Assembly: GCA_965644295.1 (NCBI GenBank)
Contig: CBFFRP010000089.1
Span: 76,359 to 140,358, forward strand
DNA length: 64,000 nucleotides
DNA from: Paraphysomonas bandaiensis
Lineage: Eukaryota; Protista; Chrysophyceae
Direction of reading: 5' to 3'
Shown here: positions 1 through 64,000 of the stretch, in pieces
How positions within the stretch are numbered: the stretch's first letter is position 1
Layout of the letters: the number at the start of each line of letters is the position of its first letter
Program-made: the position numbers and the translations under genes
Notes under the pieces: generated by a model
What the model saw: only the letters and a program-made list of their open reading frames with translations
What the model was told of the DNA's origin: nothing
Database searches by the model: none

Positions 1-771
1 AGGAGTAGTTCGAAATGTACATCGTCATTTAGGTGAAATGTTAAATCAAAATAAATAATTTTACACCTTCGTATATCACAGAGTTAAGAAACTAACATGA
101 ATATATCCTTCACTAGCTCTGATGTACTTGTTAAGTTAGGAGTCGGGAGTGCTGAGTTCTGCTATATGAGCGAGAAATGAGTGGTAGTAGAGACAACATG
201 AAATTGGTGAATGATAAGAGAGATACTGATTATAATTTATAATTCTCAGCATTGAGTATAAGTTTACCTTTCAGTTGTTAAGTTGGTACTTCTCATATTT
301 GATAGGGAGAAGTAGATTATCCCGAAAACTCTTATTTCAATGAGCCCACTCTCTCAATCTACAACTTTATGATTACGGCAGACATCTTTTACTCTCACAA
401 ATGTTACGCTCAAGTATCAATTATTGTACCTTTGTAAATTTGCGCAATGTAATGGATACATTGAATCCAGCGATGAAAGAGCAAAACTACTCATAAATGT
501 TAGTTTTCAACTTTGTGCTAATTCGAATATTGGGTTAGCTGTAGTCAAAGTAGTCAAGTAGCTAGTACTTATAATCTTATAGTACATTCAAAAGTCAAAA
601 ATGACTTCGTCAAGGTACTGGACATGGTGGTATTATCACCAAAGGGACTTATATGGAAATGAGAAACAACACCACAACTATTATTACCTACAGTATACTA
701 TGAACTGGATAAAGTAGACTCCTGCCACTACATGCACATATCATGACAAAGGAATTCCACGGACTCTACTT

Positions 772-1509
772 TCAATCCTTTAACTCTTTTCCCATGAATT
801 TCCTTTTCGAAAATGCCTACAAGATAAAATTTATAATGCAAACCTACATAGTGATAGCTTTCTACCTGCCACCACTTATTCTTAGACCCGTCGACGTCGA
901 AGAGGCGGTCCAGTAAGCGGTTGCCAAGTTCATCGCGTGCCTGCTTGAAGTACGCCCTGAAGTTTTCTAATCCATGCAACATATTATACACACACGAATC
1001 ACAAGAACTCATTAGTACCAGCTTCAGTTCTGTCAGCAGGAGCAGGAAAGAGTGTGCCCAGGGGCCATCCAGAGTCACCGGGAATTAAGAACTGTTTAAT
1101 GGCTAGGTTGTGGAGCTCCTTTGCAGCTGTAGCCCGGTCTTCAATCCTTTCGCACTTCACAAGGCATTGATGAATATACAAAGTGAGATAGATTAATGTT
1201 CTATCAGAAGGCCCGCGGACGTCAAAGTTTCTGAAGAAAACGTTTGCTCTGAAGAATTGCAAAGCTTCATCGATGATGTCATCCTCATCTTCTCGGAACA
1301 TGGTGTTACATTTAAATATAGGAGAAAAACTAATTTACCTGGAGGAGCAGACAGCGCGGGTCCGCGTATGTCCGTTTTTAGTGGACATAGCCCACAGGAG
1401 CAAGCCTCTGGCACAGAGCCTGGAGTATCTTCCCGACGAGAGTGATAAGCTGGCTGAACAAAGGTATCAGCGGCACTACATATTGCAACATTGTATAAGT
1501 ACATACCAT
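772..1509 (-). CDS. ARPC3: Arp2/3 complex subunit p21-Arc (spliced; first coding exon is only the ATG)
   Basis: ATG at 1509-1507, then GTATGT intron (1506-1454), then PAYHS. Motifs DIIDEALQFFRANVFFRNFD, DRTLIYLTLYI, IPGDSGWPL and KWWQ..FSKRKFMGKELKD* (stop 774-772). Confidence 0.95.
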
Positions 1510-2847
1510 TGCAATAATTCTTTTTCTGTGTGATGGAGGTTTACTGCGGAAGATATTAATATATTGGTGGGAGACTGTGCTGAGCAACACTGCGCGCTGT
1601 ATATATATGTACGCCATATGCGCACACATCATGCTGCTGTATGCTACACTGCATCCGTGGTATACCATGATGCTGTACTGGTAGGTTGTGTTTGTAGTGC
1701 TGTTGTATATGTAGGGTTGAGTGCAGAACAAAAAATACACCGTAGTTTGGCTGTATTTGATGCACTGCTGTACGTACCAGATGAATACAAGTGCACTGAA
1801 CCTTCCTTCGCACAGTATCTTGGCCATGATATTGATGATATTGTCAACACATCGTAGCAGAGCAAATACATTGTAAGTGCCTAGATATAACATTGTTCAC
1901 CACATTAGGGGTAAGGGAACGCAGCTGTACCAGATGGCTACAGGGTGGAATCATTGAGATTGCTCTGGCTTGACGTATTGTTCGACCAGGGGTGCTGCTG
2001 TTTGTGTATTCTCTTAAGTCGCTGCGTATCCCTTGAATCGGATAGTTGCTTTCCCTTTAATCAAACCAATTTATGAGAGCAGTAGTACTGAGTCTCTCTC
2101 TTTCCTCATGTGGCAGCCGGTGCTTTTCACAGTTTACATTCAGAATAGCCATTGCTTGGGTATTACTCGTTGCGTAGAACAAACGCTAGAATAAAGTTTA
2201 ACCAGTGTGTTTACGACTGCAATGTACTATTTGTACAGAACTAATGGTCCACTTTATTATTGTAATGGAAGATTCTATGTATACTCATCGAACACAACCT
2301 CATGAGGTACAATGTATTCGCAAGATAACTTACAGGTACTAAATTTACAATAATTCCCGGTAGCATACCGAGTTCCTATGTTCTCAGTAAAATAAATCAC
2401 TCCGAGTGAATGTTATTTTATAATTATCGTATGTGTGTTGACGAAATCGAACCAGCAACATTTATATTGTGCTTTCATACTAGCGGCGACACACATGTCT
2501 ATAAATCTATAAATAATAATATAATATTTATTATATTTTAACAGTTATCAATTGTTTCCTTCTATATTGAAACGGAGTACATGAGTGTGGCATGTCACAT
2601 ATTAAAAACAGATTTCATCGAATTTGCTTTTATTTGGTGCGATATCATCCTACCAACCACATTATTTTAAATTTATACTATTTTTCCATTTATCACATTG
2701 CGTCCAATGAGTTCATTGTTAATAACATTCCCATAACCTAAATGGTCTACGTAATCAACAGTTAAAAGGATTAGAAAGTTTTATGGTACGATTAGATGCA
2801 TGGCCAAGCATATAAGTATGAACGTATGAACCAGGGCTATGGAACAT

Positions 2848-3488
2848 ATATATATTGAAAGTGTTATTATATAGCAGTAGGCGTTAAAAACCTGCACCAA
2901 TGTAGTGGCTAGTTGAATGATAGACAGACTATTTAGACCTCTATCCATAACTAATCAGCACAAACTCTATTATCCTACTATTTAGCGCTACAGAAGCTAC
3001 TTGTGCATCGCCGCAAGCACCAAGGTGCAACCACTTCCGTTCTTAATGTTGATTGTGAGTTTTGCCATGATCGTGTGTCCCAGGACTCACTGGTGCGTGT
3101 TATCAGGGGGTCTTCCCTTGGGATCACAGGGCTTTGTGGTGGTATCGGGTTCTGTAGGAAGGTCCTGAGTGTACCGAGTGCTAGGTGTGTGGGCTGAGAG
3201 TTGGGTAGGGAGTTGAAATGTGAATGTGGCACTATCTCAGTGCACTGTTTAGGCCTCGAACATAGGTAGAGTTGCCGGAGACGGCGTCGTTGTCGAGGGA
3301 CGGAGGGTTTTTTGCAGGACGGTGATATGTTCCTGGGGGTATGATTGGTGGGTTTCGTGTGAGCGGTGGTCCAGTCTCGGGTCGTCTGCGGACTCCTAGT
3401 AATCGTAGCACCCTTGGGCTTTTCCATGACTGCCTACGTTTCTGATGCGGTCGCGGGAGTATCCGAGGGGGTCCGTATTGAGTATTAA
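2848..3488 (-). mobile_element. 5'-truncated longer member of the retroposon family (copy E); possible 3' end of the autonomous non-LTR partner
   Basis: 2850-3039 matches the 3' ~190 nt of the elements at 32018 and 57767. About 450 nt of different CA-rich sequence lies upstream. Imperfect flanking direct repeat CTATGGAACAT (2837-47) / CTATTGGACAT (3489-99). Confidence 0.65.
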
Positions 3489-3932
3489 CTATTGGACATT
3501 TAAAACATACATGACAACAACATGACAATATATGTTGTTCACGTCAACCACTACTCAGCTTTCGTATCTTGAATCGTCATGATACAGTACCCCACTTCAG
3601 TTTCACAATTATAGCTATATAGTATCTTTAACTACGTTTTACTGTTTTTCACATTATATTTAACGTATTCTACAATCTTAGAGAAACATACGTATTCCAA
3701 CAAAGCCCGGCATATTACTTTATCGCACTATATTAAATTTAACGCCGCATTGGATACTAATAAGGCATGTTAATGTTATATCGAACTTTGAATCAATATA
3801 TCACTCCATTTTATTAAACACGCAGACAGGTTACCTGACAAACTAAACAGTAGAGTTATCAGTGACTGGAATTTAAAGTCCCAGCAATTTCAGCGAAACT
3901 TCCGCTTTGATAAAAATTCACAAACATACACA

Positions 3933-4574
3933 CTATGACATATCTAACTTATAAAATGGTGATCCATAATAATCTCTCGTATCTTGATTGGAATCTTCAC
4001 GAGTTATGCCGTCAATACACACTCTGCTCTTCTTTGAAACACGGTAGCCAGGACTGTGGCTTTCCTTTTCGCGGTCCGTGATCTCATGCAAAGGCGGTGT
4101 GTTCATGCGCAACTTCGCCTCTCGAGATCTATCAAAAGTCATGTCTCGAAAATCCTTGACTACTCCATCAGTTATGCAAGGTGGTGTGTTGAAATTTGCT
4201 ATTGAATCAGGTGCGGGGGTTGTCACGGGAAATAAGTACGATTCGGAGAACAGATTCCTGTGAGTGGTAGCTTGGCACTTAGCAGAACGGAATAAATAGG
4301 AATTTTGAAATTGCCAACGCTCTCCAGACGACGTCATTAGATCAGCCAGCGAATCAACTCGAACTCTTTTCTGACACCCACCTGCAGATCTGTCCACACA
4401 AAGCGCGGCATCGTTATCTATCCCATTCTCAAAATTGTCGTTCAGTATTTTCGGAATGGGGTTCCCAGGTCGAGAGTTAGAATCATCTTCGTCATGCTCC
4501 ACCCATGGCTCCATCTCAAATGGTAAGTCATCATCGCTCTCATTTTCAGGATGCTGAATGGAGTTCCTGTACAT
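3933..4574 (-). CDS. hypothetical protein (~213 aa)
   Basis: Long intronless ORF with probable start MYRNSIQH at 4574; divergent from Sec1; no recognisable domain. Confidence 0.55.
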   Translation of the reverse strand: MYRNSIQHPENESDDDLPFEMEPWVEHDEDDSNSRPGNPIPKILNDNFENGIDNDAALCVDRSAGGCQKRVRVDSLADLMTSSGERWQFQNSYLFRSAKCQATTHRNLFSESYLFPVTTPAPDSIANFNTPPCITDGVVKDFRDMTFDRSREAKLRMNTPPLHEITDREKESHSPGYRVSKKSRVCIDGITREDSNQDTRDYYGSPFYKLDMS

Positions 4575-4792
4575 GGTCACCACCACACCTGCACAAAATG
4601 TTCTGGTTGAAATAATAGTGGGTGGGTGTGTAGTCGATGATGGTGGTAATGCTACACAGAGAATAAACATGCATTCCAAAGCGAATCTTGCTACCCACAG
4701 GATACATACAGTACGTATATCAGCGTGTATTCCTACGTGATCTCATGCAAGTACGCTCTGTATTCCCATATATACTTATGTATTATATGTAT

Positions 4793-4794
<2 letters not shown>

Positions 4795-4824
<30 letters not shown>

Positions 4825-5537
4825 TGTATGTATGTATGTATGTATGTATGTATGTATGTATGTATGTATGCATGCATGTATGTATGTATGTATGTATGTA
4901 TGTACGTATGTATGTATGTATGTATGTATGTATGTATGTATGTATGTATGTATGTATGTATGTATGTATGTATGTATGTATGTATGTATGTATGTATGTA
5001 TGTATGTATGTATGTATGTATGTATGTATGTATGTATGTATGTATGTTTGTATGTATGTATGTATGTATGTATGTATGTATGTATGTATGTATGTATGTA
5101 TGTATGTATGTATGTATGTATGTATGTATGTATGTATGTATGTATGTATGTATGTATGTATGTATGTATGTATGTATGTATGTATGTATGTATGTATGTA
5201 TGTATGTATGTATGTATGTATGTATGTATGTATGTATGTATGTATGTATGTATGTATGTATGTATGTATGTATGTATGTATGTATGTATGTATGTATGTA
5301 TGTATGTATGTATGTATGTATGTATGTATGTATGTATGTATGTATGTATGTATGTATGTATGTATGTATGTATGTATGTATGTATGTATGTATGTATGTA
5401 TGTATGTATGTATGTATGTATGTATGTATGTATGTATGTATGTATGTATGTATGTATGTATGTATGTATGTATGTATGTATGTATGTATGTATGTATGTA
5501 TGTATGTATGTATGTATGTATGTATGTATGTATGTAT
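4795..5537. repeat. (TATG)n microsatellite, ~740 bp, nearly perfect
   Basis: Directly visible; only a few variant units (CATG, TACG, TTTG). Confidence 0.99.
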
Positions 5538-5597
5538 CTTTTCCTTCCTTGAGAAGGTTATATATAATTATTAACTCAGTGTAATAGCGCTTCCGGT

Positions 5598-7600
5598 ATG
5601 AAGTCAGTGCGCGAAATTGTTCAGGGGCGGTTCATCGAAGATGTGATTGGAGCGGCAGCATGTAAGCCACCCTTGTATAATATGATGTCCTAATGCTGTA
5701 TGAAGCTAATGGATCGGGCTGGATGGTGCTGGTTATGGACGACGCTGCTACACGAGTGATATCATCAGTCCTTACCATGTACGATATAATGGAACAACGA
5801 GTCACGCTAGTGGAACAACTGAACAAAAATCGACAGCCCTTCAGGGAGATGGATGTCATCTATTTGGTGGATCCGACAGTTGCAGCTGCCAATAAAATAG
5901 CAGAGGACTTTCCTTCAGAGGCGAAGGCCAAATACGCTGGAGTTCACATATATTTTCTTGACGTGGTATGTGTAATATCAGGATAGCTGACTTCTTACTC
6001 TTAACTGAATAATTATTTATAGGCCAGTGATGAAGTGGTCATGGCCATTCAGGCTAATGGCGTCCTCTGCTCTAGAATTCGTACTTTCAAGGAATTGAAC
6101 CTTCACTTTGTCACTCCTGAACTGAATGTGTATCATTTTGACATGCCTTCCGCTCTGACCCGTCTCTACAGCGAGCCTGCGGATTCCACTTGTCCTATAG
6201 CGATTGCTGAAAAGCTCGCAACGCTGTGTATAACTTTGAACGAGTTTCCCTCAATTCGTTACCAGACATCTTCACCTACTGCTACTGAGATTGCTACGAC
6301 TGTAGTAAAGATCCTTACTGACTTCAAGAGAAATAATCCAAGTTTCTGGTGCCATGGAGAGGATGCCCACCAGGACAGAGAGCGGGGGCAGCTCCTTATT
6401 TTGGACAGGTCCTTTGACCCTATTTCACCCCTCATGCATGAGTACACGTATCAGGCAATGGTCAATGATCTTCTACCAGTCCGAGATGGTGTTATCTCCT
6501 ACAGCTCTGAAACTAATTCTGGTGCGAAAGTAGAGAAAGATGTTCTGCTAAATGAGTCCGATGAACTGTGGGTGGAGCTGAGACACCAGCATATCGCCAA
6601 AGTTATCGAAGTAATCAAAGAACGCATGAGTGATATCATAAACAATAATCCTGGCGCGGCGCTTGCTAAGAATTCTGGTAGCGATATGAGTATTACCACT
6701 ATGGCCGCGGCTGTAAAGGCCCTACCTGAGTACCGCGAAACCATGGCGAAACTTAGCCAGCATGTACACATCGCACAGCAATGCATGGACTGCTTTTCTC
6801 GTACCGGATTGATGGACATCAACCAGTTAGAGCAAACTATGTCTACGGGTGAGGATGAGGAGGGGAAAGAGGTCAAAGGCCAGAAGCTTTTGCAACTACT
6901 TATTGATACCCTAACGCTTCCGGATGTTTCAAAGCAAATCAAAATTCGCCTAATGGCGATATTTACGCTCTCCCAATTGTCGCGTGGCGGGGCGACTGCT
7001 GAGGATCGTAGACGCCTTATCCAGGCGGCTGGATTGACTGGCCCGGAGCAGCAAATTCTTCTCAATTGTGAGAAGTTAGGTGCTGTGCTTCAACAGTCCT
7101 CCCAGAGTCGGCAGTCAGCTGGTGGACTTATTGGCATATTCCGCGGCCGTGCTGCCCCTAAGCATGCAGCTACACCAGAAGGCGAGTATGCTGACAGCCG
7201 TCACAAGTGCCGCCTGAGAGCCCTGCTCGAGGGTCTACTGGACCCTGAGGCTGGAGGGGACGCCCTACCAGCCGACCAGTTTGGTACAATGGGTCCCGCT
7301 GTCAGCAGCGCCGCCCCCGTGGCTAAAAGCGTTCGCAAGTACGGAAACAATTCGAGGTTCGGTAAAAATGCCAATCGAAGTATGTTCCAGTCTGCGCGGT
7401 ATATGGTATGCATTGCCGGTGGCGTGTCTCATAGTGAACTGCGCACGGCCCATGACCTTATGATGCAGCATAGCAAAGAGGTGGTCGTTGGGGGCAGTCA
7501 TATCATCAGTCCCAACGCATTCCTTGCAGATATCGCTTCTTTGAGTCCACGATCTGCAGATGCTGCATCACTTTTTGAGCTCTCCCCTGGAAAATTATAA
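5598..7600 (+). CDS. SEC1: Sec1/Munc18 (SM) protein, exocytic type
   Basis: Exons 5598-5661, 5706-5965 and 6023-7600 join in frame. Motifs W.VLVMD, VTLVEQL.K.RQP, LLILDRSFDPISPLMHEYTYQAMVNDLL, DELWVELRHQHIA and IAGGVSHSELR. Confidence 0.95.
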
Positions 7601-8056
7601 GGTTTGCTCCTTAAGCAGCTCTGTTCGGATGCATGCCACGATTACTGGTCTAAATCGTAATAGCGATTAGTATTGATGTTGTGATACCTGTAGTATCTCG
7701 TATCCTATGTTTTTCTATCACCGTCATGATTTGGCTGCTAATTTTATGATGCTAAAGAGCTATGAGTTGTGTTTTATAGTGTTATTGTTTTGAGGAAACC
7801 ACTGGGTGTGATTTCGTGCATTATAGCAAAGTATCATTCTTATATACTCGAAATTTGAAGTTAGGGGTACGACTCAATGATCAGGTAACGGCTAATAGCT
7901 TTTATTAAAAAGTAGTTTCTATTCATTCATAAGGTGGAAGTATTTTCAATGTGTCAGTTGAATTGATGGCAAGGCAGTATTTGCTGATACACTTGTAGTT
8001 TTAAGACAGCAAAGTACGTTCTGCTGCAGCTTTATTCGTGAGTGGTATGCAGTATT

Positions 8057-8122
8057 CAGGGCTGCGTAACAATTAATTGCAATTAAATTGCAAAAAATTC
8101 AATTAATTGTTACGCAGCCCTG
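8057..8122. mobile_element. 66-bp hAT-type MITE
   Basis: Perfect 23-bp TIRs CAGGGCTGCGTAACAATTAATTG; perfect 8-bp TSD GCAGTATT (8049-56, 8123-30). Confidence 0.92.
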
Positions 8123-8169
8123 GCAGTATTGCTACGGCATGTAAAATGGGGAGGAGGTGAATGCCTCGC

Positions 8170-8293
8170 AGTAGTGAATGTCTGATTATTAGAAATGTAG
8201 CAAACGTTAGTTTCCCGAAGAAACATCTCCGGTACTTATCCCCCAGAACACCACGAAAAAGGTGCGAGTCCGACTTTGTTCTCTGATGAGGGC
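8170..8293 (-). mobile_element. 124-bp mini-retroposon (copy C): ribozyme-like 5' domain fused to the 3' tail
   Basis: Reverse complement reads CCCTCA..AGAACAAAGTCGGACTCGCACC..CTAACG joined to TTTGCTACATTTCTAATAATCAGACATTCACTA. TSD GAATGCCTCGC at 8159-69 and 8294-8304. Confidence 0.85.
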
Positions 8294-8809
8294 GAATGCC
8301 TCGCTACGTTTTTATTTCTTTTCAATTAATTTCACTCAATATTGACTTTTTCTTATTTTATTACATAGATCGTTGAAGAAAAGCTAAGTCGTCAGACTAG
8401 ATAGATTAGTATTGTGTCCACAATGTTTTCATTTCGCATAAAGGTCGTCATCAACATAATCTTAGCTAATCCAACATTAAATAATGATAATTTGAGTACA
8501 TTATTATGACTATTATAACTATATATATATGATAAAATTACTATATGTATACGTTTGGATTTCTTTTTGTACGAGACTGTTAATAAACTCAGTCCCTAGT
8601 AGCTACACATATATCAGCTAAGATACATTCTGCTATCGTATCTACTTTACTTTTTCTTACTATTTTTGGACATCTGCTCCCCGGTTAATGGTTCTTTGAG
8701 GAGTAAGTTATTACATGTATACCCCTCTTTCACTTATGTACCATGTTGGTAGTATTAATTCAGTGAAGTTGTTGTACTTGGTGTAAGTTTCTAAATGTTT
8801 TTTACTTAT

Positions 8810-8905
8810 ATTGTCGCTATTATTATGCGACTCACGTTAGTGTCCCGTAGAATTATCTCCGGTACTTCTCTTCCAGAACACCACGAAAAGGTGCGAGTCT
8901 GAGGG
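8810..8905 (-). mobile_element. second mini-copy (D) of the ribozyme-bearing retroposon
   Basis: Reverse complement: CCCTCAGACTCGC ACC TTTTCGT GGT GTTCT GG..CCGGAGATAATTCTACGG..CTAAC GTGAGTC, then a tail-like ATAATAGCGACAATA. Confidence 0.75.
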
Positions 8906-9351
8906 AGTTTAAATATTATTTTTAATTATCCACGAAATGGATTAATTTTTACATAGAACCCTTTAAATAATAATTAAAATGGGTAGCGAGGCATTCCCCT
9001 TATCCCATTTCTTTGGTATAATATAGGGATACTACGTTGTAACCGCAATGTTTCAATAGAGCGAGCCCAATAGAATTATAGTTTGATCGCATTATGTCTC
9101 GTATATTATGTAAATGGCGCAACCGTTGAATATTGCATATAAGAATGCCTGATTATTACATGAGAACGGTCGTGTACAGAAACTACGTTGAATTGCAATT
9201 AATTGACGTATAGAGATAGATGTTAATGTAACATTAGCATGTACGTAACACTGGTATATTATACGTATAATATATATACATAACACGCACATGAGACATA
9301 GTGTACAACAAATGAAACCAATACGTAGTTGTGAAGGGTGAACATAGTTAC

Positions 9352-10068
9352 GAGGGATGCGTATCAATTAATTGTCAATTATAATTGCAATTACTACTTG
9401 TCTCAATTTCAATTATTACAATATTATATTAACTAAAAACTACGTTACCTGTCAATAGAGCTACTCCAACAACTGTCATTTCATTTCAGAGGCAACGGTG
9501 CATGCTAATCAGTCATAACAATCTTAGCTCTACTGAAAACCTTTCCACAAAAGAAAAAGAAACCAGTGATACGCTTGCGGTGAAATACGCTCACCATATT
9601 TATCCATCGCACCACCACATAGCTGGGCAGTAAAAACTATATCTTTTCATCCATCGTGTTTGATGGCATACTGCAACAGCTTGCTCCACCCATAACCCTT
9701 CTTTCGCTTCAGAATACTTTTCAGAACACTCTATATTATCATTTATTTTCTCAAACAACACTTGTGCGATGACTTCTGGTACCAGTTTATCGCTCATATC
9801 ACCAATTAATTAAATGAATAATAATAAGTAAGATAATCCTATAGATATTATAGTCTTTCATCAATCGTCGAATTTATTGTAAGAATTGGATTTTCGAAAT
9901 AAAAATGCCGTTTATAACAACTTTCAGTGTAAAATATGGCATTTTTTATCAATTAATTGCAATTAATTGACAATTAACTGATGCAAGCTGGAGTCAATAT
10001 AATTGCAAGTATCCCAAGTTCAATCACTGCAATTTCAATAATTGACAATTAATTGATACGCAGCCCTG
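9352..10068. mobile_element. 717-bp non-autonomous hAT element, same TIR family as 8057-8122
   Basis: Ends GAGGGATGCGTATCAATTAATTG and CAATTAATTGATACGCAGCCCTG; TSD ATAGTTAC/ATAGTTAT; subterminal CAATTAATTG motifs. Confidence 0.85.
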
Positions 10069-10383
10069 ATAGTTATAAAGGAAGTATATTCATGAATATG
10101 TCATGAATTGTTAAATTAATAATTATTATAATTATTCTCTGTTGAAAGTAGGTTGTGTGCAACAAAGCAAGCTGTTTAAGGCTTACTTTGGGATATATTT
10201 AACGTTCAATTCCAACAGTCGTTATGTAAAGAGAAAGCTCTATTGATTCTCATTTGATGCCCTCTCATAGACATATTGATTACACATAGAAACAAAACTA
10301 CTATTGAAAGCCTAATTTACGCAGGTTAAAAACTTAGTGCATCTTTACAACGTACAATTCCACGAAATATAAGTACTTTCTCC

Positions 10384-13300
10384 TTAAAATATACCCCACT
10401 TCTGAGCATTTTTTCTCATTTTCTCCTTGTGGGCTTGAGAATTGGCTTTGTATTTCTTCGCTTCAATTCCAAAATCTTCCATTTTTTTATTGAGTCTGTT
10501 TATTCTCTCGCCCCTTTCTTCAAAGTTCTGCCGCGTTTCATCTAAGGTCACCTTTGTGCGCGCAGCTGTTGATGACGCGTTTCGAGCCTCATCTCTCGAT
10601 ATTTTGTATCCTTCTTCTTCGCCTTTCACTTTATCGTTTTTCCGAGAATTAAAAAGCTCATCTTTTTGATGTTGCTCGTAGGTTTTGGCAAACAGCTTAT
10701 CCAGGTCAACCGGGGAGCCCATGAGAAAACTAGCTCTTCTCTTACTTTTCCCCTTGTTTCCTACACTCTCAGACTCTCTCTGTACGTTCATTAGCTGTGC
10801 TGAGTCCGGTGGGCTCCACATGGTAGATGCCCGGGATGGGGTGGCAGCGGTTGGTAAATACTCCGAATTTAACGGGGCCGCGGAGAATATCATGTTGCCG
10901 CTACATCCAATAAAGGTATTCCCGTTCGCAAGGATATATGCCGAGTGTACATTGTATGGCTCGGTCATTACCTGGGGTAGTGCATCAAATCGACTTATCC
11001 CATGACCGCTCTGTAAAGAAAGAAAGTACATGTCTGCGGTTTCATCAACGCATGCGAGAGCACAAAGAGGTGAAGTCCAGAAGCGAGTTGCGTCTTCAAT
11101 GTAAGATACCACAGAAGCAGTAACAATTGGGGCAGCAGCTACGGGACGTGAATAAACCCCACCACATCCAGGTAGACTCAAACCAGTAGGAGTGGATCGA
11201 CAAAACTGTGCGATCTCACATCTGCGCATTGACTTACCTTGCACAAAGACGACGTACTTTGGAGCCGTTATGGGAGGAGGATCAGTGGGCTTTGTGTGGG
11301 GTGGCGCGGCATAAGTATCAGAGGAATTGCGTTTGAACTTTTTCATAAAGGACGACGCAGGAGGTGCGGAGGATATGGGAGCGCCACTCTTTCCACCCGA
11401 TCCAGTAGAGCTTGCGGAGTCGTGTGCCGACACAGACGTCGGCTTTGACTTGGAGCCATCACCACACTTGGGAACATCAGTTATGACCTCAAACTTTGAG
11501 TTAATGACACACGCAAAAGGGACCCCATATTCAGTATCGTCATCATCATCCGTGTCGTATACACAAGAAGAGACGGCCATAACCTCAAGACTAGATGAAT
11601 GAAGTACAGCGACGTGACCTGATGCATACACTACATACACGCCGGGCTGAAGGTCGACATCCTTCCAATACGGCGCATGAAACATATAAAGTACACTACC
11701 ACTCGCCCCGATGTGTTCTAACGCATTCACTCGCACAAGATCTGAGCTGTCCCAATTACATTTGGCAAACACAGCACCGTCACGTGTTCCAACAAATAAT
11801 TCAGCACCAGCTCCACCCACCACGGCACATGTGACAGACTGGTTCACAGTGCTCCGCAACCGTTCTTGGGCAGATTTAGTATCAGGACTAGTTTGATCTG
11901 TATCCCACACTACCACACCACCACTATCATCTCCACATATGAGAAGCGAACCAGAATAACTGATGTACGTCACTTCTGCGTTCCCACACTTCAGAGCGGT
12001 AAGTGGGACCCAACAATTCCCCCTCGAGCAATCACCACTGTTTCGGGGTGGCAGACACACGCCCCATGCTATTATACTCCTATACAAAATATTACCGATA
12101 CACATACCACAGTATATACATACGCACCCGTCAGCATGACCCACAAACACAACGTCCATAGCATCTGTGTCTCCCCGCTCACCACTGGCAAGAGTTAGCT
12201 CCCAGGTTGCAGCAGTTTCTGCCAGTGTCTCAAAGTTGGTCAACGTTACACACACGTCCTTAAAGAAATCACGGGCAGACAGACGCCGGGTAGAATTTCG
12301 GCTAGTGCTCGTTCTAGAACTCAAAAGTGCACCAGGTGCCTCGTCATCAGAGTCCGATCCCTCAGGTGGTTGGCAAACAGCTGGTGCTGGAACACTATCG
12401 CTGGACCGCTCCATCGAAGTAAACGCTGAAGCCAACGACGAAGAGGGGAGACAGGCCGAAATAAACTACATATTGCACAATACGTTATTAAAGAGTTCGT
12501 AATACAAAGAGCAGACTACCGTGACAGGGGCCTTTCCAGGAAGAACCTCCAGAGCGGGTCGGGGATCAGGAAGGATTCCCATCTCCAACTCCCATTCTGA
12601 CACATTCCCAACCGGACACCTCATTACCATCAATTCACGAATAAATTCACGATCCTCACACTCGCTCTCAGTTAAAAGCAGCAAGCCTGGAACCGCAGCT
12701 ATCCGATTCGATGAGTTTGGAACGATAAATTGCAGCCAAAAGTACTCACCAGGCGAACTAGACTCTTTGTCCCAGGTAGGGGCTAGACGAAATCCCACGA
12801 CCTCAGCGTTTGGTAGTGGCGGCACAGTAAATATTGTTTTCATGTCTCCTGCACATGGACAATCACGTTATCAAATTGATAGTACGGCATCACTCCTACC
12901 GTGAGAAGATGGAAGCAAAGCAACGATGACACTCTTGGCATGATCCATATCTGCCCCAAGGGATCCTAAAAGCAAACCAGTGCAGATCATGCCGCATGTC
13001 ATAATTCACAGGAAAGTACATACCTATGAGCACGAAGAGGCATCCTTCTTGCGTTGGTGACAGCGGCGGCATCCAATGCATCTTTCGCACTATCATAGTT
13101 TCATCTGCCCGAACATCATCATCACTGCCATCATCCTCCATCATCTCAGATCGCGTATTCCAAACCGTGACGGAAGAAACTTTATCCAACCCTAATACGA
13201 GTACATCTCCAAGTCGAGTTCCAGCAAACAACATGTCGCCGTTGTGATTAAAAGCAGCTGTTGTAATTCCAGCGGTCTTGTAAACCCGATAACTTCTTCG

Positions 13301-14257
13301 TTTAGCTAAGTCATACACTACCACCGCCCCTACAGACTCGTCATCCACTCCATCATACGCAATCAGTAGGTACTTCTCATCCTACAAAAACAGAAAGAAT
13401 TAGAATAAAATGTTCAGCATATATTGGAATAAAAAGTAGTTCAAGGTATCGGTACGCTAAAGAAAAGTCGCAACAACAATCACCTTCGGGCATATCTGCA
13501 GGTCTGAGACAGCCATGTGCCCCCCAACTCCAGCATCTGAACAGGTAATACAGTACTCGACTTCCCTAAATTCTGGAAGCACCTGAAGTACACGTACATA
13601 CCCTTCTGTTGTTCCCAAATAAGCGTAATGTCTGGGGTGATATTCATCAATGTGAATAGTAGTGATGTCGCCACACGCCTCATTTAGCCAGGAAGCAGGC
13701 AGGTGGTGAGAAAGGGTAAGGCTTGGGATCATAAACACAGATAGAGAGTTGTCTGCAAACCTGACCAATATATTCTCATCGTACGCCGAAACAATGTGCG
13801 TGATGTCCATCTGTTCAGCAGCGGGTTGAACGTATTGGAACCCGTCACCATAAGCATACAGCGCCCCACACTCCGTGCCCATTACGATTAGACCCTGCAC
13901 AGCAAAACATCAATGACCACAACAATAATTGACTTAGGATAGTATTACAGTAGGGTGATGATAAAGTACAACGTTTGCATCTGGCGGCCATCCCTTCCCG
14001 CCGCCCAACTCCACATCAAAAGACAATTCACTACATATCATATGAGATATCAGCCGCAATAAGACTCCGAGCAGTTACATCAGTTTCTCTTCAACTATTT
14101 CATCTTCAACACTCTCTACTTTACTATTAGACGCACTCGTCGCTTCAACAACCGACTCATTAGAAGATTTGGTATCATTGTGTCTCTCTGCGGGTGTGTG
14201 TTTAGGCTCTAGAGGCCCTTTACCTGGACGCTGTTGTCCGCCTGGTTTATTTCCCAT
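10384..14257 (-). CDS. tomosyn/Sro7/Lgl-family WD40 protein with C-terminal R-SNARE motif (multi-exon)
   Basis: N-terminal Lgl/tomosyn-like QGLIVMGTECGALYAYG and beta-propeller-like repeats. C-terminal TLDETRQNFEERGERINRLNKKMEDF has the zero-layer Arg and no TM anchor. Successive ORFs are linked by short introns. Confidence 0.85.
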
Positions 14258-14860
14258 AATCTCACTCGATTAGATGTTCGACAGGTATATGATAATGTGG
14301 AGTAGTGTTATGGTGGTTGTATGACGGGGTATTGTCGAGTAAGAGTGTATGTGTGGGGAGGAGTATACTGATCTATGAATGATATTGACAGAGGAGCGAG
14401 TTCATGTGCTGCTCATGCTCATGTACAGCAGTACAAGTACATACATAGTACACAGTACTGTCTGTACATACACGTTCTACAGCAGTACAAGGGATGCCTG
14501 TATATACAGTATCCCATCAGCAACATTTCATATCGACACTTGTTTTTGTCCATATCAACATACAAAAAAAAGGTACAAGAATTATGTGTAAGATGGAATA
14601 TACTTAATTCTCCGATTTTCTATTTCTTTAGTGTCAAAATTACCTTCTTTGTGATATCCACAGTAAAAAACTAATAATGTCATGGTTTTGCAAGTTTAGA
14701 GTCTGGCATTTTATATAAATATTAGGTATTTTGTGGTCGTGTCATACTCCTGTATGTCGAAGACAACAAGCAGTGTACCTTGTGCAGTGAGGTGTGTCAT
14801 GAGTGCTACATTATCAGCATCAGCTCTATCGTGAATGTGCGATAGATAGTATAGAACACT

Positions 14861-17800
14861 ATGGTTAGTGTTGTTTCATTTATGTTTCATGTATTGCTCA
14901 TAGCTGGTGTTGTTACTCTCACTGTAAACTGTGACGATGACATCGAAACAGAGATACCGAAAACAACAAGAAATGAGTTCAATCAGTTCTTGTCCTCGAT
15001 GCCTAATGGAGTATTGAGTGCTCCTTTAGAAGATGAAGAGATATTACTCGACTTGATTGATGCGTATAGTCGAGAGAAGAGCAATATATTTCCATATGAA
15101 ATGTTCCATGTGCATGAGAGAGAGGCCAGTGCATGGTATTCGGATATTGAAGTTGATGTCCACACTGGTGTGGCTTTTCTTGGATTTCCAGATAATACAC
15201 TTCCTCGATTTCGTGAGCTCTGGTTTAATGAGCTTATGCGATCAGATAAGTTAGTTGGTTTAGTGGGAACCGCTGATGATATTATGCATGCGCCTGGTCG
15301 TGTCAGTGTCAAGCACCACTTTCATTTAGTAGATACTAGTTTTCATGCTGACGATGCTATCCAGAAGTACATAAGTAAAATTGCTAGAAAATCAGGGGAC
15401 GACTTTGGCGCAGAATATTATATTAATGCGTGGGAAATGGAACATGCCCTCCAATCGATGAAGGACATTATTCTCCGCCCTAACCATGGGCGTGGTGACG
15501 TAAAGGAGAAACCTTCTGTCATGATATTTGTCCTGAACCTAGCTGGAATACTGGATGGGGCCTCTTACACCTACGTAAATGGGTTTTCCCCTGGCGATAT
15601 GGAGCTTCTTCGTCAATGCCCCGAATGTCGTGAGCTTGCTGGTCAGGTACTCCGCAGTCTTCCTGCTTCCACTAGGCGAGTGGTGGACGCAAACTCCACT
15701 CACCTGTCTCTTGGTGATCCGGTATCTCTTAAAGATTTAGAGCCAGCAGCTCCTGCTCCTGTTGAACCGAATTCATGGGACTATTGGGCGAATGAAGATC
15801 AGCAGCCAGAGAAAGAGCACGACGGAAAATTTGAGGTAAACGAAGTCCGCTCGAGTAAAGCGTGGGCTAGATCTTTTGTGGATAGTATGGACCGCAGTGA
15901 ATATGTAAGATTTTGTTATTGTGTACGTATCTGAATTAATCAGTGTTTTCTAGAGTTTGGAGAAGCGAGTGCTGAACATACTCCGTAATAACAATGATGA
16001 CCCTGTGTATGATATATACCGCCACGAACTCGCTCGTAGTATAATTACTCGTGATTCTATGATCACGGATGTTCTTCCTCCTAATTCTTCAGGGAAAAAA
16101 ACTTTTAGTAGTCATTGCACAGCGGGAACGTGGGCTGGGAGTTTGGGAAGTGTGTGGTTGGATCTTCAGGCAATTGAAGGTGAGGTGTTATTTCAAAGTA
16201 TTTAGTGGTAAAGTACAAATGCAGATGCGCCTGTAGCGGATCGTGGAGGACTTCTGCATGCACATAATGTATCTCAGTGGAAAACTGCCCTTAGTGCGGA
16301 TGAGCTTCAGAAACAGGGAAGCACAACTAATGCGCAAGGGTCCGACTTCCGCCCTCAGGAGAGTGCACAGGAGCTTGACGGTCTTCGTCGATCTCTGTCG
16401 CAGCATTTATCACATTGCAATACCCTATTAGAGCATCTACACTGCTCTCACATACGGTCAGTTTCTGAGTTCTCTGTTTCTGCTCCTGCTGCCACCCGTT
16501 TGCAGCATTTTGTTGAAATCGCGGCTGTTGTTAGTGATAACGTCGAAAGCGGAGAATTACATGATCACTGTGCTATTCTAATTCTCCAAAAAGCTTTGGT
16601 GGAGATTGTTCTGGAGGTGTCCGCGCACCTGGAAGTCTTAATTTCGGATAGTCTTTCTGCACAACATAACCAGGAGTGGGATGTATACTACAACGATGCA
16701 ATAAACTTCCACAATAGGATACTTTCCGAAGCACTCGAGGTTTCGAATATGTTTGTTGGAAAAGGCCACTTTTCCAGGCTTGGGTTTGCCTCGGAGGAAA
16801 CTAACCACGCTGTGGCACGTCTGGCGAATATTGTATTGCGGACAACTCGACAACTAGTGTCACGCCCTGTGGACCTTCATCCGGCCCGCCAGTTGTTCAA
16901 TTCTCCGCGACACGGTACGCTATACATTGTTAACCTATACTCGACCCAATATATGTTCACAGAATGGACACCTCCATCTCAGGCAGTAAAAATTGCAAAG
17001 ACTGGTGGGCCTGCCAGTGATATTATGGACACTATTCATGCTTCACTCGCTGCTTCTCGCTATTCTTACAGTCTACCGTCTGGGAGTGACAAAGAAGAAA
17101 ACCACGAAGACTGGAGAGTTATGCTTCCACCAGTATATATTCCAAAGCACATCGATGTCGAGGTCTTCGTTCTCGTCGCACAGGATTCCTATTCGCCCAT
17201 TGGTATGGAAATTTTTATTGGTGCTTTATATAATGGAATTATGGCTTACAGATGACATGGAGGGCTTCAATATGAGAATGTTTTCTGCACAAATCGAACG
17301 GTTAAAGCTCCCCAATCAGATGATGACCATCACTGTTCATTCGATATCTGCTCAAGAGGAACCGTCCGTGTACCTGGGCATATCCAGTTGTCGTCGATAT
17401 AGCACTCAGCATGGCCTTGGAGAACATATGCATCACCTCTCCAGCGACTGCATTTGGCGGCACCTCCAGCACTCGGACGAGGTGGCAGAGAGTCTACACG
17501 AGGATAGTGGAATAAATGAGAAGTATCCGAATAAACAGCACCTGGTATGATTCCTGTGATTTGTACCCATATATGTATTGTGTAATGGAGACCGTAGGCT
17601 GTGTTTTTGATTTCGGTGGATTATGGGGATCCCATTTATTTGTCAAGCGAGGGGGACGATGTGCTGCATCAATCCGTTGCTTTCGGAGATTCTATCTTAC
17701 TGGTACAAAACCCACACACCGCAGTGCCAGGTGGATACACGTGTCGGGGCAGACCAGTATATACGTCGCTTCGAAATCCTCTTGGTGTGGCACTGGAGTC

Positions 17801-18507
17801 AGTTGGCAGTGCAATATTAGGCCTGTCCGGAGGAGATGAATCTATAAACCCACTCTCCGGTGTTGGAGCGAAGCAGTCTAGCCATGATAGAACAGCACTG
17901 TCCTGTGGATCCTCCCCTTTCTTCAGAGGAACAGCGGGTGCGAGCCCGCAGTTCAGTGAATTTGACTTGGTATGCGCGTGATACTGTAGCAACTGTTTGA
18001 ATTTTATTATATGTTTTAGATAAACGGACAGCGAATGCGAATATTACGCTCTATTGACTACATCGCCGATCTTGCCAATAGGAACTACATGGATATCGCT
18101 TATCATAGAGAGTACCGCCTGGGTGACGAAGACACACATGAATTCATCACGAAGGTTTGATATGAATTTGACAACATGCTAGACTAGTGTTTTAAACAGA
18201 ATTTTGTTCTGGTTAGGCTATCGAAGCTGTGCATGATTTTGACTGGGCTAGAGCTGCTGCAATATCGAACTCGCTGCTGAAGAGTGTGGACAGCCACCGA
18301 GGAATTGTTGATGAATTTCTTAAACGCAATCTGAATTTTGCTGGTAGAGACGAAACTGCAAAAGCTACAAATGAAGTGTCTGGCACTTCTGCTGAGGCAT
18401 GGAAGTTATTATTTGTATTGATAGCATCGACTGTAGGCTCGGGAGTAGTCACGTATGGCCTGTTGATTGTATTTAGTGTTGTTCTTCAGCAGACGAAACG
18501 GAAATAA
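14861..18507 (+). CDS. uncharacterised type-I membrane protein resembling the plant At5g58100-like family (multi-exon)
   Basis: Signal peptide and C-terminal TM helix plus KRK tail. Motifs C..GTWAG..SVWLDLQA, HQSVAFGDSILLVQ, LRNPLGVAL and SCGSSPF..SEFD recalled as similar to that family. Confidence 0.6.
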
Positions 18508-18611
18508 TAATGTTATTAATGTTACGCTGTTGTTGCTCATGCAAGAACGATTGTAAGAATTGGACTGTGTTTGTGCATTAATATTACCACAATCATACTA
18601 TATATATGTAT

Positions 18612-18722
18612 CAGGGCCTGGTAACCTTTAATGGTAATGCCATTATAATTGCCGGGACATTTTTCATTAATGCCATTATAATTGACGGGAACTGGACTAC
18701 CATTAATGGTTACCAGGCCCTG
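18612..18722. mobile_element. 111-bp hAT-type MITE (second family)
   Basis: TIR CAGGGCCTGGTAACC(T/A)TTAATGGTA; perfect 8-bp TSD ATATGTAT; internal direct repeat TAATGCCATTATAATTG(C/A)CGGGA twice. Confidence 0.92.
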
Positions 18723-19254
18723 ATATGTATTACTTTACTAGAATTAGTACGAACTACTGCAATATGCAATGTAAGCAAAGTAAATTTTCTGGTTATGAGA
18801 ATGTGGTGGTGTACACTTTCGCAATGAATGAACTCTAATGAGTGTAGTATGTAGGACACGTTATTAATGATTACCCGATCCAGCATTCCGTTGGTGTTAG
18901 GTGAACTATTGAATACGTGATAAGGAGTACACTAAATACTTGGTTATTTTTTTGTGAGTATTAGTATTAGAAGACGTCAAATTTTACATTTTGAGGCCCT
19001 TGTCCTACCTCTTCTAGGCATGAGTGGATTTCAATAGGTATATAGTGGTTAAAGTGTAAAGGAATAGTGCTTCCAGATGGCTATATATATCAAATGATGA
19101 CTACACTCAACGCGCTAGGCACTCTGCTTCTAAGGATACAATAGTGGTATCTTAGCTAGGTCGAGTAAAGGGAGCATAAGCATTGTTAGAATTATTATAG
19201 TCAGCCAATGTCATCAAAATAATAGCTTCAACACTACCAACACAGGGTATGTAT

Positions 19255-19693
19255 CTAGGACGCTTGCTGCTTCTGCTGTCTGCGCATCATTGCTTCCCTC
19301 TCAGTCTGGGTCATAATGCCATACTTTGCTTTGAATGCCTTTGTTTCAGCGTCTTTAGTCTTCAGATTATTTTCTAGAGTTTCAGTAATTTGAGCTATCT
19401 GTTAATTTAACAGTTATGTAGCAATGCATATGAAGTCATTAACGTACCCCTTCAGCATTCCGCGTAACTGTCGGTAAAACTTCACCGACAGTTCTTTCAA
19501 CGAGAACACCCCCTACTAACCGAAACGCCTTTCTTTCGGGCTCTAGTTTCGACAGAGTATCAATCACAAGTCGATGTTCGTCTTTCTCCAGGGTTAACTC
19601 TTGCAGCTTAGCAGATATTTGTTGGCACTCGGCATTCATCTGTTTGTACCTGTTCACAATTTCTTCCGGGTTCTGATCGTTAAATGCAGCCAT
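19255..19693 (-). CDS. PFDN2: prefoldin subunit 2
   Basis: EHRLVIDTL..LEPERKAFRLVGGVLVERTVGEVLP; one short intron; ends FKAKYGI...QQAS*. Confidence 0.95.
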
Positions 19694-20348
19694 ATTTCTG
19701 AAAAATCTGGCTAACACACTCTGCGGAACTTTACAGGCTTCAGATGTATATAATGCCCAGTCTAGTTACTATTATCTCTATCAGTACATGTCTGCTCTAT
19801 GCATTCACGCACTGCTCCATAAAAAACACAACCACTGACTATGCGGTATACACATACACACAGCAGCAGTGTATTCCCTCTGTATTTTATGACAAACCAT
19901 GACAAAAAAAACATACCTACACACACAGAGTACGAGCACGAACTGAAAAAATATTAAAAAGAGACAAAAACGGACAGTACCCGGACTTCGCACGTGGTCA
20001 CCCACCGTACTACTAACCGGGCCAGATGCAACTTAACTTCCGCGAGCGGAACGAGAGCGGGTGCGGTTTGCATTGTATGACCGTCCATACCGACTAGACC
20101 TGATTTTACATATAGAAATACAGTATTCCATGGTATTTGTACATAATATACTGTAGGGATACAGTATACTGCTGTATAATATGCAATCACTGTAATCTCA
20201 GTTTGTTGCGCTGTTTGATACACATGCATAACAAGCAGTCAGTCAACTCTGCCTATATCGCCTATATCGCCTATACTAGTCGAAAAACTTAGAGAGCTTT
20301 TGAAGCACTGTTGTTTTAGAAATACTATAGCAATTTTTCTTTTTACTG

Positions 20349-20711
20349 ATGACAGAAGAAGCTAAAATTACAGTTGCCGCGGCAAAACGCAGCCCGAATG
20401 ATTTCTTAAAACAAGTTCTTGGCAGGCCTGTTGTTGTGAAATTAAATTCTGGCGTAGAGTATCGCGGTATGTGGTTGGTTTATTCCCTATCCGTAATGTC
20501 ACATATTAGCGGTAGGTATATTGGCTTGTCTGGATGGGTTCATGAACATTGCAATGGAGCAAACAGAGGAGTATGAAGACGGACACCTGAAAGCTCGTTA
20601 TGGGGACTGTTTCATCCGTGGAAACAATGGTACTCATTATTATGATAAATTATTCTGGTGTAATGATTTTGTATAGTTCTATTTATAAGCACCGCCAAAA
20701 CGAGGAGATAG
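20349..20711 (+). CDS. LSM6: U6 snRNA-associated Sm-like protein LSm6
   Basis: PNDFLKQVLGRPVVVKLNSGVEYRG|ILACLDGFMNIAMEQTEEY..YGDCFIRGNN|VLYLS; two short introns. Confidence 0.93.
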
Positions 20712-22215
20712 TGTAGCGATGTCAGTGAAGGTTCCATCTCTGAGGTCGCTTTTCAGTTGCGCAATCGACCCAGTAGTGCGTAATAATCATAGCTTGTAGT
20801 TAACAGTGACTTCAAAGATAATTTTAATTAATTCGTTACATATGTCATACTTTGTCGCAATCGATTGTTGTTAAGCTATTACCGCTGTGGCATTACATCG
20901 CCAAACATGTTGAGTAATCATTCTTATCTCTTACTATCGTTTATTCGCTCAAGTATCACACAAGCTCGATTAAATGTCAACCCGGAAATATATACCAATC
21001 AACCATCAGTTTTCTACTTACATGTACTAGGTACTAGGAACAACAAGGTACAGGGTGTATACGTTTATACAATTTTATTTTACTAGTACTTCGTCGTCTA
21101 CATTCACGCTGCATTGATCGTTACATTAGTCGTTACGGTTGACTCTACTCCTAGCAACTCTAGCAATGTACAAAGTGAGAAATATGTTGTAAGTTATATC
21201 CCCAATGTTATGATGCTATTCTTACTTTTGTACAATAAAAATATGCAACTGTAAACTGTAAATACGACTAGTTGAGATCGAAACGTGTAGAATAGGAGTC
21301 ATGGTTTAATATGGTTGCTGTTCTGCATTTATTACCATTTCCACAGTATAGAAGAATGCGCTACTTATTGATATCTGTGCTCAGTTGAGGACCGTACACT
21401 CTCGAATTCATTAATTGAAATTTAGTGAGAAGTTACTTATTATTTGTACATGGTCTATCACTTTTCGTATTTACCCGTCGTGCTATTCATCATGAATTTA
21501 ATGACATAGCATATCACCAATATATTAACAAAATCATGACTATAACTAGTACGATAATTATGTAGAAGCGAAATAGGTAAGCACTCTCACACTCTTAATA
21601 TTGCAGGCGAAATAATATACACTATGAACGTGTCACTATGCGTATTTTCTCTGAAGAAATATTGCTCCAAATATATATGTCCCTACTACTGTTACTATGA
21701 TTAGTATTAATTTGTGGAGTTCGAAATCTCTCAGTAAACTCTTTCGATAGTAATCAATAACAACACCGTCCAGTCATTGAACAGCAGGGTTCAGTTACCA
21801 GGGAGACTGAGATATTTACTTTCTGCGGACATGATAGTAGGAAGAGAGTAGCTGCTCATACATCTAGACGCATGCTCCACATGATTCATATTCAAAATCC
21901 ATTTAAAGTACATGTCAAGCTCTCTATACTGCACTTCAGAGACTAGCTATATGATGATTCCTTTGTACAGGTTTGTAGATATTGATAGGCGCTTTTCAGG
22001 AATTTATGTACTGTTTTATAGGGTATTCTGATTTCTTACCTATTTTGAACCAAAAAAACTACTATATATCGGCGATTTTGATGATCATATACAGCAGTAT
22101 ATGGTATATACAGGAACAGTGGATAGGCAGGTGATACCAGGTAGAGAGGAGCGAGGTGTTCTGCTGACATACTTTACGATAACAGGCACACTACTCTGTT
22201 GTTTGGTTGATTCTT

Positions 22216-23395
22216 ATGGGCGACACCATGAGCGGGACGGAATGGAGTTTTGTTAAATATCACGGTCTCGGCAATGACTTCATTATGATCGATCACCGGC
22301 ACACAGAGGCTCTTATGATATCTCATCAGCAGAGTGCAGCGCTGTGTGATAGACGACGCGGAGTAGGCGCTGATGGGGTCATATTTGCTCTTCCGGGATC
22401 GAATGTATGGCCCTTATGCATTCATAGAGCAGCGGTAGTGCTCATTTTGTCCTGTAGGGGTGCAAGTATACTATGAAGATGCACAATGCAGATGGATCTG
22501 AAGCCGAAATGTGTGGTGCGATATGACTTGTCCATGCTAATCATGTCGATTAAATTTAGAATAGGTAACGGAATACGGTGCTTAGCCCTGTTTTTAAAGG
22601 ATTTGGAGAAATTGGAGAGCGAGGAGGATATAACTTTTGACATTTGGACACTTGCTGGAAGAATGGTAGTGCAGGTGAGCACATGTAAAGGTGCTTAGAT
22701 TATATAAAGTGGATATCCCTAATGAAACACTACAATTTAAATTGCGCTGTATTGAATTTTTTTTTTATCGTTAGATTGATTTACATGGCATGATCACCGT
22801 GGATATGGGTACACCGAAACTCAACCCGTGGAGTAAAAAGACAGATATTTTTATAGACAGCTGCTGTAGTTTCCCCACGCATTTATGTCATGGTGAATAT
22901 GCTGTAACGGATGTATCCATGGGTAATCCTCATGCTGTGAGTTCTTCGGCTTTACGCATATCTTATGTAACCATGCCTGTTTCATTAGGTTGTGTTTGTT
23001 CCTAGACTTGAGGCGTTTCTGCCCATATTTGAAAACGAAGGTCGTGCCCTTAGTGAGCACAACATATTTCCCGATGGTGCGAACGCAGAATTTGTGCAGG
23101 TGCTTTGAATAAAATGATTAATATATAGGGTAGCAGTGATGTCGTGGTGTAGGTTCATTCTAGACAACACATTGAGCTTGTCGTGTGGGAGCGTGGATCA
23201 GGCCGTACACTGGCTTGTGGTACAGGGGCTTGCGCTGCGGTAGTTGCTGCCGTAGTCAGGGGGTACGTCGATCGAACCTGCAGAGTCACCCTTCCAGGAG
23301 GTGATCTCGACATACACTGGAAAAATGAGGACAGCCACGTGTACATGAAGGGCCCAGCGGTTGAAGTTTTCCGAGGATCGCTAAAAATACAGTAA
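22216..23395 (+). CDS. dapF: diaminopimelate epimerase (multi-exon)
   Basis: [19 protein letters not shown] (across an intron), SMGNPH and [17 protein letters not shown]; both catalytic Cys present. Confidence 0.95.
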
Positions 23396-23924
23396 AATCA
23401 TATTCGTACTATAGTTGTTTAATTATTTCTAGTAGAAGCCCTAAGTGTGATTCTTGTAATGTATTCCGTAAAAGATAAATTATATACAACGCAACATTTA
23501 CTTGTGATTGGTTTTAGTTCTTGTGTCCTCTTTCATTCTTGAAGTCGAAATTGTTTACTAGATAGAAAGGTTTCGTTTGTCTAAAAATATCTTATCCACA
23601 TTTAGTCTCAAAAAAAGCTTTTCGGCTAAACATAACGCTCATATTAGCACCGCGATATTATAGATTATAGACATTCAACTTCAATATTCGGTTCGAACAC
23701 CAGAAACTCTCTTCTATGTTAATTATGATATTAGCAGCCATTGGTATATGACTTCATTGTAATACACAAATATAGAGAAACCACAATGGTGAGTCAACTA
23801 TCAAATGTTGTTTTCATCCTTCTTCTTATGTAAAAGGTCATAATGATCTTGAAGTCAGCAGATGTCAGGTATATCAACCTTCTACTTGCTCAGCGTTTGC
23901 TTTGAGTAACAGAGTAAAAGTACG

Positions 23925-24120
23925 AAAGTGGTTGCACCTTGGTGCTTGTGGTGACGCACAAGCAGCTTTTACAGCGCTAAATAGTAGGGTATCAGAGTTA
24001 AGCACTGACTCTTAAACGCCGATTGAGACGTTCACTACTATGATACAAAAGTGCTAGTTAGCTAAATTGCAATGCTACATTAGTTCTGACTCTTAAACGC
24101 TTATTGTTAATAATAAAATC
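23925..24120 (+). mobile_element. 3' fragment(s) of the retroposon family (copy F), with duplicated tail
   Basis: GTGGTTGCACCTTGGTGCTTG..GACGCACAAGCAGC..TAAATAGTAGG; tail GACTCTTAAACGC occurs twice. Confidence 0.8.
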
Positions 24121-24733
24121 TTATTACTGAGTGCATGGTATCACCAGGTTAAAAAAAACACATTATATATATCATTATTCCGATACTGATTATAATGATG
24201 TCAGTGCAAGCGATCTATCTTCATAATCAGTACTTCAAACTCATGTACAAATTTCAACACCTCGGGTTGATATGCCCTCAGTATTCAGTATCCTTCAGTC
24301 TTCTGTGGTAGGAGTACATTTGTTGTAGATATTATAGAAATTGAGGGTTTATTGTTTTGAGTTGATCTACTAGTGCAAATTGCAAACGCTATGCATTGTT
24401 CCCTAAGCATACTGCATGGTGTACATAACACTGTATAAGACCCTAGGGATAAAGAGTATAGTCCCATGTCTTAATTTTAGAACTTTGGCTTTTCGCCCTC
24501 GTTTTAAATGAGCGCGGGGCGATATATCCTCCTTATTACCCGTGATTAAATATAACTATATCATGGATACAACTACGATATTTCTTATATTAGCAGTAGT
24601 CAGCAATTAAACATGGACACATAGTGATGCCAATTTTGCAAATAATTAATGACGGTATACTATAATTCAACCGTTATCATGTCAAGTATAAATATCAACG
24701 ATAACAATATGTATAACGCTGCAACGAGCTAGC

Positions 24734-26637
24734 CTATTCTGACAAATGAGAGCAGCCACAAGCAACACACGCCGAATTACAAGAATCGTTCAGCAATGTA
24801 CAAACACCGCAGCTCCACTGTTCTCCTACATTACTAGCGGGGCCTGTTTGTCGATCTCTTCTAACCCGTTCATTGGCGTCACAATCTACATTTGGGCTTC
24901 CTGTATTACCTGTGCCGTGAGAGGTATCAGTTTCCCTCCTCACCCCCTGTTGCCTCCCGGCAGTATTGTCTCCCAGCATCGAATAAAGAGCAGAGCGAAC
25001 TTCCGCCTGCCTAGATGCCGTCATGCCTAGTCCCTCCTCGAAGTCGATACTGTCCTGCGAACCTGACTGTTCATCACCGCTCCTGCTTAAGTACATATCA
25101 CCATCACCACCACTCTGCAGAGACGGTCAAAGATAGCTGTTCGCAATTCCAAATACGTACCATTATTGCCAACATTTCTTCGTAAGAAAGCTCATCAGTT
25201 GTCTGAAGAGAGCCCTGGCGACGAGCAGGAGTGCCACCAGCAGAAAATGAGGGAGTGGACCAGGGCACACGACCCCCACGGACAGCATCTGACCCCTCAA
25301 GCATCCAGTGCTCCGGAATCTGCATGTCAACAAGCCAGTGAGTGAATCACGTACCACTACGTAGCACAAGCAGCTGTGGCAGAATACACAGCCACCACAG
25401 TATAGATACGAATTGTACCTGCAGAGTACTAGCAAGAAATATCCCAGCAGAATCGAACATGAACTGTGGGCGCATGGTGTTGTGGTCTCCGTCCACTATT
25501 ATAATGTTTTTGTCACCCGCATAGCGGTCATAGATCTGCTGACTGAAGATGGAAAACACGAATCAAAGAATGATGCAATAAGCAGTTGTAAACAGGAATA
25601 CAGGAACTGACAAAGTGGGTACACATGTAGAGCATTGTAGTACATACAAAAACAACAACAGCGACAGTAGACTACATTTGACGCACCTGTGATGCGAAGG
25701 AACGAAGTCATCGCCTTGCGCAGCCACAAATAGTGCCGGGATATAGCACCTTAATCACCAACTTATAACACTATAACGCAAGGATGACAGTCAACTGCTC
25801 ACCTGTCAGCATGCTCTATCGGCGTTAAGTCGTTGATGTCGAAGTTCGCGGCCTTCTGCACTGATGATCGTATCCATCTGCACCACAAAATATAAGTTGG
25901 ATGCATTGTTGGTAGGTGTTATGTCAGCTAACGCACCGTATTGCCAGCCTAACTACAAACCCGGGTACATTAAGCCCATGTTCTTTTCCTTTCTCAACCA
26001 TCTCTTCAGCTAGCATATGCAGACTCGCAAAAGCGGAGTCCAAAACCATACCTGCTATAGATGGGTCCCTCTCACCATGCAGTAGAGCTGTTGCGGCACC
26101 CATAGACCGGCCCCACAAGGCAATGGTAGATGTTTTGCCATTGTTTCGTAAGTTCTCTATGACACAGTCGAGGTCGTCCTTTTCATAGTATCCTAGGGAA
26201 ACATACTCTCCTTCGGACATTCCAGAGCCTGCAAAGTCGAAAGCTAGCAGTGTAGAGCCAAGGGAAAGCACAAGAGCCAACTGTGGCAAAGCTTCCACTC
26301 GCGCAGAGCTATTGCCATGCATATATATGACGCAGGGCATGACTTCATTAGGCTTTTCAAGCGGCTCCCACATTGAACACTTTATCGTCAAACCTCTTTT
26401 ATTCCGGAGATCATAGTCAAGCCGCTGAAAAGTTTTGCCACAGAAATCAAACATCTTCGGTCCTAAATGCCCTTCCTGATATTGACACCGAGGAGGACGG
26501 ACAATAGCATTCACAAGTTCTTGATATCCGTGCTTTATCATTTGCCAATAGGACATCTGTTGCTCCTCTGATGCATCTGGAGGTGGTGGCGGAGGAGGAT
26601 GATTGGCACTATTTTCACTTGATGCACGATTTCCCAT
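24734..26637 (-). CDS. alpha/beta hydrolase with N-myristoylation motif and C-terminal RanBP2-type zinc finger
   Basis: MGNRAS start; IVRPPR, YMHGNSSAR, DFAGSGMSEGEYVSLG, nucleophile GRSMG and GDHN. Last exon WSCGVCTLLNDSCNSACVAC is joined by a 46-nt intron (25160-25115). Confidence 0.9.
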
Positions 26638-27281
26638 AATAATAGTGAGCTAATTCAAACAAATATCTGATATATAGAACACGATCTGACCACTACTATA
26701 ACAACAAGTCGATTGAGCAGAGGTTAGTTACCCTGTGCATTCATGTCGACCGTATGCTGCTTCAAATGGACTTCTTATACTATAAACTGCATAAAGAGGT
26801 TCTTGACTCTTCGATCCAGAGGTGGGTGGTATAACGTAAGTACTTCTCAATGGAATCAGTCCTATTGTGACACTGACATCAATTTATTATACCTCCTCAC
26901 AGTGTATACTGCACACACATACAGACATGTACATATATATATACGCAGCAGGTGGAGAATATCAGCAACACTTTTTTTTCTGGTTTTGGACATTTCCGTA
27001 TGAAGATGCAGAGAAATACGTATATGGTATACGCTGCTGTAGGGTGTACTGCTGCACCTGTATATTCGTACTTCCAGAATAGAAAAAAGGAGTGAAGGGC
27101 TCATATTCACATGGCTTCCACCATATAACAACAACATTCTACTATAGCGTCCGCTAGAGCAGATGATCTCGTTGCTTTCATCGTGAAGGTGAGTTATTTT
27201 TCTCTGTTTAGTAATTGAGGCGGAACTTGGATAGTGAATATATTCCAGTATCCTGGAAGGTAGCTCTGTTTAGTCCTTGTA

Positions 27282-29594
27282 ATGCAGGCCATCATGACGT
27301 CCCCACTGGCTCTTCGGCTTACTGAAGCCGGAGGAGTGGCCTGTATATTCAGTTTCCTTCAAAAAAATAACATATCAAAGTTATGCTCATTTGAAAACGA
27401 TCGCCTGAATGAGCTAGAGGCCTTTAAGAGGAATCTCGCATTTGAAGGCAATGAAATACTCGAGCATCTATCGCACAATTTGTATCTGGAGCTTCGATCT
27501 ATCCGCAACAAACATATCGGTGAATCATCTTTACATAATGCTGACGCTATATACTCCTGGGTGGCCACGACGGCTGGTGGAAGCATACCCTATCTCTGCG
27601 ATAATCCTCCAAAGCAAGATGAAAGGATCAACTCTAAGATACGCTACTTGTCTCCCACTCAGCGTTCTGTAGTTAGATTATCGAATCATACCTTAATCCC
27701 TCAGGCACCGGTGGTAGCAATCACAAATGCAATCCGTGAATTTGAGGCAATTGAAAATGAGATTGTTTCGACTTTCACTGCGAAGCAAATCCAAACTAGT
27801 CGCCTCATTAGTTCAATTAAATCACGACTGTATGCCGAATCTACTATCAGCAAGGTAGAGGTCCTGTTTACACCTTTAATGCAAATAGCGGGGTGCTCCT
27901 TTTTCCTCCACTGTATGAGGCAGTCTGTGGCACACATGATATCCTCTGACAGCATGCAGCATGCTCCACTGCCAGCACGTTGGAAAGCGGCGCTTTATAT
28001 GATTCCCCTATCTTATGCAGCGCTTGTACTAAGCCCGTTGGATAATGCGGTCTCAGATGACATAAATAGTACTCCATCCCAAGGGAATTCACCTTCTCGT
28101 GTTTCCCCTCCGCCCCTTTACTCGCCACTGCCCTTCAGACGCCTCCCTCCTGACCCTTTCAGTGGAGTGGTTCTCCCTATTCATCGTCCCCTCACTACCC
28201 CTGAAGATCCGCTTACAATACCTGCGGTGTTCACACACTGTATTCTCCGACCTTTCACTGAAGGTGGTATATTTCGGCACCTGCTGCTGCAATCTCTACT
28301 CTCTGCCCCTGCCCTCCTCTCTCCGCTGAAGGCCCATACCCTTACTTGTATCGCCGCGACCTTGTCGCAATTAGCTTCCGATATATCGTCCAACTCCTTC
28401 TCGTATTACGCCCTTCTTCCACGCCGGGATGAAGACGGAGGATATGAGAATTACGATCGCAATGCCCCTCCTATCGCTTCTAGTACCTTCATCAGTTTAC
28501 CGTACCGTCCGCTCCTTTTGCAAGCTGTATGTTTCTTGACAGGAAGATTTTACTTATCTGTACTCATGGACGCGTCCCTTAGCCTTGCCCATATGATGCG
28601 TGATACAGCTTTGCGGACAGAAACTATAGAGATTGGGAACTTGCAGCTGTATCGCCCCTCTTGTGAGGTCGCCGCCCTCGTGGACCACTTGATTACTTCT
28701 CTGGGAATAACAGTGTCTCGACTGATTGATGTGGTTGGCGGCCGTAGTGCGGATGATCTCGCGTATGATCAGCTGGTGGAAAGCTTAATAATGACTCAGC
28801 ATCGTACTGCTCATGGTGGCGTAGATCCGAAGGAGGGGATTTATCTGAGCACCGATGAAATGCAGCAACTGCTGGATGCAGTAGCACTGCATTCCAGCAA
28901 GATACATCAGCCACACAAAGATGTCATGCCACCGAAATGTGCTGAGGGAACTGGCAATACCAATAGTGAGTCTCTATACAGGCTAGATTTGTTTTTTGAC
29001 GATGACATAACGACTGCACTAAAGGTGAACGAAGACATCGACCGAATTGCCTTAGATCGATATAGAGGTGGTAGAATTGATCTCAAAACTGCGAAGTGGT
29101 GTCTGCAGGCTATCTTGCATGATCCACACGGGCATATACTGCAAAATTCTTCTTTGCAGCGGGAGCTTCGGCACCGGGTATTTTATTGGGACAAGCACGC
29201 ATCGGAGGAAGATATCCTCGATCTGCTGCAGGAGTATAATGCTCATATGTTGGAAAAGATCTATAGGAGCACTGATGATTTTGTCTTCACTTCTGGACTG
29301 CTGCGAATGATGGAGCTTCAAGGAAAGGGTGATGTATCGCACGAGGACTTAGAAGATTACTATGACAAGTTAGAAGAACATGTCAAAATGTCCAGGGATC
29401 GTGAGGAGGTTTTCTTTCTCTCCTTATTTGGACTTACTCACCACAAGTTAGACACTATATTATACAAATGGGAGCTGCAGAGCTCCGAAATTAAAGATTT
29501 AATGAGTAGTTGGGACGACTTCTTTCGGAGTAGTGATTTTAAAGGAAAGTTAAGAGAAAAAGCAAACCCTATTCCTGTATTTCGCCGTTCGTAA
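27282..29594 (+). CDS. 770-aa hypothetical protein with a possible degenerate CPBP/Abi membrane domain
   Basis: Long intact ORF. PFTEGGIFRH resembles the CPBP EExxxR motif and AHMMRD the HxxxB motif; the domain call is weak. Confidence 0.6.
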   Translation: MQAIMTSPLALRLTEAGGVACIFSFLQKNNISKLCSFENDRLNELEAFKRNLAFEGNEILEHLSHNLYLELRSIRNKHIGESSLHNADAIYSWVATTAGGSIPYLCDNPPKQDERINSKIRYLSPTQRSVVRLSNHTLIPQAPVVAITNAIREFEAIENEIVSTFTAKQIQTSRLISSIKSRLYAESTISKVEVLFTPLMQIAGCSFFLHCMRQSVAHMISSDSMQHAPLPARWKAALYMIPLSYAALVLSPLDNAVSDDINSTPSQGNSPSRVSPPPLYSPLPFRRLPPDPFSGVVLPIHRPLTTPEDPLTIPAVFTHCILRPFTEGGIFRHLLLQSLLSAPALLSPLKAHTLTCIAATLSQLASDISSNSFSYYALLPRRDEDGGYENYDRNAPPIASSTFISLPYRPLLLQAVCFLTGRFYLSVLMDASLSLAHMMRDTALRTETIEIGNLQLYRPSCEVAALVDHLITSLGITVSRLIDVVGGRSADDLAYDQLVESLIMTQHRTAHGGVDPKEGIYLSTDEMQQLLDAVALHSSKIHQPHKDVMPPKCAEGTGNTNSESLYRLDLFFDDDITTALKVNEDIDRIALDRYRGGRIDLKTAKWCLQAILHDPHGHILQNSSLQRELRHRVFYWDKHASEEDILDLLQEYNAHMLEKIYRSTDDFVFTSGLLRMMELQGKGDVSHEDLEDYYDKLEEHVKMSRDREEVFFLSLFGLTHHKLDTILYKWELQSSEIKDLMSSWDDFFRSSDFKGKLREKANPIPVFRRS

Positions 29595-30168
29595 TAATCA
29601 AACTTTGATATTTTTCTAGAAGGAATTTCAATCACTGCTTGCTGTATCGTTATGTCGATGCTGGACGAGATACAATTGCAGTAGTATGTTGTTGCCCAAC
29701 TACTGGGTAGCCGTTTAATTTATAATGTGGCTTCGATAGATGAAATAGTTTTCACTGGCTGACAGCAATATTCTCTTTTTCTCAGTAAGTGTGGAGTTGA
29801 TTGCTGGGAATAATCTAGCTTACAATACAGTTGTAAATTGCATGTATTGCTCCCTTGACCTGGGATTGAAAGTTTGACGGAGTCTCAGTAGATTGGAAAC
29901 AGTACAGTAGTAATATTAGTAAGGAAATTGTATGTAGAAATCGGTAATAAATTGTATGTAATGGGGTATTGAAGGCAGTTGTAAGTAAAACTTTTATTAC
30001 TGTGACAACGTATTGTTTCACACACTTTCAGTTTAGTAGGAACTACACATATTCAGTTCTTAAGTACATTACAGTTTATTACTATTTAAGACATGAATAC
30101 AACTACTTGTTCTGTTATACACAATTCCCACAGCACTCTTATGACTATAATTGTAACCACTGCACTCA

Positions 30169-30363
30169 CTATTTCGGACCAGATGTAAAACCAATCCTAA
30201 CATTACGAGCGGCGCGTTCACTTTGAGCATCTTCATTAGCGCGACTCGGGGTGCCCTGATGTCGACGCTTTGATGACACTTTATGCCACGTGCTCTTCAT
30301 TTCTTCATACTCTCTCATATCTTCTGATTTAAGCTCTATTCTTGTGGGTTGTGTGCGCAGCAT
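30169..30363 (-). CDS. CDC26: APC/C subunit CDC26 (APC12)
   Basis: N-terminus MLRTQPTRIELKSEDMREYEE matches the CDC26 MLRRxPTxIEL signature; 64 aa. Confidence 0.88.
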   Translation of the reverse strand: MLRTQPTRIELKSEDMREYEEMKSTWHKVSSKRRHQGTPSRANEDAQSERAARNVRIGFTSGPK

Positions 30364-30660
30364 TGTCGGAACTTGATAACACACTTGCGAGAAATAATGA
30401 TAGAAGAGGGATGCATATGTGTATAGTATACATACACACACCTGTAGCTACACTATGTACAGTATGGTATACCGTGGTAGCCGAAGCCGGGATACACCAA
30501 CCTACCTACCGAACTACCTACCTATTACCTACATATTATACATGCATACGTACCTACCTACCTACATATACATGCATATATGCATAGCAGTCTCCTCTGC
30601 AAGGCACGACACCAACAAGAAGTTGCACTATATTTCGTGTTTCATCCTCTAAATATCGCG

Positions 30661-31659
30661 ATGACCGAGCTCCTTACCCAAGATATTCTCCAACTGCAGA
30701 ATGCAGACACATCCACTGCAATTATTTCTCTGCTGAACGACAATGACACATTTTTAAAGCTCAGTAAATTCGAGGGCGATTTGATATATAGCAGAGACAT
30801 GGAGGATGATACGAAGCTTGCGATTGGTATCAAAATTGGTGTGGATCGCGGAACACTGTCAGCTGATCACAATGCGGAGCCCTATCATACGATTGACGTT
30901 CTCGGTAAAACCCCTCAAGATGTTGTCGATATTATCCTCTCACATGTTGGCGAAAATGCCCAGTCTGGGGCTTTGATTGTGCTGTGTGGACTCTCTGGTA
31001 CTGGTAAAGGAACCACTGCTGCCCTACTATCTCAAGTTCTTCCCAACTGTGTGACATGGTCGAATGGGAATATATTCCGGAGCATTACCCTTTTGGCCGT
31101 GACGTGGTGCGAGCAGAACGGTATGAGCGAATTCAATGCAGAGAGAGCTCTAACGGATGAAAATATTTGTCATTTTATGAGTATGATGACTTTCGAAAAA
31201 GTGGATTCGAAGTGGGATGTAGTAATAAGAGGATTGGGTATCGATACCACTGTTTCTGCTATCCAGAACACGGATTTGAAATCACCTAAAGTTTCCAAGA
31301 ACATTCCCACTGTCGCTCAGCAGACTCAGGGAGAAGTTATTCTTTTTGCCCGATCGTGTCTTGAGAAAATGCGCGCTGATGGACACAACATACTCCTCGA
31401 GGGGCGCGAGCAAACTGTGAACTATGTGCCCACCCCTTTCCGCTACACCCTAACGATATCTGACCCATCCCTGGTAGGAAAGCGTAGGGCCGCGCAGAGA
31501 CTTGCTGCAGCCACACTGTCGGAGGTTAAGAAGAAACTTGCAGTAGGAACCCCGCCTGAGGGAGATGTATCGGCTGATCTTAAGACGAATAATGACGAAC
31601 TTGTGACATCCACTCTACTCCAGCAGCTTCAAGTTCTCACCCAGGAAGCTGGTCTATAA
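30661..31659 (+). CDS. cytidylate kinase (Cmk)-like P-loop kinase with N-terminal extension
   Basis: P-loop GLSGTGKGT, SNGNIFRSI, LKSPKVSKNIPTVA and ILLEGR, in the order of bacterial Cmk motifs. Confidence 0.8.
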   Translation: MTELLTQDILQLQNADTSTAIISLLNDNDTFLKLSKFEGDLIYSRDMEDDTKLAIGIKIGVDRGTLSADHNAEPYHTIDVLGKTPQDVVDIILSHVGENAQSGALIVLCGLSGTGKGTTAALLSQVLPNCVTWSNGNIFRSITLLAVTWCEQNGMSEFNAERALTDENICHFMSMMTFEKVDSKWDVVIRGLGIDTTVSAIQNTDLKSPKVSKNIPTVAQQTQGEVILFARSCLEKMRADGHNILLEGREQTVNYVPTPFRYTLTISDPSLVGKRRAAQRLAAATLSEVKKKLAVGTPPEGDVSADLKTNNDELVTSTLLQQLQVLTQEAGL

Positions 31660-31814
31660 TGAGTATCATAGCTACCTCACAAATGTTCTTCTGGTACTAC
31701 TAGTGTTAGCCCATATGTTCACAACCAGACCTTGTTTCGTTCCATAGATATAGGGATTTAATAACTGATTGGGTTCATGTGGATAAATATTTTTTTCGTT
31801 GCATACATTATTTG

Positions 31815-31998
31815 CTGTCGCAATTAATTGACAATTTTGTAATACTAAACTACTACGTACTTAAGTAGCTATACATTTGCTGCCAATATAGCTTGCTCAA
31901 CTTTCATTTCATTCCAGTGACGACGATTCATGCGTGAACACAAGGAGTCATACTTCTGCGAAATCAGTCATAACAATCTAGAATCTAGCTCTACTGAA
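31815..31998 (+). repeat. internal fragment of the 9352-10068 hAT family
   Basis: Shares CAATTAATTG, TCATTTCATT and AATCAGTCATAACAATCT..TAGCTCTACTGAA with 9365-9540. Confidence 0.7.
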
Positions 31999-32017
31999 TA
32001 ATATTTCAACCTTATTG

Positions 32018-32471
32018 TCCCTCAACAAAGTCGGACTCGCACCATTTCGTGGTGTTCTGGGTGATAAGTACCGGAGAGATTCTCCCTGGGAAACTAACGT
32101 GAGCCGGAAACATAGTCAGCAGATATTCTTCTGCCCACTCATTGCCGAATGCCTGTGTAGACGTCTTTGGGCCCTGACGAATAAACAGAGATCCGGGACA
32201 GCGCCCACCTGAAGGGTAACCGGGGAATTGGGCTGCCTGCTGAAGTCAAGCATCCGGGATGTTCACCTTCAGAACTCAGAGCGGAAGTGGTTGCACCTTG
32301 GTGCTTGCGGCGACGCACAAACAGCTTCCGTAGCGTTAAATAGTAGGATAAAAAGTGTGTACTGATTAGTTACAGGTAGAGGTCTAACTAGTTTGTCTAG
32401 CATTCATCTAGCTACTAAGTTGGTGCAGGTTTTTAACGCCTATTGCTAATAATAAGACTTTCTATATATAT
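32018..32471 (+). mobile_element. full-length ~454-bp non-coding retroposon (copy A)
   Basis: 10-bp TSD AACCTTATTG (32008-17, 32472-81); colinear with 57767-58217; ends TAATAATAAGACTTTC plus a TA tail. Confidence 0.9.
32031..32107 (+). ncRNA. HDV-like (R2-type) ribozyme fold at the 5' end of the retroposon
   Basis: P2 CGG(A)CUCGC/GUGAGCCG, P3 ACC/GGU, L3 AUUUCGU, P1' GUUCU, J1/4 GG, P4 hairpin 32071-89, J4/2 CUAAC with candidate catalytic C at 32094. Activity is unproven. Confidence 0.7.
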
Positions 32472-33566
32472 AACCTTATTGGATGTGGCATTCAATTTCA
32501 AGCTGATAAGTCCAGTACAGTACGTGTTAAGACGTGCTCCTCAGTTATCACCAATCAAGCAATGCGATCTGTTGATTTCCAGAACTAGATCCTCGCTGTC
32601 ATAATCATATTCGTTAAAATGTATTAATTTGATCCTTTTCCATCCGAGAAAGTGAGACTTCGTTGCCACCTTGTATCTTCACGACTGTTTTTTAGAAAGC
32701 AGAGTTATGAATAATAGTAGCGTTGTCGCCCAGACGTTCGACAACCAAGTGCATTGTGATGAGTACGCCGAACAATGTACGAAAGTCGTGGAGATCGAGG
32801 TAATGCTCACCGACACACATTAAAAGAAATTCAAGTCATATTATAATTTCACCAACATGTCATGCTTCATATTACTTGGAAGTAGACAAATCATGTCAGA
32901 GCCAAACCCAATTGATTACAAAAAGCAAATAATAGCCAATCATTGAAAGTGTAGAGCTCTGCCTGAAATTTTCATGAATGATTTCGGACAGCAGTACAGA
33001 GCTGAAATTCTGGCACATGTAGTCAATGACACTTTTTTCCAGTGGCATAGCGAATTGTATGTTCAGAATGAGCGCATTTAAGATTTAAACACAATGTAAG
33101 AGTCATATAGTAAGTTTGAACCAATAACTAGCTGTATATCGTTTGTACCGCTTATGATAATGAGTAATAATTATTATACGCACCCTAAATACTAAATATA
33201 TCTTGCCATAGTCAAATTGATGGCTTTGGTGTTGCGACACACATATAGCTATGGTATAAATAAAAGTGTAAATTCCGTAATCTACCATGGTTAATTTCTT
33301 AGCAAGATATTGTATGTCATACAATTTTAAGACCAATTCATGTGTCGAAGTCAATCACCTGCGTACAATAGCGACCATCACATGTACACGCAGTCAAAAT
33401 AAAATATAATTACAACGGCTATAGTATAAACTATCACTGCTCTCGGGAAAGCAGTGTGAATGCGCGCTACCCACACTTGAGAGTGTGATTGTTTGATCGT
33501 TCGGAAATTGCTACTTCATTTCTGTATACTTTCGTCATCACTATTTACTAAGGCACAGTAAAAGTA

Positions 33567-34163
33567 TTATGAATTCATCATTGAGTGATACCGTTGCGAA
33601 GTAACCTTTAGTCAAATATAAGGGGTAAAAGTAGAACTACGTAAATGTTACCTTGCCAACTTCATAGGTGTCCCCAGCACGAAAAAGGGAAGATGCGTAC
33701 GATTTCGAATACTGCGGCATCTCTTTGCTGCAAACCTGTGCACCGTAAGATAAACATCTACTTTACAATTAGACACATACTCTAGTAAAATCCTCCTCAG
33801 TGATGTAACCTCGATTTCTTCTGTCAAATAGACGATACGCTTGAATTGAACTATAGCCTTCGCGCTCTGGGCGTAATTTCAATATAATGTCACGGAAAAG
33901 CTCTCTTGTTATCGAAACTCGCGACTGTGCGTCTCTATCGGGGCACACCTCATCCAAGAGTAGTAATATTTTATCCTGTGATTATGTATCACAGTAAGAT
34001 TATATGAAACAATACGCGATAAGGTTCCCACCTTAGTCATATCTATCCCGTGCATTGCGATGATACCACATCGCAGCTGAAACATATCCATTTCACGACT
34101 GCCCTCCTCATTGAGGGTACTGCACTTTTTAAATATATGGTCTATGTTCCATTCGATATCCAT
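33567..34163 (-). CDS. small EF-hand protein (EFCAB11-like), 4 exons
   Basis: AYRLFDRRNRGYITEEDF EF-hand and LFRAGDTYEVGK|VT; short introns join the exons. Confidence 0.75.
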
Positions 34164-34546
34164 ATGTATAGGTCCACTGCAACTCACACAATGAGTAATC
34201 ACACGATCCATGAACAGTCAACCCGATTCAATGTACTGCAGTGCAGTGTACCAGTCTTCTAAATGGACGAGCGAGATAGATTTCGAGGAAACCCCAGATA
34301 GTGATAAAAACCCGAGTTTTATGAAGAAAAGGGGCAGAATTCCAGTATTTTATATAAATCTTTGTCCAGATTTTCTTGATACTGCCGTACAAATGTCAGC
34401 ACTCCCACTGTGAACATTGCATTACACACACATATATATATATACCAAGTGCTACTAGCAATATCCAGATATCTTGTCTATTGTTACCACAGCACTCGAA
34501 CAACACACATTCCTTAGTCTCTACACCCCCAGCACTGCTCTGCACC

Positions 34547-35287
34547 ATGAAGGCGTATCCCTATTCAAGTAGCTCTAGTTCCCTGTATGTAGTGGGCGCA
34601 GTTGTGTTCACTGTGGTCGTTATAGTGCTGTTTTCCTCTCTCGGAAAATCAAACGGCTCTCTGGCCGTTACAAAGGAGTCGGAATTACCCGGAGTAGTAG
34701 AAACATTCCAGTCGCACTTAGGCCCGGTGTCAGTGAGGATATTAGGAGACCGGAATAATGTACCAGTATTGTGTCTGCCGGGCATCAATCCCGCTCTTGT
34801 TAATGAGTGGGTGCCTGTGGCGCAGCTAGTAAGTCAGAAAGGTTATGCGGTATACATCGTAAATTTCCACAGTAATCCGAAATCAACACCGAGTATGATG
34901 TATGGTGGTGTGACTACTTCTGATGTGTCCATCATTATTAGCGACATCATTTCAAAATACTTAAAGGCAAATGATGTGCTACTAATGGGAAAGTCTTGGG
35001 GGGGAGGCCAGGCTCTCCAATTCGCCGCATCGCATCCAGGAATGGTAAAGAAGTTGTGCCTCATTGCACCAGCATCGTCGGATAGTAGCCACATCAAGTC
35101 CCTCCGCAAACACAATATCCCTGTATTGCTCGCTTGGGCCAAGGATGACTTCATGATATCTTTCTCAAACACTAAGTCCTGGCAGAAGATTCTCGGTGAT
35201 AATCTCAAGTTTGTTTCAGCGACGACAGGAGGTCATAAAATACTGCTCGAATATGGTGAGGAAATAATCAGGTTCATCGAGGAATAA
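34547..35287 (+). CDS. ABHD14-like alpha/beta hydrolase with N-terminal membrane anchor
   Basis: TM segment, GKSWGG nucleophile elbow, LLAWAKDD and GGH. Confidence 0.85.
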   Translation: MKAYPYSSSSSSLYVVGAVVFTVVVIVLFSSLGKSNGSLAVTKESELPGVVETFQSHLGPVSVRILGDRNNVPVLCLPGINPALVNEWVPVAQLVSQKGYAVYIVNFHSNPKSTPSMMYGGVTTSDVSIIISDIISKYLKANDVLLMGKSWGGGQALQFAASHPGMVKKLCLIAPASSDSSHIKSLRKHNIPVLLAWAKDDFMISFSNTKSWQKILGDNLKFVSATTGGHKILLEYGEEIIRFIEE

Positions 35288-36174
35288 AATATTTCGTATC
35301 TTGTAAGTGACTTAGACTGAATTCCTGACGTATAGTGTTGTCAGGACGATTCATAAATGCGCACTATCAAAATTGTTCATAGTTATTTTAATATTCTCAT
35401 CTATTGTACTTCTCCTTGGTAATCATGGCCATTTATATAGTGTTATACATATACATAAATTGGGGATAAAATAACAAGTTTGTTAAGTTTTTTAAAATTT
35501 GTCTATACCAAGTTTGAAAAGTTATTTAATAGCTATTGGTTTCTATCATCCAATTCCTTATTCCATAGATCATTGCTTTATGACAGACGACAGACACTGT
35601 GTTCCTTATAAGTCGTCTCTAACCTCAAATTAGCTCAATGGAATGTAAGTGCATGTGTTGTGTATGCATAGCAATCATCGGTGGACCTCAGAAAAAGTAC
35701 CTAATATGGCCCACCGATGACAGAGTCGTAGCAAAAGTGATGTTGAGAAATTACACCCGGGGGATTACATGAAGTAGAATAATGAAACTCCACTACAATC
35801 AGAGAAAATATATTACATTTATATTTAAGACGGTCATAGGGGACGATGCTCCTAATACCGAGGTATACAAGAATCAACAACGCCAAGTTAATTAATATCG
35901 ATGGTTTATTAATAATGCGAAGTTGATGGGCTGTCGTTGCGTGGTTTTGTATTATCTACCGGAAATATATAAGGCTATATTTTCCCGGAGGTGAAATGGG
36001 TGTTCTATCGAACTAACATATTTTCAAAAAAATACGGTGATAAAGGACTATTCCTGAAATTAAAAAGTTTCCGTGATAAAATTACTTAACATTTGATAAT
36101 TACTTCAATCGGAGATACCTATACATCCATTAAGCACTATGATATCCCATGCGAAGTATCGCGATGCAGACTGA

Positions 36175-37725
36175 TTAGATACGCTGCTGATATTCACCAG
36201 CCTTGGACATGTACCTCACCCATCTGCTTGTCTGGTACGAGCTCTTCTCGTACACCTTAAGGAATCGCACCTGCAAGAACAGTCAAATATGAAACTAACA
36301 ATTGAAAATCACCCACTTGAACCCCCGACACGGCCACCATTGGAATCTGGAAGTCAACACTGATTGGTGGGCGAGTCCACTGCTTCTCGCGGGTAGAGGG
36401 GACGAGATCCACATCGGCACTGAAAGTGGCCTCCGACTTGCCTGGCATACTCGAAATTCGCCAGACCAGAGCCCTCTCTCCGGGCTCATACCTGGCGCGA
36501 CCTCGGGAAACATTGATACGAGCAGAGGCTGTAGATGTCGGGACAGGAAATTTGATTACCATACTGGTTGCCTTGCGATCTTCCGCAAAGTCCGCATGCA
36601 ACTGTTAAAGCGTGACAAATATTACAAACTGACAAGATGAAGCATGATTAGGCCACCTTGAGATTAATCAACAGCTTAGTTTTCCCTTCTTCCTTAACAG
36701 TGGGAATCAGACGGAATGGTTGCTGTGCCTGGGTAACACGGTATCTCATTAGCTCGAACTCGCCGTCTGGGGGGATGAAAGTTATAGTGCGCTCAGAGTC
36801 GAATTTACCCAAGCGAACACACCTAGGCAACATTACCACATCCAGATGATACAGAGAAGAGGAAAGACTTACCTATGGAAGGTGCAATCATCGATCTCCA
36901 CAGCACTTATTTTCTTACCCGATCTGGTGATAGCTGTGGCTCCAGTTCCTTCCTTCTCCATGATAAGTTTATCATTTAGACCGAACTTACATTCGGGCAT
37001 TCCAGTAAGGAAGGCCTTCATCATGACCTTCCCGAATACTTCAGTGCGCAGGATAGCCCCAGTCGCTGAAGTGAGCAGACTGACTGTCTCATGAAGGTCA
37101 ATGTAGACCTCATTCTTGCGGTATCGAATTCCCTCTCGTCTCCAGTCAATGGCACCGGTGATTTGAGAGGTCAGGGCAGCGCCTTCTTTCGACACACCCT
37201 CCTGGATAACAGACCCCAGGTTGATATACAACCGCAAAACATCAATAGAACAGTTCTGTGGATAGCCATAGTCCATTGTTTCATCTAGCAACTCATATAT
37301 AAGAGTAAAGCTGCCTTGAACAGATTCATCGTTAAAATCTTCTCCCAAGTAACTTTTCATTATTCTAACTTTCTGGAGTAAATACTCCAGTATCATTGCT
37401 GCATTGGGGTTGCCGCGCGTTGCGGCGACAAGATATATATTACTGTGTCTAATATACATAAAAGTCACTCCGTCCATGTTGATAACTGGAGCATTCTGAC
37501 CGGTTGCCTTCGAAATAATGATCTGTTCGTATATGAGTTAATTCCAGGCCGCTGGAGGAAAACTATAATCACCTTATTTCTAAATGAATCGATGCTTGTC
37601 TTGGGAATGTCGGTCCTTCATTCAAACATCAGGGCATATAACACGATAGTTGTGAACCAATACCTGAAATGTCTAGATATAACAGGCTCTCCTTTCTGGT
37701 TAATCATAAACACAGCAGACGCCAT
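36175..37725 (-). CDS. AP2M1: AP-2 adaptor complex mu subunit (multi-exon)
   Basis: IYELLDETMDYGYPQ, WRREGIRYRKNEVYID, LTGMPECKFGLNDKL, DDCTFHRCVRL, FIPPDGEFELMRYR and WTRPPISVDFQIPM. Confidence 0.93.
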
Positions 37726-38675
37726 TGCAACACACCACACCAATCAAACTACTCAGTGATCAATAAAAGTGAGGCTGAAAGCAACACTACCAGTTGATTC
37801 CAGTGAAGCAAGTGATTACAATGCAACCTTCCCGAAAGGGTTTATGCCTGCCTGTGTTGATAATACATACACGCAGAGCACAGGAATACATGAATCCGTC
37901 TGCTCAGCTCATATTATCTTTTTTTTTACATGTGTTTCATTTTGTTCACGATTTTTTTTCTGGCGGATATAGGGATATATCCCGAATAGACAACACATGT
38001 TTTCAGTTTTCTATGTGGGTATTCATTATACAGCACAGTATATGCTCCATGCTATGAGGTCACTCGTACATACCATACGTACATGGACTGTGTAGGTATC
38101 AAAGCACGCACTATGATATCCATGTATAGCTACGAGTATATATCACTTGACGATATGGTGAGCTCTATTTGAAGGAATATATATCACGTGGTGTGAACTT
38201 CAACTTTATCTTTGTTTTTATTACTATCTAGAAGAGATGCAGAGACTGCAACTCCGGAGGAGTTAGTTCACATACCTCTGAGGGTCCTTCTACTATTAGG
38301 ATCTGAAAGGAGTGTGAATGCACACACACACTGTTGATATATGTAGCTCATCCCCTGCGATGAGTGGATATGTTACGCTGATCTTATCTGGTGTCAAGAA
38401 GAGCGGTCTCTAGTCCGTACCTCTCTCATCATGCAGATCTATCCAGACAAGTAGATCTACATGAAGGGATTCACTACACTGTGGTCGTATTGTGGTAATG
38501 TATCCAGCACTTGTCTCTCTATATATAATCTACAGGGCTGTTATGGTATATGTATTCACCCCCATGATCGTAGTCATGTGAAATGACCTGTGAAGTGACC
38601 AGGTCATACCTATGAATGTGTATAACAACAGTATATGATACATACATCTATACATACCACACATATCTATATAAG

Positions 38676-40713
38676 ATGTCCGACGATAGCGACTCCTGTA
38701 GGAGCCAAGAGGTATTCACCGCTATATTCCGCCATCACAGGCTTGAGGGAGTGGCGGAGAAGTTGCACAGGGTCGGTGTCCATAGTCTAGAGGGCGTTGA
38801 GGCTCTGCTAAGTGAATCCTCCTACTCTGAGGCTCTATCGCAGATCAAAGAGACCCTCTCTGAGGCTGAGTACAGACAGCTGTGTTTGTTGGCTCGATGG
38901 GGACGGGGCGGGACGTATGATGCGGCTGAAGTGATGGAAGGTAGGAAGAGCTGCAGACACAAACGACATCGTATTAGAATGACCCGACAGAAGATAGCAG
39001 GAATTAAAAGTACGAGCATCGTTGATTATTTCTTTGATTATATGTTGTGAAGGTGTGACAAGAAGTCTCCGCGAAGTAGCGTCACTTGACTTTTGCATTG
39101 TACTCGACTGTACCGGATCTATGGCGCCATACCTGGATGTTGTGAAGGATCATATCGAGAAAGTTTTGGAGGATCTGGAGTCAATTCATCCGGATGTAAA
39201 CCTTCGGCTTGCATTCATAGGTTACCGAGATCACGGTGATGGATGTAAAAACCAAGAGGTCTTCAAATTTTCAAGGGACGTTGCGCGGTTCCGGGAGGTG
39301 ATAGGAAGACAGAACGCGACAGGCGGAAATGATATGCCGGAAGACGTCATGGGTGCTCTCTATCAAGCAACACTGCTTCGATGGAAATCATCTACACGTG
39401 TACTGTGTCACATTTGTGACGCACCTTGCCATGGTACAGCATATCAGGAGCCCGGCGTAATTGATTTTTATCCGGATGGAGATCCCTATGGCCTCACCCC
39501 TGAAATCATTCTGCCCCGTTTGCTTAATATGGAAATAATTTATTTCTTTTTAAACCTCAGTCCTGTTACAAACAGAATGGTTGGAAAATTCAACGACATC
39601 ATGAGAGTGTACGTTGAGGGAGACATGGAGTACATCCGAAAGATATCAATATCTGATCCGAGTGTCATGATGACAACTGTAACTGAGGTTTTAGCCAGAA
39701 CAGTGAGTTCAGCATTGTCTACTTCGACTTCTGTATCTATAGATACCTCATCTTCCTTTTCCAGCTCCGCCCGATCATCGTTTAAGAGTATCAATGCCAC
39801 TCCAGTAAGCCCTGTGAATACTGACTTGTCTAAGTTAGAGGAGCACGTTGTACACGTCTATGAAATGGTTATACCGGAGTCCATCACTCAGATCACCACT
39901 GCTGCTGCAACCTCATCTTCAGGAAGAGATTTAAATGTTCTCTCAACGAGGTACATCACGCAGGCTGTGCGCATCTCACCGGATCCGTTCGCAGCCGGGG
40001 CGTTTAAGGAGGCATATATGGCGGAAGTGCGGCCTTGTTGCACATCGCACTACGTATCTCCTCCGGAATCTCCACCGTGTTGTAGTAAATCATCAATATC
40101 CTCGCCACTGCCTGTATCGCCCATTGAGAACGAATTTAACATATGCAATACTGAGCATGTTCTGAAGCGACTGAAATGCGGAGACAATTGCAGGGCAAGC
40201 TATGAGAGCGGCCTGTCAGCTCACCGTGTTGCCGTGTTTCTATCTCGGCTCTTCAACGACAGCAAACCTCCAACCTTTCCAGCAGTAGTCTATCATCCCG
40301 TGTCGCTGGTGTGCTTTACAAGTAAGGAGGGTGGTTTCTTTGCTACACTCGAGCAGCGGATAAGAGGCGACTTTGAGAAGTACAACACGAATTCAGGATG
40401 GGTGCCATATGGACCGACGGTCCGGGGAACTGATCATACTGTGGTACAAGCCTTCACCCACTGGACCTATGTTGTGACCTCTGGAGAGCTCTTAGTTGTA
40501 GACTGTCAAGGGGTGTTTAGTCAACAAGACAACAGTTTCTATCTAACAGATCCAGCCGTACATTGTGCGACCAGTCTTCTTCGATTTGGTGGGACTAACC
40601 TTGGACGGGAGGGTATCGCACGCTTCCTTCATACTCACAAGTGTACATCTTGCTGTGAGGCACTTGGACTGGACAAAATTTATCATATCTCTGTGGAAAG
40701 CGTGGGTGGATAA
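38676..40713 (+). CDS. vWA-domain alpha-kinase (VwkA-like architecture)
   Basis: MIDAS DCTGSM, YRDH and GGNDMPEDV. Alpha-kinase motifs KYNTNSG, QAFTHWTY, VVDCQG, LTDPAVH, GGTNLG and HKCTSCC. A 43-nt intron (39010-39052) joins the first exon in frame. Confidence 0.93.
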
Positions 40714-41202
40714 AATTATATTCACACTACAGTCTGTTTTTTATCGGTGTTGCTATTTCAATCGAGCAATTTACATAGTACATCTTGTAGTTCAATGATA
40801 CCCTCGTTGTGCCTTTGAATCATGTTATTAAACGAAGCCACGAGTATGAATTGTAATGATTAAGTGTCTCCTTTTTGGATAAGGATTTTTGTTAATTGCA
40901 CATAATGAACATGTGCCGTTAGGTGCGGATAGTAGAATAGGTTTTTGAATGTGTCCTCAAAATTTCATTTAATAAAGTGTTCAGGCAAGTATTTATCCCA
41001 TCTTACAGTATTGTGTAATATGTAAGCTACTAAAATTAGGAAGAAGACTACATCAGCAGTTTATTATTTCAAGTTCAGATCATCCGTTATTGAAGTACTC
41101 AATTCATTAACTAGAGGTATTGATATTTACACATTTACACCAATTAGCAGGGGCACGTTTCTCCTATATCGCAAGTGGCAAGTATACCAACATACCTGCT
41201 GT

Positions 41203-43994
41203 TATTAGAATATGGATCTTATTCTAGTATATTCAGTATGTCACTTGAAGACAATGTACAAGAATACAGCGAAATATAGTGATGTACAAATGCTGATGGT
41301 ACGTCCAACTGATGCACATGCATATATGAAACATAAACGCTATTGCTAGGACCAGTCGAATGGTTATCCTTTCACCACTGGAGCAAACGTGGACTGCTCC
41401 TCCTCCGTTTTCTCTTGTAGATTTCCTAATGCAACCAGCCACGCTTTATATTTAACTATATTCCCCAGAACATCTCTCTTCACCGCGTGCACGTACTTTG
41501 CTCGCACCAACTTCACTCCCCGTGGAGTCCGCACAATCTTTAAGACACGTCTCTTCAGCAGTGAAGTCTTCTCCACCTTCCGAGCTTGTCTCCATTTCTC
41601 GTACTGTGGAGATCTCTCTGCCTCGGCATACGAGTCCGGTATCTTGATATCCTCTGGACTCAATTCTGCATGTTTTAGTTTATTAGCAGTGTATGCATCA
41701 CGTACCTCTACCATATTTATTTTCCCCAATACCGATGCATTTGCCAACCTACGCTGCAGCCGTTTCCGCCGTACACGACCATCACCATCTAGTTTAATAG
41801 GTCGTCGAGGTATATACGAACCCACACCGCACGATGAGCACGCACATATTGGGCGAAATAAATATGGTAGAGGTACGTGATGCATACACTGCTAATAAAC
41901 TAAAACATGCAGAATTGAGTCCAGAGGATATCAAGATACCGGACTCGTATGCCGAGGCAGAGAGATCTCCACAGTACGAGAAATGGAGACAAGCTCGGAA
42001 GGTGGAGAAGACTTCACTGCTGAGGAGACGTGTCTTAAAGATTGTGCGGACTCCACGGGGAGTGAAGTTGGTGCGAGCAAAGTACGTGCACGCGGTGAAG
42101 AGAGATGTTCTGGGGAATATAGTTAAATATAAAGCGTGGCTGGTTGCATTAGGAAATCTACAAGAGAAAACGGAGGAGGAGCAGTCCACGTTTGCTCCAG
42201 TGGTGAAAGGATAACCATTCGACTGGTCCTAGCAATATAGCGTTTATGTTTCATATGCATGTGCATCAGTTGGACGTATCATCAGCGTTTTGTTCTGCCG
42301 AATCGGATCTAGAGGTGGATGTTTATATGGCACCTCCACGTGATGAGGAATTGCCAGCGGGGTGGTGCTTTCAATTGATCAAGGCATTATATGGATTGCG
42401 GTCTTCACCGCGGCAGTGGAATAAACATATTGACAAGTTTATCAAATCGTTACATTTTACTGCTTGAATTTTAGATACATGCTTATATATGAGATGGAGC
42501 AATGGGTAATTGCATTTATTATTGATATATATGTTGATGATATTATCATTGCATCTGCTGATCTCACCTACTTAGAAAGTGTTAAACGTAGGTTCTGCGA
42601 AACGTTGAGATGCACGATCTGGGTGTGTGCAAACGGTTTTTGAATATCAGAATCACGAGAGGTGAAGACTGGTACATGTTAGGTCAATCTGAATATGCCA
42701 AGAATATTGTCAAGAAATTCAGTTCGTTTATGGAAAAGAGCAGTAATAAGAACAAGGAGACTCCACTACCTACCAATGTTCAGGAATTGTTAGCAGAGGG
42801 CAACGTGAGCTGACAGAGGAGCAGAAGCAGTGGGTTGAATCATTTCCGTATAACCTATTAGAGGGGAATTATTGGAGCGGTGTTGCATTTTTGGCGATTC
42901 ATAGACTAGACCTGATCTGGCCTATGCTGTGGGGTTATTAGCTCGATTTAGTACTTGTCCAACATATGCAGCTTGCAGATTAGCTATTCATTTGTTGAAA
43001 TATTTACCTGGTACAGTTTTGATGAGGGCATCAGATTCAGTGGTAGTGAGTTTGATTTACATGTATTCAGTGATTCCGACTGGGCTGGTGATAGGATGAC
43101 TCGGCACAACGGGAAAATCGTGTTTTTATGTGCGGGCGCTTTGGTATGGCAGTCCAAGCTTCAGACCACAGTTGCGACTTCAAGCATGGAATCTGAGTAT
43201 ATGGCGGAGTATGCGGCTATATGCAAGAACTGGTGTGGCTTCGGGGGGTGTTCAAGAAGTTCGGACTCTTAGTAGCGAAGCCGACTCCATTCTTTATGGA
43301 TAGTAAGAGTGCAAAGGATCTTTCAGAGAATCCAGTGTATCATGAGAGGTCGAAGCATATTGCCATCAAGTATCACTGGATAAGAGAACATGTTAATGGA
43401 AAATTTCCTACAGCAAAGTTGATTCATGTATCTACGGATGATATGGCGGCCGATATTTTTACAAAGGCATTGCCGTCATGAGAAAACGATTACCGGGGTT
43501 AAGAGGGGTGTGTCAACCAGAGTGGAGGAGCAGCAGAAGAAACGACCCCGAAGAGGTTAAACGTGTGTTTTAGTGGTGGGTGAAAACCCCACATAACTGT
43601 ATATCGAGTTAACTGCTAGTTATATATATGTATTTTACCACTGGGACTAGATAGTCATAGCTAAAGATTATTGTGATCACTGTTGTTTTGTCTCACTGCA
43701 TTCTACATTGAGTGAGAGTATTAGAATATGGATCTTATTCTAGTATATTCAGTATAATGTCACTTGAAAACAATGTACGAGAATACAGTAAAATATTATA
43801 TAGTGATGTACCAATGCTTTGATGATATTGAGAAACTGAAATAGCTTGATCTTTCAAGATATGTTTAGTAACGAGAGGTTCGCATATGTAGGATATTATG
43901 CGTGGAACAAAATGAGTTTGTGTTGTTTATCAATCTATCTAGTCTTACGACAAATTCTCTCTGTGATCTAGTGAATAATGAGCAATTTTCAATA
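41203..43994 (+). mobile_element. rearranged, degenerate Ty1/Copia LTR retrotransposon
   Basis: RT motifs (KYKA.LVALG, HQLDV..AF, KALYGL, YVDD) and RNase H motifs (SDSDWAGD, RSKHIAIKYHWIRE, ADIFTKALP) with stops and frameshifts. PPT GAGTGAGAG at 43710-18; 3' LTR about 43719-43994; first ~95 nt of the LTR repeated at 41203; TSD GCTGT/ACTGT. Confidence 0.92.
41292..42286. repeat. long inverted repeat: arms 41292-41731 and 41847-42286, 115-bp spacer
   Basis: Near-identical peptides on opposite strands in the ORF track; only a handful of differences between the arms. Confidence 0.95.
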
Positions 43995-44590
43995 ACTGTG
44001 TTAGAAATTGACATAACTGAACAACTGAACAACACTTTCACTCTATGGTGACATTATAAATTAGAGGCATAAAGTAACATATAATAACCTTATAATCAAT
44101 ATCACTAATCATTCACTGTCAATCGCTAAACTCATCGTGTCTCGACTACCAATCATTTCCACACTATCTTAGATATCACGCCTTTATACGGTCTATATGT
44201 TTCAGTCTCACTGCTATGATTCATGACATTAGTTCTCATAATACTTACACTACAGGTAACAACTTCTGTATTCTTCCATTAACAGTCATAATTCAAATAT
44301 CTTCGAACTACAACTCAAATATCTTCAAATATCTTGCTCTCTAACAGCTAACAGCAAAACTCAACATACAACATACTGCAAAATAGAAAATAATATTCGT
44401 AGTATTTTTATAGTTCACAGTGCATTGAGAGATGTTAAAATGGTAGATATGTAATCTACAGTCCACGCATTATATCAACGTAATAGTTATAAGTTACAAG
44501 GAAATGAAGATTCGTAGAAATAGAAATACCTACTTTGGGACCAAGATGAAATATCAATACTAAATATATTTAATAAAAGCAACCATGATA

Positions 44591-45364
44591 CTATCGATTG
44601 TTTCCACTGCGGTCCGGATATACGCGTAACGATTTCACGAAAAAAGGTGTTTCTGGAATACGCTGTTCTACAGAGAAATTGTTTGGCTTCAGTATGCTAG
44701 GTTTCACTCGTTCTAAATTCCAAGGATGTTCATTGTGGTTATCATAGTCTTCATTATACCCGTCGTCTTGACTGATCCTCGCACGCCTCCGGCGCTCAGA
44801 ATAATACCGTCTGTAAACGTATCGTTCTTTTTTAGTTAGTCGATGCATTTCATGAATTCCAGACTCACGAACGTCCGCACTTACAGGTCTCTGCCTCGAC
44901 GCAGAAGAAACTAAAGTTCTAGTGTCTGTTTCCTGTGATCGTGTGAGACCAACGCGCAACACAAAATTACTCCCTGCGGCTAACCTACCGAAGAATTTTT
45001 CTTTAAGCACTCATCACAGATATTATTGCGTTGCGTCTCTTTCTTAGCTTGGGCATTATTAAACTTTTGCTTCGCATGGGCATCCCTTATTTCCTCTCTA
45101 ATAGCCTTTTCAAGACGATCTACATCATTCTGAGTAACATCGGTAACTTCATATGACAAGAAGACGCCAACGTGTTTCTTTATTAAATGCTCCCTCTTTC
45201 TGCGCAAAGTGTCAGCTACGCAATAATATAAGCACATGGAATCAGTCAGTGTCTTACTGGCCAAGTTTAAGAAGCAATCTCTGCACTAAAATGCTTCCAA
45301 TACGATTCGTTCTGATTCTAATATCCTCTTTTCGCCTTATCATTGCAGCTCGATGTTTACACAT
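44591..45364 (-). CDS. hypothetical protein (probably spliced; start uncertain)
   Basis: Three successive coding-like ORFs on the minus strand, divergent from the OTU gene; no domain recognised. Confidence 0.5.
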
Positions 45365-46088
45365 GCCCTGTACGAATGCATCAGACGCCACACGGCCCTG
45401 TTGAATGACCCTACCATAATACTCTTCGAGCCGACACTGACAGCCACTGGAGGGCGCATATGAGTCGATGTGCAGCCTGCCACTTGAATGGAAGGCATTG
45501 ATCGGGTAGAGTGCCAACAGCACCACCAGCAAGTGGGGATGTTTAGTTCGGATGGATGTTCCTATGCGAGTATCTAATCAGTGCAGTGAGATATGCGTAT
45601 GTGGAGATCCAGAATATATGCGTATACGTACAGCATACAGCAGCATATACGTACATACACAGGTACAGGTGCAGTTCACCATATGTTGGAACTATTCTGT
45701 AACCGCTGTAGCCCGTGCGTTTATACGCGTAACCCGTGCATATATCTATGTAACCCTTTGTACTGTATTTGACCAGCGGTCCACCATATGTACAAATACC
45801 GTATTACAACCGTATTCACTGTATTATCCATTTCATTCAACGGTATTATAAGTGCGACCATCCATACCATCACACTGTATTAGGTGTATACAGCGGTATA
45901 TACCGTACCTGAGGCGAGGCAGTTGTGCAGTACACTCACAGTGTTAAGATCATGAACACCCCCCCCCCTGGACACACATACATACATACATAACAATATC
46001 ATGTACAGGACTATACTCTCATTAAACTCAATATGAATCACATCCTCGATTAACCCCCTATAATACTGGTGTTTCGGGACTATCTGAT

Positions 46089-48058
46089 ATGAGTTCAGAC
46101 TTGTGTTTACCTGCCATAAACCACAGATCTCGCTCAGGTAGTGTGGATAGAGGTAATAAGACAGATAGAACCCGCATCCTTCCTCGCTGTCTCACTAAGA
46201 TAGATGGGGATGGTAAAGTCTTAGAGTTCAGAGGGTTTCCGTGCTCTCTTGAGTTTGATGTTGGGGGTAAATATGGTAATATTGTCGTGAGTTCACGCAC
46301 TCCGACTGTCTTAAAGGGCTGGAGAATAGTCGCTGTGAACGGAGGGTACACTCGTTATGGAAACACACTCGCTGCTATATCTGCTGCGCGAATGAAATCA
46401 AGGAAGTTTACTGTCACTTTTCGTTTTGGAGATGAGATATTGGAAGACCGCACAGCTGTGTCAGGTATGGATAACGCTGTGTGTATATTTAAGTTTACCA
46501 AATAATTTCTATCAATAAAGATAGAAAACAACTAGCAAAGTTTGATAATGAAAGAGTAGATATTGAAAGTGATCGAATGAATAGTGAGAGATTAGAGAGG
46601 GAAAGATTAGAAAGGGATAGGATTGAGAGAGAGAGGCTAGAGAAGGAAAGACTTGAGAGAGAGAAGTTAGAATGCGAAAGACTTGAGAGAGAGAAACTAG
46701 AGAAGGAGAGACTTGAGAGAGAGAGGCTAGAGAAGGAGAGACTTGAGAGAGAGAGGCTAGAGAAGGAGAGACTTGAGAGGGAGAAACTAGAGAAGGAGAG
46801 ACTTGAGAGAGAGAAGTTAGAATGCGAAAGACTTGAGAGAGAGAGGCTAAAGAAGGAGAGACTTGAGAGAGAGAAACTAGAGAAGGAGAGACTTGAGAGA
46901 GAGAGGCTAGAGAAGGAGAGACTTGAGAGAGAGAGGCTAGAGAAGGAGAGACTTGAGAGGGAGAAACTAGAGAAGGAGAGACTTGAGAGAGAGAAACTAG
47001 AGAAGGAGAGACTTGAGAGAGAGAAGTTAGAATGCGAAAGACTTGAGAGAGAGAGGCTAGAGAAGGAGAGACTTGAGAGAGAGAAACTAGAGAAGGAGAG
47101 ACTTGAGAGAGAGAAGTTAGAAAGGGAAAGACTTGAAAGAGAGAAGTTAGAAAGGGAAAGACTTGAGAGAGAGAAGTTAGAAAGGGAAAGACTTGAGAGA
47201 GAGAAGTTAGAAAGTGAAAGACTTGAAAGTGAGAATGCTACACGTGTTCGTGTGAAGGCTGTTCAAGAAGCCACTGGGCTTCCTGCAAGGTAACATAGTT
47301 TCGTTTGTTGTGTCTGATTTTGTGTGATACATGTCCATAGGTCCAGTGTTGGTGACCCAACTACAGTGCTGTTTGCAGCGATGAGTGGTATAATGAAGGC
47401 ATTTCCTGAAGGTACTGAGTTGTCAAAGGATGATAAAAATGCAGGCCCTTGCGATAAGTGCGATGGCCCTCACCACGAGTCCGCATGCCCTCACTTTCGA
47501 GGCAAACGCGAGAAACACAGGGACGCCACGGAAATGTATGAGAGGAAAAAGAAGGGTTCATGTGATTTTGAAGATTCCGAAGGTGGAGTGGCTTCCGGTG
47601 ATATGATTGTGCATAGGGCTAGAGTAGTATCACAGCCTGGTGATGGAAGCTGTCTCTTTCATAGCTTGTCGTATGGTTTAAATCGCGTGAGAAGGGGCCG
47701 TAGAGACGGGAAGGGGACTGAAACTGCGAGAACCTTACGTAGGGATCTTGAAAACTATATTAGCACACATTCAACGGAGTGTATTGGAGGCACGCCAATT
47801 GAGGATTGGATATTATGGGAATCCCAAACGAGTGTGGAGTCGTACACGAACCGCATGCGAGAAAGCAATGATTGGGGTGGAGCGATCGAGATTGCAGTAT
47901 GTGCACGTGTAATGGGTGTTACAGTGGACGTGTATGAGAGAATGGGGTCATCATTCAAACGAATATCACATTTTACCACTGACAACAAGGATGCGGCTGT
48001 AATTAATGTCTTATATTGTGGAAGGTGTCATTATGATGCACTTGAAACGCTTCGTTAA
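46089..48058 (+). CDS. OTU-family cysteine protease with ER/K repeat helix and CCHC zinc knuckle
   Basis: Exons 46089-46464, 46521-47289 and 47341-48058. OTU motifs PGDGSCLFHSL, WGGAIEI and HYDAL; knuckle CDKCDGPHHESAC; about 43 E[RK]LE[RK] pentads. Confidence 0.9.
46586..47230 (+). repeat. coding 15/30-bp minisatellite with higher-order duplication
   Basis: Alternating GAGAGACTTGAGAGA and GAGA(GG/AA)CTAGAGAAG units; 46681-46800 is identical to 46861-46980. Confidence 0.95.
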
Positions 48059-48271
48059 GATTAGAATCATGAGATGAGTGTAAATATTCATTATTACAAT
48101 AAAAATTCAATGTGTTTGAATTATGACCGTTAACAGTATAACTATGGATACTATAATAGTAATTACAGTAGTGAACATGAAATATTCTGACCTTGTAATA
48201 TCGCATGAAATGACATGAATTTGGTGAATGGCAACGAATGATATGAGAGATATTTCATATAACATATAATA

Positions 48272-48449
48272 TATTGAAAGTCTTATCATTAGCAATAGCA
48301 GTTAAGAATCAGCACCAGCTTTTAGTAGCTAGATAAAAACTAGTCAAGCTAGATATACGTCTACCTGTAACTAACTAGTACAAACGTACAAACTCTACTA
48401 TTTTACTATTTAACGCTACGGTAGCTGCTTGTACGTCGCCGCAAGCACC
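48272..48449 (-). mobile_element. 3' fragment of the retroposon family (copy G)
   Basis: Reverse complement: GGTGCTTGCGGCGACG..TAGCGTTAAATAGT..TATTGCTAATGATAAGACTTTCAATA. Confidence 0.8.
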
Positions 48450-48657
48450 TAGCTATATTATTGATGCATAATATACTAATAATTAATAATCGGTTGTGTG
48501 AAATAAATGTTGACATTGTTATGAGATAATATAAATGCGATCAGTAAGCACAACACTCTTATTAAAAGTGATAAGTCTATGAGCAACCATTCACTGCATC
48601 TTCTGCCATTTTCTATAATTCACATATTACTGCAGCACGTCTTAATGATAGTCCTAA

Positions 48658-48800
48658 TAGTGAGTGCCTGATTATTAGCAATAGGCGTGTAAGAGTCATA
48701 ATTAATGTATCGAAACAGCAAAACAATTTAACTATGAGTAGTACTTAACTCTGATATTCTACTATTTACCGCAAGCACCAAGGTGCAACCACTTTCGCTC
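48658..48800 (-). mobile_element. 3' fragment of the retroposon family (copy H)
   Basis: Reverse complement: GTGGTTGCACCTTGGTGCTTGCGG..ACGCCTATTGCTAATAATCAGGCACTCACTA. Confidence 0.8.
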
Positions 48801-49211
48801 TTGATTGTTGTAATGTTGGGTAATATGACCATCATGTTTATTACAATATATAATATATTAAAGATTAAAATCGATACAGGAAGCTCGACTTTAGTATCTT
48901 TAATAGTAAAACTGATCTTGAAGGGAGAGATATTTGTGCTGTACGTAGATGCCGAGTTGATGAATCCAGCAAAACTTCATTTAGTGACAAGATTAGACAT
49001 TAAGTATGTGCATTAATATTGAATATTAGGTAAAAGTATACGCGAAGTAACTTGTGAGTTTCAGTGTTGATTCTAAGAGTGAACAGTCAAATTAAATTTG
49101 ATGTATCTGCGTGCATTATTTGTATGTTAATATTTGCACGTCAAATGTATATATATGACGACTGATTGGTGCCGTTTCTTGAAGAAGTTATATATATATC
49201 ATCATTCTGAT

Positions 49212-49378
49212 TGTTCACTGCGTTTGCCTTGAAGATAGAGCAAGAGTGGTTGCACCTTGGTGCTTGCGGTGACGCACAAGCAGCTTTTGTAGCGTAAAAT
49301 GGTAGGGTATCAGAGTTAAGTACTAGTTAGTTGAATTATTTCTGACTCGCAAACGCTAATAATAAGTCATTCACAATA
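49212..49378 (+). mobile_element. 3' fragment of the retroposon family (copy I)
   Basis: GTGGTTGCACCTTGGTGCTTGCGGTGACGCACAAGCAGC..GCTAATAATAAGTCATTCAC. Confidence 0.8.
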
Positions 49379-49778
49379 TATCTTGCTACAGATTTCAATG
49401 GAGTGAAACCGGTAGGGATGGGCCTAATGCTTAATACTTAATACACGTATCTACCCACATCATGCGCATTAGTAGCACACACATATAGTGTCAGATAATA
49501 GAATAGCACAATGAATTTGCAATGCTGACATATATAAATATGAAAAATACTTGGGGATGATCACCATAGAGTAAATTAAATGAGTAGTAGATGAAGAAAA
49601 ACACATATGTCAGTAGCATACTTATACAATTGATAGCAGTTGTTATTTGTTGTTATTTAAATGCATAAGTTTTCGTCTTTCTTTGTGATATTAGAAATCA
49701 GCGAATGAAAATTATGTCTTACTACATTCAACAACTAGAGCTAACACATATCAGCTGGATATTATTTAATAAAATTCA

Positions 49779-52461
49779 CTAGGATGATCCGTTTGACATT
49801 GTGGAATCCAATGACAACCTTCCTGCTATTCTAGAATATGATTCAACGGAGTCGTCAAAATCGTCTTCCACAAAACTCTCACTCCTATTTCCCCTGCTTC
49901 CAAACCCCTGGTCGGTGTATGGTCTGCTACCATCGGTCATTGTGTCGTTCACCCCTCGCGAACTCTCCCCTGGAGAAGCGTATATTCCAGAATACGATAC
50001 ATCGGCCCCAAATAAACTGCGGTCCTCCACTCGATCGCTATGGATATAGAATGATGACTCGCTGGGTTGCTCATTCACATCGTCTACAAGTGACTGAGAT
50101 AGAGAGGGATCTGGTCCAATTACTTCTGTGGGAAAGAGTGCATTAAGGCGTGACTGAGCAGAGTCGGATCTCGCAGGTGCATTCTCGCACTGGTAAATAC
50201 GCATATCTTGCAAGCACTGAGAAAGCATATCAGCGCAAAACGAAAGGCCTGGCTGCAAAGACAGAGCTCGGTGATATTCCTCCACTGCCTCATCAAACCT
50301 AAATACAACCGCATCAAGCGGAAATCATTCTTACATGTAGACTACGACACCTGCGAGCAAGATGCAGAGTGAAGCCAATGTTAGCGTGAGTCATGGGGTC
50401 CATTGGCCTGAATGCAAGACACTGCTGGTACCATTCGAGAGCGTTCTCAAGCATACCACACTTCCGGAGACATGTTGCGTAGTTACTCAGGATCTGTATG
50501 AGATAAACAGAAGATTGTCATCAGGGGAACGGGCGTATAAGAGTTCGTTGCGTACCTCAACCGATCCTGTGGTACTGTTGCGCCGATTCGAACCACTAGC
50601 CGCACCTCTTAAAACTTCTTCAGCCGCCTGCCTCAGCGACCTCAAACCATCGTCCAATCTATACATTGCGCGTAAAAAGCCATACCTTCTCCTAGATGGC
50701 ACCAACCTGTTCAGTTGCATATGAACCACTCCTAGCTCATTCAAAATAGAGGGGTCTTGAGGACAGAGCACCAAAGCCTCCGAAAGAACATGCAGTGCCA
50801 GGGAGAAATTACTGGTGCGTACCTATTTATATCACCGCGTAAAGGATTCGACACACATATATCTGTTATCTAGTAATTCACTCACCAGTTCTTTCGCCAT
50901 AAACACTTTGGGCTTATGATCACCCGGAAGGATACGACAAGCAGTCCTGTAAGCAGATATTGCGTGCTCGCTCTCTTCTTGTGCCGCCAAAACGTGGCCA
51001 AGAAGGATCCATGCATTTGAGAAACGTTTGTCTATCTTCGTAGCCTTCTGCAAGTACTTCTGGGCAGGCTCCAGTTTCTGGCAGGTCCAATAATAGCAGG
51101 CCACCGCGTACCATGAAACAGCAAGTTTGGGGTGAGTATGCGCTAGCTCGTGACCTGCATTGCTTCAGAATTTTTCGCTGAATGGTAAACTATATGAATA
51201 TACCTAAATAGAAGAGTTCGGTCTTTAGTTGAAGGTCAACCAATGTAGCGATGTATATGAGATTGCCACGCCAATCGAAGGGATCAATCGTGTATGCTTG
51301 TCGCGCCAGTCTGTAAGCTTCTTCTTGTTGGTTTCGCGCGTAGCTGTATTCTGCCTGCTGAATTAGGCTAAGCGCGCTCCGTAGCCCCCCTCCTTCATCA
51401 TTTCCACTCTCTGCTACCATATCAGGAACCCCGTCCTCAAGAAGAAAACTTCAAACTAAGGTGAGCACAATTCATTGCAAGAGAAGCCCTACCTGTAGTA
51501 CGGCTTCAGCCACGCCCTTCCTCCCACTTCATCACATTCCAAGACATCCTGGAGCAGCGACCGTTGCTCCCGCTGACTCATAAGACCGCGGGAAGATATA
51601 TACTCTGCCGCTTCTGTGCAAGCTGGGTCTATACGCAAGGCCATTGTGAGGGCACGTAAAGACCGTGGTCGGTTCTCTAGCATGTCAAAACAGCGACCGG
51701 CCTTGGTGTAAATGCCTGAAGTTGGAGTAGATGTTAGTGTTAGTGGTATATGTGCTGTGAAATAACTCGCCTGCCATGATATGAACGGCATTGGGGCGAT
51801 TGGGAATAACTGCAATCACTCTCTCGGCGACACCAACTCCTTCATCGTCAACCGCAAGAAGTGCTTCCAATAGAGTAACGCAGTCTTCCCATTCCTCAAG
51901 GCGCAGCAAGCAGTCCGCCGCTAAGTATAAGCCAGACAACTCGCTATGCTGTCCAGGGGTAAGGAATCGTGGCTCCTGATTAGTGAGGCTGTCTCTAGAA
52001 GGACGAAGAGTTTCGCTTATGGGGCCAATTACATCCGCGCCAAGTAAACCTCTGTGTTCAAGCGCAACCAAACATCGTCGATACTCTCCTGAGTAATGAA
52101 AGCACTATAGAGAAACACAGAAATAACTATCAATTAATAGAACTCAGCATATGATATACTCACCTTTGCGAACATGACCTGATCGGATGTGCATGAGCCC
52201 GGCAGACTGCACAGTCGCTCAGCGTAGAATATGGCAGTGCTGTATAGTTGCTGACAGCAGGTAAGAGTACACACAGAGAAATATGAGAGATACCTTATCT
52301 AAGCAGTCCTGTATGAGCTGCCTGATGTTACCTGTAGACTGAGCAGTGTCTTCTTCCCTGAGAGAAGCATCAGGAGCAGCAGCTAGTCCAGATGATGGAG
52401 ACGGACATGTAGAGGAGAGGCGGGACATAGCGGGGGTCAGGGAGGAAGTCGCTACTGCCAT
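49779..52461 (-). CDS. CDC16: APC/C subunit 6 (CDC16), TPR protein, multi-exon
   Basis: TAIFYAERL, ELFYLGHELA..HP..AVSWYAVACYY, AWILLGHVLAAQEESEHAISAYRTA and CPQDPSILNELGV. Confidence 0.93.
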
Positions 52462-54300
52462 GCCGTCACGGTGACGCTTTAAGGGCTTCAGTAGCTTGAT
52501 GAGAGAAACAGAGATGTGTGGGTATGTATCAGCTGGATATGTGTGTGTGTGTATATGTGTGTGTATGTATGTATATATGTGAATGTGTGTGTTAATATTT
52601 AAACTCAACTCCTCACTGCTCTGCTCTATAACTAAATACGGCGGTATACGGTGTAGTATACTGGGACCAACCTTGGGTTGTATTTGGACCGTATAAGCTG
52701 TAGTATATGTAGGATGCCTGTATAGCAGGCTACAGTATACTTGTCTTGTATATATGGTATACCTGGTTGGTATACGGATGTGGCTGCTCATAGACGATGT
52801 GATAGTCAGTCCAATGACAACACCTCTTGGAATAAGCACCCGTGTATCCTGTATGAAGAACCTCCTGTGGCGCATGCACACCGTAGTTCATGAAGGGGTG
52901 TTTAGACCCGATATATCACAAACTGCGGCCTTATAAATACACATGAATGTGATTCAGTTTCCAACACACCCTCAATAGCCCTCAGAGCGTATGGCACCAT
53001 AGTTCCATATGATGATCACATATGCACAGTGTGCTATAAACTTCAAGAAAACAAAGTAGCTCACTGATCAACCTACAAGCAAACAACGTTTTACACTTCT
53101 GAACGTGAAATACTGTGGATACCATTGACAGGACCGTAAATAACGTCAATATTATATAAATATAGGTGTCAAGTAGACATGCGGTTGTTCAACTTTGCTT
53201 AAGTTATAATTCTACGGATAGTATTCAATGTTGAACGTTGGAACAGAAAACTATTTCTTTGTGCATATGAACAAATAATTAGTTAGACTTTCACAATGTC
53301 AGCTACAAAAACTGCATACATCACGACGGGTGAGTTAATTGAGTAATGAATTGTAATTATTCTATACACTTTAATAATATCTAAATTAGACCATAGTATG
53401 TCCTCTAGCATAGTAGTTTTTTCTTATATTTAAGTACAAAGTATCCAATCGATATATTGTGAGTACCAAGAATATTTGAAGGGCGTATAGCGTATATTGT
53501 ATATTGATGGATATACTGCAGCTAAAGAAAATAATACCCTCACACCCTTTATTCTCCAAGACAACCCAAAATCAATAAATGGTATACAGGCTAATAGTTA
53601 TTGTCGTCAACGTTATTAGTATGACTAATCAGTAAGTAAACACATCCGTAGATTCCATTTTTAGTATTAGTAAGTATATGACTAATAGCTTTCTGTATAT
53701 GACTATCATAATATTGATTGCAGTTTATTGCAATAAATGTGAGCCACTTTAACAGAAACAATATTGATGGAAATTTTGGCCGGTCGAACAATCAATATAT
53801 TTTACAATACATTGCAATATACTGTACAATGTATTGCAGTTTAATATATTGTTTCCTAGCCCTGATTGAAACAATTTGAGAATATTTTTCTCTGTTACTT
53901 GACATATATATAGAAACTTGTGAGTGATCATACAGAAATTGTAGTCATCCTAAAACGCACATGAAGATAAGGAATAAACATACTCAGTCTAAGTATTTTT
54001 TGTCTACATTAAGGTCGCTGGGTTATCTTTTCAACATTTTAGATTATGGGTTACAGAGAAGTGTATATTGGCACTAACTCATATTAGAGTTTCAACCTAC
54101 ATGTATGGCTATGGAATGCGTAGCTTGTAGAAACAAAAGTACATCTCAAACGACAAGCTCGATACCGTAAACAGATTAGTAGCTGTTGTATATTTCCCTT
54201 CTCTACAGGATATGGGAATAGTATGAAAACCAAACACGAAATTGCTCAAAATGGCATTATTAAGAAAGCATGAGTGATCAGTGCCAAATACGCCGATAGC

Positions 54301-54646
54301 TTAACGGGCCCTCTGCCTCATCTTCCTGCGCTTGCGACGAAGGCGCCTCATCCTCTTCTTGCGCCACTTGGCACGCATACCACCATTGACGTCAAGAAGA
54401 AGAGTGACAGTGTCATCTTCCTCGACAACGTCGAAGAGGTCGCCCATAGCAACGGCCTTAGTTCCACAAACCAGGCGCTGCATATCTGCAAAAGATTTTA
54501 TATAAATAAAATAGAATAATGAATGACATACCGGCAGGGATGAACTCCACATCCTCGATCTGGTTCTTCAGGTCGGAGACAGTGGCGCCCTCCTCGACCG
54601 ACACCACGAAGGTGCGGTCCAATGATCGAACAAATATCTGAGGCAT
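54301..54646 (-). CDS. RPL41: ubiquitin-like domain fused to ribosomal protein eL41 (eS32)
   Basis: Exons 54646-54532 and 54485-54301 (46-nt intron) give a 74-aa Ubl ending NGG, followed by MRAKWRKKRMRRLRRKRRKMRQRAR*. Confidence 0.93.
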
Positions 54647-55127
54647 CGCTTTCAAGGCTTTCTGGTTGCTCAAAACCTGTATTGGAGGCGAGCAGACAGC
54701 AGAAGCAAATATATGACTGACTTGCTCATCAATTACCTTCATAGCATGACATATGCAGCCATCCAACTACAAAAATCTTCTATGGGTACTATAATTTCAG
54801 TTTATAGTTTCGACTTTTAGTGGCAATTTTTTCTTCACAAATTTTGATGTTGTAAATTTTCGACAACCATTTTTAGTATGGAAAGTCGAAGTATCTGGTG
54901 CTGTATGTGTGCATGTATGTATGTATGTATCTATATGGCATATATACGCTGCTGTATGACCACTTGCATTGGGACAATAGACTGTACACTATACACGCAC
55001 AGGAGTTAGCCTAACTGTGCAATACACTCACTCAACAGTTTCCCCTTCAGGATATAATCTAGTTGACCTTAAGGCTATTCATCAGTGTGTTGGTTGACTT
55101 ATTCTGTATATATATAACATCTCTCAG

Positions 55128-56951
55128 ATGATCCGAACGGCAGTCTTTGCGGTGTTGTGTGTAGTCGCATACAGGGGGGGAGTTACAGGACAGATCACTA
55201 CTAAAGTCCGTCCCCAACCAGAGCATCTTGATCTACATGGAATAGAGGAGTGCTGTTCGTATATAGACGATCCTGTTGCTCTCATGAACTGTGCCAACAC
55301 ATCTTCTTATAGTAACTTTGCAAGAGTTAACAATAACATAAGGGCGCATGGTGCTCCGACTCTTGGAGTGGGTATAGTTACATATGCAACTGAAGATATA
55401 TGGAATTATACAGCCTACTCACTTGCTGTCAATGAAGTGTATGCCGAGCACAATGGTTATATTATGCTGCATTTGGATCCAGCTACTGCTAAGTTCGATG
55501 ACTTCGATGCTAGATGGAACAAAATCAAGATATTAGAGGAGGCTCTAAATCCAGAGACTGGATGGGCACGAAATTTAGATTACGTCATGTGGGTAGATGC
55601 AGATTTAATATTTCTTGACCTTGGATTGCGGCTTGAGATGGTTGCAGCAGAGCATCCGAAAGCTCACGTAATTATATCCGCCGAGCATGCAGGTAGCAGT
55701 ACCCTAGTAAATAGTGGTACAGTCATGGTACGTAACACCAAATGGGCGAGACAATTTCTTGCAGACTGGTGGAATTTCGGCGCTAGAAAATTGTACAGCG
55801 ACCAGGAACAATTTGATCTTCTATATGAGTCTCGGCGAAGTGAGATGGAGAAACATATCGCTATTCTCCCTCCTGATGCTCTTAATTCTGATCCCCCTGC
55901 AATGACCAAACAGAAGCCCTACAATCAGGTACTTCATCTCATGGGTGAGCATACGCATTATCGTATGAAGGCTTTCGGGAGTGCGTACAAGGAGATCTGT
56001 CGGCGAACAGGTGGAGGGCCAGATTCGACTGCGCCTTTGGCTTTACAACTCACCAACACAGTTGAGAATCTCCATAAATGGACCTTAGAAAGTTACTTTG
56101 ATGAAATGACTGAGCGTATGGAAGCTTTCAAGAAGAAAATGGGCACTGGAGAGAATGGTATTAAGGAGGCTCGTCTACTGTCAAACTCGGTGCACCACTA
56201 CGCCCACGCTGTCGAGTATAGAGGCTTGCCTGGGGATGCTGAAACCTCTACTGACCTGCGCAACACCACTTTCAAACTGCTTTTTGAGAACTTGCAAAAC
56301 AGACGTGTGCTCAATGCGAAACATCTGAACGAGACTGGGCGCATCATGCAAGATTGGCCGGAGCTAATGAAGGCTGTATGTGAGGCGGGGCAGCACATGA
56401 CCTCTCTGGGACCCCCTGAGGAGAAACACAGAGTAGCACGGATAGTTATGGATTTACTACACGAGTTGCTCAAGCTTTGTCACCATCTTCAGCGCCCTGC
56501 CGTTATGCATATGATCGCTGCTCTGTATATGGATACAGGACTTATTGATTATTATGAGATGAAGCTCGATGAGGCACTAGTCAACTTTCACAAGAGCTTG
56601 AACTTAAACAGAAAGCTAGCTGAAAGCTCGGGAGACCATATACTTGTGAGTCCCATGACAATACTTGCCAATACGTATGCACAGCTGAAGCAGTACGAAG
56701 AAGCGTTCAATTACTACGAATCTAGTATCGCCATCACTGAGCGCCATTTGGGGACTACACACGACTCGCTTTCAGAGATATTGCTCAACCTTGCTACAGC
56801 GAAGTATATGACTGGCAATTTTAAAGAGGCTAGAAAACTAACCAGTCGAGCAATAGACATATGTATGCGTAACCACAGACCAGTTAGTGACTATGTGTAT
56901 CAACGTGCAGTTCAGCTTTATAATGAGTTGACTAGAGTAATGGAATTGTAA
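55128..56951 (+). CDS. GT34-like glycosyltransferase with C-terminal TPR repeats
   Basis: Signal peptide; YAEHNGY, RWNKI, WVDADLIF (DxD), VNSG and DQ; C-terminal TPR-like helices (LANTYAQLKQYEEAFNYY, NLATAKYMTGNFKEA). Confidence 0.85.
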   Translation: MIRTAVFAVLCVVAYRGGVTGQITTKVRPQPEHLDLHGIEECCSYIDDPVALMNCANTSSYSNFARVNNNIRAHGAPTLGVGIVTYATEDIWNYTAYSLAVNEVYAEHNGYIMLHLDPATAKFDDFDARWNKIKILEEALNPETGWARNLDYVMWVDADLIFLDLGLRLEMVAAEHPKAHVIISAEHAGSSTLVNSGTVMVRNTKWARQFLADWWNFGARKLYSDQEQFDLLYESRRSEMEKHIAILPPDALNSDPPAMTKQKPYNQVLHLMGEHTHYRMKAFGSAYKEICRRTGGGPDSTAPLALQLTNTVENLHKWTLESYFDEMTERMEAFKKKMGTGENGIKEARLLSNSVHHYAHAVEYRGLPGDAETSTDLRNTTFKLLFENLQNRRVLNAKHLNETGRIMQDWPELMKAVCEAGQHMTSLGPPEEKHRVARIVMDLLHELLKLCHHLQRPAVMHMIAALYMDTGLIDYYEMKLDEALVNFHKSLNLNRKLAESSGDHILVSPMTILANTYAQLKQYEEAFNYYESSIAITERHLGTTHDSLSEILLNLATAKYMTGNFKEARKLTSRAIDICMRNHRPVSDYVYQRAVQLYNELTRVMEL

Positions 56952-57766
56952 GTTTTAATTGACTATTTCTCAACTATGTGTGGCTACTTTATTCTGGTGG
57001 CATCTGCTAATAACCGTTGGTGATGCAATTTGCAATATATGCGATTGATATGTCTACAAAGCATTCTAATTATGACCATTACAGTAGAGTTGATAACTGT
57101 AGTACATGAATTAATGGTATGAATTATGTTGGAGAATATAAATATAGCGACTGCTAATAAACGGTAAGAGATGTTGAGTATTACGAACAGATTAGTGAGC
57201 GAGTTCAACATTCAGATATTGAAGTTTAATTATTCAAATATGACATATGTTGATAGAGGCTTCTATTGTGATATGAGACCTCTATTCTACTTGAGTAAAA
57301 TAAACTATTCTATTCTACAAATAAAGGGGTGCACTCAAATGCACGACACCATGTTGTTCAAACGTAGGAAGCCTTTTTGACTCATTCAAAAACCATGATT
57401 GTTTGTAAGCAAATTGTAAATTATTATGCATCATTGATACAGAAGCACTCATATCCGTTAATAACCGTAGAGCCATTTGAATATATTACGGTCTCCTCTT
57501 TCTCGTATAAAACTTTTAGTGTATATTATATATTCTAGTTTTACATGATATTGGGTATTGTGGTCAATGTAATGATAGTATATTGTATATTCAAAACAAT
57601 TTTCAATGGTAAACGCTAAACCATGCACACCGAAGCAAGAATTGTTCAAAATCACTTTAGATATGTACCAGCCACCCATAATTGACTACCAATGGGAAAA
57701 TAAAGAGTTGTAAATATATACTACCCATTCGCATCGATTCGTCATATGCTAATCAGTCTATCCTCC

Positions 57767-58217
57767 CCCTCAACAAAGTCGGAATCGCACCTTTATTTCG
57801 TGGTATTCTGGGGTATAAGCACCACCGGAGATACTTCTCTAGGAAACTAATGTGAGCCGCAAACGTAGACAGCAGATATTTTTCGGCCTACTCATATGCT
57901 TGTGTAGTACAAGAGAAAGACTAATTTGTGTCACTTGTGTAGACGTCTTTGGGCCTTGACGAATAAACAGGCATCCGAGAATGGGCCCTCCTCAAGGGGC
58001 ATCCGGGGTATTGGGCTGCCTATACTGAAGTCAATCATCCGGGCTGTTCACTTTAAAACACAAAGCAAACGTGGCTGCACCTTGGTGCTGGCGGTGACGC
58101 ACAAGCAGCCAAGTGCGTTAAAAAGTAGGATATGAGAGCTAAGCACAAGTTAGTTAAATTGCTTTGCTACATTAGTTCTGAATCTTAGAAATTGCTAATA
58201 ATAAGACAATCGCGTAC
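57767..58217 (+). mobile_element. full-length ~451-bp retroposon (copy B) with HDV-like fold at 57779-57859
   Basis: Colinear with copy A; 7-bp TSD ATCCTCC (57760-66, 58218-24). Confidence 0.88.
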
Positions 58218-58536
58218 ATCCTCCAGTGAGTGTATAGGCGTCCTAATCACTCATCACCTCAGTATCAATAAAGATATATACTATGTCGTTTGCTCTGTAC
58301 CTACATATTAGGCTGAGAATTATGCAAGGGTCGAATAAACACAATGAGTAAAATAAACAGGATAGTCGAATAAATTAGGTTTGGGGTTTGAATTGTCGTA
58401 TCATACAGTGCTTCCACTAGAACACAATCACGGTTACAAGAAGTTCCATTAAGGCTTGAGGTCCACTTTGCGCGGAGCATATTGTACTAATATCTACCTC
58501 CTGATCTACATCACACAGCTATCTACAGGCTTCCAA

Positions 58537-61500
58537 TTAACGACACTGATCTACCTTAACCGTTACTAATCTGTCTGATACCGATGGTCTACCATTGGAA
58601 TTAGACTTGAGGAAAAATACCTGGTGAAAACTCCCAGATACGATTGCCCAGTTATCCTCATCTTCATTTTGAGGATCCAAATTACAAAGTCTATATTTTG
58701 ATTTCGCAATAACTTGAATGCGTATACACATAGATTGGGCAGCCGCAGAATCGGAATCCACTTCGCTATCTGAAGTGTTGCCAACGGCATGCTGCTTATT
58801 GTGTTTCTTCCGGTTGAGAATAGATCCACCAGAGTCAGCAGCTTTGTTGTGAGCACCAAATGCTTTCCGAAGAAGATAATTCCTTTTATGTGGTGTATTC
58901 GGAGTATTTCCACTTCCTACAGAGCAGTCATCATCTGCCTTTTTCCCTTGGTCTCCCATAGACGGCGACGAGGAATTATCTCTCCTTGTGCTTCCAAATT
59001 TGAAAGACACAAAACGAGATTTTGGTGCGTTTGAACCCAATGGCCCATCTTGTAAATTTACAGTATTGCTATGTTTACGATAACCTGGAGATGCCATTAA
59101 CATTTTCTTAAATGCACTGGACCGTTTTCGTGGCCTACGTTCAACATTGGACTCAAATGTAATTTCGCTGATTGCAACAGTCGCCTCCTCATCAGGGGTA
59201 TATGTCGACACAGCGGAAGGTACTGCACCAGGCCGATCGCGTTCACTATAAGACCTTCTATACATACTGCGGTGTGACCCTGCTGTCGGACTTTCAGCCA
59301 ACTCGGGAGTACCGTCCTCCGAGTCAACACTGAGACGTCTCACCGAGTGCGAAGGCAGTAACACACTTCCTGTCGAAAAAGGTCGCGGAATACCCTCATC
59401 ATTGCTATCCATGCTATCGTAGGCTTCATCTATATTTGGTTCCTCCCTTTCATCTTCCGCGTACGTATAATACTCACCGCGGGCAGAAGAGTTGGTGCTG
59501 GCTTCAGTATAGTTACTCATATCACTGCTGACACACACAGAGTCTTCACTCATAGGGGGGTGGCTACTCCTCGTCTGAGAAACTGTCCTACGAAGGCCGA
59601 TGTCTTTAGCAAGCAGGACCCTACTTGGAATAGCGGTTGCTCCAGGGATATCTGACTGCAGGGCAACATCTGTTGCATCTAAATAGGGCATCGCGATCTC
59701 TGTGGGCAGTGACACCAGAGCATTACATGAATTTCGTGGAATTTCGGGGTAGTAGAGACGGGATTTCGCGTCGCCCTCGACGGAAACCGAATGCTGGGTG
59801 TGCCCCGAGCTATCAGTCGTGTCGTCACCCTGTGTTTTCTGTCCCCCGGAGGCCCATTTGTCAGACAAATGCTTCACAGTTGCTGCGGCTGCATCAACAT
59901 CCTCTCTATCTTTCGGCGTACACCGATTTGGAGGAGTATCTACAGTATCGCCTCCATCCGAGAAGATCATATCTGTAGCCAACACACGGTCTTGTGAAGC
60001 TGTACTTTTCTGAAGCTTTTCCTCACACATGGGATTACTTCCAACATCAGAAACGCTGTAGTCGCTTCCATCTTTTTCCTCTTGTACTGGCTTCGCTCGC
60101 TTACCGCTTTCAACAATATCCACAATAATCTCTAGCGGGTCTGCTTCACAAGCAAGGGGAGTGAGCACTGCAAAATTTTTGTTTACTAAAAGACTCTCAA
60201 CAATATAGTAGGTATCTCCGCCACTCTGAGTTCGATTACAACACAGCAAAATGTCCCGTGCGCAGCTCAAAGCGAGCCCCTCGTCTAAATCGGCATATGT
60301 CGCAAGTTTTCGTCGAATGGTTTCCATATGTTGTGTGGAGGATGGGTGTGATGGTGTTGGCGTATCAACATATCGGTTACGCATTTCTTCCACTTGTAGC
60401 AGGATATGTCGTACCAGAGATCCAAGCATAGCTTCAGGCCCATCGATACCACCCGATATTTCGTCGCCGTTAATGGTCATCACATCTCGATGTAAGTCTT
60501 TCCATGCCTAAGGAGCGTTGACCACACTTCAATAACAATAAAATAGTAACATACCTGAGAGCACTCGGTGGAAACAAATCTTTTGACTACCTTTTCTTTC
60601 TTCGATCTAGATTTCTTCTCCGTGCTTTGCTTTAGTCCAGACGAAATAGGTGTACATTCCTGTAGTTGCTAATGTACAATTAAAGAAGACATAAACATGA
60701 AAACGAGTTGGTTACCTTCATAAAAGATACTGGAATTGTAAATACAGATTCCGTGGTGTACATCGACAGTAAGTCGCGATAGGCCTCCGCCGTTCTTGCA
60801 TTTATAATAGCGGATTGCACAGACAGGCATCTCTGCATTTCAGGGCCCCAGTAACCAAATGAACCACAGCCATTTTTCTGTCCCTTTTTCTCCCTGAGCT
60901 TGCATTCTTCCTCCGCATCGTTCATAGGCCGCAGAAGTGTGGAGGTGTTAACCAAATCGCCAGCAACGTCTCCTTCTCCTCCATAGCTACTGTCATTAGC
61001 AACCGAAGGACTGTCATCTGCATCCACAATGGCGAAGTCGCCAGCTGATCCAATCATAGCTGTCTTGATCGCATTTACCCACGATTGCATTTCTTCAGCA
61101 GAATCTGCCATCCAAAAGCGTTTCTGGCCTTCAATATCACTTATTCCAAAAACAAACCGACCCATCATTGGACCAGATTTAATGGTGTGGCACTTTACTT
61201 TTTTTACAACCAACTTGATCGTCTTACAATTGTATGTATCTCCCCAGCCGGAGTAATCTTCATACGAAAAACTCCCATGTCGCAGTTCCACATATTTTTC
61301 CTTCCAAACGCGGGCCACCGCACCACCACTCGATTTCTTTAATGTTCCTTATTTCATTGTTAGAATCATACATAACAAACAAGGTCACCATACCGTATTT
61401 AATTATATCTGAGGTGCTGCCATCGCGCTGCCTACGATTGGCTTGTTTTTCAATCATACTCTGATCTCGTTGATCAAGCAACTTCAAGGCAGCTCTTAAA

Positions 61501-61774
61501 TATATTTTCCGCTCTATTGACATGGTCTCAATATCTGCTTGTTTGGTTGGAATTCGAAGATTTTTATATACATGGCTGCCCATTCCACTGTCCGAATCAT
61601 TCGACTCGTCATCATCCGAGTCCAGTGACAGTATTCTTCAGATTATAAACGTAAGCAGTGTGAATTCTATGCATGATTTAATTACCTCACTCTCTGGTCA
61701 ATCATCGATACCGCCATATGAATATAACACAACAGTTCAATCAATCACACACTCTGACATACACTCCAGAGCAT
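58537..61774 (-). CDS. PH-domain protein with long disordered region (5' end uncertain)
   Basis: IIKYG|..WKEKYVELRHGSFSY...RFWMADSAEEMQSWVNAIK is a PH signature; spliced to the 648-aa ORF. Confidence 0.8.
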
Positions 61775-62341
61775 AAGTACATGATGAAATTAAGCGGGAT
61801 GGAAGGAAATCCACTCCTAAGAGGTATTGAATGTATTTCTAATTGGATTCGCTCCCGTTATTCTTATTTAAATTAATAGAAACCGGAATATGTTAAGTAC
61901 CCCAATTAAAGCAGTTGCTTATGAGAAACTCGCTCCTTCAGTTGCCATATGGCGTAATGTATGAGACAAGACGTACACAGTTGTATACTGTACATACATA
62001 TACTGCTGGCTCTATATGTTCTGCTCCAACCCATGCTGCAGTATACAGATATTCTACGGCTGTAATACGGTCTGCCTGAAGAAAATTATTGATTTGAAAT
62101 ATGACGACCGTATATGGTACGGTATACACCGTATTCATACTACATCTACTGTATACTGTTCGTAGTGCTGTATACGTCGTTGGCACTGAAGCAACAGCAG
62201 ACAGCAGCCTGTACTTGTAATATATGTACGTACAGCACCTTACTGCACCCGGCCCTGACTGAAGTGCAGGTCCTCTCTTGAGAAGGCATAAGACAGCTAC
62301 TGTTAGGCTGCTAATTCCTAGCATTGGGTTCACCGGATCAT

Positions 62342-62779
62342 ATGATCGAATTGAGACAACGGTTGCGTGGATATGAACTTGTCAATACCGAAGAAGATAT
62401 TGATTCCACACCTGATTTCAGCGGGCCGCCTGTGTCTTCTAAAGAATTTGTGACCAGTAGGCCGCAATCACAAACATGTTAGTAAATACTACAAACCCAT
62501 CATATTGATCCTCATTAATTCAGTACAGGTTACTGGATATTGGTGTATTTTTCTCTGTCTGGAGTCGTCTTTTTATCAGTTATTGCATATTTGTTGAAGT
62601 CGAATTCGCTGTACATTAAAGTTGCCCCAGAAAATGAATCAAGAAAAAAACAGCTCGGGGATGGAGTTATAGGAGCCATTGTAATGTATATTGTTACAGC
62701 TGCTTTAGTCTTAGTACATATGTATAGATCTAGTAAGGAGCATTACAGGGTGCAAAGTAGTTCTGAACGTACAGCATAG
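62342..62779 (+). CDS. two-TM protein resembling V-ATPase subunit f / RNASEK
   Basis: Exons 62342-62477 and 62529-62779 join in frame; C....FSLSGVVFLSVIAYL...AIVMY pattern. Confidence 0.6.
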
Positions 62780-63071
62780 GTATAGCATGTATTACGCAAA
62801 TAGAGTATTAGTTTTGGCCTGCGTACTAAGCATGGCAATTAAGGCGTTGCTTTTTTTATTGCGTCCGCGAATTTGTTCAGACAAAAACAATACCTCTATA
62901 GCAACCATAGAATGCATTCACTTCCACAATATCATTATAATATAGCTATAAGTATACAGGCATTAGTAAGCCATTACAAATTATAAGATAGCTCAGAATG
63001 CTAGAAAAACACGTCTAGACGGCACAGTCGGCTTCGTGTTGAGTGTTGAGAATAAATGATAAATAATCATG

Positions 63072-64000
63072 CTACTAAAAAAAACGAAGGGAAGGGACAA
63101 GGACAAGCCTTTTTCTACCCCAACCCCTCAAGGGGCCTCTTCTCTTCGAGTGTTTCCAATTACAACCTTCGGTTGTAATTCCTTCTCTTTGTAAGTTTAA
63201 CTTATAACTTATTATTAATAAGTTATAATTACTTTATATATTATTTATATTCTTAAATAAAATTAATAACTTTATATATTATTTATATTGTTATAATAAA
63301 AAGTAATATAGATAACAAAGTAGATTTAATAAGTAGATTTAATAGTAGATATAGAGAGAGGGAAAAATTAAAATGAAAAATAATTTAAATTTGTAAGGTT
63401 TGTAAAACCCCGGGATTCTACCATAAAAACTACTTATTAAATCTACTTTGTTATCTATATGACTTTTTTATAATAATGTATAATGGCAATGCTTAAAGCT
63501 CTGGAATGTAGTTGTAGTGATATAATGGCGAAGCTTTAAGCAAAAACTCATAAAACCTTGAATTCTAATTTAAATATAGAATATAATAATGTAATGCTAT
63601 ATTATATATAGATGTCAATTTATACAAAGCCGAAAACAAGCAATAATGCCATTTTCAATGCAGAAAATCATAAACAGATTGAAAATATATATAAAATGGT
63701 TTAAAAAGAAATTATTATATACATATATATATATATTACAATGGCTGAAGAATGGAAAGTGATTGATGGATACAACAATAATTATAGTATATCAAATAAA
63801 GGAAATGTAAAGAACAATAATACAGATAAGATATTAAAACCTAGATTAGGCAGACATGGTTATTACAGATTGAACTTACGTCTGAATAAAAAGCAAAAAA
63901 CAGTTGAGATTCATCGATTAGTTGCAATGGCTTTTATACCTAATCCCGATAACAAATCATGTGTAGATCATATAAATAATAACATAATAGACAACAATAT
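63072..64000. mobile_element. probable left end of an AT-rich endogenous viral element or large DNA transposon (boundary approximate)
   Basis: Abrupt shift to very AT-rich DNA, clustered hairpins and repeats, and an intronless phage-like gene. Confidence 0.6.
63741..64000 (+). CDS. NUMOD4 + HNH homing-endonuclease-like protein (runs off the window; absent from the ORF track)
   Basis: MAEEWKVIDGYNNNYSISNKGNVKN...GYYRLNL...IHRLVAMAFIPNPDNKSCVDHINNNIIDNN. Confidence 0.92.
   Translation, partial: MAEEWKVIDGYNNNYSISNKGNVKNNNTDKILKPRLGRHGYYRLNLRLNKKQKTVEIHRLVAMAFIPNPDNKSCVDHINNNIIDNN

Follow-up and report, generated by a model that had tools for sequence, protein, structure and literature searches.

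The window, that is, the whole stretch of 64,000 nucleotides of Paraphysomonas bandaiensis DNA that was analysed, carries on its minus strand a two-exon gene encoding a ubiquitin-like domain (Ubl) fused to the ribosomal protein eL41. The features of this Ubl-eL41 gene are the following:

54647..54713, minus strand: 5' UTR of at least 67 nt, devoid of ATG (RNA contigs and script)
54657..54677, minus strand: 21-nt element of the 5' UTR, identical in both Ubl-eL41 paralogues (genome pattern search)
54646..54532, minus strand: coding part of exon 1, Ubl residues 1–38 and the first base of codon 39 (translation)
54531..54486, minus strand: intron of 46 nt, GT..AG, phase 1, AT-rich (spliced RNA contigs)
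54485..54301, minus strand: exon 2, ending with TAA
54379..54485, minus strand: first part of exon 2, Ubl residues 39–74, ending NGG (translation)
54304..54378, minus strand: eL41 coding part, 25 codons, the first being its own Met (Pfam PF05162)
54301..54303, minus strand: stop codon TAA
54242..54300, minus strand: 3' UTR of 59 nt, with the poly(A) addition site at 54242 (RNA contigs)

The Ubl starts at the ATG in 54646 (minus strand), the frame of exon 1 consisting of 38 codons and 1 nt. The spliced product is 99 residues long and comprises the Ubl (residues 1–74) and a complete eL41 (residues 75–99), with NGG immediately followed by MRAKW at the junction. The translated Ubl includes the motifs QIFVR, TVSDLK and QRLV, as well as Lys27, Lys48 and the C-terminal NGG. 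Counted by eye, it contains 15 Asp/Glu versus 5 Arg/Lys, and the eL41 part, whose own Met lies at 54378, has 17 Arg/Lys in 25 residues (68%). The eL41 part matches Pfam PF05162 (E 1.5e-9) and exon 1 matches positions 1–36 of the PF00240 profile (E 3.6e-5); in P0001, a database protein identical to the spliced product, both PF00240 and PF05162 score above their curated cut-offs. The searches used the separate exons or P0001, the joined exons being employed only for the identity check and for dN/dS. A preliminary description of this DNA had proposed a 74-residue Ubl followed by a complete 25-residue eL41 that keeps its Met, and the translation, the splice and the Pfam matches agree with it, as does a recount of the charged residues of both parts. 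As attested by Pfam and by the RNA splice, a ubiquitin fold and a complete eL41 are found in a single ORF, and GG directly precedes the Met-Arg of eL41; these are features by which the Ubl-eL41 family is recognized. The Pfam matches, the RNA splice and the selection described below confirm that Ubl-eL41 is a real nuclear gene and not a chance arrangement.

Many marine metatranscriptomes contain these exons, and four metatranscriptome or DNA runs were compared with positions 53900–55100. In a cDNA library (X4), a contig of 421 nt (record 19) extends from 54684 to 54532, jumps to 54485 and continues to 54242, where it is followed by poly(A). In X2, a library selected for poly(A), the contig of record 13 shows the same 46-nt skip (54486–54531) and reaches 54687 on its 5' side. 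Contigs of two metatranscriptomes therefore carry exactly the splice of the gene; the DNA run (X20) retains the intron and is colinear with the genome. The X1 and X4 contigs both end at 54242 and continue with 22–24 T on the plus strand, i.e., the tail of a minus-strand mRNA. The furthest 5' reach of RNA is 54713 (X1, record 7). A script found no ATG in 54713..54647, which makes the AUG of the Ubl the first one on the mRNA; counted from the 5' end, six ATGs come before that of eL41 at 54378. The preliminary description had named initiation only at this eL41 Met as one observation that would speak against the fusion. The contigs show the extent of the mRNA and not ribosome starts, and since the transcripts begin upstream of the Ubl ATG and so many AUGs come first, initiation solely at 54378 is very unlikely. 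Internal initiation at the eL41 Met was rejected on the same two grounds, the 5' end of the transcripts and the AUG count.

Paralogues, relatives and viral copies

A six-frame HMM search of the 62.5-Mb assembly (669 contigs) returned two eL41 matches, both fused to a Ubl. The second copy, on contig C153, shares about 81% nucleotide identity with the first over the gene only, the flanks being unrelated. The exons of the two paralogues are equal in length, and a 46-nt intron interrupts the same codon in both, with unrelated sequences. The amino acids encoded by exon 1 are identical, and the two proteins differ at six residues, all located within Ubl positions 49–62. The dN/dS of the Ubl is 0.044 for this pair, at a dS of 0.83, which marks the Ubl as coding sequence under constraint; the eL41 part shows no amino-acid change (dN 0) at a dS of 1.1. 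As the preliminary description had suggested, free eL41 was also looked for: none was detected in this draft assembly of 669 contigs, either by the six-frame HMM search or by two degenerate half-peptide DNA patterns designed for an intron-split eL41 micro-ORF. An extra pattern match on C297 corresponds to an unrelated basic stretch and not to eL41. Within the limits of the draft assembly, the fusion is the sole detectable source of eL41 in this genome.

The 21-mer located in the 5' UTR (54657–54677, minus strand) is identical to C153:85760–85780, and a genome-wide search that tolerated up to 3 mismatches found no further occurrence. This identity contrasts with the synonymous sites of the pair, which are near saturation (dS 0.83–1.1). 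The 21-mer could act in regulation or translation as an element specific to this gene. It was rejected as a motif common to ribosomal protein genes, as it is found only upstream of the two Ubl-eL41 genes.

A database protein search with exon 2 as query, in which a length filter drops the free 25-residue eL41, returned 616 matching proteins. Most of the best 120 of these 616 have 94–103 residues and many carry both PF00240 and PF05162. The best 120 include 94 full-length members, all of which carry a Ubl (PF05162 in 94/94, PF00240 in 84/94), and the window product is 54–83% identical to most of these aligned members, a similarity that places it within the family. The best match, P0001, is a Paraphysomonas transcriptome protein (MMETSP1103, genus taxid 36769). 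The named hosts include chrysophytes and synurophytes (Paraphysomonas, Mallomonas), diatoms (Proboscia, Cyclotella, Stephanopyxis, Eucampia, Chaetoceros, Arcocellulus, Minutocellus), brown algae (Choristocarpus, Discosporangium, Scytosiphon), the xanthophyte Tribonema, the raphidophyte Heterosigma and oomycetes (Phytophthora, Pythium, Lagenidium). The named hosts together belong to Ochrophyta and Oomycota, which bears on the question of distribution raised by the preliminary description. Two entries labelled with hosts outside the stramenopiles were set aside: the protein labelled with the ciliate Mesodinium pulex (P0015) nests beside Paraphysomonas in the tree and the one labelled with the foraminifer Nonionella stella (P0046) nests inside the diatoms. 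Judging from these positions, both EukProt/MMETSP entries are probably transcripts from prey or contaminants.

The tree largely tracks host groups, with the oomycetes monophyletic at 99/91 and the window protein grouping beside other chrysophyte-side sequences. This pattern fits vertical descent of the fusion from an ancestor of ochrophytes and oomycetes. In the alignment of the 94 full-length members, eL41 is near-invariant, most of its columns being invariant, and little or no variation is seen at the Ubl positions K27, E31, G53, D63, G73 and G74; Lys48 is not conserved. When the four viral ORFs described below are added to the 94 members, GG is found before the MR of eL41 in 96/98 sequences and AG in the two others. 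The Ubl is net acidic in all 98, with a charge of -4 to -13 (median -8), and the residue equivalent to Arg72 of ubiquitin is Asp, Asn or Glu in most of them and Arg in none. The acidic leader proposed in the preliminary description is thus present in every member examined. A Ubl unconserved in relatives, the other observation that it had named as contrary to the fusion, is not what was found, given the 94-member alignment and the dN/dS of 0.044.

A scan of IMG/VR identified four contigs binned as giant viruses (Nucleocytoviricota) that carry intronless ORFs of 98–100 residues with a Ubl, GG and eL41:

L041:9998–10294: viral Ubl-eL41 ORF (IMG/VR bin)
L042:150–446: viral Ubl-eL41 ORF (IMG/VR bin)
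L043:590–886: viral Ubl-eL41 ORF (IMG/VR bin)
L044:9998–10300: viral Ubl-eL41 ORF (IMG/VR bin)

The L041 contig has a GC content of 24% and dense intronless genes, with a topoisomerase II, an RFC-like ATPase and a class II aminoacyl-tRNA synthetase nearby. A neighbouring gene encodes a minor capsid protein P8 of the chlorovirus type (PF19065, E 1.6e-34), and L041 is credibly of viral origin. L042 and L043 belong to the same clade as L041 and show no hallmark gene in the stretch examined. L044 (42% GC) carries genes for XRN, RFC subunits and DnaJ and a TBP-like gene; its viral origin is plausible but less certain. The copies from L041, L042 and L043 display a dN/dS of 0.14–0.18 in the Ubl and 0.04–0.10 in eL41, indicating that both parts are maintained in these three viral copies. 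In the tree, they share a single long branch on the side of the chrysophytes, with L044 located elsewhere, which suggests, but does not establish, two captures by viruses.

A full-text literature search found no report of eL41 in viruses of eukaryotes. The eL40 of the giant virus FloV-SA2, reported as the first ribosomal protein of a eukaryotic virus in a paper that leaves eL41 unmentioned (PMC11499249), is likewise a small eukaryotic ribosomal protein that is fused to ubiquitin or a Ubl in cells and is encoded by a member of Nucleocytoviricota. The viral eL41 copies come from metagenomic virus bins and not from isolates. If confirmed in isolates, they would add to the very few ribosomal proteins that viruses of eukaryotes are known to encode.

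Nature and proposed fate of the leader

The best 60 PDB sequence matches listed for the Ubl are all ubiquitin (residues 3–74 versus 2–76, E about 1e-6 to 1e-7). The identity between the Ubl and the genome's own ubiquitin is 35%. The Ubl is not an authentic ubiquitin: of the ubiquitin lysines it keeps only Lys27 and Lys48, lacking Lys6, 11, 29, 33 and 63, and it lacks Arg72 and Arg74, its tail being LDVNGG versus LRLRGG. An AlphaFold2 model that used the 94-member alignment as input (mean pLDDT 90.3) predicts a beta-grasp leader with strands 3–7, 12–16, 42–45, 48–50 and 64–68 and a helix 23–34. It also predicts one long helix (73–98) running straight through the GG junction; if real, this helix would make the GG less accessible, and it may be a modelling artefact. 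The best 50 Foldseek matches listed are all ubiquitin, with target-normalised TM-scores mostly around 0.8 and 32–38% identity. Both the sequence matches and the predicted fold point to an acidic leader that is a diverged paralogue of ubiquitin. The preliminary description had called this leader FUBI-like, which stands as a functional analogy. As a statement of kinship it finds no support in the PDB sequence and fold rankings (the best 60 and best 50 matches, respectively, are all ubiquitin, at 35–36% identity). Among language-model feature neighbours, FAU/FUBI-eS30 clusters come next after the family itself (0.88–0.89), which provides a lead only.

eL41, with its 25 residues, is shorter than the ribosomal exit tunnel and, in established structures, sits at the interface of the ribosomal subunits. 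On the evidence assembled here, the locus is most likely an expressed precursor gene for eL41 that belongs to a conserved ochrophyte/oomycete family; together with its paralogue it accounts for all the eL41 detectable in this genome. The production of eL41 from it most likely proceeds as follows. The ribosome would initiate at the Ubl AUG and synthesize the 99-residue protein. The folded acidic Ubl would lengthen the ORF, enabling a peptide of 25 residues, 68% of which are Arg or Lys, to emerge from the ribosome; acting as a chaperone in cis, it would probably also shield the charge of eL41 and keep it soluble. A protease of the deubiquitinase type would then cleave after Gly74, and free eL41, with its own N-terminal Met, would be released and reach the subunit interface. 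The presence of GG directly abutting the eL41 Met in 96/98 sequences fits processing after GG. The cleavage and the role as a chaperone, both of which the preliminary description had also put forward, as well as the action in cis and the type of protease, are extrapolated from what is established for Ub-eL40, Ub-eS31 and FUBI-eS30 (reviewed in PMC8122580).

The tail of the leader bears on the enzymes that may be involved. Ubiquitin-specific proteases and the ubiquitin E1 read the Arg residues of the ubiquitin tail. As the Ubl tail has no Arg at the positions corresponding to ubiquitin 72 and 74, the protease may not be a standard reader of the ubiquitin tail, and activation of the free Ubl by the ubiquitin E1 is not to be expected. 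A role of the Ubl as a modifier would consequently be possible only with dedicated enzymes. That the released acidic Ubl is also a conjugatable modifier, or a free factor acting in trans, with an activating enzyme of its own, appears unlikely. It would account for the retention of the C-terminal GG in 96/98 sequences, for the near-invariance of K27, E31, G53 and D63, for a strong constraint that extends over the whole Ubl beyond its core (dN/dS 0.044) and for the purifying selection that acts on the Ubl even in the giant-virus copies (dN/dS 0.14–0.18). However, the GG is equally explicable as a protease site, the ubiquitin E1 should refuse a Ubl in which Asp, Asn or Glu, and in no case Arg, takes the place of Arg72, and Lys48 is not conserved in the family. 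FUBI, the analogous leader, is not known to have a firmly established conjugation system. A bolder version, in which the Ubl would be a stramenopile-specific modifier or free factor with its own partners and viruses would use both Ubl and eL41 to remodel the ribosomes of their hosts, is decidedly speculative and improbable; if true, it would make eL41 the second known ribosomal protein of eukaryotic viruses.

Two other readings concern the precursor itself. The fusion might remain uncleaved, the Ubl staying on the ribosomal eL41 as a lineage-specific extension, which we consider very improbable. Uncleaved FUBI-eS30 and Ub-eS31 impair subunit maturation. As eL41 is buried at the subunit interface, an N-terminal domain of 74 residues would be expected to interfere there, and an uncut leader to block the placement of eL41; moreover, the GG is almost universal and eL41 always retains an initiator-like Met directly after it. 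What would speak for this reading is the continuous helix predicted over the junction, together with the precedent of Ub-eS31 from Giardia, whose ubiquitin-like part is reported not to be cleaved (review, PMC8122580). The remaining reading is that of an artefact of the gene model, only the eL41 micro-ORF being translated and the Ubl frame being a relic or a separate upstream ORF. It could draw on the retention by eL41 of its own ATG. It could also draw on the fact that eL41 is a stand-alone micro-ORF in most eukaryotes. However, the Ubl ATG is the first on the mRNA, with six AUGs ahead of that of eL41, the Ubl and eL41 share one stop-free frame in the 94 homologues and the 4 viral ORFs, and the Ubl has a dN/dS of 0.044. 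The status of the Ubl ATG as first AUG, the shared stop-free frame and the constraint on the Ubl effectively refute this last reading, whose probability is close to nil. The additional ribosomal Ubl fusion proposed in the preliminary description is a genuine one, and a precursor processed after GG is the reading retained here.

The fusion among other ubiquitin fusions

The reason why ubiquitin is fused to ribosomal proteins is still debated, and the accepted partners are eL40, eS31 and, in some lineages, eS30. Ub-eL40 (UBA52, Ubi1/2 of yeast) and Ub-eS31 (RPS27A, Ubi3 of yeast) have, like Ubl-eL41, an N-terminal ubiquitin fold whose GG abuts a small basic ribosomal protein. They carry authentic ubiquitin and are a main source of ubiquitin in the cell, whereas the leader of Ubl-eL41 is 35% identical to ubiquitin and strongly acidic. 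FUBI-eS30 (FAU) resembles Ubl-eL41 in having a diverged and acidic leader, ended by GG, on a very basic small ribosomal protein, but differs from it by its partner (eS30 versus eL41). With eL41, the smallest and most basic ribosomal protein becomes a fourth fusion partner, fixed over a large group of eukaryotes. Its leader has drifted far from ubiquitin and is still acidic, GG-ended and, according to the model, folded. This offers a natural way of testing whether the leader serves its tail (length of the ORF, solubility, timing of assembly) rather than the supply of ubiquitin.

The fusion is already recorded and thinly described, many stramenopile members being public, and it is not new. The exact Paraphysomonas protein is present in MMETSP/EukProt, many members of the family are found in UniProt, where they are named '60S ribosomal protein L41', and the architecture is listed in a review (PMC8122580). 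In the supplementary table of this review by Martin-Villanueva et al. 2021, ubiquitin~Ribosomal_L41 (PF00240+PF05162), which is the same family as the window product, is represented by one protein, and the text cites eL41 among "a few cases" and "anecdotic fusions" (PMC8122580). The sentence on the eL41 fusion is repeated in a 2024 review (PMC11354881), and Ubl-eL41 goes unmentioned in a study devoted to the ubiquitin fusions of algae (PMC6332867). A full-text search, whose coverage lies mostly outside subscription journals, found no paper on the breadth of the fusion, its status as sole source of eL41 or its properties. Whereas the review counted a single protein (PMC8122580), the family is found here in chrysophytes, diatoms, brown algae, a xanthophyte, a raphidophyte and oomycetes; in addition, eL41 is detected in this genome solely as the fusion. 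The main value of the present data lies in this breadth, in the apparent exclusivity of the fusion for eL41 and in the viral copies. For annotation, eL41 should be sought in these genomes as a protein of about 99 residues and not as a micro-ORF.

Besides Ubl-eL41, the Paraphysomonas genome encodes a polyubiquitin and has two Ub-eL40 genes and two Ub-eS31 genes. Two eS30 genes each follow a match to the ubiquitin family, one on C338 (L033:1080–1689) and the other at C288:34576–35072. The former, which was read over the whole gene, contains two introns, begins with an exon of two codons and encodes an authentic ubiquitin, with LRLRGG directly before eS30, and not a FUBI-type Ubl. The separate FUBI-eS30 that the preliminary description had suggested looking for is replaced, at least on C338, by a fusion of eS30 to authentic ubiquitin, and the partner of the window Ubl is eL41 and not eS30 as for FUBI. 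Paraphysomonas has therefore four fusions of ubiquitin or a Ubl to ribosomal proteins, the eL41 partner being the one with a diverged leader.

Each of these four fusions exists in two copies, on contigs C89/C153, C123/C353, C172/C275 and C338/C288. This pairing suggests either that all four were duplicated long ago as a set or that the copies are strongly diverged haplotypes, the eL41 pair having a dS of about 0.8–0.9 and unrelated flanks. Within the window, Ubl-eL41 is transcribed divergently to a 607-residue ORF on the plus strand (55128–56951), from which it is separated by 54714–55127. The RNA contigs of this neighbouring ORF begin around 55007, leaving about 290 bp as a shared promoter region.
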